Positions 1-64,000 of a stretch of 64,000 nucleotides of DNA are shown one piece after another. Made by a program: the position numbers and the translations under genes. Under the pieces are notes generated by a model, which did no database searches, was not told where the DNA came from, and was given only the letters and a program-made list of their open reading frames with translations. The first letter of the stretch is position 1. Each line of letters starts with the position of its first letter. This DNA is from Polaribacter sp. (GTDB lineage: Bacteria > Bacteroidota > Bacteroidia > Flavobacteriales > Flavobacteriaceae): the NCBI GenBank assembly GCA_028343155.1, contig JAOLXX010000008.1, positions 3,342 through 67,341 of the forward strand, written 5' to 3'.

Positions 1-161
1 GGAAAATAAAAGAGGCTATTGAAAACCAAGAATAACCTTAAGGAACTCTCTTAAACGTATTTTAAAATCGCCTAGAAAAATCATTCTATGGCGTTTTTTT
101 GTTTTTAATCCTTTTTTTAGAGTTTTTCTTATTGCTCAAAGAGGGCGTGTCTTTAGGAAAC

Positions 162-593
162 TTATAGCCCAGTACTTCCAAAACCACCAGCACCACGTTC
201 CGTTTCACTTAAAATTTCAACTTCTTGCCAACTTACACGTTCGTGTTTTCCAATAATAAGTTGTGCAATTCTTTCTCCATCATTCACGACAAAATTATCA
301 TTGGACAAATTGACTAAGATCACGCCAATTTCTCCTCTATAATCCGCATCTACAGTTCCGGGAGAGTTTAAAACGGTAATCCCTTTTTTTGCGGCCAAAC
401 CACTTCTTGGCCTAACTTGTGCTTCAAAACCAACAGGGAGTGCAATAAATAAACCCGTTTTTATAATCGCTCTTTCAAGTGGTTTTAAGGTAACAGTTCC
501 TTCAATATTTGCTCTTAAATCCATTCCAGCAGCACCATTTGTTTCGTAATGAGGTGTAGTGTGTTTCGATTTATTTATGATTTGTATGTTCAT
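162..593 (-). CDS. dut: dUTP diphosphatase
   Basis: dUTPase motifs [32 protein letters not shown]. Confidence 0.97.
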
Positions 594-692
594 TTTTAAT
601 GAGATAAGATCCTAGACAAAGATAATAAAACCTCTAAGGATTCCTTATAAGTTAATAGTTTTATTATTTTTGAGGTCTAAAAGGAACAAATA

Positions 693-1688
693 ATGAGTGA
701 TCAGAAAAAAATAGCGGTCTTAGGAGGGGGAAGTTGGGCAACTGCTATTGTAAAAATGTTGACTGAAAACACTGATACAATTGGCTGGTACATGAGAAAT
801 GAACAAGCAATTGAACACATTAAAGAAAATGATCATAACCCAAAATACTTGCCTTCTGCACAACTAGACGCAAAAAAATTAGACCTAACCTCTGACATTA
901 ATTATACCGTTGAAAATTATGACGTGCTAATTTTTGTAATTCCTTCCGCTTTTTTAATGACTGAATTAAAAAAGTTAATCAGTTCATTAGAAGGTAAAAT
1001 TATTTTTTCGGCAATTAAAGGAATTGTACCAGAAACGGGTTTAATTATTGGCGAACACTTTAATCAAGAACACAACATTCCATTAGAAAATATTGGCGTA
1101 ATTACGGGACCTTGTCATGCAGAAGAGGTGGCCATGGAACGATTATCGTATTTAACAATTGCTTGTCAGGACGAAGAGAAAGCAGTGTTTATTGGAAATT
1201 CTTTAAAAAGTTGGTACATAAAAACGAAGGTTTCTGACGATATTATTGGCACTGAATATGCCGCGATGTTAAAGAATATTTATGCAGTTGCTGCAGGAAT
1301 CGCCCATGGGTTGGGGTATGGTGATAACTTTCAAGCTGTTTTAATGAGTAATGGAATTCGAGAAATGAAACGCTTTATTAAAAAGGTTCATAAAATGAAA
1401 CGGAACATAAACAATTCTGCTTATTTGGGAGATTTGTTAGTTACAGGATACTCTACTTTCAGTAGAAATAGAATGTTCGGAAACATGATTGGTAAAGGGT
1501 ATACTGTAAAATCTGCTCAACATGAAATGAGCATGATTGCAGAAGGGTATTATGCCACTAAAAGTGCCTTTAAAATGAAAGAAGTAAGCCAAGCAAAAAC
1601 ACCAATTATAGATGCTGTTTATAATGTTTTATATGGAAATAAAAACCCTAAAAAAGAATTTAAAAAGCTAACAGATAAGTTAGATTAA
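693..1688 (+). CDS. gpsA: NAD(P)H-dependent glycerol-3-phosphate dehydrogenase
   Basis: GGGSWATA Rossmann motif, GPCHAEEV, LKNIYA, GDLLVT..S..SRN. Confidence 0.95.
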   Translation: MSDQKKIAVLGGGSWATAIVKMLTENTDTIGWYMRNEQAIEHIKENDHNPKYLPSAQLDAKKLDLTSDINYTVENYDVLIFVIPSAFLMTELKKLISSLEGKIIFSAIKGIVPETGLIIGEHFNQEHNIPLENIGVITGPCHAEEVAMERLSYLTIACQDEEKAVFIGNSLKSWYIKTKVSDDIIGTEYAAMLKNIYAVAAGIAHGLGYGDNFQAVLMSNGIREMKRFIKKVHKMKRNINNSAYLGDLLVTGYSTFSRNRMFGNMIGKGYTVKSAQHEMSMIAEGYYATKSAFKMKEVSQAKTPIIDAVYNVLYGNKNPKKEFKKLTDKLD

Positions 1689-1731
1689 TTGTTTAATTTT
1701 GAACATTGTTAATGAGTACTAAACACTGGTC

Positions 1732-2391
1732 ATGAAAACAATACAGCAGGTTGTAGAAAGCACAATTAGAAAAACACCTTTTATTGAAGAAGCTTTAAAT
1801 GAAAAATTAATAAACGTTTCTTCTTTGGCAAGAATTATTTTACCAGAGGTTTCGGCAGTTTTAAAGAAAGGTGTCAAAGTTGGCGCTGTTATGATGGCAA
1901 TTAATAGGCTTTCTCCTGCAAGCGAATTGCGCATTCGAAAGAACATAAAAAAATTAGCTTTAAATTTAGGTGATGTTATTGTTCGCTCTGACCTGTGTGA
2001 TTTTACTTTTAAAAACACCCCTTCTTTATTAAGAGAAATTGCAAAAATTCTAACTAAATCTTCAGAAAATTCTGACTATTTTTTAACTGTTTCACAGGGT
2101 ATTTTTGAAACCAATATTGTTACAAGTAAAAACTTACAGCCTTTTGTCAAAGAAATTTTTGAGCAAGAAACGCTAACAAATAGCATGTTAGAATTGGCTT
2201 CTATCACTATAAAATTACCAAAAGAAAACTTAGAACATTCGGGTATTTATTATTTTATTTTAAAACAATTAGCTTGGGCAGACATTTCTTTGCAAGAAAT
2301 TATTTCTACAACAAATGAAATGACGATTGTCGTTAAAGAGGCAGACATAAACCAGACATTTGCTATTTTAATGGACATGAAATTACGCTAA
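1732..2391 (+). CDS. ACT-like domain protein (often labelled aspartate kinase-like; no kinase domain)
   Basis: C-terminal ACT-like segment GIYYFILKQLAWADISLQEIISTTNEMTIVV; only 219 aa. Confidence 0.6.
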   Translation: MKTIQQVVESTIRKTPFIEEALNEKLINVSSLARIILPEVSAVLKKGVKVGAVMMAINRLSPASELRIRKNIKKLALNLGDVIVRSDLCDFTFKNTPSLLREIAKILTKSSENSDYFLTVSQGIFETNIVTSKNLQPFVKEIFEQETLTNSMLELASITIKLPKENLEHSGIYYFILKQLAWADISLQEIISTTNEMTIVVKEADINQTFAILMDMKLR

Positions 2392-2394
2392 AAA

Positions 2395-3663
2395 ATGAAG
2401 AGACAAGATCCCTATGCGGCCCTGAGAATAAAAGAATTTAACTTCTTTTTGTTCGTTCGGTTTTTGCTTGTTTTTGGGTGGTCTATGCAATTTATTGTTA
2501 TAGAATGGCAAGTATATTCTATTACAAAAGACCCTTTATCTCTAGGAATAATTGGTTTAATGGAAATTATTCCAGCTTTTTCTATGGCCTTATTTGCCGG
2601 TCACATCGTAGATCAAAAAGAGAAAAGAAACTTATTGGCTGTTTGTACAACCGCATTTTCATTCATTAGTTTAGGGTTGTTTTTATTAACTTCAAACCGC
2701 TTTGTGGGCCATTGGTCTACAAATTCAATTTTATACTCAATTTACGGGCTAGTTTTTTTTGGAGGGTTTTTGCGGTCTTTTTTTGGACCAACAATTTTCT
2801 CTTTAGTCGCATTAATAGTGCCGAAAAAAATATACCACAATGCCGCAACTTGGAATACAAGTACTTGGAAAGCCGCGGCAGTTTCAGGTGCTTTATTTGG
2901 CGGTTTTTTTATAAGCTGGATTGGTGTTGATAAAACCTTATGTCTTGTATTTATTTTAGTAATACTGTCACTTATTGTTCTTTTTCAAATAAAAAAGAAG
3001 CCCATATTAAATAAAAAAATTGGTGAGCCTATAGGTAAAAGTTTAAAGGCAGGAATACAATTTGTTTTTAAAAACAAAGCAATTTTAGGGGCGTTAACCC
3101 TAGATATGATTGCCGTTTTGTTTGGTGGAACCGTTGCTATTTTGTCCGTTTTTGCTCAAGATGTTTTAAAGGTAGGTCCAGAAGGTTTTGGTGTTTTAAA
3201 CGCTTCTATTTCTATGGGGAGCATTCTTACTATGTTGATTACCACGTATATTCCAATTAATAAAAATACAGGTAAAAAAATGTTAATTTCGGTCTTTATT
3301 TTTGGACTAAGTATTATTGCTTTTGGCCTCTCATCTATTTTTTGGGTAAGTATTTTAGCCCTTTTCTTAAGTGGTGCTGCAGATGGAATATCGATGGTTA
3401 TTCGGCAAACGATTCTACAATTAAAAACACCCGATGAAATGCGAGGAAGGGTTTCTTCGGTAAATTCCATGTTTGTTGGTTCATCAAACGAACTCGGTGC
3501 TTTTGAAAGCGGTTTAGCAGCAAAAATAGTTGGACCTGTATTTGCTGTTGTTTTTGGAGGAACGATGACCTTAATTACTGTTATTGCAACAGGCGCTTTA
3601 AACCCAACCCTAAGAGAGTTGGATTTAACGAAAGAAATTGAAGCGAACGAAAAAGAAACGTAA
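2395..3663 (+). CDS. MFS transporter
   Basis: About 12 hydrophobic helices; GHIVDQKEKR motif A-like; TPDEMRGRV. Confidence 0.9.
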   Translation: MKRQDPYAALRIKEFNFFLFVRFLLVFGWSMQFIVIEWQVYSITKDPLSLGIIGLMEIIPAFSMALFAGHIVDQKEKRNLLAVCTTAFSFISLGLFLLTSNRFVGHWSTNSILYSIYGLVFFGGFLRSFFGPTIFSLVALIVPKKIYHNAATWNTSTWKAAAVSGALFGGFFISWIGVDKTLCLVFILVILSLIVLFQIKKKPILNKKIGEPIGKSLKAGIQFVFKNKAILGALTLDMIAVLFGGTVAILSVFAQDVLKVGPEGFGVLNASISMGSILTMLITTYIPINKNTGKKMLISVFIFGLSIIAFGLSSIFWVSILALFLSGAADGISMVIRQTILQLKTPDEMRGRVSSVNSMFVGSSNELGAFESGLAAKIVGPVFAVVFGGTMTLITVIATGALNPTLRELDLTKEIEANEKET

Positions 3664-3909
3664 CCCCGATACTTTTATGAATTTACTTTCAAATTTCCAA
3701 AGACTTAAAAAGGGCAAGAAAATTATAGAGATTTTCTTGTTACTCCCTTATTGATACTTTTTTCAATTTCAATTAGTATAAAAATAACGTATTTATTTCT
3801 AGTTATTATTATTAGCATAAGGACTTCACTAATATTGTTTTTTCAAAATAAAGAATCATAAAAAAAATGCTATAATTAATTATCTTTAACGAAAATAAAA
3901 ACCCTTTTT

Positions 3910-5385
3910 ATGGACTATGGTTTCTTATCGGTAATTCCACCAGTTATTGCCATCATTTTAGCTTTAAGAACAAAGCAAGTTTATATTGCACTACTTTTTG
4001 GAATATGGTTTTCTTGGTTAATTATTAAAGGATGGAATCCTTTAGATGGAACCATTGCCATGATTGAAGGAATGGTAAATGTTTTTAAATCCACAGGAAA
4101 TACAAGAACCATTATGTTTAGTGCTTTAGTTGGCGCTCTGCTAATTTTTATTCAATATTCAAAAGGAGTTGAAGGTTTTATCAATATCATTAATAAAAAA
4201 TTGGTAAAACTAGAAAACAAAGAATCAAGTTATAGCAGAGTAATGGTTCAAATTTTAGCAACAATTACAGGTTTGCTATTGTTTGTTGAAACCAGTATTA
4301 GTTCTTTAACTGTTGGAACTTTATACAGACCAATTTTTGATAAACTAAAAATACCAAGAGAAAAACTCGCATATATTGCAGACTCTAGTTCTGCACCATC
4401 ATCCATATTAATTCCCTTTAATGCTTGGGGCGCTTTTATTATGGGGCTTTTATTAACGCAAGGAATTGAAAAACCTTTTTCTTTAATGATAGATTCTATT
4501 GTATATAATTTCTATCCATGGTTGGCAATTGGAACTTTGTTATTCGTCATTATCTCAAAAAAGGATTTTGGTCCAATGAAAAAAGCAGAGCAAAGAACCA
4601 AAGAAACAGGCGAGTTAATGAATCCGAATTCGAAACCCATTATTTCTGACGAGATTACCTCATATCCTCCCAAAGAAGGAATCCAAGCCAAAGCCTATAA
4701 TATGGTTGTTCCGTTATTAGTTATGGTTCTAATGATGCCAATATATTTAATTTACACAGGTTGGAACGCTGTTAAAGAACCAAGTTCTTTTTGGAATCAT
4801 ATTTCACAAGCAATAGGTGAAGGTTCTGGTTCATCATCTGTATTATACGCTGTAATTACTGCAATTTTGGTTGCCATTACCATGTATTTTATTCAAGGAA
4901 TTTTAAAGCCAAAAGAAGCTGTAAACCTAACCTTAAAAGGAATTAGCGAATTAATGCCTTTAGCCTTATTAATGTTGTTGGCTTTTGCTATTGGTGATGC
5001 TTGTAAAGAACTAGAAACAGGAATCTATGTTGCCAATGTTACTAAAAGTTGGTTATCTCCAGAGTTATTACCGGCGGTTGTATTTATTATCAGTTCTTTT
5101 ATTGCATTTTCTACAGGAACATCTTGGGGAACTTTTGCTATTATGTTGGCAATTTCAATTCCGATGGCAAATATTCATGGTGCCGACTTAACAATTGTGG
5201 TTGCTGCAACTCTAGGAGGAGGAGTTTTTGGAGATCATTGTTCGCCCATTTCAGACACTTCTATAATATCTTCTATGGCTTCTGCTAGTGATCATATAGA
5301 TCATGTAAAAACACAATTGCCTTATGCGTTAATTGGAGGAGTTGTTACTACTATTTTGTATTTGTTGATTGGGTTTTTTGGGTGA
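3910..5385 (+). CDS. NhaC-family Na+/H+ antiporter-like membrane protein
   Basis: REKLAYIADS, FSTGTSWGTF, GGVFGDHCSPISDT, HIDHVKTQLPYA. Confidence 0.9.
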   Translation: MDYGFLSVIPPVIAIILALRTKQVYIALLFGIWFSWLIIKGWNPLDGTIAMIEGMVNVFKSTGNTRTIMFSALVGALLIFIQYSKGVEGFINIINKKLVKLENKESSYSRVMVQILATITGLLLFVETSISSLTVGTLYRPIFDKLKIPREKLAYIADSSSAPSSILIPFNAWGAFIMGLLLTQGIEKPFSLMIDSIVYNFYPWLAIGTLLFVIISKKDFGPMKKAEQRTKETGELMNPNSKPIISDEITSYPPKEGIQAKAYNMVVPLLVMVLMMPIYLIYTGWNAVKEPSSFWNHISQAIGEGSGSSSVLYAVITAILVAITMYFIQGILKPKEAVNLTLKGISELMPLALLMLLAFAIGDACKELETGIYVANVTKSWLSPELLPAVVFIISSFIAFSTGTSWGTFAIMLAISIPMANIHGADLTIVVAATLGGGVFGDHCSPISDTSIISSMASASDHIDHVKTQLPYALIGGVVTTILYLLIGFFG

Positions 5386-5499
5386 TGAGTTACAGCATAA
5401 AGTGTTTTTTTAAATAAAAGTTTTGTAAAGTATATCTTATATTCTTTCTGATTAAATAAAAGAAGACAGTTCTTTTTTCTTAGATAGCAAGAAATTCTA

Positions 5500-5620
5500 T
5501 TACTCTAATATTTCCAATTGTGTTATTATTTGTACTTCAGTTAAGGGATATTCCTTGCCCATTCTCATAGTTTGATACACATCATCAAAAAAACATTTAT
5601 ATAACTCGTTACCAGAAACT
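5500..5620 (-). pseudogene. 3' remnant of a second Gfo/Idh/MocA-like oxidoreductase
   Basis: Minus frame reads VSGNELYKCFFDDVYQTMRMGKEYPLTEVQIITQLEILE*, resembling YhhX/IolW C-termini; no start, stop just upstream. Confidence 0.4.
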
Positions 5621-5632
5621 ATTTAACAACCA

Positions 5633-6637
5633 TTATATTCCCTTTGTAATTTCATCTAGTACCCAACTCGTTCTAGTTCCAGAGACACCAGTACTAACAC
5701 AAGTCCCTTTTCCTTGAAGTTCATCTACAATGCCTTGAATCAATAGCTCTTGGATGTATTCAGGAACTTCAAATTCAAATTTTTGAACAGGTTCATTTTC
5801 TATTTCTAAAGTAACATGATGATCTCCCCAAAAAGGAAAAGATATTTGTCCTTTACTACCAATGATGGTTGTCATTTCATATTGTGAAGCTTTACTTGTA
5901 TTAAAAGCCCACAAGCCTTTACCTATAATTCCGTTTTTAAATTTGAAAACACCTAGAGTAATATCATCTGCTTTATAATTTTTGGACTGATTTTCAGAAA
6001 ACCCTTTTGCCTCAGTGATAGGCCCAAAAATGAAATCGAGTGCATCTAATTGATGTGAAGCTAAGTCGTAAAAATAACCACCACCAGCAACTTCAGGATC
6101 CACTCGCCAATTATTAGGAATGTGATGAGTACCTACAATATCATTTTCTATAGTCATTTGTACACTAATATCGATACTTCTAATATCTCCAATGGCACCA
6201 TTATCAATCAACTCCTTTACTTTAAGAATATTTGGCAGTGTTCTGCGATAAAAAGCCACATATAAAGGAACATTTGTCTTTTTACATGCTGCTATGATAG
6301 ACAGACATTCTTCATGCGATCGTGCCATGGGTTTTTCTACATAAACGGGTTTGCCAACAGCTGCTGCCTTTATGGTGTATTCAGCATGCGTGCTAGGTGG
6401 CGTTGCAATGTAAATTGCATTTATTTCCGGATCGTTTAGTAAATCATCTGCATTATCATACCATTTTTCAACACCATGTCGTTCGGCAAAATCCTTTGCT
6501 TTATCAGCATTTCTTCTCATTACAGCTTTTACGCTTGAGTTGGTAGTTTTTATTAGTGGCTGTGCACTTTTAGTTTCACAGACATCGCCTACGCCAATAA
6601 TTCCCCAGCAGACTTCTTTTAATATTTTATGCGACAT
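5633..6637 (-). CDS. Gfo/Idh/MocA family oxidoreductase
   Basis: WGIIGVG, YIATPPSTH, VYVEKPMA, GGGYFYDLASHQLD. Confidence 0.93.
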   Translation of the reverse strand: MSHKILKEVCWGIIGVGDVCETKSAQPLIKTTNSSVKAVMRRNADKAKDFAERHGVEKWYDNADDLLNDPEINAIYIATPPSTHAEYTIKAAAVGKPVYVEKPMARSHEECLSIIAACKKTNVPLYVAFYRRTLPNILKVKELIDNGAIGDIRSIDISVQMTIENDIVGTHHIPNNWRVDPEVAGGGYFYDLASHQLDALDFIFGPITEAKGFSENQSKNYKADDITLGVFKFKNGIIGKGLWAFNTSKASQYEMTTIIGSKGQISFPFWGDHHVTLEIENEPVQKFEFEVPEYIQELLIQGIVDELQGKGTCVSTGVSGTRTSWVLDEITKGI

Positions 6638-6661
6638 TTTTTGAAAGATTTTATACTCGGT

Positions 6662-7130
6662 TTATTTTTTACCAATGAAAGTGTCTAGTTTATTGTTTGT
6701 CATCTTCTGAATTTTATTTTTCATAAAAGGCGTCCATCCTAATAAATACCCAGTTGAACCAAGCGTTTGTTGTGTCTATTTCCATAGATTAAAAGAGTCT
6801 TTATGTTCAATAATTTTACCGTCTTTGAATTTAAAACTTGCTTGAACGTTATTGATTACTTTTCTCTTTTTTTCTCCATAATGATATGCTGCTGTCCAGT
6901 TTGCACTTCCGTTTTCAATATTTGCTTCAACATTATTGAAATTGATTTTAGCAGGTTCAGTTTTTCCTGATAACAACATTTGCCACATTTTAAAAGCTCG
7001 GTCCCCTTTTAAGGTTCCAAAAACAGGATCTTGAAACACAACGTTCTCATGATAACATTGCTGTCATTCCCTTTGCGTTTCCTTTAGTAAATGAAGTGTA
7101 AAATTTTTCTATTAATTCTGTGTTTGTCAT
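6662..7130 (-). pseudogene. NTF2/SnoaL-like protein, disrupted
   Basis: MTNTELIEKFYTSF..GM then a 1-nt frameshift near 7060 into CYHENVVFQDP; in-frame TAG at 6776-6778 (WK*TQQ, likely from TGG), frame continues LGWTPFMKNKIQ to TAA at 6662. Confidence 0.8.
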
Positions 7131-7287
7131 AGGATCTTTTTCTAATTGTGTCTAAGGTTTTGTGTACGAAAAGTTCTTGTTTAACGAAGTGAAGTTAGTT
7201 AATATAATTTAAACAGAAAACCTGTCTAGACTCCGTTACTTGCAACATTTATTACAAATTTAACATGAACCAAATTTTTTAATCGAA

Positions 7288-8865
7288 CTAATTATTTTGA
7301 AAATTAATTGTTTGAAGAGCCCTTGGTTCAATTTGTATTTTATGAGTGTTAGATTTTAGAGTAAGCTTTAGTTCAAGAGGTTCTGTAGTTTTATTAAAAA
7401 CAACTACTACAATAGATCCATCGGTGTTTTTTGCTGCTGTGTATACAAGACCTTCCAGTTCTTTACCAATCAACGCTATTCTATGTGCTCCGGGTCTTAT
7501 AAACTTACTAAAGTGGCTTAATAAATAATAGAGAGGTGTATAAATTACTTCGTCTGTAACGGGGTTAATTAGCACTGGTGCACTATTAAAGTTATCGTAT
7601 GGATTTGGTTGACCATTATTACTCAGAATTATACACCATTCGATGTATCCTTGCGTTCCGTGATTCAGGTCTTTGATTATGTCGTAAGCATACGTATCGA
7701 AAGGTACAAAAGTACCGGCATAATCAGTGCTTTCTCTCCAATATTGACCTATTGGATCTTTAGCATCAATATCAATGCTAGATTCGGTGTGAATCATTCC
7801 TTTATTCGGCCAGGTTGTTCTCAAAGTATCTAGTGCTTCTGCATGCCAATTATTTTCTTCAAGTTCAGAATTAGCATACCAATGAAAAGCTGTTCCCCAA
7901 GCGTATTTAGCTGCTTCTGGATCGTTGTAAGTAGCGGAAACATAATTGTTCATTGTAGCTTTATTATGATCATAAATCAGTACACGCAATCCAGCATCTA
8001 AATCATTAAGATTTAGGTGTCCATCTTTAACAAGTTGAGGTCCTAAGTAATCCTTTAAAAAGTTGCGACCTTGTTCTGGAGTAAAGCCATTGCTATCCCA
8101 ACGAGCATCATGTGCATGTAGTGGTTCATTCTGTGGAGTAATTCCCCAAAGATCTATTCCTTGTTCAGCATAAGCACTTACAAATTTTGAAAGATATTTT
8201 GCCCAAAGTCCGTAGTATTTCGGCTGTAAAGTACCGTTAGTCATTTTTGAAGTTTCTCCTGTTTTCATCCATGAAGGTGGACTCCAAGGTGAGGCAATTA
8301 TTTTAAAATCGGCACCTTTAATACTTTGAGCTTCTTGTATCATTGGTATGATGTCATAATCTGGTTTTACCAATTCAATACCTTTTACCTGATCATTTTC
8401 TTGACCAGTAAAACCTTTCATGTCTTCATTTATACTGAAGGTAGAAAGATTTGTATCACCAGATTTAATATAAGTGTAATGATTATTCGAATAATCGCTG
8501 CTATTGATGTGTGTACGAGTAAGCGAAAACCCAGCACCTTCGGTTGGACTAAAAAGACGTGTTAATACTTCTTTACGAAGTGTTTCTGGAATAGTTGCCA
8601 AGTTCCATGCGGAAGATTCTGTAAAAGAAGCTCCAAAACCAATATATTCTTGAAATTTTTGGTCAGGATTAATCAGCAAACTAACTTTTTTGTTTTCTGT
8701 TTGTGTCTTTTGGTTTTTTGATACTAATTTGAGGTTGTCTCCAGATTGTGAAGTTTGATATACATTAACGATATAATCATTATTTTTAGAAGAGCAGGAG
8801 CAAATTAAAATTAATATAGATAGAACATGTAAAAGAGTAATATTTGGTTTCGATAATCTAAACAT
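7288..8865 (-). CDS. Glycoside hydrolase family 30 lipoprotein
   Basis: Lipobox ILICSC; GFGASFTE, RTHINSSDYS, ASPWSPPSWMK, acid/base QNEP, nucleophile HTES, HFSKFIRPGA. Confidence 0.9.
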   Translation of the reverse strand: MFRLSKPNITLLHVLSILILICSCSSKNNDYIVNVYQTSQSGDNLKLVSKNQKTQTENKKVSLLINPDQKFQEYIGFGASFTESSAWNLATIPETLRKEVLTRLFSPTEGAGFSLTRTHINSSDYSNNHYTYIKSGDTNLSTFSINEDMKGFTGQENDQVKGIELVKPDYDIIPMIQEAQSIKGADFKIIASPWSPPSWMKTGETSKMTNGTLQPKYYGLWAKYLSKFVSAYAEQGIDLWGITPQNEPLHAHDARWDSNGFTPEQGRNFLKDYLGPQLVKDGHLNLNDLDAGLRVLIYDHNKATMNNYVSATYNDPEAAKYAWGTAFHWYANSELEENNWHAEALDTLRTTWPNKGMIHTESSIDIDAKDPIGQYWRESTDYAGTFVPFDTYAYDIIKDLNHGTQGYIEWCIILSNNGQPNPYDNFNSAPVLINPVTDEVIYTPLYYLLSHFSKFIRPGAHRIALIGKELEGLVYTAAKNTDGSIVVVVFNKTTEPLELKLTLKSNTHKIQIEPRALQTINFQNN

Positions 8866-9066
8866 TAATTGTTAATTTATAATTGTTAAAATCTTTCTAA
8901 TCTGCTTGATATAATTTTCAAGTTCAATTAAAACAGGAATGTTTCTATAAGTTTCGTTGATTTTAATTGGCTAAAACCCAAATATAAGCAATAGAAAACA
9001 ACAATACTGTTTTCTATTTTAAGCAAGCACTTTTATGGAAGATATTATTATAAATTAGACCGCATT

Positions 9067-9462
9067 CTAATCAGCCAAAATACCACGCTTCTTTAATTCA
9101 GGAATCATACGTAAAGCACCTTCTTTAATAGTATTTTCTTTAAAAAGAAATGTTTTTTCAAACAACGTATTTCCTTCAAAAAAAGTAACTTGAAAACGAT
9201 TGTTTAACTTGAATAATTCGGGTTGTATAAATTCTATTTTTGCAAAAGAATTTGCTGGAAGTAGATCTACTTTTTTACGTAATAAAGAAGTGGTTTTGGT
9301 TTCAGAAAAACCTTGAGAAACAATAACCACCATTTCTAAAGCAACGTTTTTATTATTGATAATATAAACATTCCAATCATTGGTGTTATAAATGTCGTTA
9401 AACTCATATACGACAGCCATTTCAACACCTGTTACATCTGGTATTTGTATGTCTTTTTTCAT
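9067..9462 (-). CDS. Conserved hypothetical protein (Bacteroidota)
   Basis: Clean 131-aa ORF co-directional with pheS. Confidence 0.75.
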   Translation of the reverse strand: MKKDIQIPDVTGVEMAVVYEFNDIYNTNDWNVYIINNKNVALEMVVIVSQGFSETKTTSLLRKKVDLLPANSFAKIEFIQPELFKLNNRFQVTFFEGNTLFEKTFLFKENTIKEGALRMIPELKKRGILAD

Positions 9463-9463
9463 A

Positions 9464-9601
9464 AACCCCTTTCCCCCAAAGGGGAGAAATTTTTTAATAT
9501 TTTTTTGAGTTATATTGGCAATCTATTTTTTAAAATAATTCTTTGCTAAACTTTTCATAAAGTAGCTAGTTCCTTCCCTTTGGGAGGGTTAGGATGGGCT
9601 C
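9464..9601. repeat. Paired palindromic intergenic element (REP/MITE-like)
   Basis: TTCCCCCAAAGGGGA at 9471 and TTCCCTTTGGGAGGGTTAGGATGGG at 9574 are GC-rich hairpins and inverted copies of each other. Confidence 0.55.
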
Positions 9602-9602
9602 A

Positions 9603-10622
9603 TTAGATCACACTCTTAAACTGCTCTAAGAAACGCTTGTCGTTTTCATAAAACATTCTAATATCTGGTATTTGATATAACAACATGGCAATTCGTTCTA
9701 TTCCCATTCCAAAAGCGTATCCAGAATATTTAGTTGGATCTATATTTGCGTTTTTCAACACATTAGGATCTACCATACCACAACCCATAATTTCTAACCA
9801 ACCTGTACCTTTTGTAATTCTATAATCGGTTTCAGTTTCTAATCCCCAATAAATATCTACCTCAGCACTTGGCTCTGTAAAAGGAAAATAAGAAGGTCTT
9901 AAACGGATTTTAGATTTTCCAAACATCTCTTTTGTAAAGTATAAAAGTGTTTGTTTTAAATCGGCAAAAGAAACATCGGTATCTATATATAAACCTTCTA
10001 CCTGATGAAAAATACAATGCGCTCTAGCAGAGATATCTTCATTTCTAAAAACCCTTCCTGGAGAAATTGTTCTTATTGGAGGTTGGTTCTCTTCCATATA
10101 ACGTACTTGTACAGAGGAAGTATGTGTTCTTAATAAAATATCTGGATCTTGCTCAATAAAGAAAGTATCTTGCATGTCTCTTGCAGGATGATATTCTGGC
10201 AAGTTTAATGCAGTAAAATTATGCCAATCATCTTCAATTTCTGGACCTTCAGAAACAGTAAAACCAATTCTATTAAAAACTTCAATAATTTGATTTTTAA
10301 CCAATGAAATTGGATGACGAGAGCCTAGGTTAATTGGCTCTGAAGGACGTGTTAAATCTCCATAAAAAGATTTCTGACTTGTAGCACCTTCTATAGAGTC
10401 GTTTAATTCTTGTACTTTTAATGAAGCAGAATTACGTAAGTTATTTAATGCCTGACCCAAATCTTTCTTTAAAGATGCATCAACATTCTTAAATTCGGCA
10501 AATAAATCTTTTAGCAAACCTTTGCTTCCTAAGTATTTTATTCTAAAAGTTTCAACTTCATCTTTGGTTGTAGCTTTAAAAGCCTTTACATCACCAATCA
10601 GTTCTTTTACTTTATCTAACAT
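9603..10622 (-). CDS. pheS: Phenylalanine-tRNA ligase alpha subunit
   Basis: [45 protein letters not shown]. Confidence 0.98.
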
Positions 10623-10816
10623 TTTATGGATAATTAAGCTGCAAATTTAATCTTTTTTAAAGAGTTTTAGATTGTATTTATTAAGAAAACCAAAACAGTA
10701 ATCGAAATCGATTGAAATAGCTGTTTTTAAGATAATTGTTTTTACAATTTTAATTTTGTAACATTAAAAATCACTTATCTTTACTAAGTTAAGTTTTTAT
10801 TAATTTTATAAAAAGC

Positions 10817-12172
10817 ATGGATAAAAATATCAAATCTAAAATTGATGGATTCATGGACTTGGTTAGAAAGAGAAATAACCATGAGCCAGAATTTTTACAA
10901 GCTGTAAAGGAAGTTGCAGAAACTGTAATTCCTTATATTGTAAATCATGAGATTTATCAAGGAAAAAATATCTTATTAAGAATGATAGAGCCTGAAAGAT
11001 TAATTTCTTTTCGTGTTTCTTGGGTAGATGATGATGGAGAAATTCAAGTAAATAGAGGTTATAGAATTCAAATGAATTCTGCCATTGGACCTTATAAAGG
11101 AGGTTTGCGTTTTCACCCAACAGTAAATGCAAGTATTTTAAAGTTTTTAGCTTTTGAACAAGTATTTAAAAACTCTTTAACAACTTTGCCAATGGGCGGA
11201 GGAAAAGGAGGTTCTGATTTTGATCCCAAAGGAAAATCTAACAATGAAATTATGCGTTTTTGTCACGCTTTTATGAGTGAATTATTTAGACATATTGGTC
11301 CAAATACAGATGTTCCTGCTGGAGATATTGGCGTTGGAGGTAGAGAAATTGGTTTTATGTTTGGAATGTACAAGAAATTAAACAACGAATTTACTGGTGT
11401 TTTAACGGGTAAAGGAGCTTCTTGGGGAGGATCTTTAATTAGACCAGAAGCAACTGGTTATGGAAATGTGTATTTTGCTCAGAATATGTTAAAAATAAAT
11501 AACGATTCTTTTGATAGAAAAAAAGTGGTTATTTCTGGTGCTGGAAACGTAGCACAATTTGCTGCTGAAAAAGCATTGGAATTAGGCGCAACAGTACTAA
11601 CCTTATCAGATTCTGGAGGATATATTTTAGATGAAGAAGGTATAGATACAGAAAAGTTGAAACATGTAATGTTTATTAAAAATGAAAAAAGAGGAAGAAT
11701 TAGTGAATATATTAAGAAATACCCAAACGCTAAATTTATTGCAGGAGAAAGACCTTGGTCTGTAAAATGTGATATTGCTTTGCCATGTGCAACTCAAAAT
11801 GAGTTAAATGGAGATGAAGCAAAACTTCTAGTTAAAAATGGTTGTATGTGTGTTTCTGAAGGTGCAAATATGCCTTCCACGCCAGAAGCAATTATTGAAT
11901 TTCATAAAGGAAATATTTTATTTGCTCCAGGAAAAGCATCTAATGCTGGTGGAGTTGCTACATCTGGTTTAGAAATGAGTCAGAATTCTTTAAGAATATC
12001 TTGGTCTAGAGAAGAAGTAGACGAAAAGTTAAAAGATATTATGGAAGATATTCATGATTCTTGTGTAAAGTATGGAGAAAATGAAGACGGAACCATAGAT
12101 TATATTAGAGGAGCAAATATTGCTGGTTTTGTAAAAGTTGCAGATGCGATGTTAGCACAAGGTGTTATTTAA
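10817..12172 (+). CDS. gdhA: Glutamate dehydrogenase (NADP-specific type)
   Basis: GPYKGGLRFH, GGGKGGSDFDP, DVPAGDIGVG, RPEATGYG, GKASNAGGV. Confidence 0.97.
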   Translation: MDKNIKSKIDGFMDLVRKRNNHEPEFLQAVKEVAETVIPYIVNHEIYQGKNILLRMIEPERLISFRVSWVDDDGEIQVNRGYRIQMNSAIGPYKGGLRFHPTVNASILKFLAFEQVFKNSLTTLPMGGGKGGSDFDPKGKSNNEIMRFCHAFMSELFRHIGPNTDVPAGDIGVGGREIGFMFGMYKKLNNEFTGVLTGKGASWGGSLIRPEATGYGNVYFAQNMLKINNDSFDRKKVVISGAGNVAQFAAEKALELGATVLTLSDSGGYILDEEGIDTEKLKHVMFIKNEKRGRISEYIKKYPNAKFIAGERPWSVKCDIALPCATQNELNGDEAKLLVKNGCMCVSEGANMPSTPEAIIEFHKGNILFAPGKASNAGGVATSGLEMSQNSLRISWSREEVDEKLKDIMEDIHDSCVKYGENEDGTIDYIRGANIAGFVKVADAMLAQGVI

Positions 12173-12193
12173 AAAAAGGTTTAAAAATACAAG

Positions 12194-12224
12194 AAACGTA
12201 TCAATTTTTTTGATACGTTTTTTT
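12194..12224 (+). terminator. Intrinsic terminator after gdhA
   Basis: AAACGTATCAA-N5-TTGATACGTTT followed by a T run. Confidence 0.75.
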
Positions 12225-12268
12225 GTACAATTTGTTTTAAAAAGGAATCTTTACCAATATTATTTTTG

Positions 12269-12889
12269 ATGATTTTAATATCTCTTTTTTTCTTCGGATT
12301 TTTCTTTTCATTTGTGGGTTCTATAACCCCAAGTATGTTAAACATGACTGCCTTAAAAATTAGTTTAGAAAAAGGAAAAACGGCTGTAAATAAATATGCA
12401 TTAGGAGTTTCTCTTCTAGTAATTCCGCAAGCTTATATTGCCGTTGTTTTAACTAAATATATTGCAAATAATCCTACTATTTTAGAAACCTTAGAAAAAG
12501 CAGGTATTTTTATATTCATTTTGTTGTCTTATTATTTTTATAGAGAATCTAAAAAAGGAAAAATTGAAGTAGAAGCAAAAAGAAACAAAAGAGAAAATGC
12601 TTTTTTATCTGGAATTACACTCTCTTTTTTAAACATGTTTGCAATTCCGTTTTTCTCAGGAATTGTAATATTGTTAGATACCTTTCATCAATTTAGTTTT
12701 GATGTTATTCCTGTTCTCTTTTTTGTTTTAGGATCTGTAATAGGCACATTTTATATTCTTTTTTTATATGGGAAATTCGCAAAAAAAATTCAGCAAAAAA
12801 CAGGGAAATTAACAAAAGACATCAATTTAATTTTATCGGTTTTAACTGGTTTGTTAGCAATTATATCAATTTTAAAACTTCTTTTTTAA
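12269..12889 (+). CDS. LysE-family translocator
   Basis: GSITPSMLNMTA N-terminal motif, F..G..LS.LN....PF, six hydrophobic helices. Confidence 0.75.
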   Translation: MILISLFFFGFFFSFVGSITPSMLNMTALKISLEKGKTAVNKYALGVSLLVIPQAYIAVVLTKYIANNPTILETLEKAGIFIFILLSYYFYRESKKGKIEVEAKRNKRENAFLSGITLSFLNMFAIPFFSGIVILLDTFHQFSFDVIPVLFFVLGSVIGTFYILFLYGKFAKKIQQKTGKLTKDINLILSVLTGLLAIISILKLLF

Positions 12890-13022
12890 AGGAAGGAATC
12901 CTAGTTTGTTCCTTTTTTGTGGTAAGTTAGCAGAAATAATTCAGTAGAAAACAGTAAACGGAACCAATAAAATAAATTTATTTTTATTATTGATATTAGC
13001 TACAACCCAATATTTGCAGTTA

Positions 13023-13044
13023 ATACCAGGAATTGGTATATTTG
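13023..13044 (+). promoter_or_regulatory. parDE promoter (TATATTTG) overlapping an inverted-repeat operator
   Basis: ATACCA-N5-TGGTAT (13023-13039) overlaps the TAnnTTTG box at 13037-13044, 17 nt before the parD ATG. Confidence 0.55.
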
Positions 13045-13061
13045 CAACAAATCATAGAATT

Positions 13062-13316
13062 ATGGCAAAAAACACATCAATTTTATTAGGAGATTACTTT
13101 AATGAGTTTATAAGTGAACAAATCACAACTGGAAGGTTTTCATCAGCAAGTGAAGTTGTTAGGTCGGCTTTGAGATTATTTGAACAAGAGGAAAACAAGA
13201 AAATAGAATTAATTAAAGAACTAAAAAAAGGAGAAAACTCAGGATTTATCGAAAACTTTAATAAGAAGGAATTTATAACTTCAATGCATAATAAGTATTC
13301 TAGTGGCGAATTATAA
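13062..13316 (+). CDS. parD: ParD-family (RHH) antitoxin
   Basis: MAKNTSILLG..F..FI..QI..GRFSSASEVVRSALRL; start moved from the ORF-track TTG to ATG 13062. Confidence 0.9.
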   Translation: MAKNTSILLGDYFNEFISEQITTGRFSSASEVVRSALRLFEQEENKKIELIKELKKGENSGFIENFNKKEFITSMHNKYSSGEL

Positions 13317-13602
13317 AATAAGTATTGAAGCAGGGAAAGACCTTGAAAAAATATGGGCAAATACATTTGAAACTTGGTCAATTGAACAAGCTGATAGATA
13401 TATAAACCAGATTATTGAGGAAATTGAATATATAGCTGTCAAACCTGAAAGTGGAAAAGACTTTAGCTATATAAGAAAAGGGTATTTAAGGACTAAAGTC
13501 AAGCTTCATTTTATATTTTATAAAGTAGACAAAAAGAATAAAATAGTCGAAATTATCCGTATTCTTCATCAAAGAATGGATATTGAAAATAGACTAAAAT
13601 AG
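13303..13602 (+). CDS. parE: ParE/RelE-family toxin
   Basis: A.KDLEKIW..T...WS.EQADRY, HFIFY, IIRILHQRMD; overlaps the antitoxin stop. Confidence 0.9.
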   Translation: MANYKISIEAGKDLEKIWANTFETWSIEQADRYINQIIEEIEYIAVKPESGKDFSYIRKGYLRTKVKLHFIFYKVDKKNKIVEIIRILHQRMDIENRLK

Positions 13603-13608
13603 GCAATA

Positions 13609-13802
13609 GCCAACAAAGATGTGTATATTTAATGCGGGGTTTGGTTTTTAATTCAAAGTTTTGTGTGTTTTTACTAAGTCCGTCAAATCATTTTGATTTG
13701 ACTTTTGATTAAACAAGATAAAGGCAAACAAAATGCTTTGCCTCGTGCTTAACTGAAAGTCTTCTGACTTTCTATTTCCGCACTAAACATACACGCAACG
13801 TT
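13609..13802 (+). repeat. attC-like long folded element
   Basis: AAC...GTT termini; arms GTGTATATTTAATGCGG (13621-13637) and CCGCACTAAACATACAC (13778-13794); three internal hairpins. Confidence 0.65.
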
Positions 13803-14088
13803 ATTTATAAGTTGAAAAAAACCATCTCCATACAAAACAGAGTGCCCAAAAAGGCACACATTGTTTTTCTTCTTCATTAAATAGTAATTCAACAAAAAAC
13901 ATTAAATTCAGCAAAAAACAGGAAAATTAAAAAAGATTGTTTAGTTAATAAAACTGAAATTAGATTTCCTAGTTCATTAAGTTTTAAACCAAAAAAAAAT
14001 AAAAATGTTACACAACCTCTAAAAATTTTATGCAGGTAAATTAAACCAGATGTTAAATTTACAGTCTAAACTGCTAAACCTCAAACCT

Positions 14089-15378
14089 ATGAATAAAATA
14101 GTGTTTTTTGTATTGCTACTTATATTTAGCGCTTGTTCTAAAGATGAAGAGATTATTACTACAACAAATCAAAAACCAAATATACTTTTGATAATAGCAG
14201 ATGATATGGGATTAGATGCAGCGACTGGTTATTCTATTGGAGCTACCAAGCCATATATGCCAACTATTAATAATATAATAAACAATGGAATTCTGTTTAA
14301 CAATTTTTGGGTAAACCCAGCTTGCACACCTACCAGAGCAAGTATAATAACAGGAAAATATGGATTTAGAACTAATGTAACTAAGGTTGGAGATCATTTA
14401 GCTACTTCAGAAATGTCATTACAAAAATATATATCTAATAACACCTCATATAGTAATGCGGTTATTGGAAAATGGCACTTATCTAATGATGCTAATCATC
14501 CAACAGAAATGGGAGTAGATTATTATGCAGGTTCCCTAGGGGGAGGTGTAGCCTCATACACTAATTGGGGTTTTACCCAAAATGGAGAAACAATTAATTC
14601 ACAAGAATATACAACAACAAAATTTACAGATTTATCCATAGATTGGATAAAAGAACAAACCTCTCCATGGTTTTTATGGCTGGCTTATAATGCTCCACAT
14701 ACACCATTTCATTTCCCTCCAGAAAGCTTACATCATCAAGGTGCTTTACCAACAGACCAAGCAAGTATAAACGCAAACCCATTACCTTACTATATGGCCA
14801 TGATAGAAGCAATGGATACAGAAATAGGACGATTATTAAATTCGATGTCTCAAGAAGAAAAAGACAATACTATTGTCATTTTTATAGGAGACAATGGTAC
14901 TCCAAATGCAGTTGCTCAAGAGTTTAATAGTAGACGTACAAAAGGAACCGTTTATAAAGGAGGAATTAATGTGCCTATGTATATTTCTGGACATGGAGTA
15001 AGTAGAATAAACGAACAAGAAGATGCGCTAATAAATGCAACCGATTTGTATATCACAATTGCAAATATTGCAGGTGTTAACACTACAAATTTAAACGATA
15101 GCAAAAGTTTTTACAGTTTACTTTCTGGTGATAACATTAATTCTAGAGAATATATATATTCTGAAATTGGAGGAAGTGCCAGTGAATCTGATTATACAAT
15201 TAGAAATAACACTCATAAATACATAAAATTCAATAATGGCAACGAGGCGCTATTTGATTTAAGTGCTAATCCAATGGAAAACCCAAACTTACTCAACGCA
15301 AACCAATTACCTCTTAGCAGTCAGGATGAAAGCATTAAAAATGAACTCACATCTAAATTATTAGAAATAAGACAGTAA
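14089..15378 (+). CDS. Formylglycine-dependent (S1) sulfatase, lipoprotein
   Basis: Lipobox FSAC; PNILLIIADD, CTPTR (CxPxR), GKWHL, NAPHTP, GDNG. Confidence 0.92.
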   Translation: MNKIVFFVLLLIFSACSKDEEIITTTNQKPNILLIIADDMGLDAATGYSIGATKPYMPTINNIINNGILFNNFWVNPACTPTRASIITGKYGFRTNVTKVGDHLATSEMSLQKYISNNTSYSNAVIGKWHLSNDANHPTEMGVDYYAGSLGGGVASYTNWGFTQNGETINSQEYTTTKFTDLSIDWIKEQTSPWFLWLAYNAPHTPFHFPPESLHHQGALPTDQASINANPLPYYMAMIEAMDTEIGRLLNSMSQEEKDNTIVIFIGDNGTPNAVAQEFNSRRTKGTVYKGGINVPMYISGHGVSRINEQEDALINATDLYITIANIAGVNTTNLNDSKSFYSLLSGDNINSREYIYSEIGGSASESDYTIRNNTHKYIKFNNGNEALFDLSANPMENPNLLNANQLPLSSQDESIKNELTSKLLEIRQ

Positions 15379-15502
15379 AAGAAATTTAACTCACCTTTGG
15401 TCATTCTAATTATTTTAAGATTGATACATTTTATGAGGTTGGACTAACCAATTATCCTTAATTTATAGTTATAGGGTAACAAATATTTTAATTATTAATA
15501 TC

Positions 15503-16468
15503 ATGAGAAAAATTTATGCAATTTTAGTTTTGTCAATTATTATCATAGGGTGTTCTTCCCGTAAAGAAGAAGAAGATTTAATTTCTCAAAACTGTGTTAA
15601 AGACTATACCTTAAGTACCACAGGAATTGATTGTGATAAATCTGGATTTACAGATGGAGTATATGTAGAGACAAGGTTAAGAGGAACAAGAAACATTACT
15701 TGTAATGCTAAACCAAATCATGATTATTGGGTAAAATCCGAGAGAGAAGAAGCTACTGGTGCAGGCGTAGATCATAGTTTTAGCATGGATTTTAATCCCT
15801 CGCTGTCTGATGTTAAAACTTCTATTTTATCAGAAACAAATACTCCAAAATTTTTCTTTGGCGTAGCGCTCAATGGGGTTATAATAGCACCTGGACCAGG
15901 TGAGCCTTTTATTTTTCTTGATCAAACTACTAATGAATACAACTTGGACTGGGTTTTTGAACCTACAAACAATATGGGATTAGGCGAGAATTTAGTCAAA
16001 TTAGATTGTTCATCTGCACACTCAAATGATAATGCAGGATAACATTATCATGGAAATATGTATGAGTTAGCAGATAAACTTTATTCTGGGATTAGTAGCG
16101 GAGATGTAGTTCCTGATAAACCTATACAAATTGGTTGGGCATCAGATGGTTTTCCAATATTATATTTATACGGACCAGATACTAATGGACAATTAAAAAA
16201 AATGCAACCTAGCTATGGGTTTAAAGAAGGGGAAAGACCTGGTGATGGAATTACAGCTCCGTGTGGTACATATGATGGTAGATATACTAAAGATTATAAA
16301 TATACAAGCAATTTAGGAGATTTAGATGAATGTAATGGAGTAGCAAATACAGTAACGATTACTACCGCTATTGGAGAAGAAACATTTGACTATTATTATG
16401 TTATCACCGAACATTTTCCACAAATTCCAAGATGTTTTTCAGGTACACCACATCAAAGTTTTAGATAA
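15503..16468 (+). pseudogene. YHYH-domain lipoprotein with an internal nonsense codon
   Basis: Two ORFs in one frame; TAA at 16040-16042 gives AG*HYHG; GVALNGV, IGWASDGFPI, DLDECNG, YYYVIT..FP. Confidence 0.85.
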
Positions 16469-16471
16469 AAT

Positions 16472-16921
16472 ATGAAAAAATTATTATTAATATTGGGATT
16501 ATTTCTCTGCAAATTCACTTATGCGCATGATGTGAATATGACTGTTTTTACATTGTCTAAATATGAGGATAAATATAAATTGGAAATAAAATTTATTAAA
16601 CATGATATAGAAAAAGAACTAATTAACCCTAATACTTCTGCAATATCAAATTATATAAATCAACATACAAGTTGGTTCATTAACAATAAAGAATTGTGTT
16701 TTAGTGATTTTGAAATTGTAGAAAGTATACATTTAATTAAAGTAATTTGCTATTCAAATTCTATAAATATCCAAGGAGAAATAAAAAATATTGAATTGAA
16801 GAATGAGTGTTTACTCAAAAGATTTCCCAATCAATATAATATAATAAAACTATTGTTAGCTAAAAAAAAGAGAGTATTTAGGATGGATGCTAAAAAAAAG
16901 GAATTAAGCATAAAATATTAA
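16472..16921 (+). CDS. Secreted hypothetical protein (DUF6702-like)
   Basis: Signal peptide ending TYA-H; abuts the YHYH gene. Confidence 0.55.
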   Translation: MKKLLLILGLFLCKFTYAHDVNMTVFTLSKYEDKYKLEIKFIKHDIEKELINPNTSAISNYINQHTSWFINNKELCFSDFEIVESIHLIKVICYSNSINIQGEIKNIELKNECLLKRFPNQYNIIKLLLAKKKRVFRMDAKKKELSIKY

Positions 16922-17063
16922 TTGATTTCAATAACCATTTGACATAGGCACACTGCATAAGTTGGTGCGTTTTATTAAAGTTAGCTAAAGCGAAAGTAAA
17001 TACTTTTTATATCTTACTATTCTTTTATGAACCGTCCACTTTAATGGCGTTACTCTTATAAAA

Positions 17064-17903
17064 ATGAAAATAATTAAAAATATTACTGTTGAAGGAAAAC
17101 ATGAAAAACCAATTGTAACAGATGTTTTTTATAAAGAAACACATCAACCAAAAAAGACTGTAATTTTTTGCCATGGTTACAAAGGTTTTAAAGATTGGGG
17201 CGCTTGGAATTTAATGGCAGAAGAATATGCAAAAGCAGGATTTTTCTTTATCAAATTCAATTTTTCTCATAATGGAGGTACTGTAGAAAATCCAATTGAT
17301 TTTCCAGATTTAAAAGCTTTTGGAAACAACAATTATACTAAGGAGTTGGATGACTTAGAAAGTGTAATTAATTGGATTTCTGCAAATTCTGATTTTATAA
17401 ATGAAATTGATTTAAATAATATTTCAATAATTGGACATAGCAGAGGAGGGGGTATTGTACTTTTAAAAGCTTATGAAGATGTTAGGGTGAAAAAAGTAAT
17501 AACTCTTGCAGGAGTTTGTGATTTTAGTAAAAGAAGTTCCACTATTGGAGATTTACAAAACTGGAAAAATGACGGGGTAAAATATGTTTTAAATGGACGA
17601 ACTAAACAAAATATGCCTCATTTTTATCAGTTCTATGAAGATTTTAAAGCACATGAAGAACGCTTAAATATTCAAAAAGCAACAGAAAGTATAAGTATTC
17701 CGCATTTAATAATTCATGGAAATAAAGATGCGTCAGTACTTATAAAAGAGGCAGAAAATTTACATCATTGGAATTCTAAAAGTGAATATCATATTATTGA
17801 AAACGCCAACCATGTTTTTAATGTTTCTCATCCTTGGGAAAAACAAAAAATGTCTAAAGAATTAGAAGAAGTTTCTCAACTTTGCCTTTCTTTTTTGAGG
17901 TAA
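17064..17903 (+). CDS. Alpha/beta hydrolase
   Basis: HGYKGFKDWG, nucleophile GHSRGG, IHG.KD, NHVF. Confidence 0.9.
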   Translation: MKIIKNITVEGKHEKPIVTDVFYKETHQPKKTVIFCHGYKGFKDWGAWNLMAEEYAKAGFFFIKFNFSHNGGTVENPIDFPDLKAFGNNNYTKELDDLESVINWISANSDFINEIDLNNISIIGHSRGGGIVLLKAYEDVRVKKVITLAGVCDFSKRSSTIGDLQNWKNDGVKYVLNGRTKQNMPHFYQFYEDFKAHEERLNIQKATESISIPHLIIHGNKDASVLIKEAENLHHWNSKSEYHIIENANHVFNVSHPWEKQKMSKELEEVSQLCLSFLR

Positions 17904-17920
17904 ATTATTGTTATACGTAT

Positions 17921-18011
17921 AAACTCCACAAACTTGTCACGCTAGAAGCGTCTCCTATCAAGTGAGTTCCTTTTTTGAGATTCCTCCGGAATGACAAACT
18001 GTGTAGAGTTT
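17921..18011. repeat. REP-like palindromic element
   Basis: Imperfect inverted ends AAACTCCACAAACTTGTCA / TGACAAACTGTGTAGAGTTT with internal GAGATTCCTCCGGAATGAC. Confidence 0.55.
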
Positions 18012-18092
18012 GTTTGTGTAAATAGAACTGTTTGTCTTCTAAATAATTAGAGAAATTCGTATAATTCGTGTCTCATTTTGTATTTTCGAAAC

Positions 18093-19175
18093 ATGGAATT
18101 ACAACCTCCTTTTAGAAAAATTATTCATGTAGATATGGATGCATATTATGCATCTGTAGCGCAATTAGACAATCCAGAATTAAGAGGAAAAGCAATTGCT
18201 GTTGGAGGTGAAGGTAGAAGAGGTGTTATTTCTGCAGCAAGTTATGAAGCGCGTAAGTTTGGTGTAAGGTCTGCAATGAGCGGAATGTTAGCAAGACAAA
18301 AATGTCCACATTTAATTTTTGTAAAATCAGACTTTGCACGTTACAAAGAAATATCAGCAAAAATTAGAGAAATTTTCTACGATTATACAGACTTGGTAGA
18401 ACCACTTTCTTTAGATGAAGCTTATTTAGATATTACAGAAAATAAGAAAGCAAACCCGTCTGCAAATGATATTGCTAGAGAAATTAGACAACGTATTTTT
18501 GATGAAACAGGTTTAAGAGCTTCCGCAGGAATTTCTATTAATAAATTTATAGCAAAAGTAGCCTCAGATATTAACAAACCCAATGGACAAAAAACGGTTC
18601 ATCCAGATGAGGTAATTCAGTTTTTAGAAGAATTACCAGTTAATAAATTTTATGGAGTAGGTAAAGTTACTGCTGCAAAAATGTATAATTTGGGGATTTT
18701 TGTTGGGAACGATTTAAAGAAAAAAACTTTAGAAGAATTGGTTCTTTTATTCGGAAAATCTGGCACCCATTATTACAATATTGTTCGCGGAATTCATAAT
18801 AGTCCTGTAAAACCAAATAGAATTCGAAAATCAATTGCAGCGGAACGCACTTTTTTTGAAAACATTTCTTCGGAAATTTTTATGTTAGAAAAGTTAGAGA
18901 AGATTGCCATTGAACTAGAAAAAAGAATGATAAAGTCTGATACTAAAGGAAAAACAATTACCTTAAAAATTAAATATTCAGATTTTACACAACAGACTAG
19001 AAGCAAAACAAAAGCAGATTTTATGCAAACTAAAGAGCGGTTTTTTCCTGTTGTAAAAGAATTATTGTTTCAAGATAAATTAACAAACTCCGTCCGTTTA
19101 TTAGGTTTGTCTTTTGGCAATTTAAACACCATAGTAAAAGAGCCTGTTTGGGTACAATTAAAATTTGATTTTTAG
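18093..19175 (+). CDS. dinB: DNA polymerase IV
   Basis: IIHVDMDAYYASV, SYEARKFGVRSAM, SLDEAYLD, AKVASDINKPNG. Confidence 0.96.
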   Translation: MELQPPFRKIIHVDMDAYYASVAQLDNPELRGKAIAVGGEGRRGVISAASYEARKFGVRSAMSGMLARQKCPHLIFVKSDFARYKEISAKIREIFYDYTDLVEPLSLDEAYLDITENKKANPSANDIAREIRQRIFDETGLRASAGISINKFIAKVASDINKPNGQKTVHPDEVIQFLEELPVNKFYGVGKVTAAKMYNLGIFVGNDLKKKTLEELVLLFGKSGTHYYNIVRGIHNSPVKPNRIRKSIAAERTFFENISSEIFMLEKLEKIAIELEKRMIKSDTKGKTITLKIKYSDFTQQTRSKTKADFMQTKERFFPVVKELLFQDKLTNSVRLLGLSFGNLNTIVKEPVWVQLKFDF

Positions 19176-19178
19176 CAT

Positions 19179-19247
19179 CGTCATTACAAGGAAGTATTAC
19201 GAAGTAATCTGCTTTTAATGATGAGATTGCTTCCTTGTTCGCAATGA
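19179..19247. repeat. REP-like palindromic element
   Basis: GTCATTACAAG..GAAGTAATCT paired with AGATTGCTTC..TCGCAATGA right after the dinB stop. Confidence 0.6.
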
Positions 19248-19263
19248 AAAAAAAGAAATAAGC

Positions 19264-19738
19264 ATGAACATAAATATACTAAGAACCAGTTCTAAAAATA
19301 AAGACTTTATTGATTTGGTAAAAGAGTTGGATGCATATCTTAAAATTACCGATGGAGATGACCATGAATTTTAATCAGTTTAATAATATTGATGTTTTAA
19401 AAAATGTTGTTGTACTTTATGTTGATACAGAAATAAATTCAGTACAAGTAAAAGTAGCAGTTGGTTGTGGAGCAATAAAAAAGTTTGATGCTAATGCTGT
19501 TGAAGTAAAAAGAATGTTTGTTTTACCAGAAAAAAGAGGAAAAGGAATATCACAAAAAATACTGCAAGAATTAGAAACTTGGGCAAAAGAATTAGGTTAT
19601 AAAAGTTGTGTTTTAGAAACCGGAAAAAGACAAGTGGAAGTAGTAAAGTTTTATAAGAAATGTAATTATAAAATTATTCCGAATTACGGTCAATACCAAA
19701 AATTGGAAAATAGTATTTGTTTTGAAAAAGTATTGTGA
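19264..19738 (+). pseudogene. GNAT acetyltransferase, frameshifted
   Basis: MNINILRTSS..LDAYLKITDGDDHEF* in one frame; continues NQFNNID..VGCGAIK..EVKRMFV..RGKG..LETG in another; shift near 19370. Confidence 0.8.
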
Positions 19739-19754
19739 AAATTAATCACTTAAA

Positions 19755-20921
19755 ATGAAAGAATCTTTCCTTACAGATATTTCTAACAAAGACAGCACAA
19801 TTGTTTTTGATGTTATTATAATTGGTGGAGGTTTAGCGGGTTTGTGTAACGCAATTCATTTGTCTAAATATGATAAAAAAGTTTTACTAATTGAAAAAAA
19901 TGAATATCCAAAACACAAAGTTTGTGGCGAATATATTTCGAACGAAGTATTGCCTTATTTAAAATTTTTAGAGGTTAATCCATTTGATTTTGGAGCTGTT
20001 AAAATTGATGAATTTCAATTATCGACTACAAAAAACAAGGTTATTTCTGCAATACTACCTTTGGGCGGATTTGGAATTTCTCGTTATCAATTAGATGCTG
20101 TTTTAGCAGAAAAAGCGAAAGAAAATGGTGTTACAATTTTACAAGATCAAGTTATAAATATTGATTTTAAAAAAGATCTTTTTTTAGTTGAAACGAAAGA
20201 AAATAAAATTTTTACAACCAAAATTACCATTGGTGCTTTTGGAAAAAGATCTTTATTAGATGTAAAAATGGAACGAGATTTTATAAAAAAAACATCGCCA
20301 TATTTAGGAGTGAAAATTCATGTTAAAGGAAGTTTTCCTAATAATTTGGTAGCACTACATAATTTTAAAGGTGGTTATTGTGGTGTCTCTAAAGTAGAAA
20401 AAAATGTAATTAACTTGTGTTATATTACCAATTATTAATCTTTTAAAAAATATAAAAACATTGAAGATTTTCAAAGACAAGTTGTTTTTAAAAATAAATT
20501 CTTAAAAGAAATATTTAATAATTCTGAAGCTATTTTTGAAAAACCATTAACGATTAGTCTGGTTTCTTTTAAAACAAAAAAACCAGTTGAAAACCATGTT
20601 TTAATGTCTGGAGATGCAGCAGGAATGATTCATCCTCTTTGTGGAAACGGAATGAGTATGGCTATTCAATCTGCTCAATTAGCATCTAAACTCATTCTAA
20701 ATTACCAGAATGGAGAAATTGATTCGAGAAAAGAACTCGAAAAGCAATATCTTAGACAATGGAATAAGAAGTTCGGTTTTCGTTTAAAAGTAGGACATTT
20801 TATTTCAATGTTGTTCAGAAAAGATAGAATTGCAACGGTTTTACTTCAAGCTTTAAAAAAGTTGCCTTTTTTATTGCCAATAATTATAAAGCAAACACAT
20901 GGTAAACCAATGAAGCTTTAA
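19755..20921 (+). pseudogene. FAD-dependent oxidoreductase/hydroxylase with an internal nonsense codon
   Basis: GGGLAG, KVCGEYIS; TAA at 20436-20438; the same frame stays open to GDAAGMIHPLCGNGM. Confidence 0.85.
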
Positions 20922-21631
20922 TGGATTTTTTTATCAGCACAAAAAACAGAACAGATAAAGAAGAATTGATGGACGATTTTTCTATTGGTGGTGATTTGTT
21001 GCGTGATACTTTAGACAAATTAGAAAATATAAATCGTTGGTTAGGTGGTAATTTAGTAACTGTAAATTCTTTAAAATCAGTTTTAAAAAACCATCCAAAA
21101 GAAGCGGAAATAACGATTGTAGATATAGGTTGTGGTCATGGAGATATTTTGCGAGATGTAGCTAAGTTTGGAAGAAAACATGATTATAAATTTAAGTTGA
21201 TTGGTATTGATGCAAACCCAACAGCAATAATATATGCAAATGAATTGTCTACAGAATATCCAGAATTAACTTTTAAAACCGAAGATATTTTTTCTGATGA
21301 ATTTAAAAACAGAAAGGTTGACATAGTTTTAGCGACTTTATTCTTACATCATTTTAAAGAAGAGCAATTGGTTTCTTTTTTATCAGACACATTAAAACAA
21401 ACACAAAAAGCAATTATTGTAAACGATTTACACAGGCATAAATTAGCGTATTATTTGTTTATGTTGTTGTCTGTTTTTATTAAAAATAAAATGATAATTA
21501 ACGACGGATTAATCTCTGTTTTAAGAGGTTTTAAAAGAAAAGACTTAGAAATAATGTCTCAAAAAGTAAATGTTAAACCACAAATTTCATGGAAATGGGC
21601 TTTTCGATTTCAATGGATAATTCAAAAATAA
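20921..21631 (+). CDS. SAM-dependent methyltransferase
   Basis: ELMDD, DIGCGHGD, LFLHHF, NDLHR. Confidence 0.9.
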   Translation: MDFFISTKNRTDKEELMDDFSIGGDLLRDTLDKLENINRWLGGNLVTVNSLKSVLKNHPKEAEITIVDIGCGHGDILRDVAKFGRKHDYKFKLIGIDANPTAIIYANELSTEYPELTFKTEDIFSDEFKNRKVDIVLATLFLHHFKEEQLVSFLSDTLKQTQKAIIVNDLHRHKLAYYLFMLLSVFIKNKMIINDGLISVLRGFKRKDLEIMSQKVNVKPQISWKWAFRFQWIIQK

Positions 21632-22684
21632 ATGGCAGTAAAAATAACATCTGTAGCAAAACAATTGCCACAATATTCTAGAGAAACAAAAGATATTATT
21701 CCGTTTGTAAAACTTTGGATGCAAGATCAAGATTCTCGATTTCAACGAAAGGTAATCAAACTTTTTGAAGCCGCAGCAGTAGACAAACGTTACTCAATTA
21801 TGGATCCAGAAGAAGTTTTTACAGCAACTACTTTTGAAGAAAAAAATAATATTTATGCAAGAGAAGTTGTAAAATTAGCAGAAAAATCACTCAAAAAGTC
21901 ATTAGAAAAAGTAAGTTTAAAAGCAACAGATATCGATTATATAATTACGGTAAGTTGCACAGGAATTATGATTCCTTCTATGGACGCATATTTGATTAAT
22001 TCCCTAAAAATGAAACAAGATATTGTACGTTTACCAGTTACAGAAATGGGTTGTGCAGCAGGAGTTTCTGGAATTATTTATGCAAAGAATTTCTTAAAAT
22101 CGAACCCAAATAAAAGAGCCGCAGTAGTTGCTGTGGAAGCTCCAACGGCAACATTTCAGTTAAACGATTATTCCATGACAAACATTGTGAGTGCTGCTAT
22201 TTTTGGTGATGGCGCATCGAGTGTAATTTTATCTTCTTATGAAGAAGATATTGGACCGAAAATTATAGATGAAGCGATGTATCATTTTTACAACTCAACA
22301 AACATGATGGGTTTTAAATTAGTAAATACGGGATTGCAAATGATTTTAGATAAGGAAGTTCCTAAAAAAATATCCGATCATTTTCCTGCAATTGTGCATC
22401 CTTTTTTAGAAAAAAATAACATAACGATAGATGATGTAAATCATTTAATTTTTCATCCAGGAGGAAAAAAAATTGTACAAACGGTAGAAGACTTATTTGG
22501 AGTTTTAGGCAAGAATATAAACGATACAAAAGAAGTTTTACGCTTGTATGGAAACATGTCTAGCGCAACAGTTTTATATGTTTTAGAGCGTTTTATGGAT
22601 AGAAACCCAGTAAAAGGAGAAAGAGGTTTAATGCTGAGTTTTGGTCCAGGTTTTTCTGCGCAACGAATATTATTGGAATGGTAA
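21632..22684 (+). CDS. Type III polyketide synthase
   Basis: Cys-His-Asn triad: MGCAAG, FHPGG, GNMSS; FGDGA, SFGPG. Confidence 0.95.
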   Translation: MAVKITSVAKQLPQYSRETKDIIPFVKLWMQDQDSRFQRKVIKLFEAAAVDKRYSIMDPEEVFTATTFEEKNNIYAREVVKLAEKSLKKSLEKVSLKATDIDYIITVSCTGIMIPSMDAYLINSLKMKQDIVRLPVTEMGCAAGVSGIIYAKNFLKSNPNKRAAVVAVEAPTATFQLNDYSMTNIVSAAIFGDGASSVILSSYEEDIGPKIIDEAMYHFYNSTNMMGFKLVNTGLQMILDKEVPKKISDHFPAIVHPFLEKNNITIDDVNHLIFHPGGKKIVQTVEDLFGVLGKNINDTKEVLRLYGNMSSATVLYVLERFMDRNPVKGERGLMLSFGPGFSAQRILLEW

Positions 22685-22692
22685 AAAGATAG

Positions 22693-22736
22693 TAACCAGA
22701 CCTCACAGGTTTTTGAAAACCTGTGAGGTCTGGTTA
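22693..22736. repeat. REP-like palindrome (ACAGGTTTT family), copy 1
   Basis: Perfect 21-bp arms TAACCAGACCTCACAGGTTTT-tg-AAAACCTGTGAGGTCTGGTTA. Confidence 0.85.
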
Positions 22737-22747
22737 AAGCAAAAAAA

Positions 22748-23191
22748 ATGAATCAAATAGAAATCATAAAAAAGCTTCCTTATAAAAAACCTTTTTTGTT
22801 TGTTGACGAACTTATTGAAGTTTCAGAAAACGGAATTACAGGAAACTACACTTTTAAAGAAAGTGAATTTTTTTATGAAGGTCATTTTAAAGATAATCCA
22901 GTAACTCCAGGTGTAATTTTAACGGAAACCATGGCACAAATTGGTGTTGTTTGTTTGGGAATTTATTTATTAAAAAACGAAAATTCATCAGAAAAAAAAT
23001 CACAAATTGCCTTAACTTCCAATGAAGTTGATTTCTTTTTACCAGTTTTACCGAATGAAAAAGTAACCGTAATTTCAGAAAAAGAGTATTTTAGATTCAA
23101 CAAATTAAAGTGTAAAGTAAAAATGATGAATTCTAAAAACGAATTGGTTTGTAGAGGAATTATTTCTGGAATGATTAAACCTTATGATTAG
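22748..23191 (+). CDS. FabA/FabZ-like 3-hydroxyacyl-ACP dehydratase
   Basis: LPY..PFLFVD, GHF..NPVTPGVILTETMAQ. Confidence 0.9.
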   Translation: MNQIEIIKKLPYKKPFLFVDELIEVSENGITGNYTFKESEFFYEGHFKDNPVTPGVILTETMAQIGVVCLGIYLLKNENSSEKKSQIALTSNEVDFFLPVLPNEKVTVISEKEYFRFNKLKCKVKMMNSKNELVCRGIISGMIKPYD

Positions 23192-23195
23192 CATA

Positions 23196-23226
23196 AGACC
23201 TCACAGGTTTTAAAAACCTATGGTCT
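23196..23226. repeat. REP-like palindrome copy 2 (degenerate right arm)
   Basis: AGACCTCACAGGTTTTAAAAACCTATGGTCT. Confidence 0.75.
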
Positions 23227-23287
23227 GAAAAGTTAATGAAATTAAGAAACAACAAGAGTAAAATTCGTGTCAAAAAAAGAACACAAT

Positions 23288-24556
23288 ATGAGTAAAAGAG
23301 TTGTAATTACTGGTTTAGGAGTTGTAGCACCAAATGGAGTTGGTTTACCAGCATTTACAAAAGCAATTAAATCTGGAATATCAGGAATTACTTTTCATCA
23401 ACATTTAAAAGACAAAGGATTTTCTTGTTGTATTGGCGGAATTCCGTTTATTTCTGAAGAGAAAAAGGTTGAATATTTAACACCTTTACAATTACGAGGT
23501 TTTAACAGTACATCAATTTTATATGGTTGTATAGCAGGAATTGATGCGTGGAAAGATGCAGGTTTTTCAGTAAATGAAAATTCAAAATTAGATTACGATT
23601 CTGGTTTAATTTTTGGAACTGGAACTTCTGGCATCGAAAAATTTAGAGAAGCTATTTATAAAATTGATGATCAAAAAGTAAGACGTTTAGGAAGTACTTC
23701 TGTCGTACAAACTATGGCAAGTGGAATTTCTGCATATTTGGGTGGAATTTTAGGTTTTGGAAACCAAGTTACTACAAATTCTTCCGCTTGTATAACAGGA
23801 ACAGAAGCGCTGTTATTAGGTTTTGAAAGAATAAAAAACGGAAAAGCAAAACGAATGTTAGTTGGCAGCTCTAGCGATAGCAGTTTATATTCTTGGGGAG
23901 GCTTTGATGCGATGAGAGTAATGACTTATAAACACAACGAAATACCAGAAAAAGGATCGAGACCAATGAGTGAAACTGCTTCTGGTTTTGTTCCAGGAAG
24001 TGGAGCAGGAGCTTTAGTTTTAGAATCTTTAGAAAGTGCTTTAGAAAGAAAAGCAACTATTTATGCTGAGGTTTTAGGCGGTAACATCAATTCTGGAGGA
24101 CAAAGAAATGGAGGAACTTTAACAGCACCAAATTCAGAAGCAGTTCAGAAATGTATCTCTGATGCCATTTTAGACGCCAATATTTCAGCAAAAGAAATAG
24201 ATGTTATAAACGGACATTTAACAGCAACTTCTAAAGATTCTTTGGAAATAGAAAATTGGACAAAAGCGTTAAAAATTAAAGGAACAGATTTCCCTTATAT
24301 AAATTCTCTAAAATCTATGATAGGACATTGTTTATCAGCTTCTGGAGCAATAGAATCAGTAGCTTCTGTGCTACAAATTAAAGAAGGTTTTGTGTTTCCA
24401 AATATAAATTGTGAAGATATACACCCAGAAATTTCTGAATTGATTTCTTTGGATAAAATTCCGAGAAATTTAATTGAAAAAAACATTCATTTTTTGGCAA
24501 AAGCAAGCTTTGGTTTTGGTGATGTAAATGCTTGTATTATCTTTAAAAAGTATTAG
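23288..24556 (+). CDS. Beta-ketoacyl-ACP synthase (FabF-like), PKS-cluster paralogue
   Basis: RVVITGLG, SSAC, NGHLTAT, KSMIGHCL, SFGFG. Confidence 0.92.
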   Translation: MSKRVVITGLGVVAPNGVGLPAFTKAIKSGISGITFHQHLKDKGFSCCIGGIPFISEEKKVEYLTPLQLRGFNSTSILYGCIAGIDAWKDAGFSVNENSKLDYDSGLIFGTGTSGIEKFREAIYKIDDQKVRRLGSTSVVQTMASGISAYLGGILGFGNQVTTNSSACITGTEALLLGFERIKNGKAKRMLVGSSSDSSLYSWGGFDAMRVMTYKHNEIPEKGSRPMSETASGFVPGSGAGALVLESLESALERKATIYAEVLGGNINSGGQRNGGTLTAPNSEAVQKCISDAILDANISAKEIDVINGHLTATSKDSLEIENWTKALKIKGTDFPYINSLKSMIGHCLSASGAIESVASVLQIKEGFVFPNINCEDIHPEISELISLDKIPRNLIEKNIHFLAKASFGFGDVNACIIFKKY

Positions 24557-24571
24557 TATTTTACCTAATAG

Positions 24572-24604
24572 AGATCTCACAGGTTTTAAAAACCTGTGAG
24601 ATCT
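24572..24604. repeat. REP-like palindrome copy 3
   Basis: AGATCTCACAGGTTTT-a-AAAACCTGTGAGATCT; compensatory C>T/G>A change relative to copy 1. Confidence 0.85.
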
Positions 24605-24630
24605 GATTCGAAAAACAGTATAATTATACG

Positions 24631-24882
24631 ATGAAAAAAGAAGAAATAATCAAAAAATTAACAATCATTGTAAAACCCTATGTTCAGAATGAAGAGGGTT
24701 TTAAAAACATGTCTGAAGAAACAGATTTTATAAACGATTTAGAAATAAATTCGGCTAATTTGGTAGATATTATTCTAGATGTAGAAGATGAATTTAAGAT
24801 AGAAATAGATAATGATTCTATGGAGAAAATGTTGTCAGTAAAAGCTACGGTTGCTATTATTCAAACAAAAATGAATGCATAA
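24631..24882 (+). CDS. Acyl carrier protein (cluster-specific)
   Basis: Acidic 83 aa; DLEINSANLVD..EDEF.IEI. Confidence 0.88.
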   Translation: MKKEEIIKKLTIIVKPYVQNEEGFKNMSEETDFINDLEINSANLVDIILDVEDEFKIEIDNDSMEKMLSVKATVAIIQTKMNA

Positions 24883-25435
24883 TATAGGCAATGATATTAT
24901 TGATTTAAAATTGGCTAAAACTCAAAGTAATTGGCAACGAAAAGGCTTTTTAGAAAAACAATTTACAGAAAAGGAACAAAAACACATTATAAATTCTTTG
25001 AATCCTTTTTTACAAGTTTGGTTGTTTTGGTCTATGAAAGAAGCGGCATATAAATGCTATGTTCAACAATATAAAAAACGATTTTTTGCACCTAAAAAAT
25101 TTTTATGTAAGATAATTTCTAACCAAGAAGGAACTGTACAAATTGATAATGAAATATATAACGTAACATTTATAATATCAGATAATTACATTCATTCTGT
25201 TGCTGCCAAAAAACAGCAGCTTAATATAGTTTCAGAATTGTTTTATTTTGATAAAAGCAATTCTAAAAATAAGATTTTAGATTATAAATTATTATCTCTT
25301 TTCTCTGCTGAAACGAAACTTCAAAAGAACAGTTTAGGAATTCCTTATTTTTATAAAAACAATGTAAAACTACCCATTTCTATTTCAAAATCTCATCATG
25401 GAAATTATGGCGGGTTTGTAATCTTATACAACTAA
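24875..25435 (+). CDS. 4'-phosphopantetheinyl transferase
   Basis: IGNDIID, WSMKEAAYK, ISKSH. Confidence 0.88.
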   Translation: MHNIGNDIIDLKLAKTQSNWQRKGFLEKQFTEKEQKHIINSLNPFLQVWLFWSMKEAAYKCYVQQYKKRFFAPKKFLCKIISNQEGTVQIDNEIYNVTFIISDNYIHSVAAKKQQLNIVSELFYFDKSNSKNKILDYKLLSLFSAETKLQKNSLGIPYFYKNNVKLPISISKSHHGNYGGFVILYN

Positions 25436-25884
25436 TGAATCTTAAAGAAGAACTTTTTAAATTATGTGAAGCATTTGTTAACAAACGATTGCAAACAGTT
25501 AATGAAATAATTTCGTCTAACCAGAAAGCATTACAATCTGAAACAAAAAGTTCGGCAGGAGATAAACATGAAACTGGTAGAGCCATGTTACAGTTAGAAA
25601 TGGAAAAATCAGGTCAGCAACTTTCTGGAATCAGACAAATGAAAGAAGTTTTGGCTAAAACAGATCGTTCTAAAAATTCTGAAATAGCACATTTAGGAAG
25701 TATTATTGAAACAAACTTTGCAAACTATTTTCTATCAATTTCTGCGGGAAAAATAATAATCAGAAATAAAACGTACTATGCTATTTCTGTTTCTTCACCA
25801 ATAGGTAACTTATTACTTGGTGCAAAAAAAGATAAAGAAATTATTTTTAACGGAAAAAAAATTCAAATTAAAAAAATTATATAA
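25435..25884 (+). CDS. GreA/GreB-like coiled-coil protein
   Basis: ETKSSAGDKHETGRAM; C-terminal IS..SPIG..LLG. Confidence 0.7.
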   Translation: MNLKEELFKLCEAFVNKRLQTVNEIISSNQKALQSETKSSAGDKHETGRAMLQLEMEKSGQQLSGIRQMKEVLAKTDRSKNSEIAHLGSIIETNFANYFLSISAGKIIIRNKTYYAISVSSPIGNLLLGAKKDKEIIFNGKKIQIKKII

Positions 25885-25950
25885 ATTTTTAGATTTTCTT
25901 TAGTACATTTACAATGTAAAAATTGGTTAACCAATTTTAAAACCCTAAAA

Positions 25951-28347
25951 ATGAAATACAAAGTACTCTTATTAATTTTTGCTATTTTTTTTATTTGTAG
26001 CACAAAAGCACAGCTTGTAAATAATAATTCAGAATTACAAACAGCAATTTCTAATGCTTCTGCAGGTTCAGAAATTATTTTAGCAGATGGAAATTGGAAC
26101 AATGTTTTTATAAATATTAATAAAAGCGGAACTTCCTCTTCACCAATTACGATTACTGCTCAAAACTCAGGAGCAGTTTTTATGACGGGTAATTCTAGAG
26201 TTTATATGAGAGGGAATTATGTAACTGTTTCTGGATTGGTATTTCAAAACCCCTCAAATTTAGTTGTTAGTGGTTCTACAATTGAACCAATTTTTGAACT
26301 AAATCAATGTGATAATTGTAAGATTATCAATAATAAAATTGATTCATATAATGGAACAGAGGCTCAAAAAACCATGAAATTTAAATGGGTGTATATTGTT
26401 GATGGTCAGTATAATGAAATTGCACACAATTCATTTATCGGTAAATATGGAATAGGTAGTATTATTAATGATAACAGATCATTGGCAAATGCAGATTATT
26501 TAAAAATTCACCATAATTATTTTGCGGATAGAACACCAATTAACGATATCAATAGCGATAACGATCAAGACGCCATTAGAATTGGTACTAGTACTACTTC
26601 TTTAAGCGATTCTTTTTCTGAAGTATACAATAATTACTTTTATAATTATTTCGGTGAAATAGAGATCATTTCTAATAAATCTGGACAAAACAAATATTAT
26701 AATAATACGTTTAGAAAATATGGCGGTGGTTTAACCTTAAGACATGGAAATAACTGTGAAGTCTATGGTAATTATTTTTTTGCAGAAAATAATGATTTTA
26801 CGCTAGGTGTTCGTCTTATAGGTGAAGGACACAAAGTGTATAATAATTATATAGAAGGGATAAATTCTTTTAAACCTAGTGGATCTTTTTCAAGCGTTAC
26901 AGGAGGAATTAATGTAATGAATGGTGTTACCGATTCTCCATTAAATGGTTATTACCAAGTTAAAAATGCGCAAGTAGTTAATAATACTTTTGTAAACTGC
27001 GATTATGCTCTAAGAATTGGGACTTCACTAGGAGGTACAGAAGAACCAGTAAATTTAACTGTTGCCAATAATATAATGTATAATACAAGTATAAATACAT
27101 ACCAAATAGTTACACCACCTTCTGGAACATTCATTTCTGAAGGAAATATTACTAATTTATTAAATAGTGATATTACCGACGATGGAAATTTTCATAGAAT
27201 TACAAATGGAAGTGTTTCAATAGACGCTGCAGTAGGTTCGTATTCTTTTTTAACGAATGATATTTTAGGAGGAACAAGATCATCAAATTACGATGCTGGA
27301 GCCGAAGAATTTGGATCAAATGGAACAAAAATTCCATATATTGCTGCAGATGTAGGCGAAAAAATTGGGTTTTTATCTTCGCAAACTCCTTCTTTAAGTG
27401 CTTCTACAGATGCTATTAGATTTGCTGTTTCTGGAGAAGATATTAATTTTGATGTCAATTCTAATGTAGATTGGACAATTACAGACAATGCGAGTTGGTT
27501 AACATTAAGCGCAACAAATGGAAGTAATAGTGCAACTCTTACTTCAACAGCAACGGCCAATGCTTCGGGAGTAGAAAGAACTGCTACAATAACCATTTCT
27601 GAAACTGGAGGAACACTTAGTTATACGATAGCAGTTACACAATCTGATGGAGTTTTTGATCCAGCTACTGATGCTGTTTCAATTTCTGGCATAACAGTTA
27701 CTGGAGTTGGAACCCAAGCAGGTGACAATATTCCCCAAAATACGTTAGATAAAGATGTAAGTACGCGTTGGTCTGCAAACTCAACAGATGGATCTGCTTA
27801 TTTAACTTATGATTTACAATGTAAAAGAACCGTAACAAGCGTAAAAATTTATTTCCACAAAGGAAATGAAAGAACTTCAAGTTTTAAAATTGCAACATCT
27901 AATGATAATGTAACATTTACAGATGTAACAGCAGTTTTAACAAGTTCAGGTTTTACTGTTGGTTTTGAAGATTTACCATTACCAGCTAACACAGAAGTAA
28001 GATATGTTAGGATTTTAGGATATGGAAATTCTGAAGGAAGTGGTTGGAACAGTTATGAAGAAGTTCAAGTTTTTGGTAATGAAAACTGTGCTTCTTTAAG
28101 TGTAAAAGAGAATTCTTTGCAAAAAATTGGTTTTATTTTGTATCCAATACCTACAAAAAGTAATTTTTTAAATATTAAATCTAAAGCAGAAAATATTGGT
28201 TTGGTTGAAGTGTTTGATGTTCACGGAAAATTTTTATTGAAAAAAGAAATAAATAAGCAAGAAGAATCTATATTTTTAAGAGGTTTTTCAAAAGGTACTT
28301 ATCTAATTAAAAATAGAAATAAAACCTATAAATTTATTGTAAATTAA
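25951..28347 (+). CDS. PL6 (chondroitinase B-like) polysaccharide lyase, probably an alginate lyase, with BACON, F5/8-type C (CBM32) and T9SS C-terminal domains
   Basis: AIRIGTS, EIISNKS, LTLRHG; WT...ASWLTLS..G..RTATITI; TRWS..YVRI.G.GN..WNSYEEV; LYPIPT...G.YLIK. Confidence 0.88.
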   Translation: MKYKVLLLIFAIFFICSTKAQLVNNNSELQTAISNASAGSEIILADGNWNNVFININKSGTSSSPITITAQNSGAVFMTGNSRVYMRGNYVTVSGLVFQNPSNLVVSGSTIEPIFELNQCDNCKIINNKIDSYNGTEAQKTMKFKWVYIVDGQYNEIAHNSFIGKYGIGSIINDNRSLANADYLKIHHNYFADRTPINDINSDNDQDAIRIGTSTTSLSDSFSEVYNNYFYNYFGEIEIISNKSGQNKYYNNTFRKYGGGLTLRHGNNCEVYGNYFFAENNDFTLGVRLIGEGHKVYNNYIEGINSFKPSGSFSSVTGGINVMNGVTDSPLNGYYQVKNAQVVNNTFVNCDYALRIGTSLGGTEEPVNLTVANNIMYNTSINTYQIVTPPSGTFISEGNITNLLNSDITDDGNFHRITNGSVSIDAAVGSYSFLTNDILGGTRSSNYDAGAEEFGSNGTKIPYIAADVGEKIGFLSSQTPSLSASTDAIRFAVSGEDINFDVNSNVDWTITDNASWLTLSATNGSNSATLTSTATANASGVERTATITISETGGTLSYTIAVTQSDGVFDPATDAVSISGITVTGVGTQAGDNIPQNTLDKDVSTRWSANSTDGSAYLTYDLQCKRTVTSVKIYFHKGNERTSSFKIATSNDNVTFTDVTAVLTSSGFTVGFEDLPLPANTEVRYVRILGYGNSEGSGWNSYEEVQVFGNENCASLSVKENSLQKIGFILYPIPTKSNFLNIKSKAENIGLVEVFDVHGKFLLKKEINKQEESIFLRGFSKGTYLIKNRNKTYKFIVN

Positions 28348-28609
28348 TTCTTATAACAAGAAACAGAAGGGTTTATATTATTATACTTTTTGTTCTTTCT
28401 TTTGCACTTTTTTTTATTAAGCATTGTACAACCATTTTTGTTTAACAATACTAGTGAAATGGGTGTTTCTATAGAAGAATGTATTAGTATTACTTCACTT
28501 ATTTTCTTAATCTCCAGCGTTTTATTATTATTGGGTTTTGTTTTTTTACTAAAAGATAAAAGAGCAGAACAAGAAAGTTAATTTGTCATTTTAGTTTAAC
28601 AATTTTTAA

Positions 28610-29214
28610 ATGAAAAAAGCATTATTCTTTTTAGTATTATTATTTTCAATACAAACATTTTTTCAGTCGAACTTTAAACTTTTTTAAAATCGTCTTGTGC
28701 TATAAAAGCATGGGTTATTTTGCATCCTTTTAAATAAAAAAAAACGTATGAAATTTGTATGGAAGCAAATAGAGTATTTCATTCTATAGCAAAAACATAT
28801 TTGCTAGATAAAGATGCGTCTGGCGGACAAGTACATGCTTTTAGGAATGCATTCTGGATAGCAACTTTGAAATAAAGAATTGGTATAATAGCTTCACTTT
28901 CTTTAGGGTAAGCACATGAAAAAAATAATTATAAAACGTATTGAAAAAGAAAACTTGAAGATGGAGTTTTACCTGATGAAATTTCAACTGAAATGGATTT
29001 GTTTAATAATGAAGAAGGATTAAAATTAAGTTCGAGAAAGAGCAAGTTGTCTAAAAAAGAACTCATTTTAAAAATTGTAAAAGCAATAAATTAGGAAAGT
29101 TAAAAATTATAAAAGTGGAAACTTTTATCATGTAATAATGAAGTTATTTCTAAAGGGTCTTTAAAAGGAAAGTGGAAAAATAATAAATGTTTAGTAAGCT
29201 CCAATAATACGTAG
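28610..29214 (+). pseudogene. DUF6973-like secreted protein, heavily decayed
   Basis: Reads through several stops as WVILHPFK*..GGQVHAFRNAFW..G*AHE..MDLFNNEEG. Confidence 0.65.
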
Positions 29215-29339
29215 TTTAATACTTAGTATGGCTTTTTATTAGAAATGGCAATGTCTTATAGTTGTTTATGTTCAATCGTTTAACCAATTTATTTAAAACA
29301 ATTCTAAATAGAATACAAAACACTTGTTATTATTTGTTC

Positions 29340-29364
29340 GGAAAACGTTTTCGCCGTAAATTTG
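29340..29364 (+). promoter_or_regulatory. Palindromic operator next to the sdh promoter
   Basis: GGAAAACGTTTTCG (29340-29353) immediately upstream of TAAATTTG (29357-29364). Confidence 0.55.
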
Positions 29365-29388
29365 TTTAAATTTATAACTAATTATATA

Positions 29389-30066
29389 ATGAGCGGATTT
29401 TTTAAATCTTCAATTGGAAGAAAAGTGTCTATGGCGCTTTCAGCGTTTTTCTTAATGTTCTTCCTACTTCAGCATTTATCAATAAATATTTTATCAGTTT
29501 TAAGTCCAGAGACCTTCAATGAAGTATCTCATTTTATGGGAACAAATCCTTTAGTTCAATTTGTGTTGCAGCCGGTTTTAATTTTTGCCGTTGTTTTTCA
29601 CTTTGTCATGGGCTTTGTATTAGAGCTACGAAACTCTAGCGCAAGAAAAATATCGTATGCTAAGAACAATGGTGCTGGAAATTCTACGTGGATGAGTAGA
29701 AATATGATTTGGAGTGGAATTACAATTCTAGCTTTTATTGGTTTACATTTTATAGATTTTTGGTTTCCAGAAATTAATACAAAATTTATACAAGGAGACT
29801 GGTCTGGAACCATGGAAGGAATCCAAGGTTTTCGTTACCACGAAGAATTGGTTCATAAATTTATAAACCCTGCAAGAGTAGCAGCATATGTAGTTGCTTT
29901 TGTTCTTTTAGGATTGCATTTAGCACACGGTTTTACCTCGGCATTTCAATCTATGGGAGGCACTGCAGGAAGAAAGAAAACACTACAAACTATTGGAAAA
30001 GTATATTCAATTATCATCCCAGCTGGATTTATTTTTATTGCACTTTATCATCACTTTAAGCATTAA
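29389..30066 (+). CDS. sdhC: Succinate dehydrogenase/fumarate reductase cytochrome b subunit
   Basis: SSIGRK..MALS, heme-ligand histidines, LHLAHGF.SAFQS.G. Confidence 0.93.
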   Translation: MSGFFKSSIGRKVSMALSAFFLMFFLLQHLSINILSVLSPETFNEVSHFMGTNPLVQFVLQPVLIFAVVFHFVMGFVLELRNSSARKISYAKNNGAGNSTWMSRNMIWSGITILAFIGLHFIDFWFPEINTKFIQGDWSGTMEGIQGFRYHEELVHKFINPARVAAYVVAFVLLGLHLAHGFTSAFQSMGGTAGRKKTLQTIGKVYSIIIPAGFIFIALYHHFKH

Positions 30067-30078
30067 TCGTATATAATT

Positions 30079-32076
30079 ATGGCTTTAGATTCAAAAATAC
30101 CAAAAGGTCCAATTAAGGATAAATGGACAGATTATAAAAATCATATCAATCTTGTAAACCCTGCAAACAAGCGTCATATTGATGTTATTGTTGTAGGTAC
30201 AGGTTTGGCCGGTGGTTCGGCTTCTGCAACGTTGGCAGAGTTGGGCTACAATGTGAAATCATTTGCCTATCAAGATTCTCCAAGAAGAGCGCATTCTATT
30301 GCTGCTCAAGGAGGAATTAATGCCGCAAAAAATTATCAAGGAGACGGAGATTCTACATTTCGTTTATTCTATGATACTGTAAAAGGAGGCGATTATCGTT
30401 CTCGTGAGGCAAACGTATATCGTTTGGCAGAGGTTTCTGCAAATATTATTGATCAATGTGTTGCACAAGGAGTTCCTTTTGCACGTGATTATGGTGGTTT
30501 GTTAGACAATCGTTCTTTTGGGGGTGTTTTAGTTTCTAGAACTTTTTATGCAAAAGGACAAACCGGACAACAATTATTATTGGGTGCTTATTCTGCAATG
30601 AACCGACAAATTGCGCGTGGAAAGATTGAGATGTTCAATCGACATGAAATGTTAGATGTTGTTATTGTCGACGGAAAGGCTAGAGGAATTATTGCCCGTA
30701 ATTTAGTGACAGGTGAAATTGAAAGACATTCTGCACATGCAGTCGTTATCGCTTCTGGAGGATATGGAAATGTATATTTTTTATCAACTAATGCAATGGG
30801 ATCTAATGTAACAGCAGGTTGGAAAGTACATAAAAAAGGCGCGTTTTTTGCGAACCCTTGTTATACACAAATTCACCCAACATGTATTCCAAGATCTGGA
30901 GATTATCAATCGAAATTAACCTTGATGTCAGAATCTTTAAGAAATGACGGTAGAATTTGGGTTCCAAAGAGTTTAGAAGATGTAAAAGCAATTCGAGAAG
31001 GAAGTAAAAAACCTACGGATTTGACACAGGATGAAAGAGATTATTTTTTAGAAAGACGCTATCCTGCGTTTGGTAACTTAGTACCACGTGATGTTGCTTC
31101 TAGAGCAGCAAAAGAACGTTGTGACGCAGGTTATGGAGTAAATGCAACCGGTGAAGCGGTGTATTTAGATTTTGCTTCCTCTTTTGAGCGTTATGGAAAA
31201 GAGCAAGCGAAGATTCATAATCTAGAGAATCCATCAACAGCAAAGATTAAAGAATTAGGACAAGAAATTGTGAAAGCAAAATATGGAAACCTTTTTCAGA
31301 TGTATGAGAAAATCATCGATCAGAATCCGTATGAAACTCCAATGATGATTTATCCTGCTGTACACTACACTATGGGAGGTGTTTGGGTAGATTATAATTT
31401 AATGACCACGATTCCGGGTTGTTATGCTATTGGTGAAGCAAACTTCTCTGAGCACGGCGCCAATAGATTAGGAGCTTCTGCATTAATGCAAGGCTTGGCA
31501 GATGGCTATTTTGTGTTGCCTTATACAATTGGAGATTATTTAGCCGACGATATTAGAACTGGAAAAATCTCTACGAATAGCCCAGAATTTGAAGCGGCAG
31601 AAAAAGAAGTTTCAGAAAGAATTGAATTTTTCATCAATAATAAAGGTACTCATTCTGTAGATTATTACCATAAGAAATTAGGTAAAATTATGTGGGATAA
31701 ATGTGGAATGTCTCGAAATGAGGAAGGTTTAAAAAACGCTATCGAAGAGATTTCTGCATTGAGAAACGATTTTTGGAAAAACGTAAATGTACCAGGAACT
31801 GCTACAGAATATAACGAACAGTTAGCAAAAGCAGGTAGAGTTGCCGATTTCTTAGAATTAGGAGAATTGTTTGCAAAAGACGCTTTACAGCGAGAAGAAT
31901 CTGCTGGGGGTCATTTTAGAGAAGAACACCAAACAGAAGACGGTGAAGCAAAAAGAAGAAAAGAATTTCAATATGTTTCTGCTTGGGAATATAAAGGGGA
32001 GCCAAAAGATGCTGTTTTGCACAAAGAGGAGTTGGCCTACGAGAATATAGAAGTTAAAGAAAGAAGTTATAAATAA
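30079..32076 (+). CDS. sdhA: Succinate dehydrogenase flavoprotein subunit
   Basis: [37 protein letters not shown]. Confidence 0.97.
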
Positions 32077-32078
32077 GA

Positions 32079-32150
32079 TAGTTTATGGTTGATGGTTGTT
32101 AGTTTATGGAAACAGCAACTAACAACAAACAACTAAAAACCAAAAACTAA
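32079..32150. repeat. Inverted arrays of tandem heptamers
   Basis: TAGTTTA TGGTTGA TGGTTGT TAGTTTA then CAACTAA CAACAAA CAACTAA AAACCAA AAACTAA. Confidence 0.75.
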
Positions 32151-32156
32151 ATAGAA

Positions 32157-32897
32157 ATGAACTTAACACTTAAAATTTGGCGTCAAGTAGATGCAAACGA
32201 CAAAGGGAAAATGGTCGATTACAAAGTGACTGAAATTTCAGAAAGCATGTCTTTTTTAGAAATGATGGATGTTTTGAATGAACAGCTCGTAAATGCTGGG
32301 GATCAGCCCGTAGCTTTTGATCATGATTGTAGAGAAGGTATTTGTGGTATGTGTTCGATGTACATTAACGGAGAAGCACACGGACCAGACAGAGGAGTTA
32401 CTACCTGTCAGTTGCACATGAGGATGTTTAAAGATGGAGATACAATTACGATAGAACCCTGGAGAGCAGCAGCATTTCCGGTAATTAAAGATTTAGTAGT
32501 CAACAGGTCTGCTTTTGATAGAATTCAACATGCTGGTGGGTATATTTCTGTAAATACTTCAGGAAACACCCAAGATGCCAACTCAATTCCTATCTCTAAA
32601 CACGCCGCAGATCAGGCGATGGATGCAGCAACCTGTATTGGTTGTGGAGCCTGTGTTGCAACCTGTAAAAATTCTTCTGCAATGTTGTTTGTAGGGGCAA
32701 AGGTATCTCAATATGCTTTATTGCCACAAGGACAAATAGAAGCAGCAGACCGTGTGCAAAATATGGTGGCTCAAATGGATTTAGAAGGATTTGGAAACTG
32801 TACAAATACGGGTGCTTGTGAAGTAGAATGTCCGAAAGGAATTTCTTTAGACAACATCGCAAGAATGAATAGAGAGCTTATGAAAGCCAATATCTAG
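32157..32897 (+). CDS. sdhB: Succinate dehydrogenase iron-sulfur subunit
   Basis: [32 protein letters not shown]. Confidence 0.97.
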
Positions 32898-32954
32898 TTT
32901 CATTTGGAACTTTACCGAAGCTTTTTTCTTTATTGATTATCAATATATTTTTTT

Positions 32955-32988
32955 AAAACTTCCTGGTGCTTCACTAGGGAGTTTTTTT
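32955..32988 (+). terminator. Intrinsic terminator after sdhB
   Basis: AAAACTTCCTGGTG-ctt-CACTAGGGAGTTTT followed by a T run. Confidence 0.75.
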
Positions 32989-33042
32989 ATGCCCTAATGC
33001 CATTATTTTTAAAAAAACATTCTAATTTTTGATCCTTTTTTT

Positions 33043-33096
33043 CCATTCACCGACAGAAAACGACCATTCACCGACAGAAAACGGTCATTCGTCGAA
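33043..33096 (+). repeat. 21-bp tandem direct repeat (about 2.5 copies), possible LytTR-type binding site
   Basis: CCATTCACCGACAGAAAACGA / CCATTCACCGACAGAAAACGG / TCATTCGTCGAA. Confidence 0.7.
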
Positions 33097-33243
33097 TAAA
33101 TTCCTATTGTTAGAAAAGAAGTAAGACCTTTACATTGAATTTTATTGAAAATATTAAAAATAGATAAAATGAAGCCTGTTGCTATAAGCGATATATCAAC
33201 AATAGCGTTTATACAAGTGTTGTAAACAATTTAAACCAAAAAT

Positions 33244-33878
33244 ATGAGAATAAAGATTACACTACTTTTTTGCCTTTTGACAATTTCATTAACTTATGGT
33301 CAATATGATTGGACTAAAGGGAAACTTGTACTGAAAAACGGAGACACTTTAAAAGGACAAATTAAACTTCCGATGATTTCCAAAAATTTAGTAGCCTTTA
33401 ATGGTAAAGAAAAAGTGAAATATAGAAAAAATAGAAAATCAAAAAAGATTAAATATGATGAGACCAAAGTGGAAAAAGTAATTTTTAGAAACTCTGATAT
33501 CGAAATTGCTTTCTTTGAATACATACAAACATCTAAAAAGAAGAAAGGACTTTTTAAAGTTATTAGCTCTGGAAAACAACATTATATGCAAGAAGTGTAA
33601 GTATGACATCTTCAACACCGATGTATATGGGTGGTCCAAATGGAGGAACTTGGAATCATTGGAATTATTCTTTTAGTGATTTTAATGAATTTTATGTTTT
33701 AAAAGAAGACGAAGCAATCGCAAGTCCATTAATTACTGCCAGATTATCTCGTTCTTTTAAAAAAAGAGCAATGGAATATTTTTCTGATTGTCCAAATTTA
33801 GTTTCTAAACTTGACAAAAGAATGTATGTGAAAGACGATATCAAGGACGTTATTGATGAATATAATGAATGTAAATAA
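33244..33878 (+). pseudogene. Secreted hypothetical protein, frameshifted (cassette-like gene)
   Basis: Signal peptide; G.LVLKNGDTLKG; 1-nt shift near 33576 joins SGK to TLYARSVSMTSS; C-terminal YFSDCPNL. Confidence 0.75.
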
Positions 33879-33882
33879 AAAC

Positions 33883-34013
33883 TGTTTACAACACCGTATA
33901 AAAAAAATTGCTAGTTTTACTCAAACCAAAGTTAGTTGCTTGTTTGCTAGCTTCTGATTTTCCTTCGGAAAATCCTCGCACACAAACCCGCAACTTTTCT
34001 TATACATAAACGT
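33883..34013 (+). repeat. attC-like folded element
   Basis: TGTTTACAAC, then arms GTATAAAAAAAATTGC (33896-33911) and GCAACTTTTCTTATAC (33990-34005); internal GATTTTCC-ttc-GGAAAATC. Confidence 0.7.
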
Positions 34014-34024
34014 ATGAATGAACT

Positions 34025-34612
34025 ATGAATAAAAAACTCATTTCCCTATTAGTACTTTACTTTTTTCAATTTCTTGCGACCTCTTGTGACCCATGCGATT
34101 GTGAACCTGGAAAAACTTTTGAGAGAACATATAATGGATTAGAATTAAAAGCTTGGGATACATCTGGTTTTCAAAACGAAGAGGTATCTGATACTGTCAA
34201 TAAAAATTCATTTGGTTTAACAGTATCAGTTGAGTTTGATTTAAATCAAATAGCATATTTGAAATCAAGATTAGATTTTAGTTCTTTTGGATTTGCTTCA
34301 GCTTACGCTTGTAGTTGTCCACCTGATGAATATATAAACGTTGACCCTATTGAATCTATAGAAATTCGAGTAACTGACACCCAATCTCAAGAAATAATGG
34401 ATGTAACAACTAATTTTTCTACTTATGATTACAATGGAGAACAAATAACAATTAGCGATTTTTTTGAAAACAGAGCTGATTGGCATCATGGATTCCAATT
34501 GGATATGACAGAATACGATAACATTCCTACTACTTCAATTTTTGAGGTTAAAATAATTTTAGAATCTGGAACTGAATTGATTGAACAGACACAGGAAATA
34601 AATTTTGAATAA
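34025..34612 (+). CDS. Hypothetical lipoprotein (DUF5034-like), cassette-like gene
   Basis: Lipobox LATSC followed by DPCDC; AYACSC; acidic composition. Confidence 0.7.
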   Translation: MNKKLISLLVLYFFQFLATSCDPCDCEPGKTFERTYNGLELKAWDTSGFQNEEVSDTVNKNSFGLTVSVEFDLNQIAYLKSRLDFSSFGFASAYACSCPPDEYINVDPIESIEIRVTDTQSQEIMDVTTNFSTYDYNGEQITISDFFENRADWHHGFQLDMTEYDNIPTTSIFEVKIILESGTELIEQTQEINFE

Positions 34613-34618
34613 TAAATA

Positions 34619-34660
34619 CTTTGCACACCACCGTATAAAATTAATTGCTGGTTTTAGCCA
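34619..34660 (+). repeat. Truncated attC-like element (left arm only)
   Basis: CACCGTATAAAATTAATTGCTGGTTTTA vs CACCGTATAAAAAAAATTGCTAGTTTTA at 33892. Confidence 0.7.
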
Positions 34661-34663
34661 GTC

Positions 34664-34924
34664 GAAAAAAATAAAATTATTGAAACTCCTTGGGTAGCCC
34701 CATATCTTGAAATTGGAATAGGAACTTCAATCAGAAAGGTTGAAACATTGACAGTATTTGATAATATTGACAAAAGCGGAATTATTTATCATATTCCCTT
34801 TTCAATTGGACTGGAATTGGGCAAAAATAATAACGTTGATTTAGGATTTACTTATTATTTTCAACCATCCGTTGAACAGTTTGTTGGAGCATTTGCAGTT
34901 GGAATAACATTTCCGCTGAATTAA
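34664..34924 (+). pseudogene. 5'-truncated outer-membrane beta-barrel-like gene fragment
   Basis: Open frame with no ATG: PWVAPYLEIGIG...VDLGFTYYFQP..GAFAVGITFPLN*, alternating beta-strand pattern. Confidence 0.55.
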
Positions 34925-34956
34925 CTTTTTACTACCCCGCGTAAAAATGCGGATTT

Positions 34957-35020
34957 TAGACTGCACCCCAAAGGGTAGAAAAATTTATAATTAATTTTGA
35001 TCTCGATATTCAATTGAGTT
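34957..35020 (-). mobile_element. Probable IS3-family right-end remnant
   Basis: Minus strand NSIEYRDQN* (like transposase C-terminal SPxEYR) followed by TTTGGGGTGCAGTCTA, resembling IS150-group inverted repeats (from recall). Confidence 0.45.
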
Positions 35021-35656
35021 TTATTTCCTTCCAAAATCGGCAGGAATTTCTCCCCAAGCTTTGGTTTCCCATTTTAAGATTGGATTTTTAAAGGTATTTT
35101 CTTTTAGCCAGTTTTCCGCTCTTTGAATCATTTTTAATAAGTCTTTGTTAGAAGCATCAAAAGCAAGATTGGTCCTACATTGTTTTTTTTTGACCCAACT
35201 CATGGCGATTTTAGAATCAGAATAAATAGGAAGGGTTTCTTTCTTTTTACTTTTTAACAAGGCAATTCCGTGGACTAAAGCGAGGAACTCACCAATATTA
35301 TTCGTTCCTTTTTTATAAGGACCTTTTCTGAAAATTTCTTTTTTATTATGGGTTAAAACTCCTCTGTATTCCATTTTACCTGGATTTCCAGAGCAGGCAG
35401 CATCTACAGAAATACTTTCTAAATTTGGCCTACCATAGGCTGCTTTCTCAGCAAGAGAGAGTGTCGGTTTCTTGGTATTCTTTCCTTTATAATCTTCATA
35501 TCTTTTCGTGGCTGCAGTTTCAGCTTCGCTGATGTCAGTAAAAGATTTATATTGTGCACCTTCAAAACCCTCTATTTGTGCTTTACAGACTTTCCAAGAA
35601 GTAAAAACCCCTTTTTTATGACCATTCCAAACAACATAAAACTTTTTTTTAGGCAT
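35021..35656 (-). CDS. rnhA: Ribonuclease HI with N-terminal hybrid-binding (viroplasmin) domain
   Basis: FYVVW.G..GVF.SW..C; SVDAACSGNPG, TNNIGEFLA, IYSDS, GEIPADFGRK. Confidence 0.93.
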   Translation of the reverse strand: MPKKKFYVVWNGHKKGVFTSWKVCKAQIEGFEGAQYKSFTDISEAETAATKRYEDYKGKNTKKPTLSLAEKAAYGRPNLESISVDAACSGNPGKMEYRGVLTHNKKEIFRKGPYKKGTNNIGEFLALVHGIALLKSKKKETLPIYSDSKIAMSWVKKKQCRTNLAFDASNKDLLKMIQRAENWLKENTFKNPILKWETKAWGEIPADFGRK

Positions 35657-36221
35657 TCTCTTTTAAAATTATAGTTTCAATGACGTTAGGAAAATGTTTT
35701 TGTTCTAAAAGGTGAATTTTTTGCGCAATGCTTTCAGGTGAATCTTGATGATCCAATGCCGTTTTTGCCTGAAAAATAATTGCCCCTTCGTCATAATTGG
35801 CATTTACGAAGTGAATTGTGATTCCAGTTACTGTTTCGTTATTTTCTTTTACCGCCCTATGAACGCTCATACCATACATTCCTTTTCCGCCATATTTTGG
35901 CAACAAAGCAGGATGAATATTGATGATCTTATTCGGGAAATTATCAATAATAGACTGTGGGATCTTCCATAAAAAGCCCGCAAGGATAATGAAGTCTGCC
36001 TCTTTTTTTAAGAGATTCAAGACGTTGTCTGATGTAGAAAAATCACTTCTTTTGAAGTGTAAACATTTGACTTCTAGTTTTTTGCATCGGTCAAAAACCT
36101 TGGCACTTTCAGTATTACATAACACGGTGGTCACCCTTGCAATTTTTGTTTTTTTAAAAAACTGAATAATATTTTCTGCGTTCGAACCAGAACCAGATGC
36201 AAAAATAACAATACGCTTCAT
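35649..36221 (-). CDS. purN: Phosphoribosylglycinamide formyltransferase
   Basis: FASGSGSN, LAGF, NIHPALLP, GITIHFV..YDEG; start moved to MKRIVIF. Confidence 0.95.
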   Translation of the reverse strand: MKRIVIFASGSGSNAENIIQFFKKTKIARVTTVLCNTESAKVFDRCKKLEVKCLHFKRSDFSTSDNVLNLLKKEADFIILAGFLWKIPQSIIDNFPNKIINIHPALLPKYGGKGMYGMSVHRAVKENNETVTGITIHFVNANYDEGAIIFQAKTALDHQDSPESIAQKIHLLEQKHFPNVIETIILKENA

Positions 36222-36391
36222 ATCTATGTTTCTAAGGTACAAAAAAAGGAATAATTATTAACAAACTGATTATTTTACGGAAAGATTAAATAATTTTCTT
36301 TACATTTAATAATCATTTTTAGGGCAAATATTAGTTATAATTAATAAGATTTGTATTTTTGCCCAGATTTAAAATTTAAAATTAGAAAATT

Positions 36392-36628
36392 ATGTCAGAC
36401 ATTGCATCAAGAGTAAAAGCGATTATCGTAGACAAATTAGGCGTTGACGATAACGAAGTAACAACAGAAGCGAGCTTCACAAATGATTTAGGAGCAGATT
36501 CTTTAGATACTGTTGAGTTAATTATGGAGTTCGAAAAAGAATTTGATATTCAAATTCCAGATGACCAAGCGGAAAATATTGGAACTGTAGGTCAAGCTGT
36601 AAGTTATATCGAAGAAGCAAAAAAGTAA
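36392..36628 (+). CDS. acpP: Acyl carrier protein
   Basis: [17 protein letters not shown]. Confidence 0.98.
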
Positions 36629-36635
36629 TATTTAT

Positions 36636-37889
36636 ATGCAATTAAAACGAGTTGTAGTCACTGGACTTGGCGCATTAACGCCAATAGGTAATAATATTGA
36701 AGAATATTGGACGGCTTTAGTTAACGGAGTTAGCGGAGCAGCGCCTATCACACACTTTGATGCTGCCAAGTTCAAAACTCGTTTTGCATGTGAATTAAAA
36801 GATTTCAACGTAAACGACTTTATCAATAGAAAGGACGCACGTAAAATGGATAAATTTACACAATATGCTATGGTTGCCTCAGATGAAGCCATTGCAGATT
36901 CAAGTTTAGACATGGAAGAAATCGATAAATTACGCGTTGGCGTAATTTGGGGAGCAGGAATTGGAGGATTAGAAACGTTTCAAAACGAAGCTATAAATTT
37001 TGGAGCAGGAGATGGCACACCAAGATTTAATCCATTCTTTATCCCAAAAATGATTGCAGATATTGCTCCAGGAAACATTTCTATAAAGAATGGATTTATG
37101 GGACCAAATTATACAACAGTTTCTGCATGTGCATCTTCAGCAAATGCAATGATAGATGCATTAAATTATATTCGTTTAGGAACTTGTGATGTAATAGTAA
37201 CTGGTGGCTCAGAGGCAGCGGTTGTGATCTCAGGTGTTGGTGGTTTTAATGCGATGCACGCCTTATCAACAAGAAATGAAACTCCAGAAACGGCCTCCAG
37301 ACCTTTTGATTCAGAACGCGATGGTTTTGTTTTAGGCGAAGGAGCAGGAGCCATTGTTTTGGAAGAATATGAACATGCCAAAGCAAGAGGTGCAAAAATT
37401 TATGCGGAGGTTATTGGAGGAGGTATGTCTTCTGATGCCTATCACATGACAGCACCTCATCCTGAAGGAATCGGTGTGATTTCTGTAATGAAAAATTGCC
37501 TTGAAAACTCAGGGATCAAACCAGAAGATGTAGACCATATTAATACACATGGAACTTCTACACCTTTAGGAGATGTTGCAGAGTTAAAAGCAATTTCTAG
37601 TGTTTTTGGCGAACATGCTAAGAACATTAATATCAATTCTACAAAATCGATGACAGGTCATTTGTTAGGCGCTGCTGGAGCAATAGAATCTATTGCTGCA
37701 ATTTTAGCGATGAAACATGGTATTGTTCCTCCAACAATCAATCATGTGAATGTAGATGAAAATATTAATCCAGATTTAAACTTAACCTTAAACAAAGCTC
37801 AAAAGCGCGATATTAAAGTAGCGATGAGTAATACGTTTGGATTTGGTGGTCATAATGCATGTGTTGCTTTCAGAAAATTAGATGAATAG
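36636..37889 (+). CDS. fabF: 3-oxoacyl-ACP synthase II
   Basis: SACAS, HGTSTPLGD, KSMTGHLLGAAG, NTFGFGGHN; follows acpP. Confidence 0.97.
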   Translation: MQLKRVVVTGLGALTPIGNNIEEYWTALVNGVSGAAPITHFDAAKFKTRFACELKDFNVNDFINRKDARKMDKFTQYAMVASDEAIADSSLDMEEIDKLRVGVIWGAGIGGLETFQNEAINFGAGDGTPRFNPFFIPKMIADIAPGNISIKNGFMGPNYTTVSACASSANAMIDALNYIRLGTCDVIVTGGSEAAVVISGVGGFNAMHALSTRNETPETASRPFDSERDGFVLGEGAGAIVLEEYEHAKARGAKIYAEVIGGGMSSDAYHMTAPHPEGIGVISVMKNCLENSGIKPEDVDHINTHGTSTPLGDVAELKAISSVFGEHAKNININSTKSMTGHLLGAAGAIESIAAILAMKHGIVPPTINHVNVDENINPDLNLTLNKAQKRDIKVAMSNTFGFGGHNACVAFRKLDE

Positions 37890-37895
37890 TACACT

Positions 37896-38633
37896 ATGAA
37901 TTTTATTCGTAAAATAATTTCTTCTCACTCAAAAGAAGATGTACAATTATATAACGAATTAAAAATACTTCTCAATTTTTCACCCAGAAAAATAAATAAA
38001 TACAAAAAAGCATTTACACACAGATCTTTGCAAATGCTAGATAAAAAAGGAATTCTAATCAACTATGAACGCTTAGAGTTTTTAGGAGATTCAATATTAG
38101 GATCTATTATTGCAGCTTATTTGTATAAAAAAGTTCCTGAAGGTTCAGAAGGCTACCTCACTCAAATGCGCTCTAAAATTGTGAGTAGAGAGCATTTAAA
38201 TGAATTAGGAAAAGATTTAAATTTAATTCGTTTTGTAAAAAGTAATGTAGATCAAGCAAATGTTGGCGATAACATTCATGGTAATATTTTTGAAGCGTTA
38301 ATAGGAGCTATTTATTTAGATAAAGGATACAATACTTGTCAGAAGTTTATTTATAATAATGTAATTTTTCCTTATGTTGATATAGAAAAATTAGAAGGAA
38401 AAATTACAAGCTACAAAGGGCTAATTATAGAATGGTGTCAAAAGCAAAAGAAAAAATATATTTTTGATTCTTATGAAGATACTGGCAATGAAACGATTAA
38501 GCATTTCAGTGTGAAAATCAGTATTGATGGAAAACAAATCGCCAAAGGACGTGCGACTTCAAAGAAAAAAGCAGAAGAGCAAGCATCTAAAAGAGTTTAT
38601 TTTACTTTTCAAAAACAAATTGAAAGCGCCTAA
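37896..38633 (+). CDS. rnc: Ribonuclease III
   Basis: YERLEFLGDS, FEALIGAIYLD, dsRBD SKKKAEEQA. Confidence 0.96.
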   Translation: MNFIRKIISSHSKEDVQLYNELKILLNFSPRKINKYKKAFTHRSLQMLDKKGILINYERLEFLGDSILGSIIAAYLYKKVPEGSEGYLTQMRSKIVSREHLNELGKDLNLIRFVKSNVDQANVGDNIHGNIFEALIGAIYLDKGYNTCQKFIYNNVIFPYVDIEKLEGKITSYKGLIIEWCQKQKKKYIFDSYEDTGNETIKHFSVKISIDGKQIAKGRATSKKKAEEQASKRVYFTFQKQIESA

Positions 38634-38637
38634 ATCA

Positions 38638-38651
38638 CGATAACGTTTTCG
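38638..38651. promoter_or_regulatory. Palindromic operator-like site upstream of the pyk operon
   Basis: CGATAACGTTTTCG, 12/14 identical to the sdhC site. Confidence 0.45.
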
Positions 38652-38725
38652 TTAAATTTAACAGTAAAACTCATAAACAATTAGTAATTTAGCCTTACTC
38701 TAAAAACGAGTATTAGCTATAATTT

Positions 38726-39196
38726 ATGCAGGTACATGCTTTAGAAATGAACGATTTTTTCGAAGAAGAATATTCTTTAATAGGAATTCATTCTACATTA
38801 GAAGATTTCAAGTTAGCTTACTTATTAAACAAAAATCTTAACACAAGGTTTTATAAAGCAAAAGAAGATTTAGAATTTGTAAGAGAAAAAAAGAAAGCAA
38901 CTTTTTCTATTTACAACTATGAAAATATAAAATATGATTTTGATTGGTTTTTAATAGCCAATAGCTATAGAAGAGAAAATCAAACTGTTTCTAATGAATT
39001 ATTACTCACATCAGAAACAAAAACATATTTAATTCCAGAAAAGAAAAAAATAGATTTTTTTCTAAAAATTTGTGGAGAATCGGAGTATGAGTTTATTTTG
39101 AAAACAATAAAAAAAATAACAAGTATTGAGAATGTGATAACTGCATATTCAATTGATAAAAACACCTTAAAGTCCAAAGACTTTTTAATATTTTAA
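38726..39196 (+). CDS. IPExxxVDY-family protein
   Basis: LIPEKKKIDFFLKI; lies upstream of pyk. Confidence 0.85.
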   Translation: MQVHALEMNDFFEEEYSLIGIHSTLEDFKLAYLLNKNLNTRFYKAKEDLEFVREKKKATFSIYNYENIKYDFDWFLIANSYRRENQTVSNELLLTSETKTYLIPEKKKIDFFLKICGESEYEFILKTIKKITSIENVITAYSIDKNTLKSKDFLIF

Positions 39197-39198
39197 AC

Positions 39199-40626
39199 AT
39201 GAGCGATTACAAAAAGACTAAAATAGTTGCAACACTAGGGCCAGCAACAGACAGTAAAGAAATGTTAACAGAATTAGCAAAAGAAGGAGTAAATGTCTTC
39301 AGAATTAATTTTTCTCATGCAGATTACGACAATGTAAAAAAGACCGTAAAAACCATTAGAGAAATCAACGAAGAAAACGGCTACAACGTTGCTGTTTTAG
39401 CAGATTTACAAGGTCCGAAATTACGTGTTGGCGTAATGGAAGAAGATGTTGTTTTAAATGACGGAGACCTATTTACCTTCACAACCGATCAATGTATCGG
39501 TAACAAAGAAAGAGCCTTTATGACCTACAAGCGTTTTCCAAAAGACGTAAAAGTTGGTGAAAACATTATGGTGGATGATGGGAAGTTATTGTTTGAAGTA
39601 GTCTCTACAGATTTAGACAAATCTGTTGTTGTAAAAACAATTGTTGGGGGACCATTAAAATCTAAAAAAGGAGTAAACTTACCAAATACCGCTATTTCTT
39701 TGCCAGCTTTAACAGAAAAAGACAAAGAAGACGCTATTTTTGCGTTGGGTTTAAATGTAGACTGGATGGCACTTTCTTTTGTGAGAACACCAGAAGATTT
39801 AAAAATGCTCCGTGATTTAATTGATGATCATTCTGATTATAGAGTTCCTGTAATTGCAAAAATTGAAAAGCCAGAAGCAGTTGCAAATATGGACGCATTA
39901 ATTCCTTATTGTGATGGATTAATGGTTGCTCGTGGAGATTTAGGAGTAGAAATACCAATGCAAGATGTTCCATTAATTCAGAAAAAATTAGTAAGACGTG
40001 CAAAAAGAGCAAGAATTCCTGTAATTATTGCGACTCAAATGATGGAAACAATGATTGACAATTCTGTACCAACAAGAGCAGAAGTAAATGATGTTGCAAA
40101 TTCTATTATGGACGGTGCAGATGCAGTAATGCTTTCTGGAGAAACCTCTGTAGGAAAACACCCCGTTAGAGTTATTCAAAAAATGTCAGAAATAATCCGA
40201 GCAGTTGAAAACTCTAAGATGATTAAAGTGCCTCACGATGCACCTCATATTAGAACAGATCGATTTATAACAAAATCACTTTGTCATCATGCCGCATTAA
40301 TGGCAAATGATACAGATGCATCTGCAATTTCTACTATAACAAATAGTGGTTATACTGCGTTTCAAATTTCAGCATGGAGACCACAAGCTAAAATATTAGC
40401 ATTTTCATCAGAAAGAAGAATCTTAGGAAAACTAAATTTACTTTGGGGTGTCAAAGCTTTTTATTATGATAAAAACCTAAGTACAGATGATACTGTTGTA
40501 GATATTAATAAAATATCTAAAGAAAAAGGATTTGTAAAAGAGGGAGATTTAATGATTAATTTAACTTCTATGCCTGTAGAAGAAAAAGGAATGGTTAATA
40601 CCTTAAGAGTCTCTCCCATAGAATAA
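39199..40626 (+). CDS. pyk: Pyruvate kinase
   Basis: KTKIVATLGPA, DLQGPK, MVARGDLGVE, DAVMLSGET. Confidence 0.98.
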   Translation: MSDYKKTKIVATLGPATDSKEMLTELAKEGVNVFRINFSHADYDNVKKTVKTIREINEENGYNVAVLADLQGPKLRVGVMEEDVVLNDGDLFTFTTDQCIGNKERAFMTYKRFPKDVKVGENIMVDDGKLLFEVVSTDLDKSVVVKTIVGGPLKSKKGVNLPNTAISLPALTEKDKEDAIFALGLNVDWMALSFVRTPEDLKMLRDLIDDHSDYRVPVIAKIEKPEAVANMDALIPYCDGLMVARGDLGVEIPMQDVPLIQKKLVRRAKRARIPVIIATQMMETMIDNSVPTRAEVNDVANSIMDGADAVMLSGETSVGKHPVRVIQKMSEIIRAVENSKMIKVPHDAPHIRTDRFITKSLCHHAALMANDTDASAISTITNSGYTAFQISAWRPQAKILAFSSERRILGKLNLLWGVKAFYYDKNLSTDDTVVDINKISKEKGFVKEGDLMINLTSMPVEEKGMVNTLRVSPIE

Positions 40627-40652
40627 ACAGAAGTTATTCAATATTTTAAACG

Positions 40653-40682
40653 AAGCCAGTGAATTTATTCACTGGCTTTTTT
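40653..40682 (+). terminator. Intrinsic terminator after pyk
   Basis: AAGCCAGTGAAT-tt-ATTCACTGGCTT followed by a T run. Confidence 0.85.
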
Positions 40683-40901
40683 GGTCGTAAGTAAATTTAC
40701 GAACTGATGTCTATGAACAATTTTTCTATTGAGGGTATCAATTTATACTTTCATATTGTATTATAAATTTTAAGTATAGATATTGATAAAGGCTCTTTTC
40801 ATTGGTTGCGCCGTCTTAAAATAGCTTAAATTAACCCTACATTTTAAATTGAAAAAAAGTAAATTTGCACTTTTACAACAACACGCAAACACAACAATAC
40901 A

Positions 40902-43900
40902 ATGATTCATTTCTTTGGAAACGCAAACAGTAAGGTATTCGCTGTTCAAACTACAAAAGAATTAACTGCAAAGACAGTTTCTAAATTAACTTGGTTATTT
41001 GCAAATCAACCAAAAATAGCGGCATCTTTTCTTGAGGCTTCTTTTCTTGGACCTCGTGCTGCAATGATTACTCCTTGGAGTACAAATGCTGTTGAAATTA
41101 CCCAAAATATGGGTATTTCTGACATTATTAGAATTGAGGAATTCACAGCTATTTCTCAAGATTTTTCCGACTTTGATCCAATGATTTCTGAGAAATTTAA
41201 AGGGTTAGATCAAGATAGTTTTACAATTGAAATTCAACCAGAAGCAATTTTAGAGATTGCTGATATTGCTGAATATAACGACCAAGAAGGATTGTCTTTA
41301 AGTGACGAAGAAGTTGGGTATTTAGAAAGAGTTGCTGCTAAAATTGGAAGGAAATTAACAGATTCTGAGGTTTTTGGTTTTAGCCAAGTAAATTCAGAGC
41401 ACTGTCGACATAAAATATTTAATGGAACTTTTATTATTGATGGGGAAGAGCAAGCTACTTCCTTATTTAAAATGATAAAAGAAACAGCGAAACAATTTCC
41501 TAACGATATTGTTTCAGCCTATAAAGATAATGTTGCGTTTATCAAAGGGCCAAAAGTGGTACAGTTTGCTCCGAAAACAGCAGATAAACCCGATTTTTAT
41601 CAAACAGAAGATTTTGAATCTGTAATTTCTATAAAAGCAGAAACACACAATTTCCCAACCACTGTAGAACCTTTTAATGGAGCTGCAACAGGTTCTGGAG
41701 GAGAAATTAGAGACCGACTTGCTGGCGGAAAAGGTTCTTTACCTTTAGCAGGAACAGCGGTTTATATGACATCTTATTCTCGTTTAGAAGAAAAAAGACC
41801 TTGGGAACAAAAGTTTGAAGCAAGAGAATGGTTGTATCAAACTCCAATGGATATTTTGGTTAAAGCATCTAACGGAGCTTCAGATTTTGGAAACAAATTT
41901 GGTCAACCTTTAATAGCAGGTTCTGTGCTCACTTTTGAACACAATGAAAATTCATCGTCTAGTAGTTCAAAACCTAGAAAATTAGGCTATGATAAAGTCA
42001 TCATGCAAGCTGGTGGAATTGGATACGGAAAAGCTGACCAAGCCATAAAAGACACACCAAAAGAAGGAGATAAAATTGTGATTCTTGGTGGAGAAAACTA
42101 TAGAATAGGAATGGGTGGTGCTGCAGTTTCTTCTGCAGATACTGGAGAGTTTGCCTCAGGAATTGAGTTAAATGCAGTACAACGTTCGAATCCAGAAATG
42201 CAAAAACGTGCTGCAAATGCAGTTCGTGGAATGGTAGAAAGTGAAGAGAATTTTATTGTATCTATTCACGATCATGGAGCAGGCGGGCACTTGAATTGCT
42301 TGTCCGAATTAGTAGAAGATACTGGTGGGAAAATTGACTTAGATTCATTACCAGTAGGTGACCCTACTTTATCAGCCAAGGAAATTATTGGGAACGAATC
42401 TCAAGAAAGAATGGGGTTGGTAATTGCAGACCAATACCGAGATACTTTACAGAAAATTGCAGATCGTGAACGTTCTCCAATGTATACCGTTGGTATGGTT
42501 ACAGGAGACGATAGATTTACTTTTGAATCTAAAACAAAAGGGGATAAGCCAATGGATTTCGCTTTAGAAGATATGTTTGGCTCTTCTCCTAAAACGGTTT
42601 TAAGAGATGCAACTATTGAGAGAAAATATAAAAATTCACGATATAAAACCAAGAATTTAGAAATCTATTTAAAGCAAGTTTTACAACTTGAAGCGGTTGC
42701 TTGTAAAGATTGGTTGACAAACAAAGTAGACCGATGTGTCGGTGGTAAAGTAGCTAAACAACAATGTGTGGGGCCGCTACAAATTCCATTGAATAATGTG
42801 GGCGTAATGGCCTTAGATTATAACGGTAAAGAAGGAGTTGCAACAGCTATTGGACATGCTCCTATTGCGGCATTAATTCACCCAGAAGCGGGAAGTAGAA
42901 ATGCAATTACTGAATCTTTAACAAACATTATTTGGGCACCTCTAAAAGATGGCTTAGACTCTATCTCATTATCAGCTAATTGGATGTGGCCGTGTAAAAA
43001 TGAAGGAGAAGATGCCCGCTTATACAAAGCCGTAAAAGCGGTATCTCAATTTTCTATTGCTTTAGGTATCAATGTTCCAACTGGAAAGGATTCTTTGTCA
43101 ATGAAGCAAAAATACAGTGATGGAGAAGTCATTTCTCCAGGAACCGTTATTATTTCTGCGGCAGGAAATTGTAATGAAATAAGCAAAGTTGTTGAACCTC
43201 TTTTACATCTTGACGGAGGAAACATCTATTATATAAATATATCCCAAGATGCATATAAATTAGGAGGAAGTTCATTTAACCAATCCTTAAATGCAATTGG
43301 AAATGAAACGCCTGACGTTAAAAATGCAGCGTTTGTGAAAAACACATTTAATACCCTTCAAAAATTAATTAAAGGAGATAAAATCACAGCAGGACACGAT
43401 GTTGCTTCTGGTGGATTAATTACAACGTTGTTAGAAATGTGTTTTGCAACAACAAATTTAGGTGCAAATTTTGACATTTCTTCACTTCATGAAGAAGATT
43501 CTATCAAAGTACTATTTGCCGAAAATTCAGGAATTGTTTTTCAAGCAGATGCTTCTGTTGAAGAAATTTTATCAGAAAATAATGTTGAATTTTTCAATAT
43601 CGGAACACCCAATAATTCAGGAATAGTAAATATTAAAAATAAGGAAGAAAACTTCTCTCTTGATGTAGCCGAAATGAGAGACGTTTGGTACAAAACTTCT
43701 TTCCTATTGGATCAAAAACAAACAGCGAATAATCTAGCCCAAGCTCGTTTTGATAATTATAAAAAACAGCCCTTAACTTATAAATTTCCTAAGAATTTTA
43801 CCGGGAAACTACCTGTTATTTCGAAGGCGGATAAGCAATCTCGTCCAAAAGCAGCAATTATCAGAGAAAAAGGATCCAATTCTGAGCGTGAAATGGCAAA

Positions 43901-44588
43901 TGCAATGTATTTAGCTGGTTTTGATGTGAAAGATGTACACATGACCGATTTAATTTCTGGTCGTGAAACTCTAGAAGATATTCAGTTTATTGGTGCTGTA
44001 GGAGGATTTTCAAACAGTGATGTATTAGGTTCTGCAAAAGGTTGGGCAGGAGCATTTAAATACAATGCAAAAGCTAAGAAATCATTAAAAGACTTCTTTA
44101 AAAGAGAAGATACGTTGTCTGTTGGTATTTGTAACGGTGCACAATTATGGATGGAATTAGAGCTCATTAACCCAAAACATAAAGTACACGGTAAATTAGT
44201 TCATAATGATTCTAAAAAACACGAAAGTTCTTTTACTTCTGTAAAAATTCAAGAAAATAATTCAGTAATGTTAGCCAGTTTAGCTGGAACAGAATTAGGT
44301 GTTTGGATTTCTCACGGAGAAGGTAAATTTAATTTGCCAGAAGTGGAAGAGAACTACCATATTGTTGCAAAATACGGGTATGAAGGGTATCCTAATAATC
44401 CAAATGGTTCCGACTTTAACACCGCCATGATGTGTGATGAATCAGGACGTCATTTAGTAACGATGCCACACATAGAACGTTCTACTTTTCAATGGAACTG
44501 GGCAAATTATCCAGGAGGAAGAAAAGACGAAGTTTCTCCTTGGTTAGAAGCTTTTGTAAACGCAAAACAGTGGATCGTAAATAAATAA
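40902..44588 (+). CDS. purL: Phosphoribosylformylglycinamidine synthase (large, fused type)
   Basis: NSEHCRHKIF, KAETHNFPT, GGEIRD, glutaminase GICNG, MPHIER. Confidence 0.97.
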   Translation: MIHFFGNANSKVFAVQTTKELTAKTVSKLTWLFANQPKIAASFLEASFLGPRAAMITPWSTNAVEITQNMGISDIIRIEEFTAISQDFSDFDPMISEKFKGLDQDSFTIEIQPEAILEIADIAEYNDQEGLSLSDEEVGYLERVAAKIGRKLTDSEVFGFSQVNSEHCRHKIFNGTFIIDGEEQATSLFKMIKETAKQFPNDIVSAYKDNVAFIKGPKVVQFAPKTADKPDFYQTEDFESVISIKAETHNFPTTVEPFNGAATGSGGEIRDRLAGGKGSLPLAGTAVYMTSYSRLEEKRPWEQKFEAREWLYQTPMDILVKASNGASDFGNKFGQPLIAGSVLTFEHNENSSSSSSKPRKLGYDKVIMQAGGIGYGKADQAIKDTPKEGDKIVILGGENYRIGMGGAAVSSADTGEFASGIELNAVQRSNPEMQKRAANAVRGMVESEENFIVSIHDHGAGGHLNCLSELVEDTGGKIDLDSLPVGDPTLSAKEIIGNESQERMGLVIADQYRDTLQKIADRERSPMYTVGMVTGDDRFTFESKTKGDKPMDFALEDMFGSSPKTVLRDATIERKYKNSRYKTKNLEIYLKQVLQLEAVACKDWLTNKVDRCVGGKVAKQQCVGPLQIPLNNVGVMALDYNGKEGVATAIGHAPIAALIHPEAGSRNAITESLTNIIWAPLKDGLDSISLSANWMWPCKNEGEDARLYKAVKAVSQFSIALGINVPTGKDSLSMKQKYSDGEVISPGTVIISAAGNCNEISKVVEPLLHLDGGNIYYINISQDAYKLGGSSFNQSLNAIGNETPDVKNAAFVKNTFNTLQKLIKGDKITAGHDVASGGLITTLLEMCFATTNLGANFDISSLHEEDSIKVLFAENSGIVFQADASVEEILSENNVEFFNIGTPNNSGIVNIKNKEENFSLDVAEMRDVWYKTSFLLDQKQTANNLAQARFDNYKKQPLTYKFPKNFTGKLPVISKADKQSRPKAAIIREKGSNSEREMANAMYLAGFDVKDVHMTDLISGRETLEDIQFIGAVGGFSNSDVLGSAKGWAGAFKYNAKAKKSLKDFFKREDTLSVGICNGAQLWMELELINPKHKVHGKLVHNDSKKHESSFTSVKIQENNSVMLASLAGTELGVWISHGEGKFNLPEVEENYHIVAKYGYEGYPNNPNGSDFNTAMMCDESGRHLVTMPHIERSTFQWNWANYPGGRKDEVSPWLEAFVNAKQWIVNK

Positions 44589-44607
44589 GTACACATATTA
44601 TTTTAAT

Positions 44608-44644
44608 AAAAACAGCTTTTAGAGAACTCTAAAAGCTGTTTTTT
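44608..44644 (+). terminator. Intrinsic terminator after purL
   Basis: AAAAACAGCTTTTAGAG-aa-CTCTAAAAGCTGTTTTT. Confidence 0.85.
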
Positions 44645-44925
44645 GTTGTTTAAGTGTCTGTAAATAGGTTACTTATATTTTTAGTAAGCGGTCTTTTTTT
44701 TGCGTTAAAATTAAAATTTCACAGAATAAGGTTGGAAGTATTTAAATCACCCATGAAGCAATAAGAATAGAAAAGTACTATCATACAAAAATTAAAATCT
44801 TACTTAAAGTTGAAAGAATACGTTAAAAGAAATTAATTTATCATAATAAGGGGCTCCTCATCTTGTAACAAGGATTTGTCAAATCAATGAAATTTACCTA
44901 ATTTGCCTACTTCAAATGAATATAT

Positions 44926-46701
44926 ATGGCAACTGAAGTTACAAGATTATTTGATTTCCCCTACTACCAATTAGAAACCTATGATCTAAAAGATGCATTT
45001 ACCTCGAAAGCGAGCGGTGAATGGGAAGTCATAACGACCCAACAATACATAGATCAAGCCAATCAAATTAGTAGAGGATTGATTAAATTAGGTGTAAAGG
45101 CCAATGATAAAATTGCCGTAATTTCTTCTACCAATAGGACAGAATGGAATATCTTAGATATTGGAGTTTTACAAATAGGGGCACAAAACGTTCCTATTTA
45201 CCCAACGATTAGCAAAGAAGATTATGAGTATGTATTAAATCATTCTGAAGCTATTTATTGTTTTGTTTCTGATGAGGAAGTGCTACAGAAAATTAATAAA
45301 ATTAAAGACAAAACCAACCTAAAAGAGGTCTATACTTTCGATGATATTGAAGGAGAAAAGAATTGGAATGAAATCCGAACACTTGGAAAAGATGAAAGCA
45401 GTCAACACCTTGTTGAAGAGCTAAAAGACAATGTAAAAGAGACCGATTTAGCAACCTTGATTTATACCTCTGGAACAACAGGAAAACCAAAAGGTGTTAT
45501 GTTGTCGCATAAAAATGTTGTATCCAATGTTTTAAGTGCTGTAAAAAGAGTTCCATTAGATTATGGTAATTCTAAAGCGCTTAGTTTCCTACCTATTTGC
45601 CATATTTTTGAACGTATAATTTTATATTTATATCAATATTGTGGTGTTTCTATTTATTTCGCTGAATCTATAGAAAAGCTTTCCGAAAATGCGCAAGAAA
45701 TAAAACCACAAGTTATGACGGCAGTTCCGCGTTTGTACGAAAAAATCTATGATAAAATTATTTTGAAAGGAGAAGCCTTAACGGGTATTAAAAAAACATT
45801 GTTTTTTTGGGCTGTAAATTTAGGTTTAAGATATGAACCCAACGGAGCAAACGGTTGGTGGTATGAAAAACAATTAGGATTGGCTAGAAAATTAATTTTT
45901 GCTAAATGGCAAGCTGCCTTGGGAGGCAAATTAAAATTAATGGTCTCTGGAAGTGCCGCTTTACAGCCAAGGTTGGTAAGAGTTTTTACGGCCGCAGGAA
46001 TGCCAATTATGGAAGGTTATGGTTTGACAGAAACCTCTCCTGTTGTCTCTGTGGGCGATCAAAGGAACAAGGGGTTTAAAGTAGGTACCGTAGGTAAAGT
46101 CATTGATGGTGTTGAAGTGAAAATAGCAGAGACTGGCGAAATTTTAGTAAAGGGACCTAACGTAATGATGGGTTATTATAAAGATCCGGAAAAAACGGCA
46201 AGCGTTATCAAAGGAGGTTATTTTTATACGGGAGATAAAGGAGAAATTGATGGAGAAGGTTTCTTGAAAATTACTGGTAGAACCAAAGAAATGTTTAAAA
46301 CTTCTGGAGGTAAATATGTGGTTCCGACTTTGTTAGAAGGAGAATTAAAACAATCTTTATTTATTGAACAAGTTATGGTTGTTGGTGAGGGTGAGAAGAT
46401 GCCTGCAGCGATTCTTCAACCCAATTTTGACTTTATAAAAGAATGGATTAAGCATAAACAATTAAATACTGGAGATGCTAACGAACAAATCATTTGTGAT
46501 GAAAGAATTATAAAAAGGATTCAAGAAGAGGTTGACAAATGCAATAAAAGCTTTGCCAAATGGGAACAGATTAAACGTTTTGAACTCACGCCAGATATTT
46601 GGTCTATTGAAGGTAGTCACTTAACACCTACAATGAAAATGAAACGTGTTGTTATTAAAGAAATTTACAAAGATTTATACGATAAAATTTATAGGGATTA
46701 G
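44926..46701 (+). CDS. Long-chain fatty acid-CoA ligase
   Basis: YTSGTTGKPKG, EGYGLTETSP, TGD.G, LTPTMKMKR. Confidence 0.93.
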   Translation: MATEVTRLFDFPYYQLETYDLKDAFTSKASGEWEVITTQQYIDQANQISRGLIKLGVKANDKIAVISSTNRTEWNILDIGVLQIGAQNVPIYPTISKEDYEYVLNHSEAIYCFVSDEEVLQKINKIKDKTNLKEVYTFDDIEGEKNWNEIRTLGKDESSQHLVEELKDNVKETDLATLIYTSGTTGKPKGVMLSHKNVVSNVLSAVKRVPLDYGNSKALSFLPICHIFERIILYLYQYCGVSIYFAESIEKLSENAQEIKPQVMTAVPRLYEKIYDKIILKGEALTGIKKTLFFWAVNLGLRYEPNGANGWWYEKQLGLARKLIFAKWQAALGGKLKLMVSGSAALQPRLVRVFTAAGMPIMEGYGLTETSPVVSVGDQRNKGFKVGTVGKVIDGVEVKIAETGEILVKGPNVMMGYYKDPEKTASVIKGGYFYTGDKGEIDGEGFLKITGRTKEMFKTSGGKYVVPTLLEGELKQSLFIEQVMVVGEGEKMPAAILQPNFDFIKEWIKHKQLNTGDANEQIICDERIIKRIQEEVDKCNKSFAKWEQIKRFELTPDIWSIEGSHLTPTMKMKRVVIKEIYKDLYDKIYRD

Positions 46702-46858
46702 CATCTGTTTTTTAAAATAAAAGATAAAAAAATTGAGACTATTTTATGCCTCAAAAAAGGGATCCTACTTCGAATGAAACGAAGAATAAATAAATTTATA
46801 TTTTAACATCTTTAAAAGTTAAAGAAAAATGAGTAAATTTAATTTTATAAAATAAATT

Positions 46859-47326
46859 ATGGGTATTAAAAGTTTTCAAGGAAAAAGAGATACAACTCAG
46901 GGAAAAGAAGAAACACACATTTTAGTGGCTGATTATATGACAAAAAAGCTGATAACTTTTAAAGCTGAAGATCGCTTATATCATGTAATAAACCAATTAA
47001 TTGCCCATAAAATTTCTGGAGGACCCGTTGTAAATGATAAAAATGAATTAATTGGGATAATCTCAGAAACAGATTGTATTAAACATATTTCAGAGAGTAA
47101 ATATTATAATATGCCTTCTGATACAAACAATACTGTTGGAAAATATATGGTTACAGATGTTGATACTATTGATAAAAACATGAATATTTTTGATGCGGCT
47201 TTCAAGTTTATTAGTTCACGTAGAAGAAGATTTCCTGTTGTTGAAAACGGAAAATTAATTGGTCAATTAAGTCAAAAAGATGTTTTAAAAGCGGCCATTA
47301 GCGTGAAAGGAAATACTTGGAAGTAA
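46859..47326 (+). CDS. CBS-domain protein
   Basis: V.DYMT..., ISGGPVV..LIGIISETD, RRFPVV..LIGQLSQKD. Confidence 0.9.
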   Translation: MGIKSFQGKRDTTQGKEETHILVADYMTKKLITFKAEDRLYHVINQLIAHKISGGPVVNDKNELIGIISETDCIKHISESKYYNMPSDTNNTVGKYMVTDVDTIDKNMNIFDAAFKFISSRRRRFPVVENGKLIGQLSQKDVLKAAISVKGNTWK

Positions 47327-47428
47327 TTTTTTTTTAAAACCCTGTTATTATGAAAACTGAAAAATAAGGATCTAAACGGTTTAATTGAAATTAAGATAAA
47401 ATTTTAGAGTGATGAAAAGAGTCTATAA

Positions 47429-47457
47429 AAAATGCATCCAAAATTTGGATGCATTTT
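47429..47457. terminator. Bidirectional terminator between the CBS gene and ppc
   Basis: AAAATGCATCCAAA-a-TTTGGATGCATTTT. Confidence 0.75.
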
Positions 47458-47484
47458 AACTTTTAATGATGTTTTGAGAAGGTT

Positions 47485-50064
47485 TTAAGCAGAATTTCTA
47501 CTCGCATTAATGTTCCCAAATAAAGATCGCATGACCATTTTTTCATACACTTTTATCTCTTCAGCATTTCCTTTCGACTTTTGAAGCTCTTGAATTTTCT
47601 TCAAAGCAAACTGCTGTATCGTTAATAAAGGCATCACAATTTGTTCTCTTACTTCAATAGAAGCTTTTCCTACGGGAAAATTTTCCATTAATTCTTTATG
47701 TCCTGTAAGCTTTAAAAGTAACCTTTTCGTTGTTTCGTATTCCGTAAAAATCAATTTCCAAAAGGCTCCAAATTCTTCATCATCTGCCATGTATGAAGTT
47801 AAGCCAAAGAAAGATTTTGTCAAACTCATCATAGAGTTTTCTAACAGTGTTCTAAAGAAATCTGAAGCGCTGTAAAATTCAATAATTTCATCAAATCTTC
47901 CGGCATCTTCATATTTTTTTAAAGCTGTACCAACTCCAAAGAAACCAGGTACGTTTTGTTTTAGCTGACTCCAACTTCCGACGAAAGGGATTGCTCTGAG
48001 TGCAGAAAAATCTAACGTATCAGAATTAGAACGCTTACTTGGTCTACTTCCAATATTAGTTTTTGCATAGTATTTTAACGTACTCATTTTTTCTAAATAC
48101 GGTAAAAACTTGGGATGATTCTTAAAATCTACATAAGTTTGGTAACTAGTAGTTGCCATGTCATTAATTAATTTTCTATGGTCATCATTTAGTTGATCCT
48201 TGGTAAAAACTTCATTTTTAATCCCAGAACTTACCAATTGTTCTAAGTTAAATTGAGAAGAATTTTCAGTACCAAAATTTGAACTAATCGTTTGTCCCTG
48301 AATCGTTAACTGAATTTCTTTGTCTTCTATTGTTGGTCCTAAAGAAGCATAAAACTGATGTGTTTTTCCTCCTCCACGAGCAGGGGGTCCTCCTCGTCCA
48401 TCAAAGAAAATTACTTCAATATCAAACTCTCTAGAAATTCTTGTCAAGGCTTCTTTCGCCTTGAAAATTCCCCAATTTGCCATTAAATAACCCCCATCTT
48501 TTGTTCCGTCAGAGAAACCAAGCATAATGGTTTGTTTGTTTTTTCTTTTCGATACATGATGTCTATAAACGTTGTTTGAATATAACGTTCTCATAACATC
48601 TTCTGCATTTTCCAAATCTTCTACAGTTTCAAAAAGAGGAACGACATCAACAGTTAAATCATTTTCAAAACCACATAGGTTTAACATTGCAAATGTTTCC
48701 ATAACATGCAAAGCCGTTTGGTTGTTACTAATAATGTAACGATTTGCTCCACGTTCTCCGTTTCTATGTTGAATTTCTTTCAATGCATAAATAGATTCTA
48801 TGGTCTTAACCGAGATTTCATCAGTTAAAATACTTGGATCAATTTTTCCTTTTACAAGAGATAAAATAGCAATTTTTTCTTTTTCGGATAGGTTAAAATA
48901 ATTTTCAGGAAAAGTGGTGTCGCCTATTTTTTGTAAGTCTTCCAAGATTTGCTCAAACGCATGGTGATGTACTCTACTATCTTGTCTAATATCTAATGTT
49001 GCAAAATGGAAACCAAAAATTCTTACTTTATTGATAACATCATTCAATTCCTCAATAAACAAAGATTGATGCTCATTCACAACAATTTCTCTTGCAGCAT
49101 ACAACTCTTCTAAAAGAATTTTTTGAGAAAAGTTAATTTCAACATAACTCCTAACGACGTGCTTATAAAGTCTTTTTTCTACTCTGGCTAAAATCTCTTG
49201 AACGCCATCAAAAGTGAAACGTCTTTTCAACCTTTTTACATCTTTATAATAGCTTTTTAAAATTGTCTGACGTAACTTCTCTGCAACATCTAAGGTGATT
49301 TTAGTTGTTACAAATGGGTTTCCATCTCTATCTCCACCGGGCCAAAAACCAAGATCGATAATTTCGTTTTCAATAGGTTCGCCATCATATATATGATGTT
49401 GAATATAATTGTAAATTTTAGGGATAGAATGGTAAAATACATTTTCTAAATACCAAATTAAACTCACCGCTTCATCAAAAGGTGTTGGCTTTTCTTTTTT
49501 ATAGAAAGGGGTTTTTCCTAATTGAGACAATAACTTTCTGATTAATAATAAATCATCATTTTGTATTGCCTTATCTAGATCTGTAATAATCCCTAAAACA
49601 GACCCAGGGTAAAACTGAGTTGGGTGGGCAGTTAATACGATACGAACTTTAAAATCTTCTAAATGCGCCTTCAACTCATCTTTTTTATTACTAAGAAATG
49701 CAGCTTCTTTAGAATTTCTAAGTGTTCCAAGTCCGTCCATATTATTCACGACTGGGTATGCAGCATCTTCAATAGCATCGAACAAAACCACTTGGCGTTC
49801 TATAAATTGAATAAAACGAAAAAGCAAATCTGTTTTTTCTTTTTCGGTAGGCTCTTCTTGATATTTTTTAAAGAAATGATTTATGATTTGTGTAGGGTCT
49901 TTTTCTAAATTAAAACCTTTTTTACAAACTTTATGTAATAGGGGTAATAAAACTCCTGTATCATCTATCGTGTCAAAAGGAAGCGTTGTGAAAATACTGT
50001 TATAAATTTGGTATTTAGACAGTACATTTTCACTAAATCTTTCTAGTTTGGGTAAGTTTTTCAT
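47485..50064 (-). CDS. ppc: Phosphoenolpyruvate carboxylase
   Basis: VLTAHPT, GGDRDGNP, MLGFSDGTKDGG, GRGG..ARGG, LRAIPFV, RNSA. Confidence 0.96.
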   Translation of the reverse strand: MKNLPKLERFSENVLSKYQIYNSIFTTLPFDTIDDTGVLLPLLHKVCKKGFNLEKDPTQIINHFFKKYQEEPTEKEKTDLLFRFIQFIERQVVLFDAIEDAAYPVVNNMDGLGTLRNSKEAAFLSNKKDELKAHLEDFKVRIVLTAHPTQFYPGSVLGIITDLDKAIQNDDLLLIRKLLSQLGKTPFYKKEKPTPFDEAVSLIWYLENVFYHSIPKIYNYIQHHIYDGEPIENEIIDLGFWPGGDRDGNPFVTTKITLDVAEKLRQTILKSYYKDVKRLKRRFTFDGVQEILARVEKRLYKHVVRSYVEINFSQKILLEELYAAREIVVNEHQSLFIEELNDVINKVRIFGFHFATLDIRQDSRVHHHAFEQILEDLQKIGDTTFPENYFNLSEKEKIAILSLVKGKIDPSILTDEISVKTIESIYALKEIQHRNGERGANRYIISNNQTALHVMETFAMLNLCGFENDLTVDVVPLFETVEDLENAEDVMRTLYSNNVYRHHVSKRKNKQTIMLGFSDGTKDGGYLMANWGIFKAKEALTRISREFDIEVIFFDGRGGPPARGGGKTHQFYASLGPTIEDKEIQLTIQGQTISSNFGTENSSQFNLEQLVSSGIKNEVFTKDQLNDDHRKLINDMATTSYQTYVDFKNHPKFLPYLEKMSTLKYYAKTNIGSRPSKRSNSDTLDFSALRAIPFVGSWSQLKQNVPGFFGVGTALKKYEDAGRFDEIIEFYSASDFFRTLLENSMMSLTKSFFGLTSYMADDEEFGAFWKLIFTEYETTKRLLLKLTGHKELMENFPVGKASIEVREQIVMPLLTIQQFALKKIQELQKSKGNAEEIKVYEKMVMRSLFGNINASRNSA

Positions 50065-50212
50065 TTGTTATACTTTTTACAGATTTTAAAATTACGAATA
50101 ATTTAAAATATAAAACCTTAATTATTCTTAATAATAAACTGTTTTTTTATGAATACAGCATTAATACCTGATTATTTTGCCAAATAACCATTTTCTGTTG
50201 TATTATTTAAAT

Positions 50213-51532
50213 TCACTGTCCTAAAAGACTTATTTTAAAAGTTGTTGATGTTTGTTTTGTTATTTCAAAACGATTGTCTTGTCGATGACCAACAATCCAC
50301 AGAACGTGATTGTTATTATTGCAAAGAATCCAAGTATTTTGTTTTTCAAAAAGGGAGAATTTCTCATCCTTAAAGTATTTGCTTACTTTCTTTTTCCCTT
50401 TCATTCCTGTGGGATAGAAAAAATCTCCATTCTCCCATTTTCTTAGTTTTAAAGGAAAAATTAAGAGTTGTTTATCAATGTAAATAGTTTGCTTATTTTT
50501 AGTTGAATTTTCTTTTACATCTTCAAATTTTAATTGGATAGGTTTAGTAATTTCTGTTTGATTTTCTTCAATTAAAAATACATTTTCAAATATCGGAGAT
50601 GGCTCTTTTTTAAGTAATAACAAAAACGCTCTGTCCTTTAATAAAACATGTGTTTTGGAAAATACTTGTTTACCTGACTGTGCAGAAAGTAAGTTGTATA
50701 CATCATTCCATTCTGTAAAATTATATCTTTTCAAAAATTGATATAAATACGCTTTAGGGTTGGATAATGCTGCTATTTTTTCAATACTAATTTTAAGAAC
50801 TTTTTCTTCAATAGTTAGAATCTCTGGTGTGACTTTTTCAATTCGATCTTCAATTATTTGTTGGCTTTCTTTTAAATGCGCTCTTGTTTTGGCAAAGGTT
50901 TCTAATAGACTAGGATTTATTTCCTTTAAAACGGGAAGCACTTGATGTCTTATTATATTTCTAATATATTTTGTCGAAGCATTGCTTTTGTCTTCCCTCC
51001 AATCAATATGGTTTTCTCTTACAAAAGCGAAAATATCATTACGAGAAAATTTTAAAAGAGGACGTACAATATTTACGTTGATCTCAGGAATTCCTGTCAA
51101 GCCATCTAATCCAGTCCCACGCGTTAAATTAATTAGAAAAGTTTCTATATGATCATCTGCATGATGTGCGGTTAAAATATTATCAAAAGAATGTTGTTCT
51201 GCTAATTTTTGAAGCCAGCCATAACGCAATTCTCTTGCAGCAATTTGTGTAGATTGTTTGTTTTCTTTTGAAAATTGGGTAGTATTAAATTGCTTTGTAA
51301 ATACAGGCACTTTTAATTCTTTCCCTAATTTTATGACAAAGGCTTCATCTAAATCACTCTCTTTTCCACGCAAGTTAAAGTTGCAATGTGCTAAAGAAAT
51401 ATTAAAATTTAAAGCTGATAAAAGATGAGTTAAAACCACAGAATCAACACCGCCAGAGATGGCAATTAAAAGTTTTTTATCCTTTAAAAAAGAAAAATTA
51501 GTATTGATGTGATTTAAGAATTTCTGCAGCAT
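50213..51532 (-). CDS. tilS: tRNA(Ile)-lysidine synthetase
   Basis: SGGVDS, ARELRY, TAHHADD..ET, RPLL, D.SN....RN..RH. Confidence 0.95.
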   Translation of the reverse strand: MLQKFLNHINTNFSFLKDKKLLIAISGGVDSVVLTHLLSALNFNISLAHCNFNLRGKESDLDEAFVIKLGKELKVPVFTKQFNTTQFSKENKQSTQIAARELRYGWLQKLAEQHSFDNILTAHHADDHIETFLINLTRGTGLDGLTGIPEINVNIVRPLLKFSRNDIFAFVRENHIDWREDKSNASTKYIRNIIRHQVLPVLKEINPSLLETFAKTRAHLKESQQIIEDRIEKVTPEILTIEEKVLKISIEKIAALSNPKAYLYQFLKRYNFTEWNDVYNLLSAQSGKQVFSKTHVLLKDRAFLLLLKKEPSPIFENVFLIEENQTEITKPIQLKFEDVKENSTKNKQTIYIDKQLLIFPLKLRKWENGDFFYPTGMKGKKKVSKYFKDEKFSLFEKQNTWILCNNNNHVLWIVGHRQDNRFEITKQTSTTFKISLLGQ

Positions 51533-51553
51533 TATACTTCAAAAATACATAAA

Positions 51554-51790
51554 TTAAACGTGTTTTTTTAACCAAACACGAATCTCTTTTCTAATAGCAA
51601 CCTCTGGTTTTGCTAACGGGATGGTTTTACCAAATTGTTTACTTCTATTAAATTTAGCGAAAGTAACTTTTAGTTGTTTCCATTCTTTAGGATACAATTT
51701 TAAAAACTGGTTAAACATATTCTGTTCGGTTGGTTTTTCTGCTAAACTGGCGAACACTTTTTTGAAAAGTGCTTCTTGATTTAAAATCAT
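51554..51790 (-). CDS. Small hypothetical protein
   Basis: 78-aa ORF co-directional between pabB and tilS. Confidence 0.6.
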   Translation of the reverse strand: MILNQEALFKKVFASLAEKPTEQNMFNQFLKLYPKEWKQLKVTFAKFNRSKQFGKTIPLAKPEVAIRKEIRVWLKKHV

Positions 51791-51894
51791 ACTATAAAAA
51801 TTATCACTATTTTTTATTGTTTAAAATAAGTAAAAGTTACTCGATTTATTCTCATTCTAATAATGATTTGTTAAAAAAAATCTTTTTAATAATA

Positions 51895-53196
51895 TTATTT
51901 AGAATTCAATAAAACATACTTCATTGCTTTTGCTTTTAGCAAACATTCTTCATATTCTTTTTCTACAATAGATTTTGCTGTAATGGCACTTCCTACAGAG
52001 TAGGATACATATTTTTTTGTCTCATTATACAAGATACTTCTAATGATAACATTAAAATCAAAATCATTTTCTGGTGTAAAATAACCTACAGTACCAGAAT
52101 ACAAACCGCGCTTCGTTTCTTCTAAATCCTCAATTATTTTCATTGCAGAAATTTTTGGTGCTCCTGTCATGCTTCCCATTGGAAAACTATCTTTGAGAAC
52201 ATCTACTGGATGCGTAGTTTCTTCTATTTCAGAAACGACTGTGGAAATTAATTGATGCACTTGCTTAAAGGAATATACTTTGCATAATTCTTCTACTTTT
52301 ATACTTCCTTTTTTAGCAGTTTTAGACAAATCATTTCGAACCAAATCGACAATCATCACATTTTCTGCTCGTTCTTTTTCATTTCTCATTAAATCTGATG
52401 CTAATTTTGCGTCCTCAAGTTCACTTACCAATCTTTTTGCAGTTCCTTTTATGGGTTGAGAAATGATATGTAGTCCTTCTTTTTTAAGATACCTTTCTGG
52501 TGAAGCGCACAAAGCATATTTATCCTCTAATTTTAAAAAAGAGGCAAACGGAGGCTCAGAAATTTGGTTGAGGTGTTTGTATACTTCAACAGGATTTATT
52601 GTTGCATCTTCAGCATAAAATTCCTGACAAAAATTAGCTTCGTAAATATTTCCTTCTTTAATATGTTCTAAAAAGCGTGATGCTTTAGCGTAGTATTCAT
52701 CTTTATGAATTCTAAGTTTTATTTTAAGTTCGCTTTTAGGAACTTGACTTGTTGGTGACTTGAATTTTTGGATTTCTTCAAAGTCGTCTTTAATCTCATC
52801 ATCAACCATTTTCAAATAGTGAAACGCGATGGAATTTCCTTTGATGAAAAAAAGTTTTTTAGGCTGAAAGAAGTATAAATCTGCAAAATTTAAACCATCA
52901 AAATTAGTGGAAGAAAGTTGTTCTACATCATTTTTAACATCGTAGGTAATGTACCCAAAAATATAATCTTTGGTAATGCTTTGGTATTCTTTTAGTTTCT
53001 CAAAAGCCTTGTAATAATCTGTATGAATTGAAGTAAAATCATCCGCTGCCAAAACTCCATCAAAAGTAGAATACTTTTGATGGTCGTTGTTCGAATCTAG
53101 CCAAAGAACAGTTTCAAATTGCTGTGCCCAAGACAATAAATTGTGTTTGAATTCAATAATGTTTTCAACTGAAAAAGTTTCAATAGTTCTTTGCAT
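51895..53196 (-). CDS. pabB: Aminodeoxychorismate synthase component I
   Basis: SPERYL, PIKGT, KERAENVMIVDLVRNDL, GSMTGAPK. Confidence 0.88.
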   Translation of the reverse strand: MQRTIETFSVENIIEFKHNLLSWAQQFETVLWLDSNNDHQKYSTFDGVLAADDFTSIHTDYYKAFEKLKEYQSITKDYIFGYITYDVKNDVEQLSSTNFDGLNFADLYFFQPKKLFFIKGNSIAFHYLKMVDDEIKDDFEEIQKFKSPTSQVPKSELKIKLRIHKDEYYAKASRFLEHIKEGNIYEANFCQEFYAEDATINPVEVYKHLNQISEPPFASFLKLEDKYALCASPERYLKKEGLHIISQPIKGTAKRLVSELEDAKLASDLMRNEKERAENVMIVDLVRNDLSKTAKKGSIKVEELCKVYSFKQVHQLISTVVSEIEETTHPVDVLKDSFPMGSMTGAPKISAMKIIEDLEETKRGLYSGTVGYFTPENDFDFNVIIRSILYNETKKYVSYSVGSAITAKSIVEKEYEECLLKAKAMKYVLLNSK

Positions 53197-53327
53197 ATTT
53201 GTCGCAAAAATACAAATCTTATCGTTTAGAAAGCGGAATTTTTAAACTGATTCCTGTTTGTATATCTGGTGAGTTGTTCAATGCCAAATCTTGCTTAATA
53301 TAGAGTATAAAAGAATTTTGATATAAA

Positions 53328-54425
53328 TTAAGCTTTTACAGTTTTTCCTTTTTGTTTAGCAACTTCATTTCTTTCAATTGTATGTTCAGGGCGTGTCCAT
53401 TTTGGTTTCTCTCCTAATGCTTCAAATTTAGAATCTTTTGCTTCAACTGTCTGAGGTTGTACTTTTTTAGTAAATGGTTTCTGAGGATTTAACCCTAACA
53501 ATTCAAACATTTTCATGTCTTCGTTTACATCAGGATTTGGAGTTGTTAATAATTTGTCTCCAGCAAAAATAGAATTTGCTCCTGCAAAGAAACACATTGC
53601 TTGTCCTTCTCTACTCATTTGCGTTCTTCCTGCAGACAAACGAACTTGCGTTTCTGGTAATACAATTCGGGTTGTAGCAACCATTCGAATCATATCCCAA
53701 ATTTTAACAGGTTTTTCATCCTCTAAAGGAGTTCCTTCAACGGCAACTAACGCATTTATTGGCGTCGATTCTGGCTGTGGATTTAAGGTTGATAAAGCCA
53801 CTAACATTCCGGCTCTATCTTCTACAGATTCTCCCATTCCAATAATCCCACCAGAACAAACAGTAACATTTGTTTTTCTGACATTATCAATAGTATCTAA
53901 TCGATCTTGATAACCACGAGTTGAAATTACTTTTTTATAGTATTCTTCTGAGGAATCTAAATTATGATTATACGCATACAAGCCTGCTTCTGCTAAACGT
54001 TGTGCTTGATTTTCAGTAACCATTCCTAAGGTACAGCAAACTTCCATCTCTAATTTATTGATGCTTCTAACCATATCCAGCACTTGGTCAAATTCTGGTC
54101 CGTCTTTTACATTCCTCCAAGCAGCTCCCATACAAACTCTTGAACTTCCACTTTCTTTTGCTCTTAATGCTTGTGCTTTTACTTGGTTTACAGACATCAA
54201 ATCATTCCCTTCAACATTTGTGTGGTATCTTGCTGCTTGCGGACAATAACCACAATCTTCTGAACAGCCACCCGTTTTTATTGATAGTAAAGTAGACACT
54301 TGTACAACATTAGGATCATGCTGTTTTCTATGGATTGTTGCTGCATCGTACAACAACTCCATTAAGGGTCTGTTATAGATGTCCAATACTTCTTCTTTCG
54401 TCCAATTGTGTCTTATCTCGCTCAT
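53328..54425 (-). CDS. bioB: Biotin synthase
   Basis: CSEDCGYCPQ radical SAM motif, YNHNLD, VRLSAGR, GANSIF. Confidence 0.97.
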   Translation of the reverse strand: MSEIRHNWTKEEVLDIYNRPLMELLYDAATIHRKQHDPNVVQVSTLLSIKTGGCSEDCGYCPQAARYHTNVEGNDLMSVNQVKAQALRAKESGSSRVCMGAAWRNVKDGPEFDQVLDMVRSINKLEMEVCCTLGMVTENQAQRLAEAGLYAYNHNLDSSEEYYKKVISTRGYQDRLDTIDNVRKTNVTVCSGGIIGMGESVEDRAGMLVALSTLNPQPESTPINALVAVEGTPLEDEKPVKIWDMIRMVATTRIVLPETQVRLSAGRTQMSREGQAMCFFAGANSIFAGDKLLTTPNPDVNEDMKMFELLGLNPQKPFTKKVQPQTVEAKDSKFEALGEKPKWTRPEHTIERNEVAKQKGKTVKA

Positions 54426-54473
54426 AAATATGGGTTGTTTGATGGTTCAAAAATAAGGATAATGAATTGTAAT

Positions 54474-55670
54474 TTACGCATTATTTGTCAATAAAATAGA
54501 AACTGCATTTCCGCCAAATCCAACAGCATTTACCAAGATTTTTTGAAGCTGTTTTGGTTTTTGTTGATTTTTTGAAAAAGGGACTGCAATTACTTTTTGA
54601 TAGCGTAATTGTAATAATGCCAATTCTAGACTTAACATTCCTGAAGTTCCAAAAGTATGTCCAAGTTTCCACTTGTTAGTAGTTAGAAAAGGTCTTTTAT
54701 TACAAAAAACTTTTTCAATTGCATTTACTTCTGAAAGATCTCCTTTTATTGTTCCAGGTGCGTGCATCACAATGACATCAACTTCATCAGGTTTCATATC
54801 TCCTAAAGCCATTTTTATTGACTTTTGGAAGCATATTGCATCAGTAGAAATTGACGTGTTATGTTTTAAAACTTCTGTAGCAAAACCTACTCCAGAAATA
54901 GTTGCCAATGCATTTTTTACAATTCCTTTTTCTAAACAAATTGCGGCGGCTCCTTCCCCTAAAACCATCGTGTTTTGCTTTTTTTTTAAATCCAGAGAAC
55001 GGCAGGGGAAATATTCTTTTGTCTTTTTATGAGATTCTGAAACAGGTTCAGAATCATGCTTCGCATACACTTTTAAAGCTTGCATTTGTGCTATTGTAAA
55101 ATCAGTTAAGGCAGCTTCACTTCCGCCAACTAAAAATTTGTTTGACATTCCAGAATTGATCCAAGCAACTCCATTTAATAAGGAATGTAATGCTGTAGAG
55201 CAGGTTATTGAATGCGATATTTCTGGTCCAGAAGTATGTAAATCGTGTGCAACCCAAGAAGAAATATTTCCTAAAGTGGTGGTTGGAGAACTTAAGGTTG
55301 ATGATTTCTGAGTTGCTAAAAATTCTTTGTGATATTTTTCAAAAAGGGAGGTTGCTCCTCTTGAGGATCCAAAATTAACGCCAAAGTTATCTTTGGATGT
55401 CCAATTTGCACTTTTTACCGCTTCTCTAGAAGCATAAATTGCAAACAAAACAGAGTCATCTAAGTTTTTATATTTTGAATCTGACCTTTTTAAATCTGCT
55501 ATTATTTTTTGATTTTCTTCGGAAATTTGCCCAACAAAAACCTTCTTTCCATTCACGTCTTTTTCAGATAAAAAGTGTTCGTCGAACAAATAGTTTTGCC
55601 AAACTTCTTCTAGATTGCATCCTAATGCAGAAATAGAGGCGACAGCTGTGATAGAAATAGGTTCCTTCAT
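54474..55670 (-). CDS. FabF-like beta-ketoacyl synthase in the biotin cluster
   Basis: SITCST, MHAPGT, KWKLGHT, NAVGFGGN; start moved to MKEPISIT. Confidence 0.88.
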   Translation of the reverse strand: MKEPISITAVASISALGCNLEEVWQNYLFDEHFLSEKDVNGKKVFVGQISEENQKIIADLKRSDSKYKNLDDSVLFAIYASREAVKSANWTSKDNFGVNFGSSRGATSLFEKYHKEFLATQKSSTLSSPTTTLGNISSWVAHDLHTSGPEISHSITCSTALHSLLNGVAWINSGMSNKFLVGGSEAALTDFTIAQMQALKVYAKHDSEPVSESHKKTKEYFPCRSLDLKKKQNTMVLGEGAAAICLEKGIVKNALATISGVGFATEVLKHNTSISTDAICFQKSIKMALGDMKPDEVDVIVMHAPGTIKGDLSEVNAIEKVFCNKRPFLTTNKWKLGHTFGTSGMLSLELALLQLRYQKVIAVPFSKNQQKPKQLQKILVNAVGFGGNAVSILLTNNA

Positions 55671-55700
55671 ACATTGCAAAAATAGGAATTCTTCTTGTAA

Positions 55701-55733
55701 AGACCTCACAGGTTTTGAAAACCTGAAAGATCT
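55701..55733. repeat. REP-like palindrome copy 4
   Basis: AGACCTCACAGGTTTTGAAAACCTGAAAGATCT. Confidence 0.7.
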
Positions 55734-55792
55734 TTTCTATACTAATTTTTGAGTTTGAAAAAAGAAAACCTTTATCTTGTCGAAAAAAGAGT

Positions 55793-56236
55793 ATGGAAGA
55801 AATAAAACAAAAGAATTGGTTTCAAAAAAACTGGATTTGGGCAGTTCCAGTTGGAGGTTGTGGTTGTGGCTGCCTTTTAATTATTTTGTTTTTCATTTTT
55901 GGAGTAGGTGCCACACTTTTTGGAATTTCTAAAATGTTTGATGATGCCATTCCTGTAAAATATGCAACAGAATTGGCTTTTAAGAATTCAAATGTTATTG
56001 AAAATATAGGCGATTCAATAGAAAAAGAGGGCATTCCTTCTGGCATTATTTCTTTAGCAGATGGCGATGGCGAAATTGATTTTTCTATTTCGATAAAGGG
56101 TACTAAAGGAGCAGCAACGATTATTGTGAAAGGGATAAAAGTGAATGGAGAATGGGTGTACGAAGACTTATATGTTTTGATAAAAGAAAGTCAAGAACAA
56201 ATTAATTTATTAGAAGAAGTTGTTGAAAGTTTTTAA
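55793..56236 (+). CDS. Coa1/Tim21-like single-TM membrane protein
   Basis: NWFQKNW.W.VP.GGC, one TM helix, IG..I..G, I.IKG.KG.A.I. Confidence 0.65.
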   Translation: MEEIKQKNWFQKNWIWAVPVGGCGCGCLLIILFFIFGVGATLFGISKMFDDAIPVKYATELAFKNSNVIENIGDSIEKEGIPSGIISLADGDGEIDFSISIKGTKGAATIIVKGIKVNGEWVYEDLYVLIKESQEQINLLEEVVESF

Positions 56237-56247
56237 AACGGAACGTC

Positions 56248-57513
56248 TTAAACAATCTCTAAAGATTCCTCAATCGTTTTATAGACTTTTTCTAATTGAT
56301 TTTTAGTAATTACATACGGAACTTGAATGTAAATAGTGTTTCCTAATGGGCGTAAAAACACACCTTTTTCCATAAAAAACTGAAGTAATTTGTCTCTTAA
56401 ATTACCATAACGCTCCATTTTTGTATCTAAATCTAAGGCAAAAATTACCCCCAGAGAACGCGCCGTTTTTACTTTTGGATGTTTTGCAATGTATTCTTGA
56501 AATTGTTTGTGTGATGCTGAAATTGTTTTTATATTTTGTTGAATTTCATCGGTTTGCAATAATTCTATAGCAGCGTTTGCTGCTGTACAGGCAATTGGAT
56601 TTGCAGAATAGGTGTGGCAATGAAAAAAACCTTTTGCCATTTTATTACTTAAAAATGCAGTATAAATTTTTTCGGTACAAGAGGTAATTGCCATCGGCAC
56701 CAAACCAGCTGTTAAGGCTTTGCTTAAGCAAATAATGTCGGGTTTTATCGTCATAAAATCAGAGGCAAAATTGCTTCCTGTTTTTCCAAAACCGGTCATT
56801 ACTTCATCTGCAATTGTTAAAATATTCTTAGTTTTAAAAAATTTTAAAATGGTATTTAATCCGTTTGCATCGTGAATTTTCATTCCTGCTGCTCCTTGAA
56901 TAATGGGTTCGTAAATAAAACCAGCGATTTTATTTTCTGAAGTTATTTTTTCTAACTGCGCTAAAATTGTTTCGTGATTTTGTCCATTTGGTGTAGGAAT
57001 ACGCTTTACGTCCATCAAAAAGTCTTCAAAAGGACCGTTATAAACTGACAAACCAGAAACAGCCATTGCACCAAAAGTATCGCCATGAAATCCGTTTTCG
57101 AAAGCAATAAAAGTGTTGCGTTTTTCTTCTAAATTAAAATAGTATTGCAATGCCATTTTAATTCCTGCCTCTACAGCAGTTGATCCATTGTCGTTAAAAA
57201 AAATTCTATTTTGATTGTTAGGCAAAATTTTAATTAACCCTTCAGAGAGTTTTATGGCGGGTTCGTGCGTAAAATCGCTAAACATTATTTGATCTAAAGT
57301 TTGCATTTGTTTGTACACACGACTTGTGATATACTCGTTGCAGTGCCCAAACATGCAGGTATACCAAGAAGAAAGAGCATCTATATATTCATTGCCTTTT
57401 TCGTCTGTTAAAATGGAGGCTTTTGCCCTTGTAATTGCCAAACTTTCTGGGTGTGTTTGGTGCTGTTTTAATGGATGCCAAAGGTGTTTTTTATCTCTTT
57501 CTTGTAATGTCAT
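56248..57513 (-). CDS. bioA: Adenosylmethionine-8-amino-7-oxononanoate transaminase
   Basis: LWHP..Q, GSTAVE, FHGDT, DEVMTGFGKTG, SKALT, LRPLGN. Confidence 0.96.
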   Translation of the reverse strand: MTLQERDKKHLWHPLKQHQTHPESLAITRAKASILTDEKGNEYIDALSSWYTCMFGHCNEYITSRVYKQMQTLDQIMFSDFTHEPAIKLSEGLIKILPNNQNRIFFNDNGSTAVEAGIKMALQYYFNLEEKRNTFIAFENGFHGDTFGAMAVSGLSVYNGPFEDFLMDVKRIPTPNGQNHETILAQLEKITSENKIAGFIYEPIIQGAAGMKIHDANGLNTILKFFKTKNILTIADEVMTGFGKTGSNFASDFMTIKPDIICLSKALTAGLVPMAITSCTEKIYTAFLSNKMAKGFFHCHTYSANPIACTAANAAIELLQTDEIQQNIKTISASHKQFQEYIAKHPKVKTARSLGVIFALDLDTKMERYGNLRDKLLQFFMEKGVFLRPLGNTIYIQVPYVITKNQLEKVYKTIEESLEIV

Positions 57514-57526
57514 AATTATTTTTTGT

Positions 57527-57553
57527 GTTATTCCGAACTTGCTTCGGAATTTC
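57527..57553 (-). repeat. REP-like hairpin (GAGATTCYGAA-N5-TTCRGAATGAC family), intergenic copy
   Basis: Minus strand GAAATTCCGAA-gcaag-TTCGGAATAAC. Confidence 0.65.
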
Positions 57554-57649
57554 ATCTTATAGGTAGTTTAAAGTTTTAAAGTAGGGTTCAATTTCCATTT
57601 TTTGTGGCAATGCTTCAAAAATAAATCTTTTAAATCATATTTCTTGTCA

Positions 57650-58906
57650 CTACTTCACAATTAAAACCTCATTAATGTTCGTGGTAAATTTAGGTGATAA
57701 TCGTTCTTGACGCATTTTCCAAGTTCGTTTTAAATCTTGATTTCCTAACTTAATTTTGTCTGCTTTAAATTTTTTATTCAATCCATCAATTGCAGACATC
57801 AATGGTTTGTGTTTTGGGTTTTCTTGCGAAAACAAGTTCAATTGAAAATTATCATTTGCTACCAATCCAGTAAGGATAACACCTGCTCTTTTGTATTTAA
57901 TTCCTGTTCTAAAAATGCTTTTTACAGCTGCTACAGCGGCGTTTGTAATCACTAATGTTGAGGCTGTTGGGCATGAAAAAACAACGGTTTTACTTTCTCG
58001 ATGTTGTTGCGAATCTTTTTGATATCGGTCACTAGAAAGTTGGACGATTAGCATGTGACAATTCGATTCTTGTGCTCGTAATTTTTCTGCACAATTTGCG
58101 GCAAAAGTTGAGATTCGCTCCTTTATATTGTCGATGTCTGAATAGGTGTACTCAAAACTTCTAGTCGTTGCAATCATCTTTTTAGAGGATACCTCTTCCA
58201 GTGGAATTTTAGAAATTCCTTGTAAATCTTTTTGCAATCGCCAAACTACAATCGATAAATTCTTTAGAACCCAATCACTTGGGATTTGTGTAAAATCATA
58301 GGCGGTTATACAACCTTTGTCTTCTAGTCGTTTTTTTAATTGTTTTCCAATACCCCAAACATTGCCAATCTTTGTCCATTTTAAGGCTTTTATTCTTTTT
58401 TCTTCAGAGTCTATAATACAAATTCCTTTTGACTGTTTTAGATTAGAACGTGCAATTTTATTAGCAACTTTCGTCAATGCTTTTGTTGGTGCAACGCCAA
58501 CGCAAGTTGGTATGCCTGTCCATTTTAAAACCCTGCTTCTAATTTTTGTGGCATATGTTTCTAAATTATAATTTTCGAACCCTTTTAATTCCAAAAAAGA
58601 TTCATCGATAGAATAGACTTCTACGTCTGGAGAAAAATCTGCTAAAATATTCATGACTCTTATACTCATATCTCCATACAAAGGATAATTAGAAGACAGT
58701 ACCGTAATATTTTTTTCTTTACAAAATTGCTCCCATTTAAAAATTGGCGCACCAAAAGGGAGTTGTAATTTTTTGGCTTCATCGCTCATAGAGATAACGC
58801 AACCATCGTTATTGCTTAAAATAGCAACCGGTTTATTTTGTAAATTCGGATTAAAAACCCGTTCACAAGAAGCATAAAAATTATTACAATCTATGAGTGC
58901 AAACAT
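57650..58906 (-). CDS. umuC: Y-family DNA polymerase V catalytic subunit
   Basis: DCNNFYASCE, LSNNDGC, SSNY.LYGDMS, YSIDE, W.MRQE.LSP..TT. Confidence 0.95.
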   Translation of the reverse strand: MFALIDCNNFYASCERVFNPNLQNKPVAILSNNDGCVISMSDEAKKLQLPFGAPIFKWEQFCKEKNITVLSSNYPLYGDMSIRVMNILADFSPDVEVYSIDESFLELKGFENYNLETYATKIRSRVLKWTGIPTCVGVAPTKALTKVANKIARSNLKQSKGICIIDSEEKRIKALKWTKIGNVWGIGKQLKKRLEDKGCITAYDFTQIPSDWVLKNLSIVVWRLQKDLQGISKIPLEEVSSKKMIATTRSFEYTYSDIDNIKERISTFAANCAEKLRAQESNCHMLIVQLSSDRYQKDSQQHRESKTVVFSCPTASTLVITNAAVAAVKSIFRTGIKYKRAGVILTGLVANDNFQLNLFSQENPKHKPLMSAIDGLNKKFKADKIKLGNQDLKRTWKMRQERLSPKFTTNINEVLIVK

Positions 58907-58943
58907 CCTGTAAAGGTACCAAAATTTGTCTATTTTTGTATTG

Positions 58944-60128
58944 ATGAATTTGCCAAAGAAGTTAACAATTAAATTAAAATCTCGTAAAGAAACGAATTGT
59001 TTACGAAGTTTAAAAGCACCTGCTAGTTTGGTTGATTTTTCTTCTAATGATTATTTAGGTTTTGCAAAGTCTGAAGAAATATTTGATAAAGCACATCAAC
59101 TTTTGGTGGATAGAAACATCAAACAAAATGGAGCAACAGGAAGTCGACTGCTTTCGGGGAACCATCTTTTAAATACAGAAGTTGAAGCTTTGTTAAGTGA
59201 TTTTCATCAAACGCAATCTGCTACTATTTTTAATTCTGGTTACGATGCGAATATTGGATTTTTTTCTGCGGTTCCACAACGTGGAGACGTTATTTTATAT
59301 GACGAATTTATTCACGCTTCTATACGCGATGGTATTCAACTAAGCAATGCCAAATCTTTTAAGTTTAAACACAACAGTCTAAATAGTTTAGATGAGATAC
59401 TGAAACGAGTTCAGTATGACAATTCGGATATCTACGTTGTTACAGAAGCTGTTTTTTCTATGGATGGTGATTCCCCAGATTTAGTTCAATTTTCAAAAAT
59501 CTGTCAAAAAAATAAGGCTTTTTTAATTGTTGATGAAGCACATGCCGTAGGTGTTTTTGGAAAAAATGGTGTTGGAATTGTACAAGAACTCGACTTACAA
59601 CATCACGTTTTTGCAAGAATTATTACTTTCGGAAAAGGTTTAGGTTGCCATGGAGCTGCTATTTTAGGAAGTAATGATTTGCAACAATATTTAGTCAATT
59701 TTGCACGAAGTTTTATTTATACAACAGCCTTGTCTCCTCATTCTTTGGCAACAATAAATAGGGTTTATGATATACTAAATGTCGGTTCGGATGGTTCCGA
59801 TTTTGGGTGGAATTGTATTGAGAACTCTCAAGAAAAACTACAAAAGAACATTCAGTTTTTTAATTCGGAAATAGAAAAAACAGATTTAAAAAATATTTTT
59901 ATTGAAAGCAATTCTGCCATTCATTGTTGTGTGATTGCTGGAAATGAAAAAGTAAAGTTAATTTCGGAGCAGTTGCAAGAAAAGGGTTTTGATGTAAGGG
60001 CAATTTTATCACCCACAGTAAAAGAAAACCAAGAACGGTTGCGTTTTTGCTTGCATCGCTATAATTCTAAGGAAGAAATTAGTGAAGTTTTACAGTTGCT
60101 TACTACTTTTACAAAAAAAGTATTCTAA
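58944..60128 (+). CDS. bioF: 8-amino-7-oxononanoate synthase
   Basis: FSSNDYLG, GSRLLSG, HASIRDG, FSMDGD, DEAH, TFGKGLG. Confidence 0.95.
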   Translation: MNLPKKLTIKLKSRKETNCLRSLKAPASLVDFSSNDYLGFAKSEEIFDKAHQLLVDRNIKQNGATGSRLLSGNHLLNTEVEALLSDFHQTQSATIFNSGYDANIGFFSAVPQRGDVILYDEFIHASIRDGIQLSNAKSFKFKHNSLNSLDEILKRVQYDNSDIYVVTEAVFSMDGDSPDLVQFSKICQKNKAFLIVDEAHAVGVFGKNGVGIVQELDLQHHVFARIITFGKGLGCHGAAILGSNDLQQYLVNFARSFIYTTALSPHSLATINRVYDILNVGSDGSDFGWNCIENSQEKLQKNIQFFNSEIEKTDLKNIFIESNSAIHCCVIAGNEKVKLISEQLQEKGFDVRAILSPTVKENQERLRFCLHRYNSKEEISEVLQLLTTFTKKVF

Positions 60129-60130
60129 TT

Positions 60131-60511
60131 ATGAACGATAATTATAACATTTTAGCAGTTTTTGAATATTCAACAGAAGCACATATTACAAAATCCAGGT
60201 TAGATTCTGATGGTTTTGATACAATGTTAATGGATGAAAAAACCATTGATTCAGATCCTTTAATTAGTAATGCAATTGGTGGTGTAAAATTATTAGTTCA
60301 TAAAAATGATTTTAAAAAAGCGACTGAAATCTACAATGAAATAAGAACATATCAAAAAGACGAAAAAGGAAATAATTTTTCTTGTCCAAAATGTAAATCT
60401 AACAAAATCTTAGTAGCTCTTCCTTTTAGGAAAAATATATTTTATATGTTATTTCCTTTTTTTGAAATTAGAAAATTAATTTGTAATAATTGCAAAACAC
60501 TTTTTAAATGA
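60131..60511 (+). CDS. DUF2007-like protein with a C-terminal zinc ribbon
   Basis: EAHI.KS.L.S.G, NAIGGVKLLV, CPKC...CNNC. Confidence 0.75.
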   Translation: MNDNYNILAVFEYSTEAHITKSRLDSDGFDTMLMDEKTIDSDPLISNAIGGVKLLVHKNDFKKATEIYNEIRTYQKDEKGNNFSCPKCKSNKILVALPFRKNIFYMLFPFFEIRKLICNNCKTLFK

Positions 60512-61116
60512 AAAAATATTTTATCACCGGAATTTCTACAGAAGTAGGAAAAACAGTTGTCGCAGCAATTGTAACAGAAGCTTTAGAAGCAGATTATTGG
60601 AAGCCGATACAAGCAGGAGAATTAGAGAACTCTGACACACACAAAGTGGAACAGTTAATTTCAAATAATAACTCTAAATTTCATTCCAATTCCTATGCTT
60701 TAAAAACTCCAATGAGCCCTCATGCAGCAGCAGAAATAGATGGAATTACAATCGACTTAAAAAAAATACAAGTACCAAAAACGAGCAATCATTTAGTCAT
60801 AGAAGGCGCTGGTGGTTTATTAGTTCCGTTAAATAATACGGATACTATTTTGGATTTAATTCAGCCAGAATATAATGTAATTGTCGTTTCTCGCCATTAT
60901 TTAGGTAGTATCAATCACACACTTTTAACGGTAAAATTATTACAAGAAAAGGGTTTTAATATCGTTATTCTTTTTTCTGGGAAGGAGCATAAAACGACAG
61001 AAGAAATTATTAAAACAATGACAAACGTTACTGTTATTGGCCGCATCGATGAAGAACCTTATTTTGATAAAAATGTTGTGAAAGAATATGCTGATCAGTT
61101 GAAAGAAAAGTTATAA
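60508..61116 (+). CDS. bioD: Dethiobiotin synthase
   Basis: GISTEVGKT, WKPIQAG, EGAGG, LGSINHT. Confidence 0.96.
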   Translation: MKKYFITGISTEVGKTVVAAIVTEALEADYWKPIQAGELENSDTHKVEQLISNNNSKFHSNSYALKTPMSPHAAAEIDGITIDLKKIQVPKTSNHLVIEGAGGLLVPLNNTDTILDLIQPEYNVIVVSRHYLGSINHTLLTVKLLQEKGFNIVILFSGKEHKTTEEIIKTMTNVTVIGRIDEEPYFDKNVVKEYADQLKEKL

Positions 61117-61121
61117 TTTGC

Positions 61122-61562
61122 ATGCAAATGAAAGGACCCAAGACACTTATTTTTTTTACACCAAAAGCTTCTTCTGGAAATGGAGCCGTCTTTGTTGATG
61201 TTGGTATTTCTGCTGGATTCCCGTCTCCTGCAGACGATTTTAGAGAAGCTAGAATTTCTTTAGATGACGAACTTATTCAAAATAAAGACGCTACTTTTTT
61301 TGCAAAGGTAAAAGGGCAATCTATGATTGATGCCGGTTTAGATGATAATGATTTATTAGTTATAGATAGAAGCTTAGCGCCTGTAAATAATAAAATTGCA
61401 GTCTGTTTTCTAGATGGGGAGTTTACTGTAAAACGCTTGCGAGTAGAAAAAAATCAAGTTTGGTTGCAACCCGAAAATCCGAATTATCCTATTATAAATA
61501 TCACTGAAGACAATGACTTTATGATTTGGGGAATTGTAACGAGTGTTATTAAGAAAGTTTAA
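61122..61562 (+). CDS. umuD: UmuD (S24 autoprotease) subunit of polymerase V
   Basis: SAGFPSPA cleavage site, GQSM, FTVKRL. Confidence 0.93.
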   Translation: MQMKGPKTLIFFTPKASSGNGAVFVDVGISAGFPSPADDFREARISLDDELIQNKDATFFAKVKGQSMIDAGLDDNDLLVIDRSLAPVNNKIAVCFLDGEFTVKRLRVEKNQVWLQPENPNYPIINITEDNDFMIWGIVTSVIKKV

Positions 61563-62008
61563 TTCAGGTTTCGTTTTTCAATAAAAAAACGTTTTAAGAT
61601 CTGAGAACATTCGTTTTCTAAAATTCCTGCGATTACTTTTGTTTTTGGATGTAAAGTCGTTTTTAAATTTTTAAAACCCCTTTCTGGTTCTGAAGCTCCA
61701 TAAACAATCTTACCAATTTGCGCCCAATAACTTGCACCAGCACACATTTGACATGGTTCTAGCGTAACATATAAGACACAGTCTTTTAAATATTTTCCGC
61801 CTAAAAAATCTGCAGCAGCCGTAAATGCTTGCATTTCTGCATGTGCAGTTACATCATTTAAAGTTTCTGTTAGATTATGAGCTCTTGCAATTATCTGGTC
61901 TTTAAAAACGATAATTGCTCCAACAGGAATTTCTCCTCTATTAAAAGCAGCTGTTGCTTCTTGTAAGGCTTTTTTCATAAAATAAATATCGTCAAAAGGT
62001 TGTATCAT
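61559..62008 (-). CDS. tadA: tRNA adenosine deaminase
   Basis: GEIPVGA, TAHAE, TLEPCQMC. Confidence 0.9.
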   Translation of the reverse strand: MIQPFDDIYFMKKALQEATAAFNRGEIPVGAIIVFKDQIIARAHNLTETLNDVTAHAEMQAFTAAADFLGGKYLKDCVLYVTLEPCQMCAGASYWAQIGKIVYGASEPERGFKNLKTTLHPKTKVIAGILENECSQILKRFFIEKRNLN

Positions 62009-62115
62009 TTTTATAACAGAATGAAAGATTTACAATAGATTTGCAGAATTAATTGCTCGTTCTACGGGTCAATATTACAAAAACTTTTTGATGACTAAAG
62101 TTGTACTTTTGTGAA

Positions 62116-63906
62116 ATGACAAAAAATTTGTTAAAGAATATATCCCATCCACCAGATTTAAGAAAGTTAAATCCTAATAAGTTACCCCAATTAGCAAAAG
62201 AATTGAGGGAGTTTATTATTGATGTTCTAGCAACAAAAGAAGGTCATTTAGGCGCAAGTTTAGGTGTTGTTGAATTGACTATTGCGATTCATTATTTGTT
62301 TGATACACCCAACGATTTATTGGTTTGGGATGTTGGGCATCAAGCTTATGGGCATAAAATTTTAACGGGCAGAAAAGACATTTTTCATACCAATAGACAA
62401 CTTGGTGGAATTGCGGGTTTTCCATCAAGAAAAGAAAGTAATTTTGATGCTTTCGGAGTTGGACACTCTTCTACGTCTATTTCTGCTGCATTAGGAATGG
62501 CTATTGCATCAAATTTAAAAGGAGCAACAGAAAAACAACATATTGCTGTTATTGGCGATGCTTCAATTGCAAGCGGAATGGCTTTTGAAGCTTTAAATCA
62601 TGCAGGAGTTTCTAAGGCAAATTTACTTATTATTTTAAATGACAATGCGATTGGAATAGACCCTTCTGTAGGCGCTCTAAAACAATATTTGACCAAAGTT
62701 AAAACGGATAAAAGAGTTGCGGCACAAAACAATATTATTAAAGCTTTGAATTTTGATTATTCTGGTCCTGTTGACGGTCATGATTTACCAAAAATCTTAT
62801 CAGAATTAGCACGGTTAAAAAAAGTTAAAGGACCTCGGTTTTTACATATTATTACCACTAAAGGGAAAGGTTTACAGAAAGCAGAAGAAGATCAAGTTAC
62901 TTATCATGCACCTGGAAAATTTGATAAAGTTTCTGGAGAAAGAGTACAAACTGTAAAAAGTGTCTTTACGAAGTATCAAGATGTTTTTGGGAAAACAATT
63001 GTAGAATTAGCTATTCAAAATGATAGAATTGTTGGAATTACACCAGCAATGTTAACAGGAAGTTCGTTGAAGTTTATGTTAGAAAAATTCCCAGAGAGAA
63101 CTTTTGATGTTGGTATTGCAGAACAGCATGCCGTTACATTGGCTGCCGGTATGGCAACACAGGGGTTGATTCCTTATTGCAATATTTATTCTACTTTTTT
63201 ACAACGGGCTTACGATCAGGTAATTCATGATGTTGCATTGCAAAATTTACCCGTTATCTTTTGTTTGGATAGAGCGGGTTTAGTTGGTGAAGATGGTGCC
63301 ACACATCATGGAGTTTTTGATATCGCTTATTTAAGATGCATTCCTAATTTAATTATTTTTGCACCAAGAAATGAAATCGAATTGCGTAATATCTTATACA
63401 CTGCTCAACAAGGGTTGAAAAACCCAATTGCAATTCGCTATCCAAGAGGAAAGGGAACAATCATTGATTGGCATAAACCGTTTCAAAAAATTGAAATAGG
63501 GAAGGCAGTACAATTAAAAACAGGGAGTAAAACAGCCATTTTATCACTGGGAACTATTGCTAAAAATGTATCTGAGGCATTGAAATTGATTGATGGAAAA
63601 TTAGACAAGCTCAATTCAAGTTCTTTGTTTTCTCATTACGATATGCGTTTTGTAAACCCTTTGGATGAACAAAGTTTACACCTAATTTTTTCAACCTATA
63701 AAACAATTATTACTGTGGAAGACGGCGCTGTAAAAGGGGGGTTTGGTGCCGCAATTTTAGAGTTTTCAGCCAAAAATAATTATCAAAACAATGTAAAACT
63801 CATAGGAATTCCTGATGAATTTATTGGACACGGAAGCGTATTTCAACTTCAACAGTCACTAGGATTAGATGCTAAAAGCTTAGCTGAGTTATTTTCTAAA
63901 ACATAA
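62116..63906 (+). CDS. dxs: 1-deoxy-D-xylulose-5-phosphate synthase
   Basis: GHLGASLG, DVGHQ, GIAEQH, FLQRAYDQ, DGATH. Confidence 0.97.
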   Translation: MTKNLLKNISHPPDLRKLNPNKLPQLAKELREFIIDVLATKEGHLGASLGVVELTIAIHYLFDTPNDLLVWDVGHQAYGHKILTGRKDIFHTNRQLGGIAGFPSRKESNFDAFGVGHSSTSISAALGMAIASNLKGATEKQHIAVIGDASIASGMAFEALNHAGVSKANLLIILNDNAIGIDPSVGALKQYLTKVKTDKRVAAQNNIIKALNFDYSGPVDGHDLPKILSELARLKKVKGPRFLHIITTKGKGLQKAEEDQVTYHAPGKFDKVSGERVQTVKSVFTKYQDVFGKTIVELAIQNDRIVGITPAMLTGSSLKFMLEKFPERTFDVGIAEQHAVTLAAGMATQGLIPYCNIYSTFLQRAYDQVIHDVALQNLPVIFCLDRAGLVGEDGATHHGVFDIAYLRCIPNLIIFAPRNEIELRNILYTAQQGLKNPIAIRYPRGKGTIIDWHKPFQKIEIGKAVQLKTGSKTAILSLGTIAKNVSEALKLIDGKLDKLNSSSLFSHYDMRFVNPLDEQSLHLIFSTYKTIITVEDGAVKGGFGAAILEFSAKNNYQNNVKLIGIPDEFIGHGSVFQLQQSLGLDAKSLAELFSKT

Positions 63907-64000
63907 AAAAAACGCTTTTAAGCGTCTTTTTTCTTTTAACTCGGGATGTTTTTAATGCTTACATTGGAAAATCTATTGTTTTTTTTTTAGTCAGTATTAT

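Follow-up and report, generated by a model that had tools for sequence, protein, structure and literature searches.

How do genes come to lie as cassettes in a chromosomal interval that has no recombinase of its own? The question is raised by a Polaribacter sp. window (the whole stretch of 64,000 nucleotides analysed, from contig JAOLXX010000008.1 of assembly GCA_028343155.1), in which sdhB and rnhA are the flanks of a cassette-like interval (Table 1). Neither a transposase nor a recombinase was found within this interval, and the sequencing runs in which the locus stretch occurs come for the most part from marine, sediment, or ice metagenomes. An earlier note, made from the letters alone, had read the interval as an array of attC cassettes whose recombinase lies elsewhere. 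The cassette organization stands, but the array is not intact (gene 1 is split, element 1 ends in GTA, and the ends of gene 2 are unmatched), the sites are not classical attC sites, having no extrahelical bases, and the enzyme associated with them is not IntI. A dedicated tyrosine recombinase does exist intact in relatives, whereas the incomplete assembly of this genome holds a truncated relic.

Table 1. Positions of the cassette-related features in the window
Feature	Position	Strand	Remarks
Leader module, ~200 bp	32983..33182	+	Common to solo attachment sites at unlinked loci
attI-type site	33183..33221	+	Ends in GTT 33219-33221
Cassette 1 (core site, gene 1, attC-like site)	33219..34013	+	Start shared with L125, X9 and X10
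Gene 1	33244..33878	+	Predicted secreted; ORFs 33244-33600 and 33603-33878
attC-like site 1	33883..34020	+	Inverse core, arms, inner hairpin, right end
Gene 2	34025..34612	+	195 aa; lipoprotein-like N terminus (by eye); decayed cassette
attC-like site 2, left half	34618..34662	+	Left arm 34627-34662; right half absent
Gene 3, 3' remnant	34667..34924	+	Outer-membrane beta-barrel-like
Second, unlinked attC-like element, longer subtype	13600..13815	+	Behind parD-parE pair (13062-13602)

A decayed cassette row between sdhB and rnhA

The 12-bp inverted repeat around gene 1 (33217-33228 and 33883-33894) is perfect, as the earlier note had it, and extends to 16 bp at 94%. Element 1 runs from the AAC at 33890 to the GT at 34012-34013, with spacers of 3 nt after the AAC and 6 nt before the right end, and an inner hairpin is located near 33958-33972. 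Its 16-bp arms (33896-33911 and 33990-34005) pair at 14 of 16 positions, and both mismatches are G.T on the bottom strand; when folded, this strand gives a long stem whose inner loop is C-GAA-G (z -3.1), reproducing the earlier description, and the long stem is not formed by the top strand. The right end reads GTA (34012-34014), not GTT. The near-identical second left arm is also present, but its inverse core is ACC rather than AAC, and the remainder of site 2 is missing through a deletion that reaches into gene 3. The deletion junction is seen in contigs of runs X1, X2, and X3, one of which may be the source sample; contig joints with undetermined letters between their sides were excluded from the read evidence. 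The element at 13.6 kb forms the same kind of bottom-strand stem as element 1 and gives no match to covariance model R1 (described below), in line with the claim that it has the same design and a different sequence; the sequence after it duplicates the 3' part of the gene upstream (13062-13815).

Compared with an intact homolog of 210 aa, gene 1 appears to have lost 1 bp near 33577 and is thereby split; the deletion may be a mutation or an assembly error, and the sole read-run contig at the frameshift begins 4 nt before the deletion. No Pfam family matched gene 1, and its homologs come from source records titled Flavobacteriaceae or Flavobacteriales; in four of five of them no site was detected. 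The ends of gene 2 are no longer complementary, and its homologs occur in 3 of 300 family genomes, none adjoining a detected site. Gene 3, correctly called headless, is reduced to the last ~80 codons of a protein that is 185-186 aa when intact. It is intact in L121, which has the same downstream DNA as the window and a different cassette ahead; none of its homologs adjoins a detected site. The exported status of the cargo proteins is based on N termini judged by eye, together with a weak beta-barrel Pfam match of a gene 3 homolog. The array at the sdhB locus is thus decayed, with gene 1 frameshifted, site 2 halved, and gene 3 headless. Lacking a recombinase, it comprises one whole attC-like site and one half site, and the CALIN criterion is at least two attC sites with no integrase nearby.

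The attI-type site and its recombinase

The sequence before gene 1, which the earlier note overlooked, is an attI-type site. In genome G628, an intact recombinase gene (370 aa) is followed, directly after its stop codon, by DNA identical to the first 35 bases of this site. In G593, G018, and G669, a slightly diverged attI follows the recombinase stop, sites of the attC-like family come next, and the recombinase is 5' of and co-directional with them. Within the genome of the window (G000), the attI-type sequence is found at five places, namely, the window and contigs C5, C13, C23, and C45, and G018 also holds copies of the module without a recombinase. Across the class, TATA-N3-6-GTT was recognized by eye behind 23 of 28 recombinases, a count that leaves out one locus without an ORF and the unpublished G134 locus. 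An attI pattern search of 300 family genomes returned 2 two-mismatch matches, neither with cassette context; the congeneric attI copies were reached only via the recombinase relic described below.

The solo attI sites and cassettes of G000 map to C13:24280-27300, C23:7441-8700, C5:50970-51400, C45:102942-103016, and C2:45165-47055. A second leader type is present at C13 and C23, and at C5 the two types are arranged in tandem. G018:C46 (L171) has three tandem copies of the attI box, and in G669 (L166) the recombinase is duplicated in at least its 3' part, with a second attI following the duplicate. The leader module of the window has a sharp 5' edge near 32983. It contains two 21-bp tandem repeats (33043-33084), one copy of which is absent in L116, and we take their spacing to resemble that of LytTR-type regulator boxes. 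The module may serve as a promoter; a sigma-70 and terminator scan stayed at chance level, the sigma-70 model being ill-suited to Bacteroidota.

A tyrosine recombinase is located directly 5' of, and co-directional with, the arrays at six loci in five genomes (G017, G002 [two], G012, G009, and G011), and matches at an E value of <1e-60 occur in 94 of 251 class-wide genomes, a tally that takes in one unpublished genome as well as the present one, which is without a match. This adjacency points to the recombinase as the enzyme of the sites. The protein has the catalytic residues and a SAM-like domain, preceded by an extra N-terminal domain of ~70 aa that belongs to no named family; a HARP-like assignment of this domain found no support. 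Its TIGR02249 scores are 174 to 208 bits against a cut-off of 265, below in all six proteins, and the I2 region is missing, since residues 268-292 of the query span positions 180-247 of VchIntIA, making it ~43 residues shorter. The I2 helix is credited with single-strand recombination by integron integrases (PMC7790495; here and below, citations refer to the accessible part of each source). XerA-like and IntI-like scores are equal, and an alignment-based model matches both XerA and VchIntIA; a single-sequence fold was uninformative. Many distant homologs are 450 to 790 aa long and several are matched in two or more stretches, so that their N-terminal parts may be longer or repeated.

The intact recombinases of this assembly are only XerC/XerD-like proteins and unrelated integrases. 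Contig C2, however, carries a relic of the cognate recombinase, of which the first ~65 codons remain; its DNA is 89.6% identical over 356 nt to the 5' region of the G628 gene. Joined to these codons is a truncated methylase gene with an attC-like site at its end. The full-length profile missed this relic and an N-terminal profile gave an E value of 0.095; a direct search settled it. The cognate recombinase has likely been lost from this genome, the assembly of which is 81% complete, so that an intact copy may be unassembled. Elsewhere, a truncated member of the recombinase family (48.5% identity) is found directly ahead of tet(X3) (L128:5052-7230; NZ_CP041297.1), with an attI-like GTT between them and, by eye, a left-arm-like sequence behind the gene; R1 found no match at this locus. 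The matches to the recombinase family include 25 Acinetobacter-type plasmid records.

The site family and exchange at the GTT

A region search showed that congeneric genomes contain element 1 many times over, with up to ~25 sites per 20 kb and the same cassettes recurring at different positions. A first geometric scan with a strict stem recovered none of the true sites; covariance model R1, built from 27 sites, gave matches in 39 of 40 congeneric genomes (completeness of at least 90%), bearing out the scan that the earlier note had proposed, and 5 strong matches in this genome. The anatomy of 210 sites from seven genomes reads AAC, 3 nt, a 16-bp stem, a variable center, the other arm, 6 nt, and GTT; AAC is found in 206, GTT in 209, and the 6-nt spacer in 198 of these, counts that are in part imposed by the detector. 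Among the 27 aligned sites, 10 of the 16 stem pairs show compensatory change, two positions are G.T on the bottom strand, and the 16 pairs are contiguous, with no extrahelical bases or bulges. Of 160 unique sites, 156 fold better as the bottom strand. A loop of the form GNA or GNNA occurs on the bottom strand in 107 of 124 inner hairpins and on the top strand in none; strand and loop counts overstate the number of events because related sites are not independent. Loops of the GNA/GNNA type are very stable in DNA.

The core and inverse-core arrangement claimed for gene 1 extends to the family. When the 7 bases after GTT were compared with those before AAC, at least 6 of 7 matched in 92 of 114 unique intervals (69 perfectly), whereas shuffled end pairs gave a mean of 4.75 such intervals and a maximum of 12 in 1000 shuffles; 45 of the 114 intervals come from a single genome. 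The match fails in the other 22, many of which are long and may conceal missed sites. Among the 1468 ORFs of the genome, a perfect match of GTT plus 7 bases between the two ends was found once, in an ORF that is likewise a cassette gene, on C13; being split, gene 1 escapes this test. At 19 class-wide recombinase loci, R1 found sites in 8 and a relaxed detector in 11, and several of the others are short or without sites. In other strains, such sites carry, among other cargo, a restriction-modification pair and an ABC-3C system. The families found in 10 scanned cargo proteins, all from outside the large arrays, were restriction-modification, ABC-3C, PHP, and beta-barrel; neither these proteins nor the window genes matched an immunity family.

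The arrays of G017 and G011 (L042-L045 and L052-L053) contain many repeated short cassettes without an ORF of 70 to 90 codons, some of them up to 23 times, and a few sites are oppositely oriented. Family sites are also carried by marine flavobacterial phages, L173 (NC_028924.1, 29100-41000) and Winogradskyella phage Peternella_1. In Polaribacter phage P12002L, the annotated genes, DNA methylases included, run opposite to the sites.

The earlier note expected the flanking genes to vary between strains, and they do so at the GTT. Two metagenomic loci follow the window through sdhCAB and then continue with other genes, L116 (95.6% over 3859 bp) up to 33221 and L122 (96.4% over 2675 bp) up to 33223; four contigs of run X13 depart at 33222. 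Seven copies of the module have six different sequences after the GTT and a common sharp 5' edge near 32983, and at the gcvP locus G000 and L120 differ from the GTT onward. Cassette 1 itself recurs in L125 at 86% identity, beginning exactly at G33219; there it is intact and has a different site behind it. A contig of run X9 matches cassette 1 at 100%, also from 33219, and one of run X10 matches 33219-33420 at 100% with an attC-like right arm directly before it, a junction equally compatible with a circle and with another array. Junctions at window position 34012 and in L121, L125, and C23 read GTA or GTC, keeping the GT and not the last T. Among 10 congeneric genomes the sdhB-rnhA interval is short in 7 and has other inserts in 3 (G009, G012, and G020), with an attC-like site in none; variation between species is therefore not cassette evidence, and only the strain-level comparison is.

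Known systems and competing explanations

The system resembles integrons, sedentary arrays, CALINs, and the "inverted integrase" group included, in a tyrosine recombinase adjoining an attI that ends in GTT, in one-gene cassettes with core and inverse core that are exchanged at the GTT, in bottom-strand-biased hairpins with an unpaired spacer and a variable terminal structure, and in large arrays with repeated cassettes and defence and toxin-antitoxin cargo. It differs in the recombinase, which scores below the TIGR02249 cut-off, lacks I2, and carries the additional ~70-aa N-terminal domain, and in stems without extrahelical bases, the spacers here being 3 to 4 and 5 to 7 nt. Extrahelical bases define the L arm of attC, and some attC sites tolerate deleting them (PMC5027507). 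Unlike in classical integrons in general, the recombinase is co-directional with the array, although co-directional integrases are known in some integrons (PMC4889954). The system is not a classical integron; it is integron-like and fails two defining features, the IntI I2 domain and the extrahelical bases.

The closest published layout is that of rAID-1 of Bacteroidales, in which a 5' XerD-like recombinase precedes short low-GC co-directional genes, the intergenic sequences are repetitive and "reminiscent of integrons," and a separate motif is found right behind the recombinase (10.1101/471110; PMC12247911). This layout, with a 5' recombinase, at least two co-directional low-GC genes, and repetitive intergenic sequences, is found in the relatives and not at the recombinase-less locus of the window. 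Membership in rAID-1 is set at a recombinase >44% identical to BF9343_RS08045 (10.1101/471110; PMC12247911), and we lean toward the recombinases being homologous at that threshold; compared by published description, the two systems are probably the same or sisters. They differ in that the present hosts are marine Flavobacteriaceae, whereas rAID-1 belongs to Bacteroidales with orphan interbacterial immunity cargo, and the accessible rAID-1 descriptions are silent on hairpin anatomy, on the point of crossover, and on solo attachment sites. In Riemerella anatipestifer, also of the Flavobacteriales, aph(3')-IVb is taken up independently of homology with a 27-bp leader and a 140-bp attC-like 3' region (PMC13148043); by description, a leader, a gene, and a ~140-bp attC-like stem-loop integrate there as a unit, but no recombinase or attI is identified in Riemerella in the accessible part of that account. 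The CALIN of phage P12002L carries family sites, with four R1 matches of 46 to 81 bits. Two P12002L sites assayed in PMC9892861 score 13.7 and 14.9 bits with R1, which is not significant; the assay was accordingly dropped as a validation of the site family, and its IntI1 result neither proves nor disproves family activity. We found no published account of such site anatomy or of solo attachment sites, though subscription journals and supplements may hold one.

We consider it likely that the interval represents a solo attI-type site followed by a short decayed cassette row, and that cassettes enter at the GTT by site-specific recombination between this site and the folded bottom strand of the cassette hairpin, likely through the 370- to 395-aa Bacteroidota tyrosine recombinase. 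The recombinase would excise a cassette as a circle, in which core and inverse core rebuild a fully paired hairpin, and the circle, presented as a single-stranded substrate, would be reinserted at attI in first position with the crossover within the GTT; the GTA and GTC junctions would fit cleavage at either G/TT or GT/T, or the loss of a few bases at that point. Expression would be driven by the leader, and solo sites would be served in trans. At the sdhB locus, gene 3 and its downstream DNA, the same in L121, would be the resident end of the array, ahead of which cassette 2 and then cassette 1 were added; a later deletion would have fused site 2 to the middle of gene 3, and the recombinase was seemingly lost, with array decay afterwards.

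Several observations stand against this explanation: the ends of gene 2 are unmatched, the homologs of genes 2 and 3 and four of five gene 1 homologs are without a detected site, the enzyme lacks the I2 region that serves integron integrases on single-strand sites, and the stems are free of bulges. The same cassette system could instead be run by a Xer- or Cre-like recombinase on double-stranded sites, the palindromes being binding arms, cruciforms, or transcript hairpins, and the absence of I2 and of extrahelical bases, the equal XerA-like and IntI-like scores, and a P12002L site with the family spacing (by eye) that did not recombine with IntI1 (PMC9892861; one site) all speak for this; it is nevertheless unlikely, as the AAC and GTT boxes are 110 to 220 nt apart around a variable center and folding alone unites them, and only the bottom, nontranscribed strand has the wobble pairs and the stable loops. 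Classical integron cassettes, whether a CALIN or off-target insertions, supplied by IntI in trans or in another host, would account for the GTT/AAC logic and the CALIN-like layout, and the non-GTT junctions recall off-target insertion (10.1101/2022.09.11.507474). But the attI upstream belongs to a non-IntI recombinase, such an enzyme is found at every array head examined, and the off-target IntI consensus is GWT against GTA or GTC here, which makes this origin highly improbable. We give very little credence, too, to the elements being dispersed repeats, ends of insertion sequences or MITEs, or structured RNAs, with the genes having come by other routes, an origin that the earlier note had named as fatal to its reading. 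The 240-bp leader-plus-attI module does resemble a small mobile repeat with its sharp 5' edge, and the sites are AT-rich; however, an Rfam search of the elements gave no match, the interval is free of transposases, the breakpoints fall at the GTT, and the complementarity joins two ends of a gene, not of one repeat, so that for the attC-like sites the end-match test refutes a repeat origin.

An integron-like system of rAID-1 layout has thus already been published, and the locus described here is a decayed outpost that is probably rAID-related. Relative to the published descriptions that we found, the solo attachment sites would be a new element. The system likely recombines folded single-stranded DNA with an enzyme that lacks a segment of the classical integrase, the single-strand step being the part that we infer. 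The chances seem even that Bacteroidota possess a second, class-wide kind of integron, in which an I2-less tyrosine recombinase works on single-stranded hairpins free of bulges, perhaps by means of the additional domain at its N terminus, and the attachment site can leave the recombinase gene and spread as a 240-bp module, so that one chromosome holds several independent landing pads, each served in trans. In addition, the family enzyme before tet(X3) on Acinetobacter plasmids may mark a capture route of Flavobacteriales resistance genes.

Complete integrons are nearly absent from Bacteroidetes in IntegronFinder 2 (PMC9024848), as against sites in 39 of 40 congeneric genomes and the recombinase in 94 of 251 class-wide genomes. 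The locus contributes a natural mapping of the crossover and evidence for dispersed solo attachment sites. Single-strand recombination has been attributed to the I2 helix, which the present recombinase lacks; if this enzyme does recombine hairpins, single-strand recombination would have been solved in a second way, integron finders would need extending, and the growth of rAID-1 and the unexplained gene uptake of Riemerella would gain a testable mechanism.
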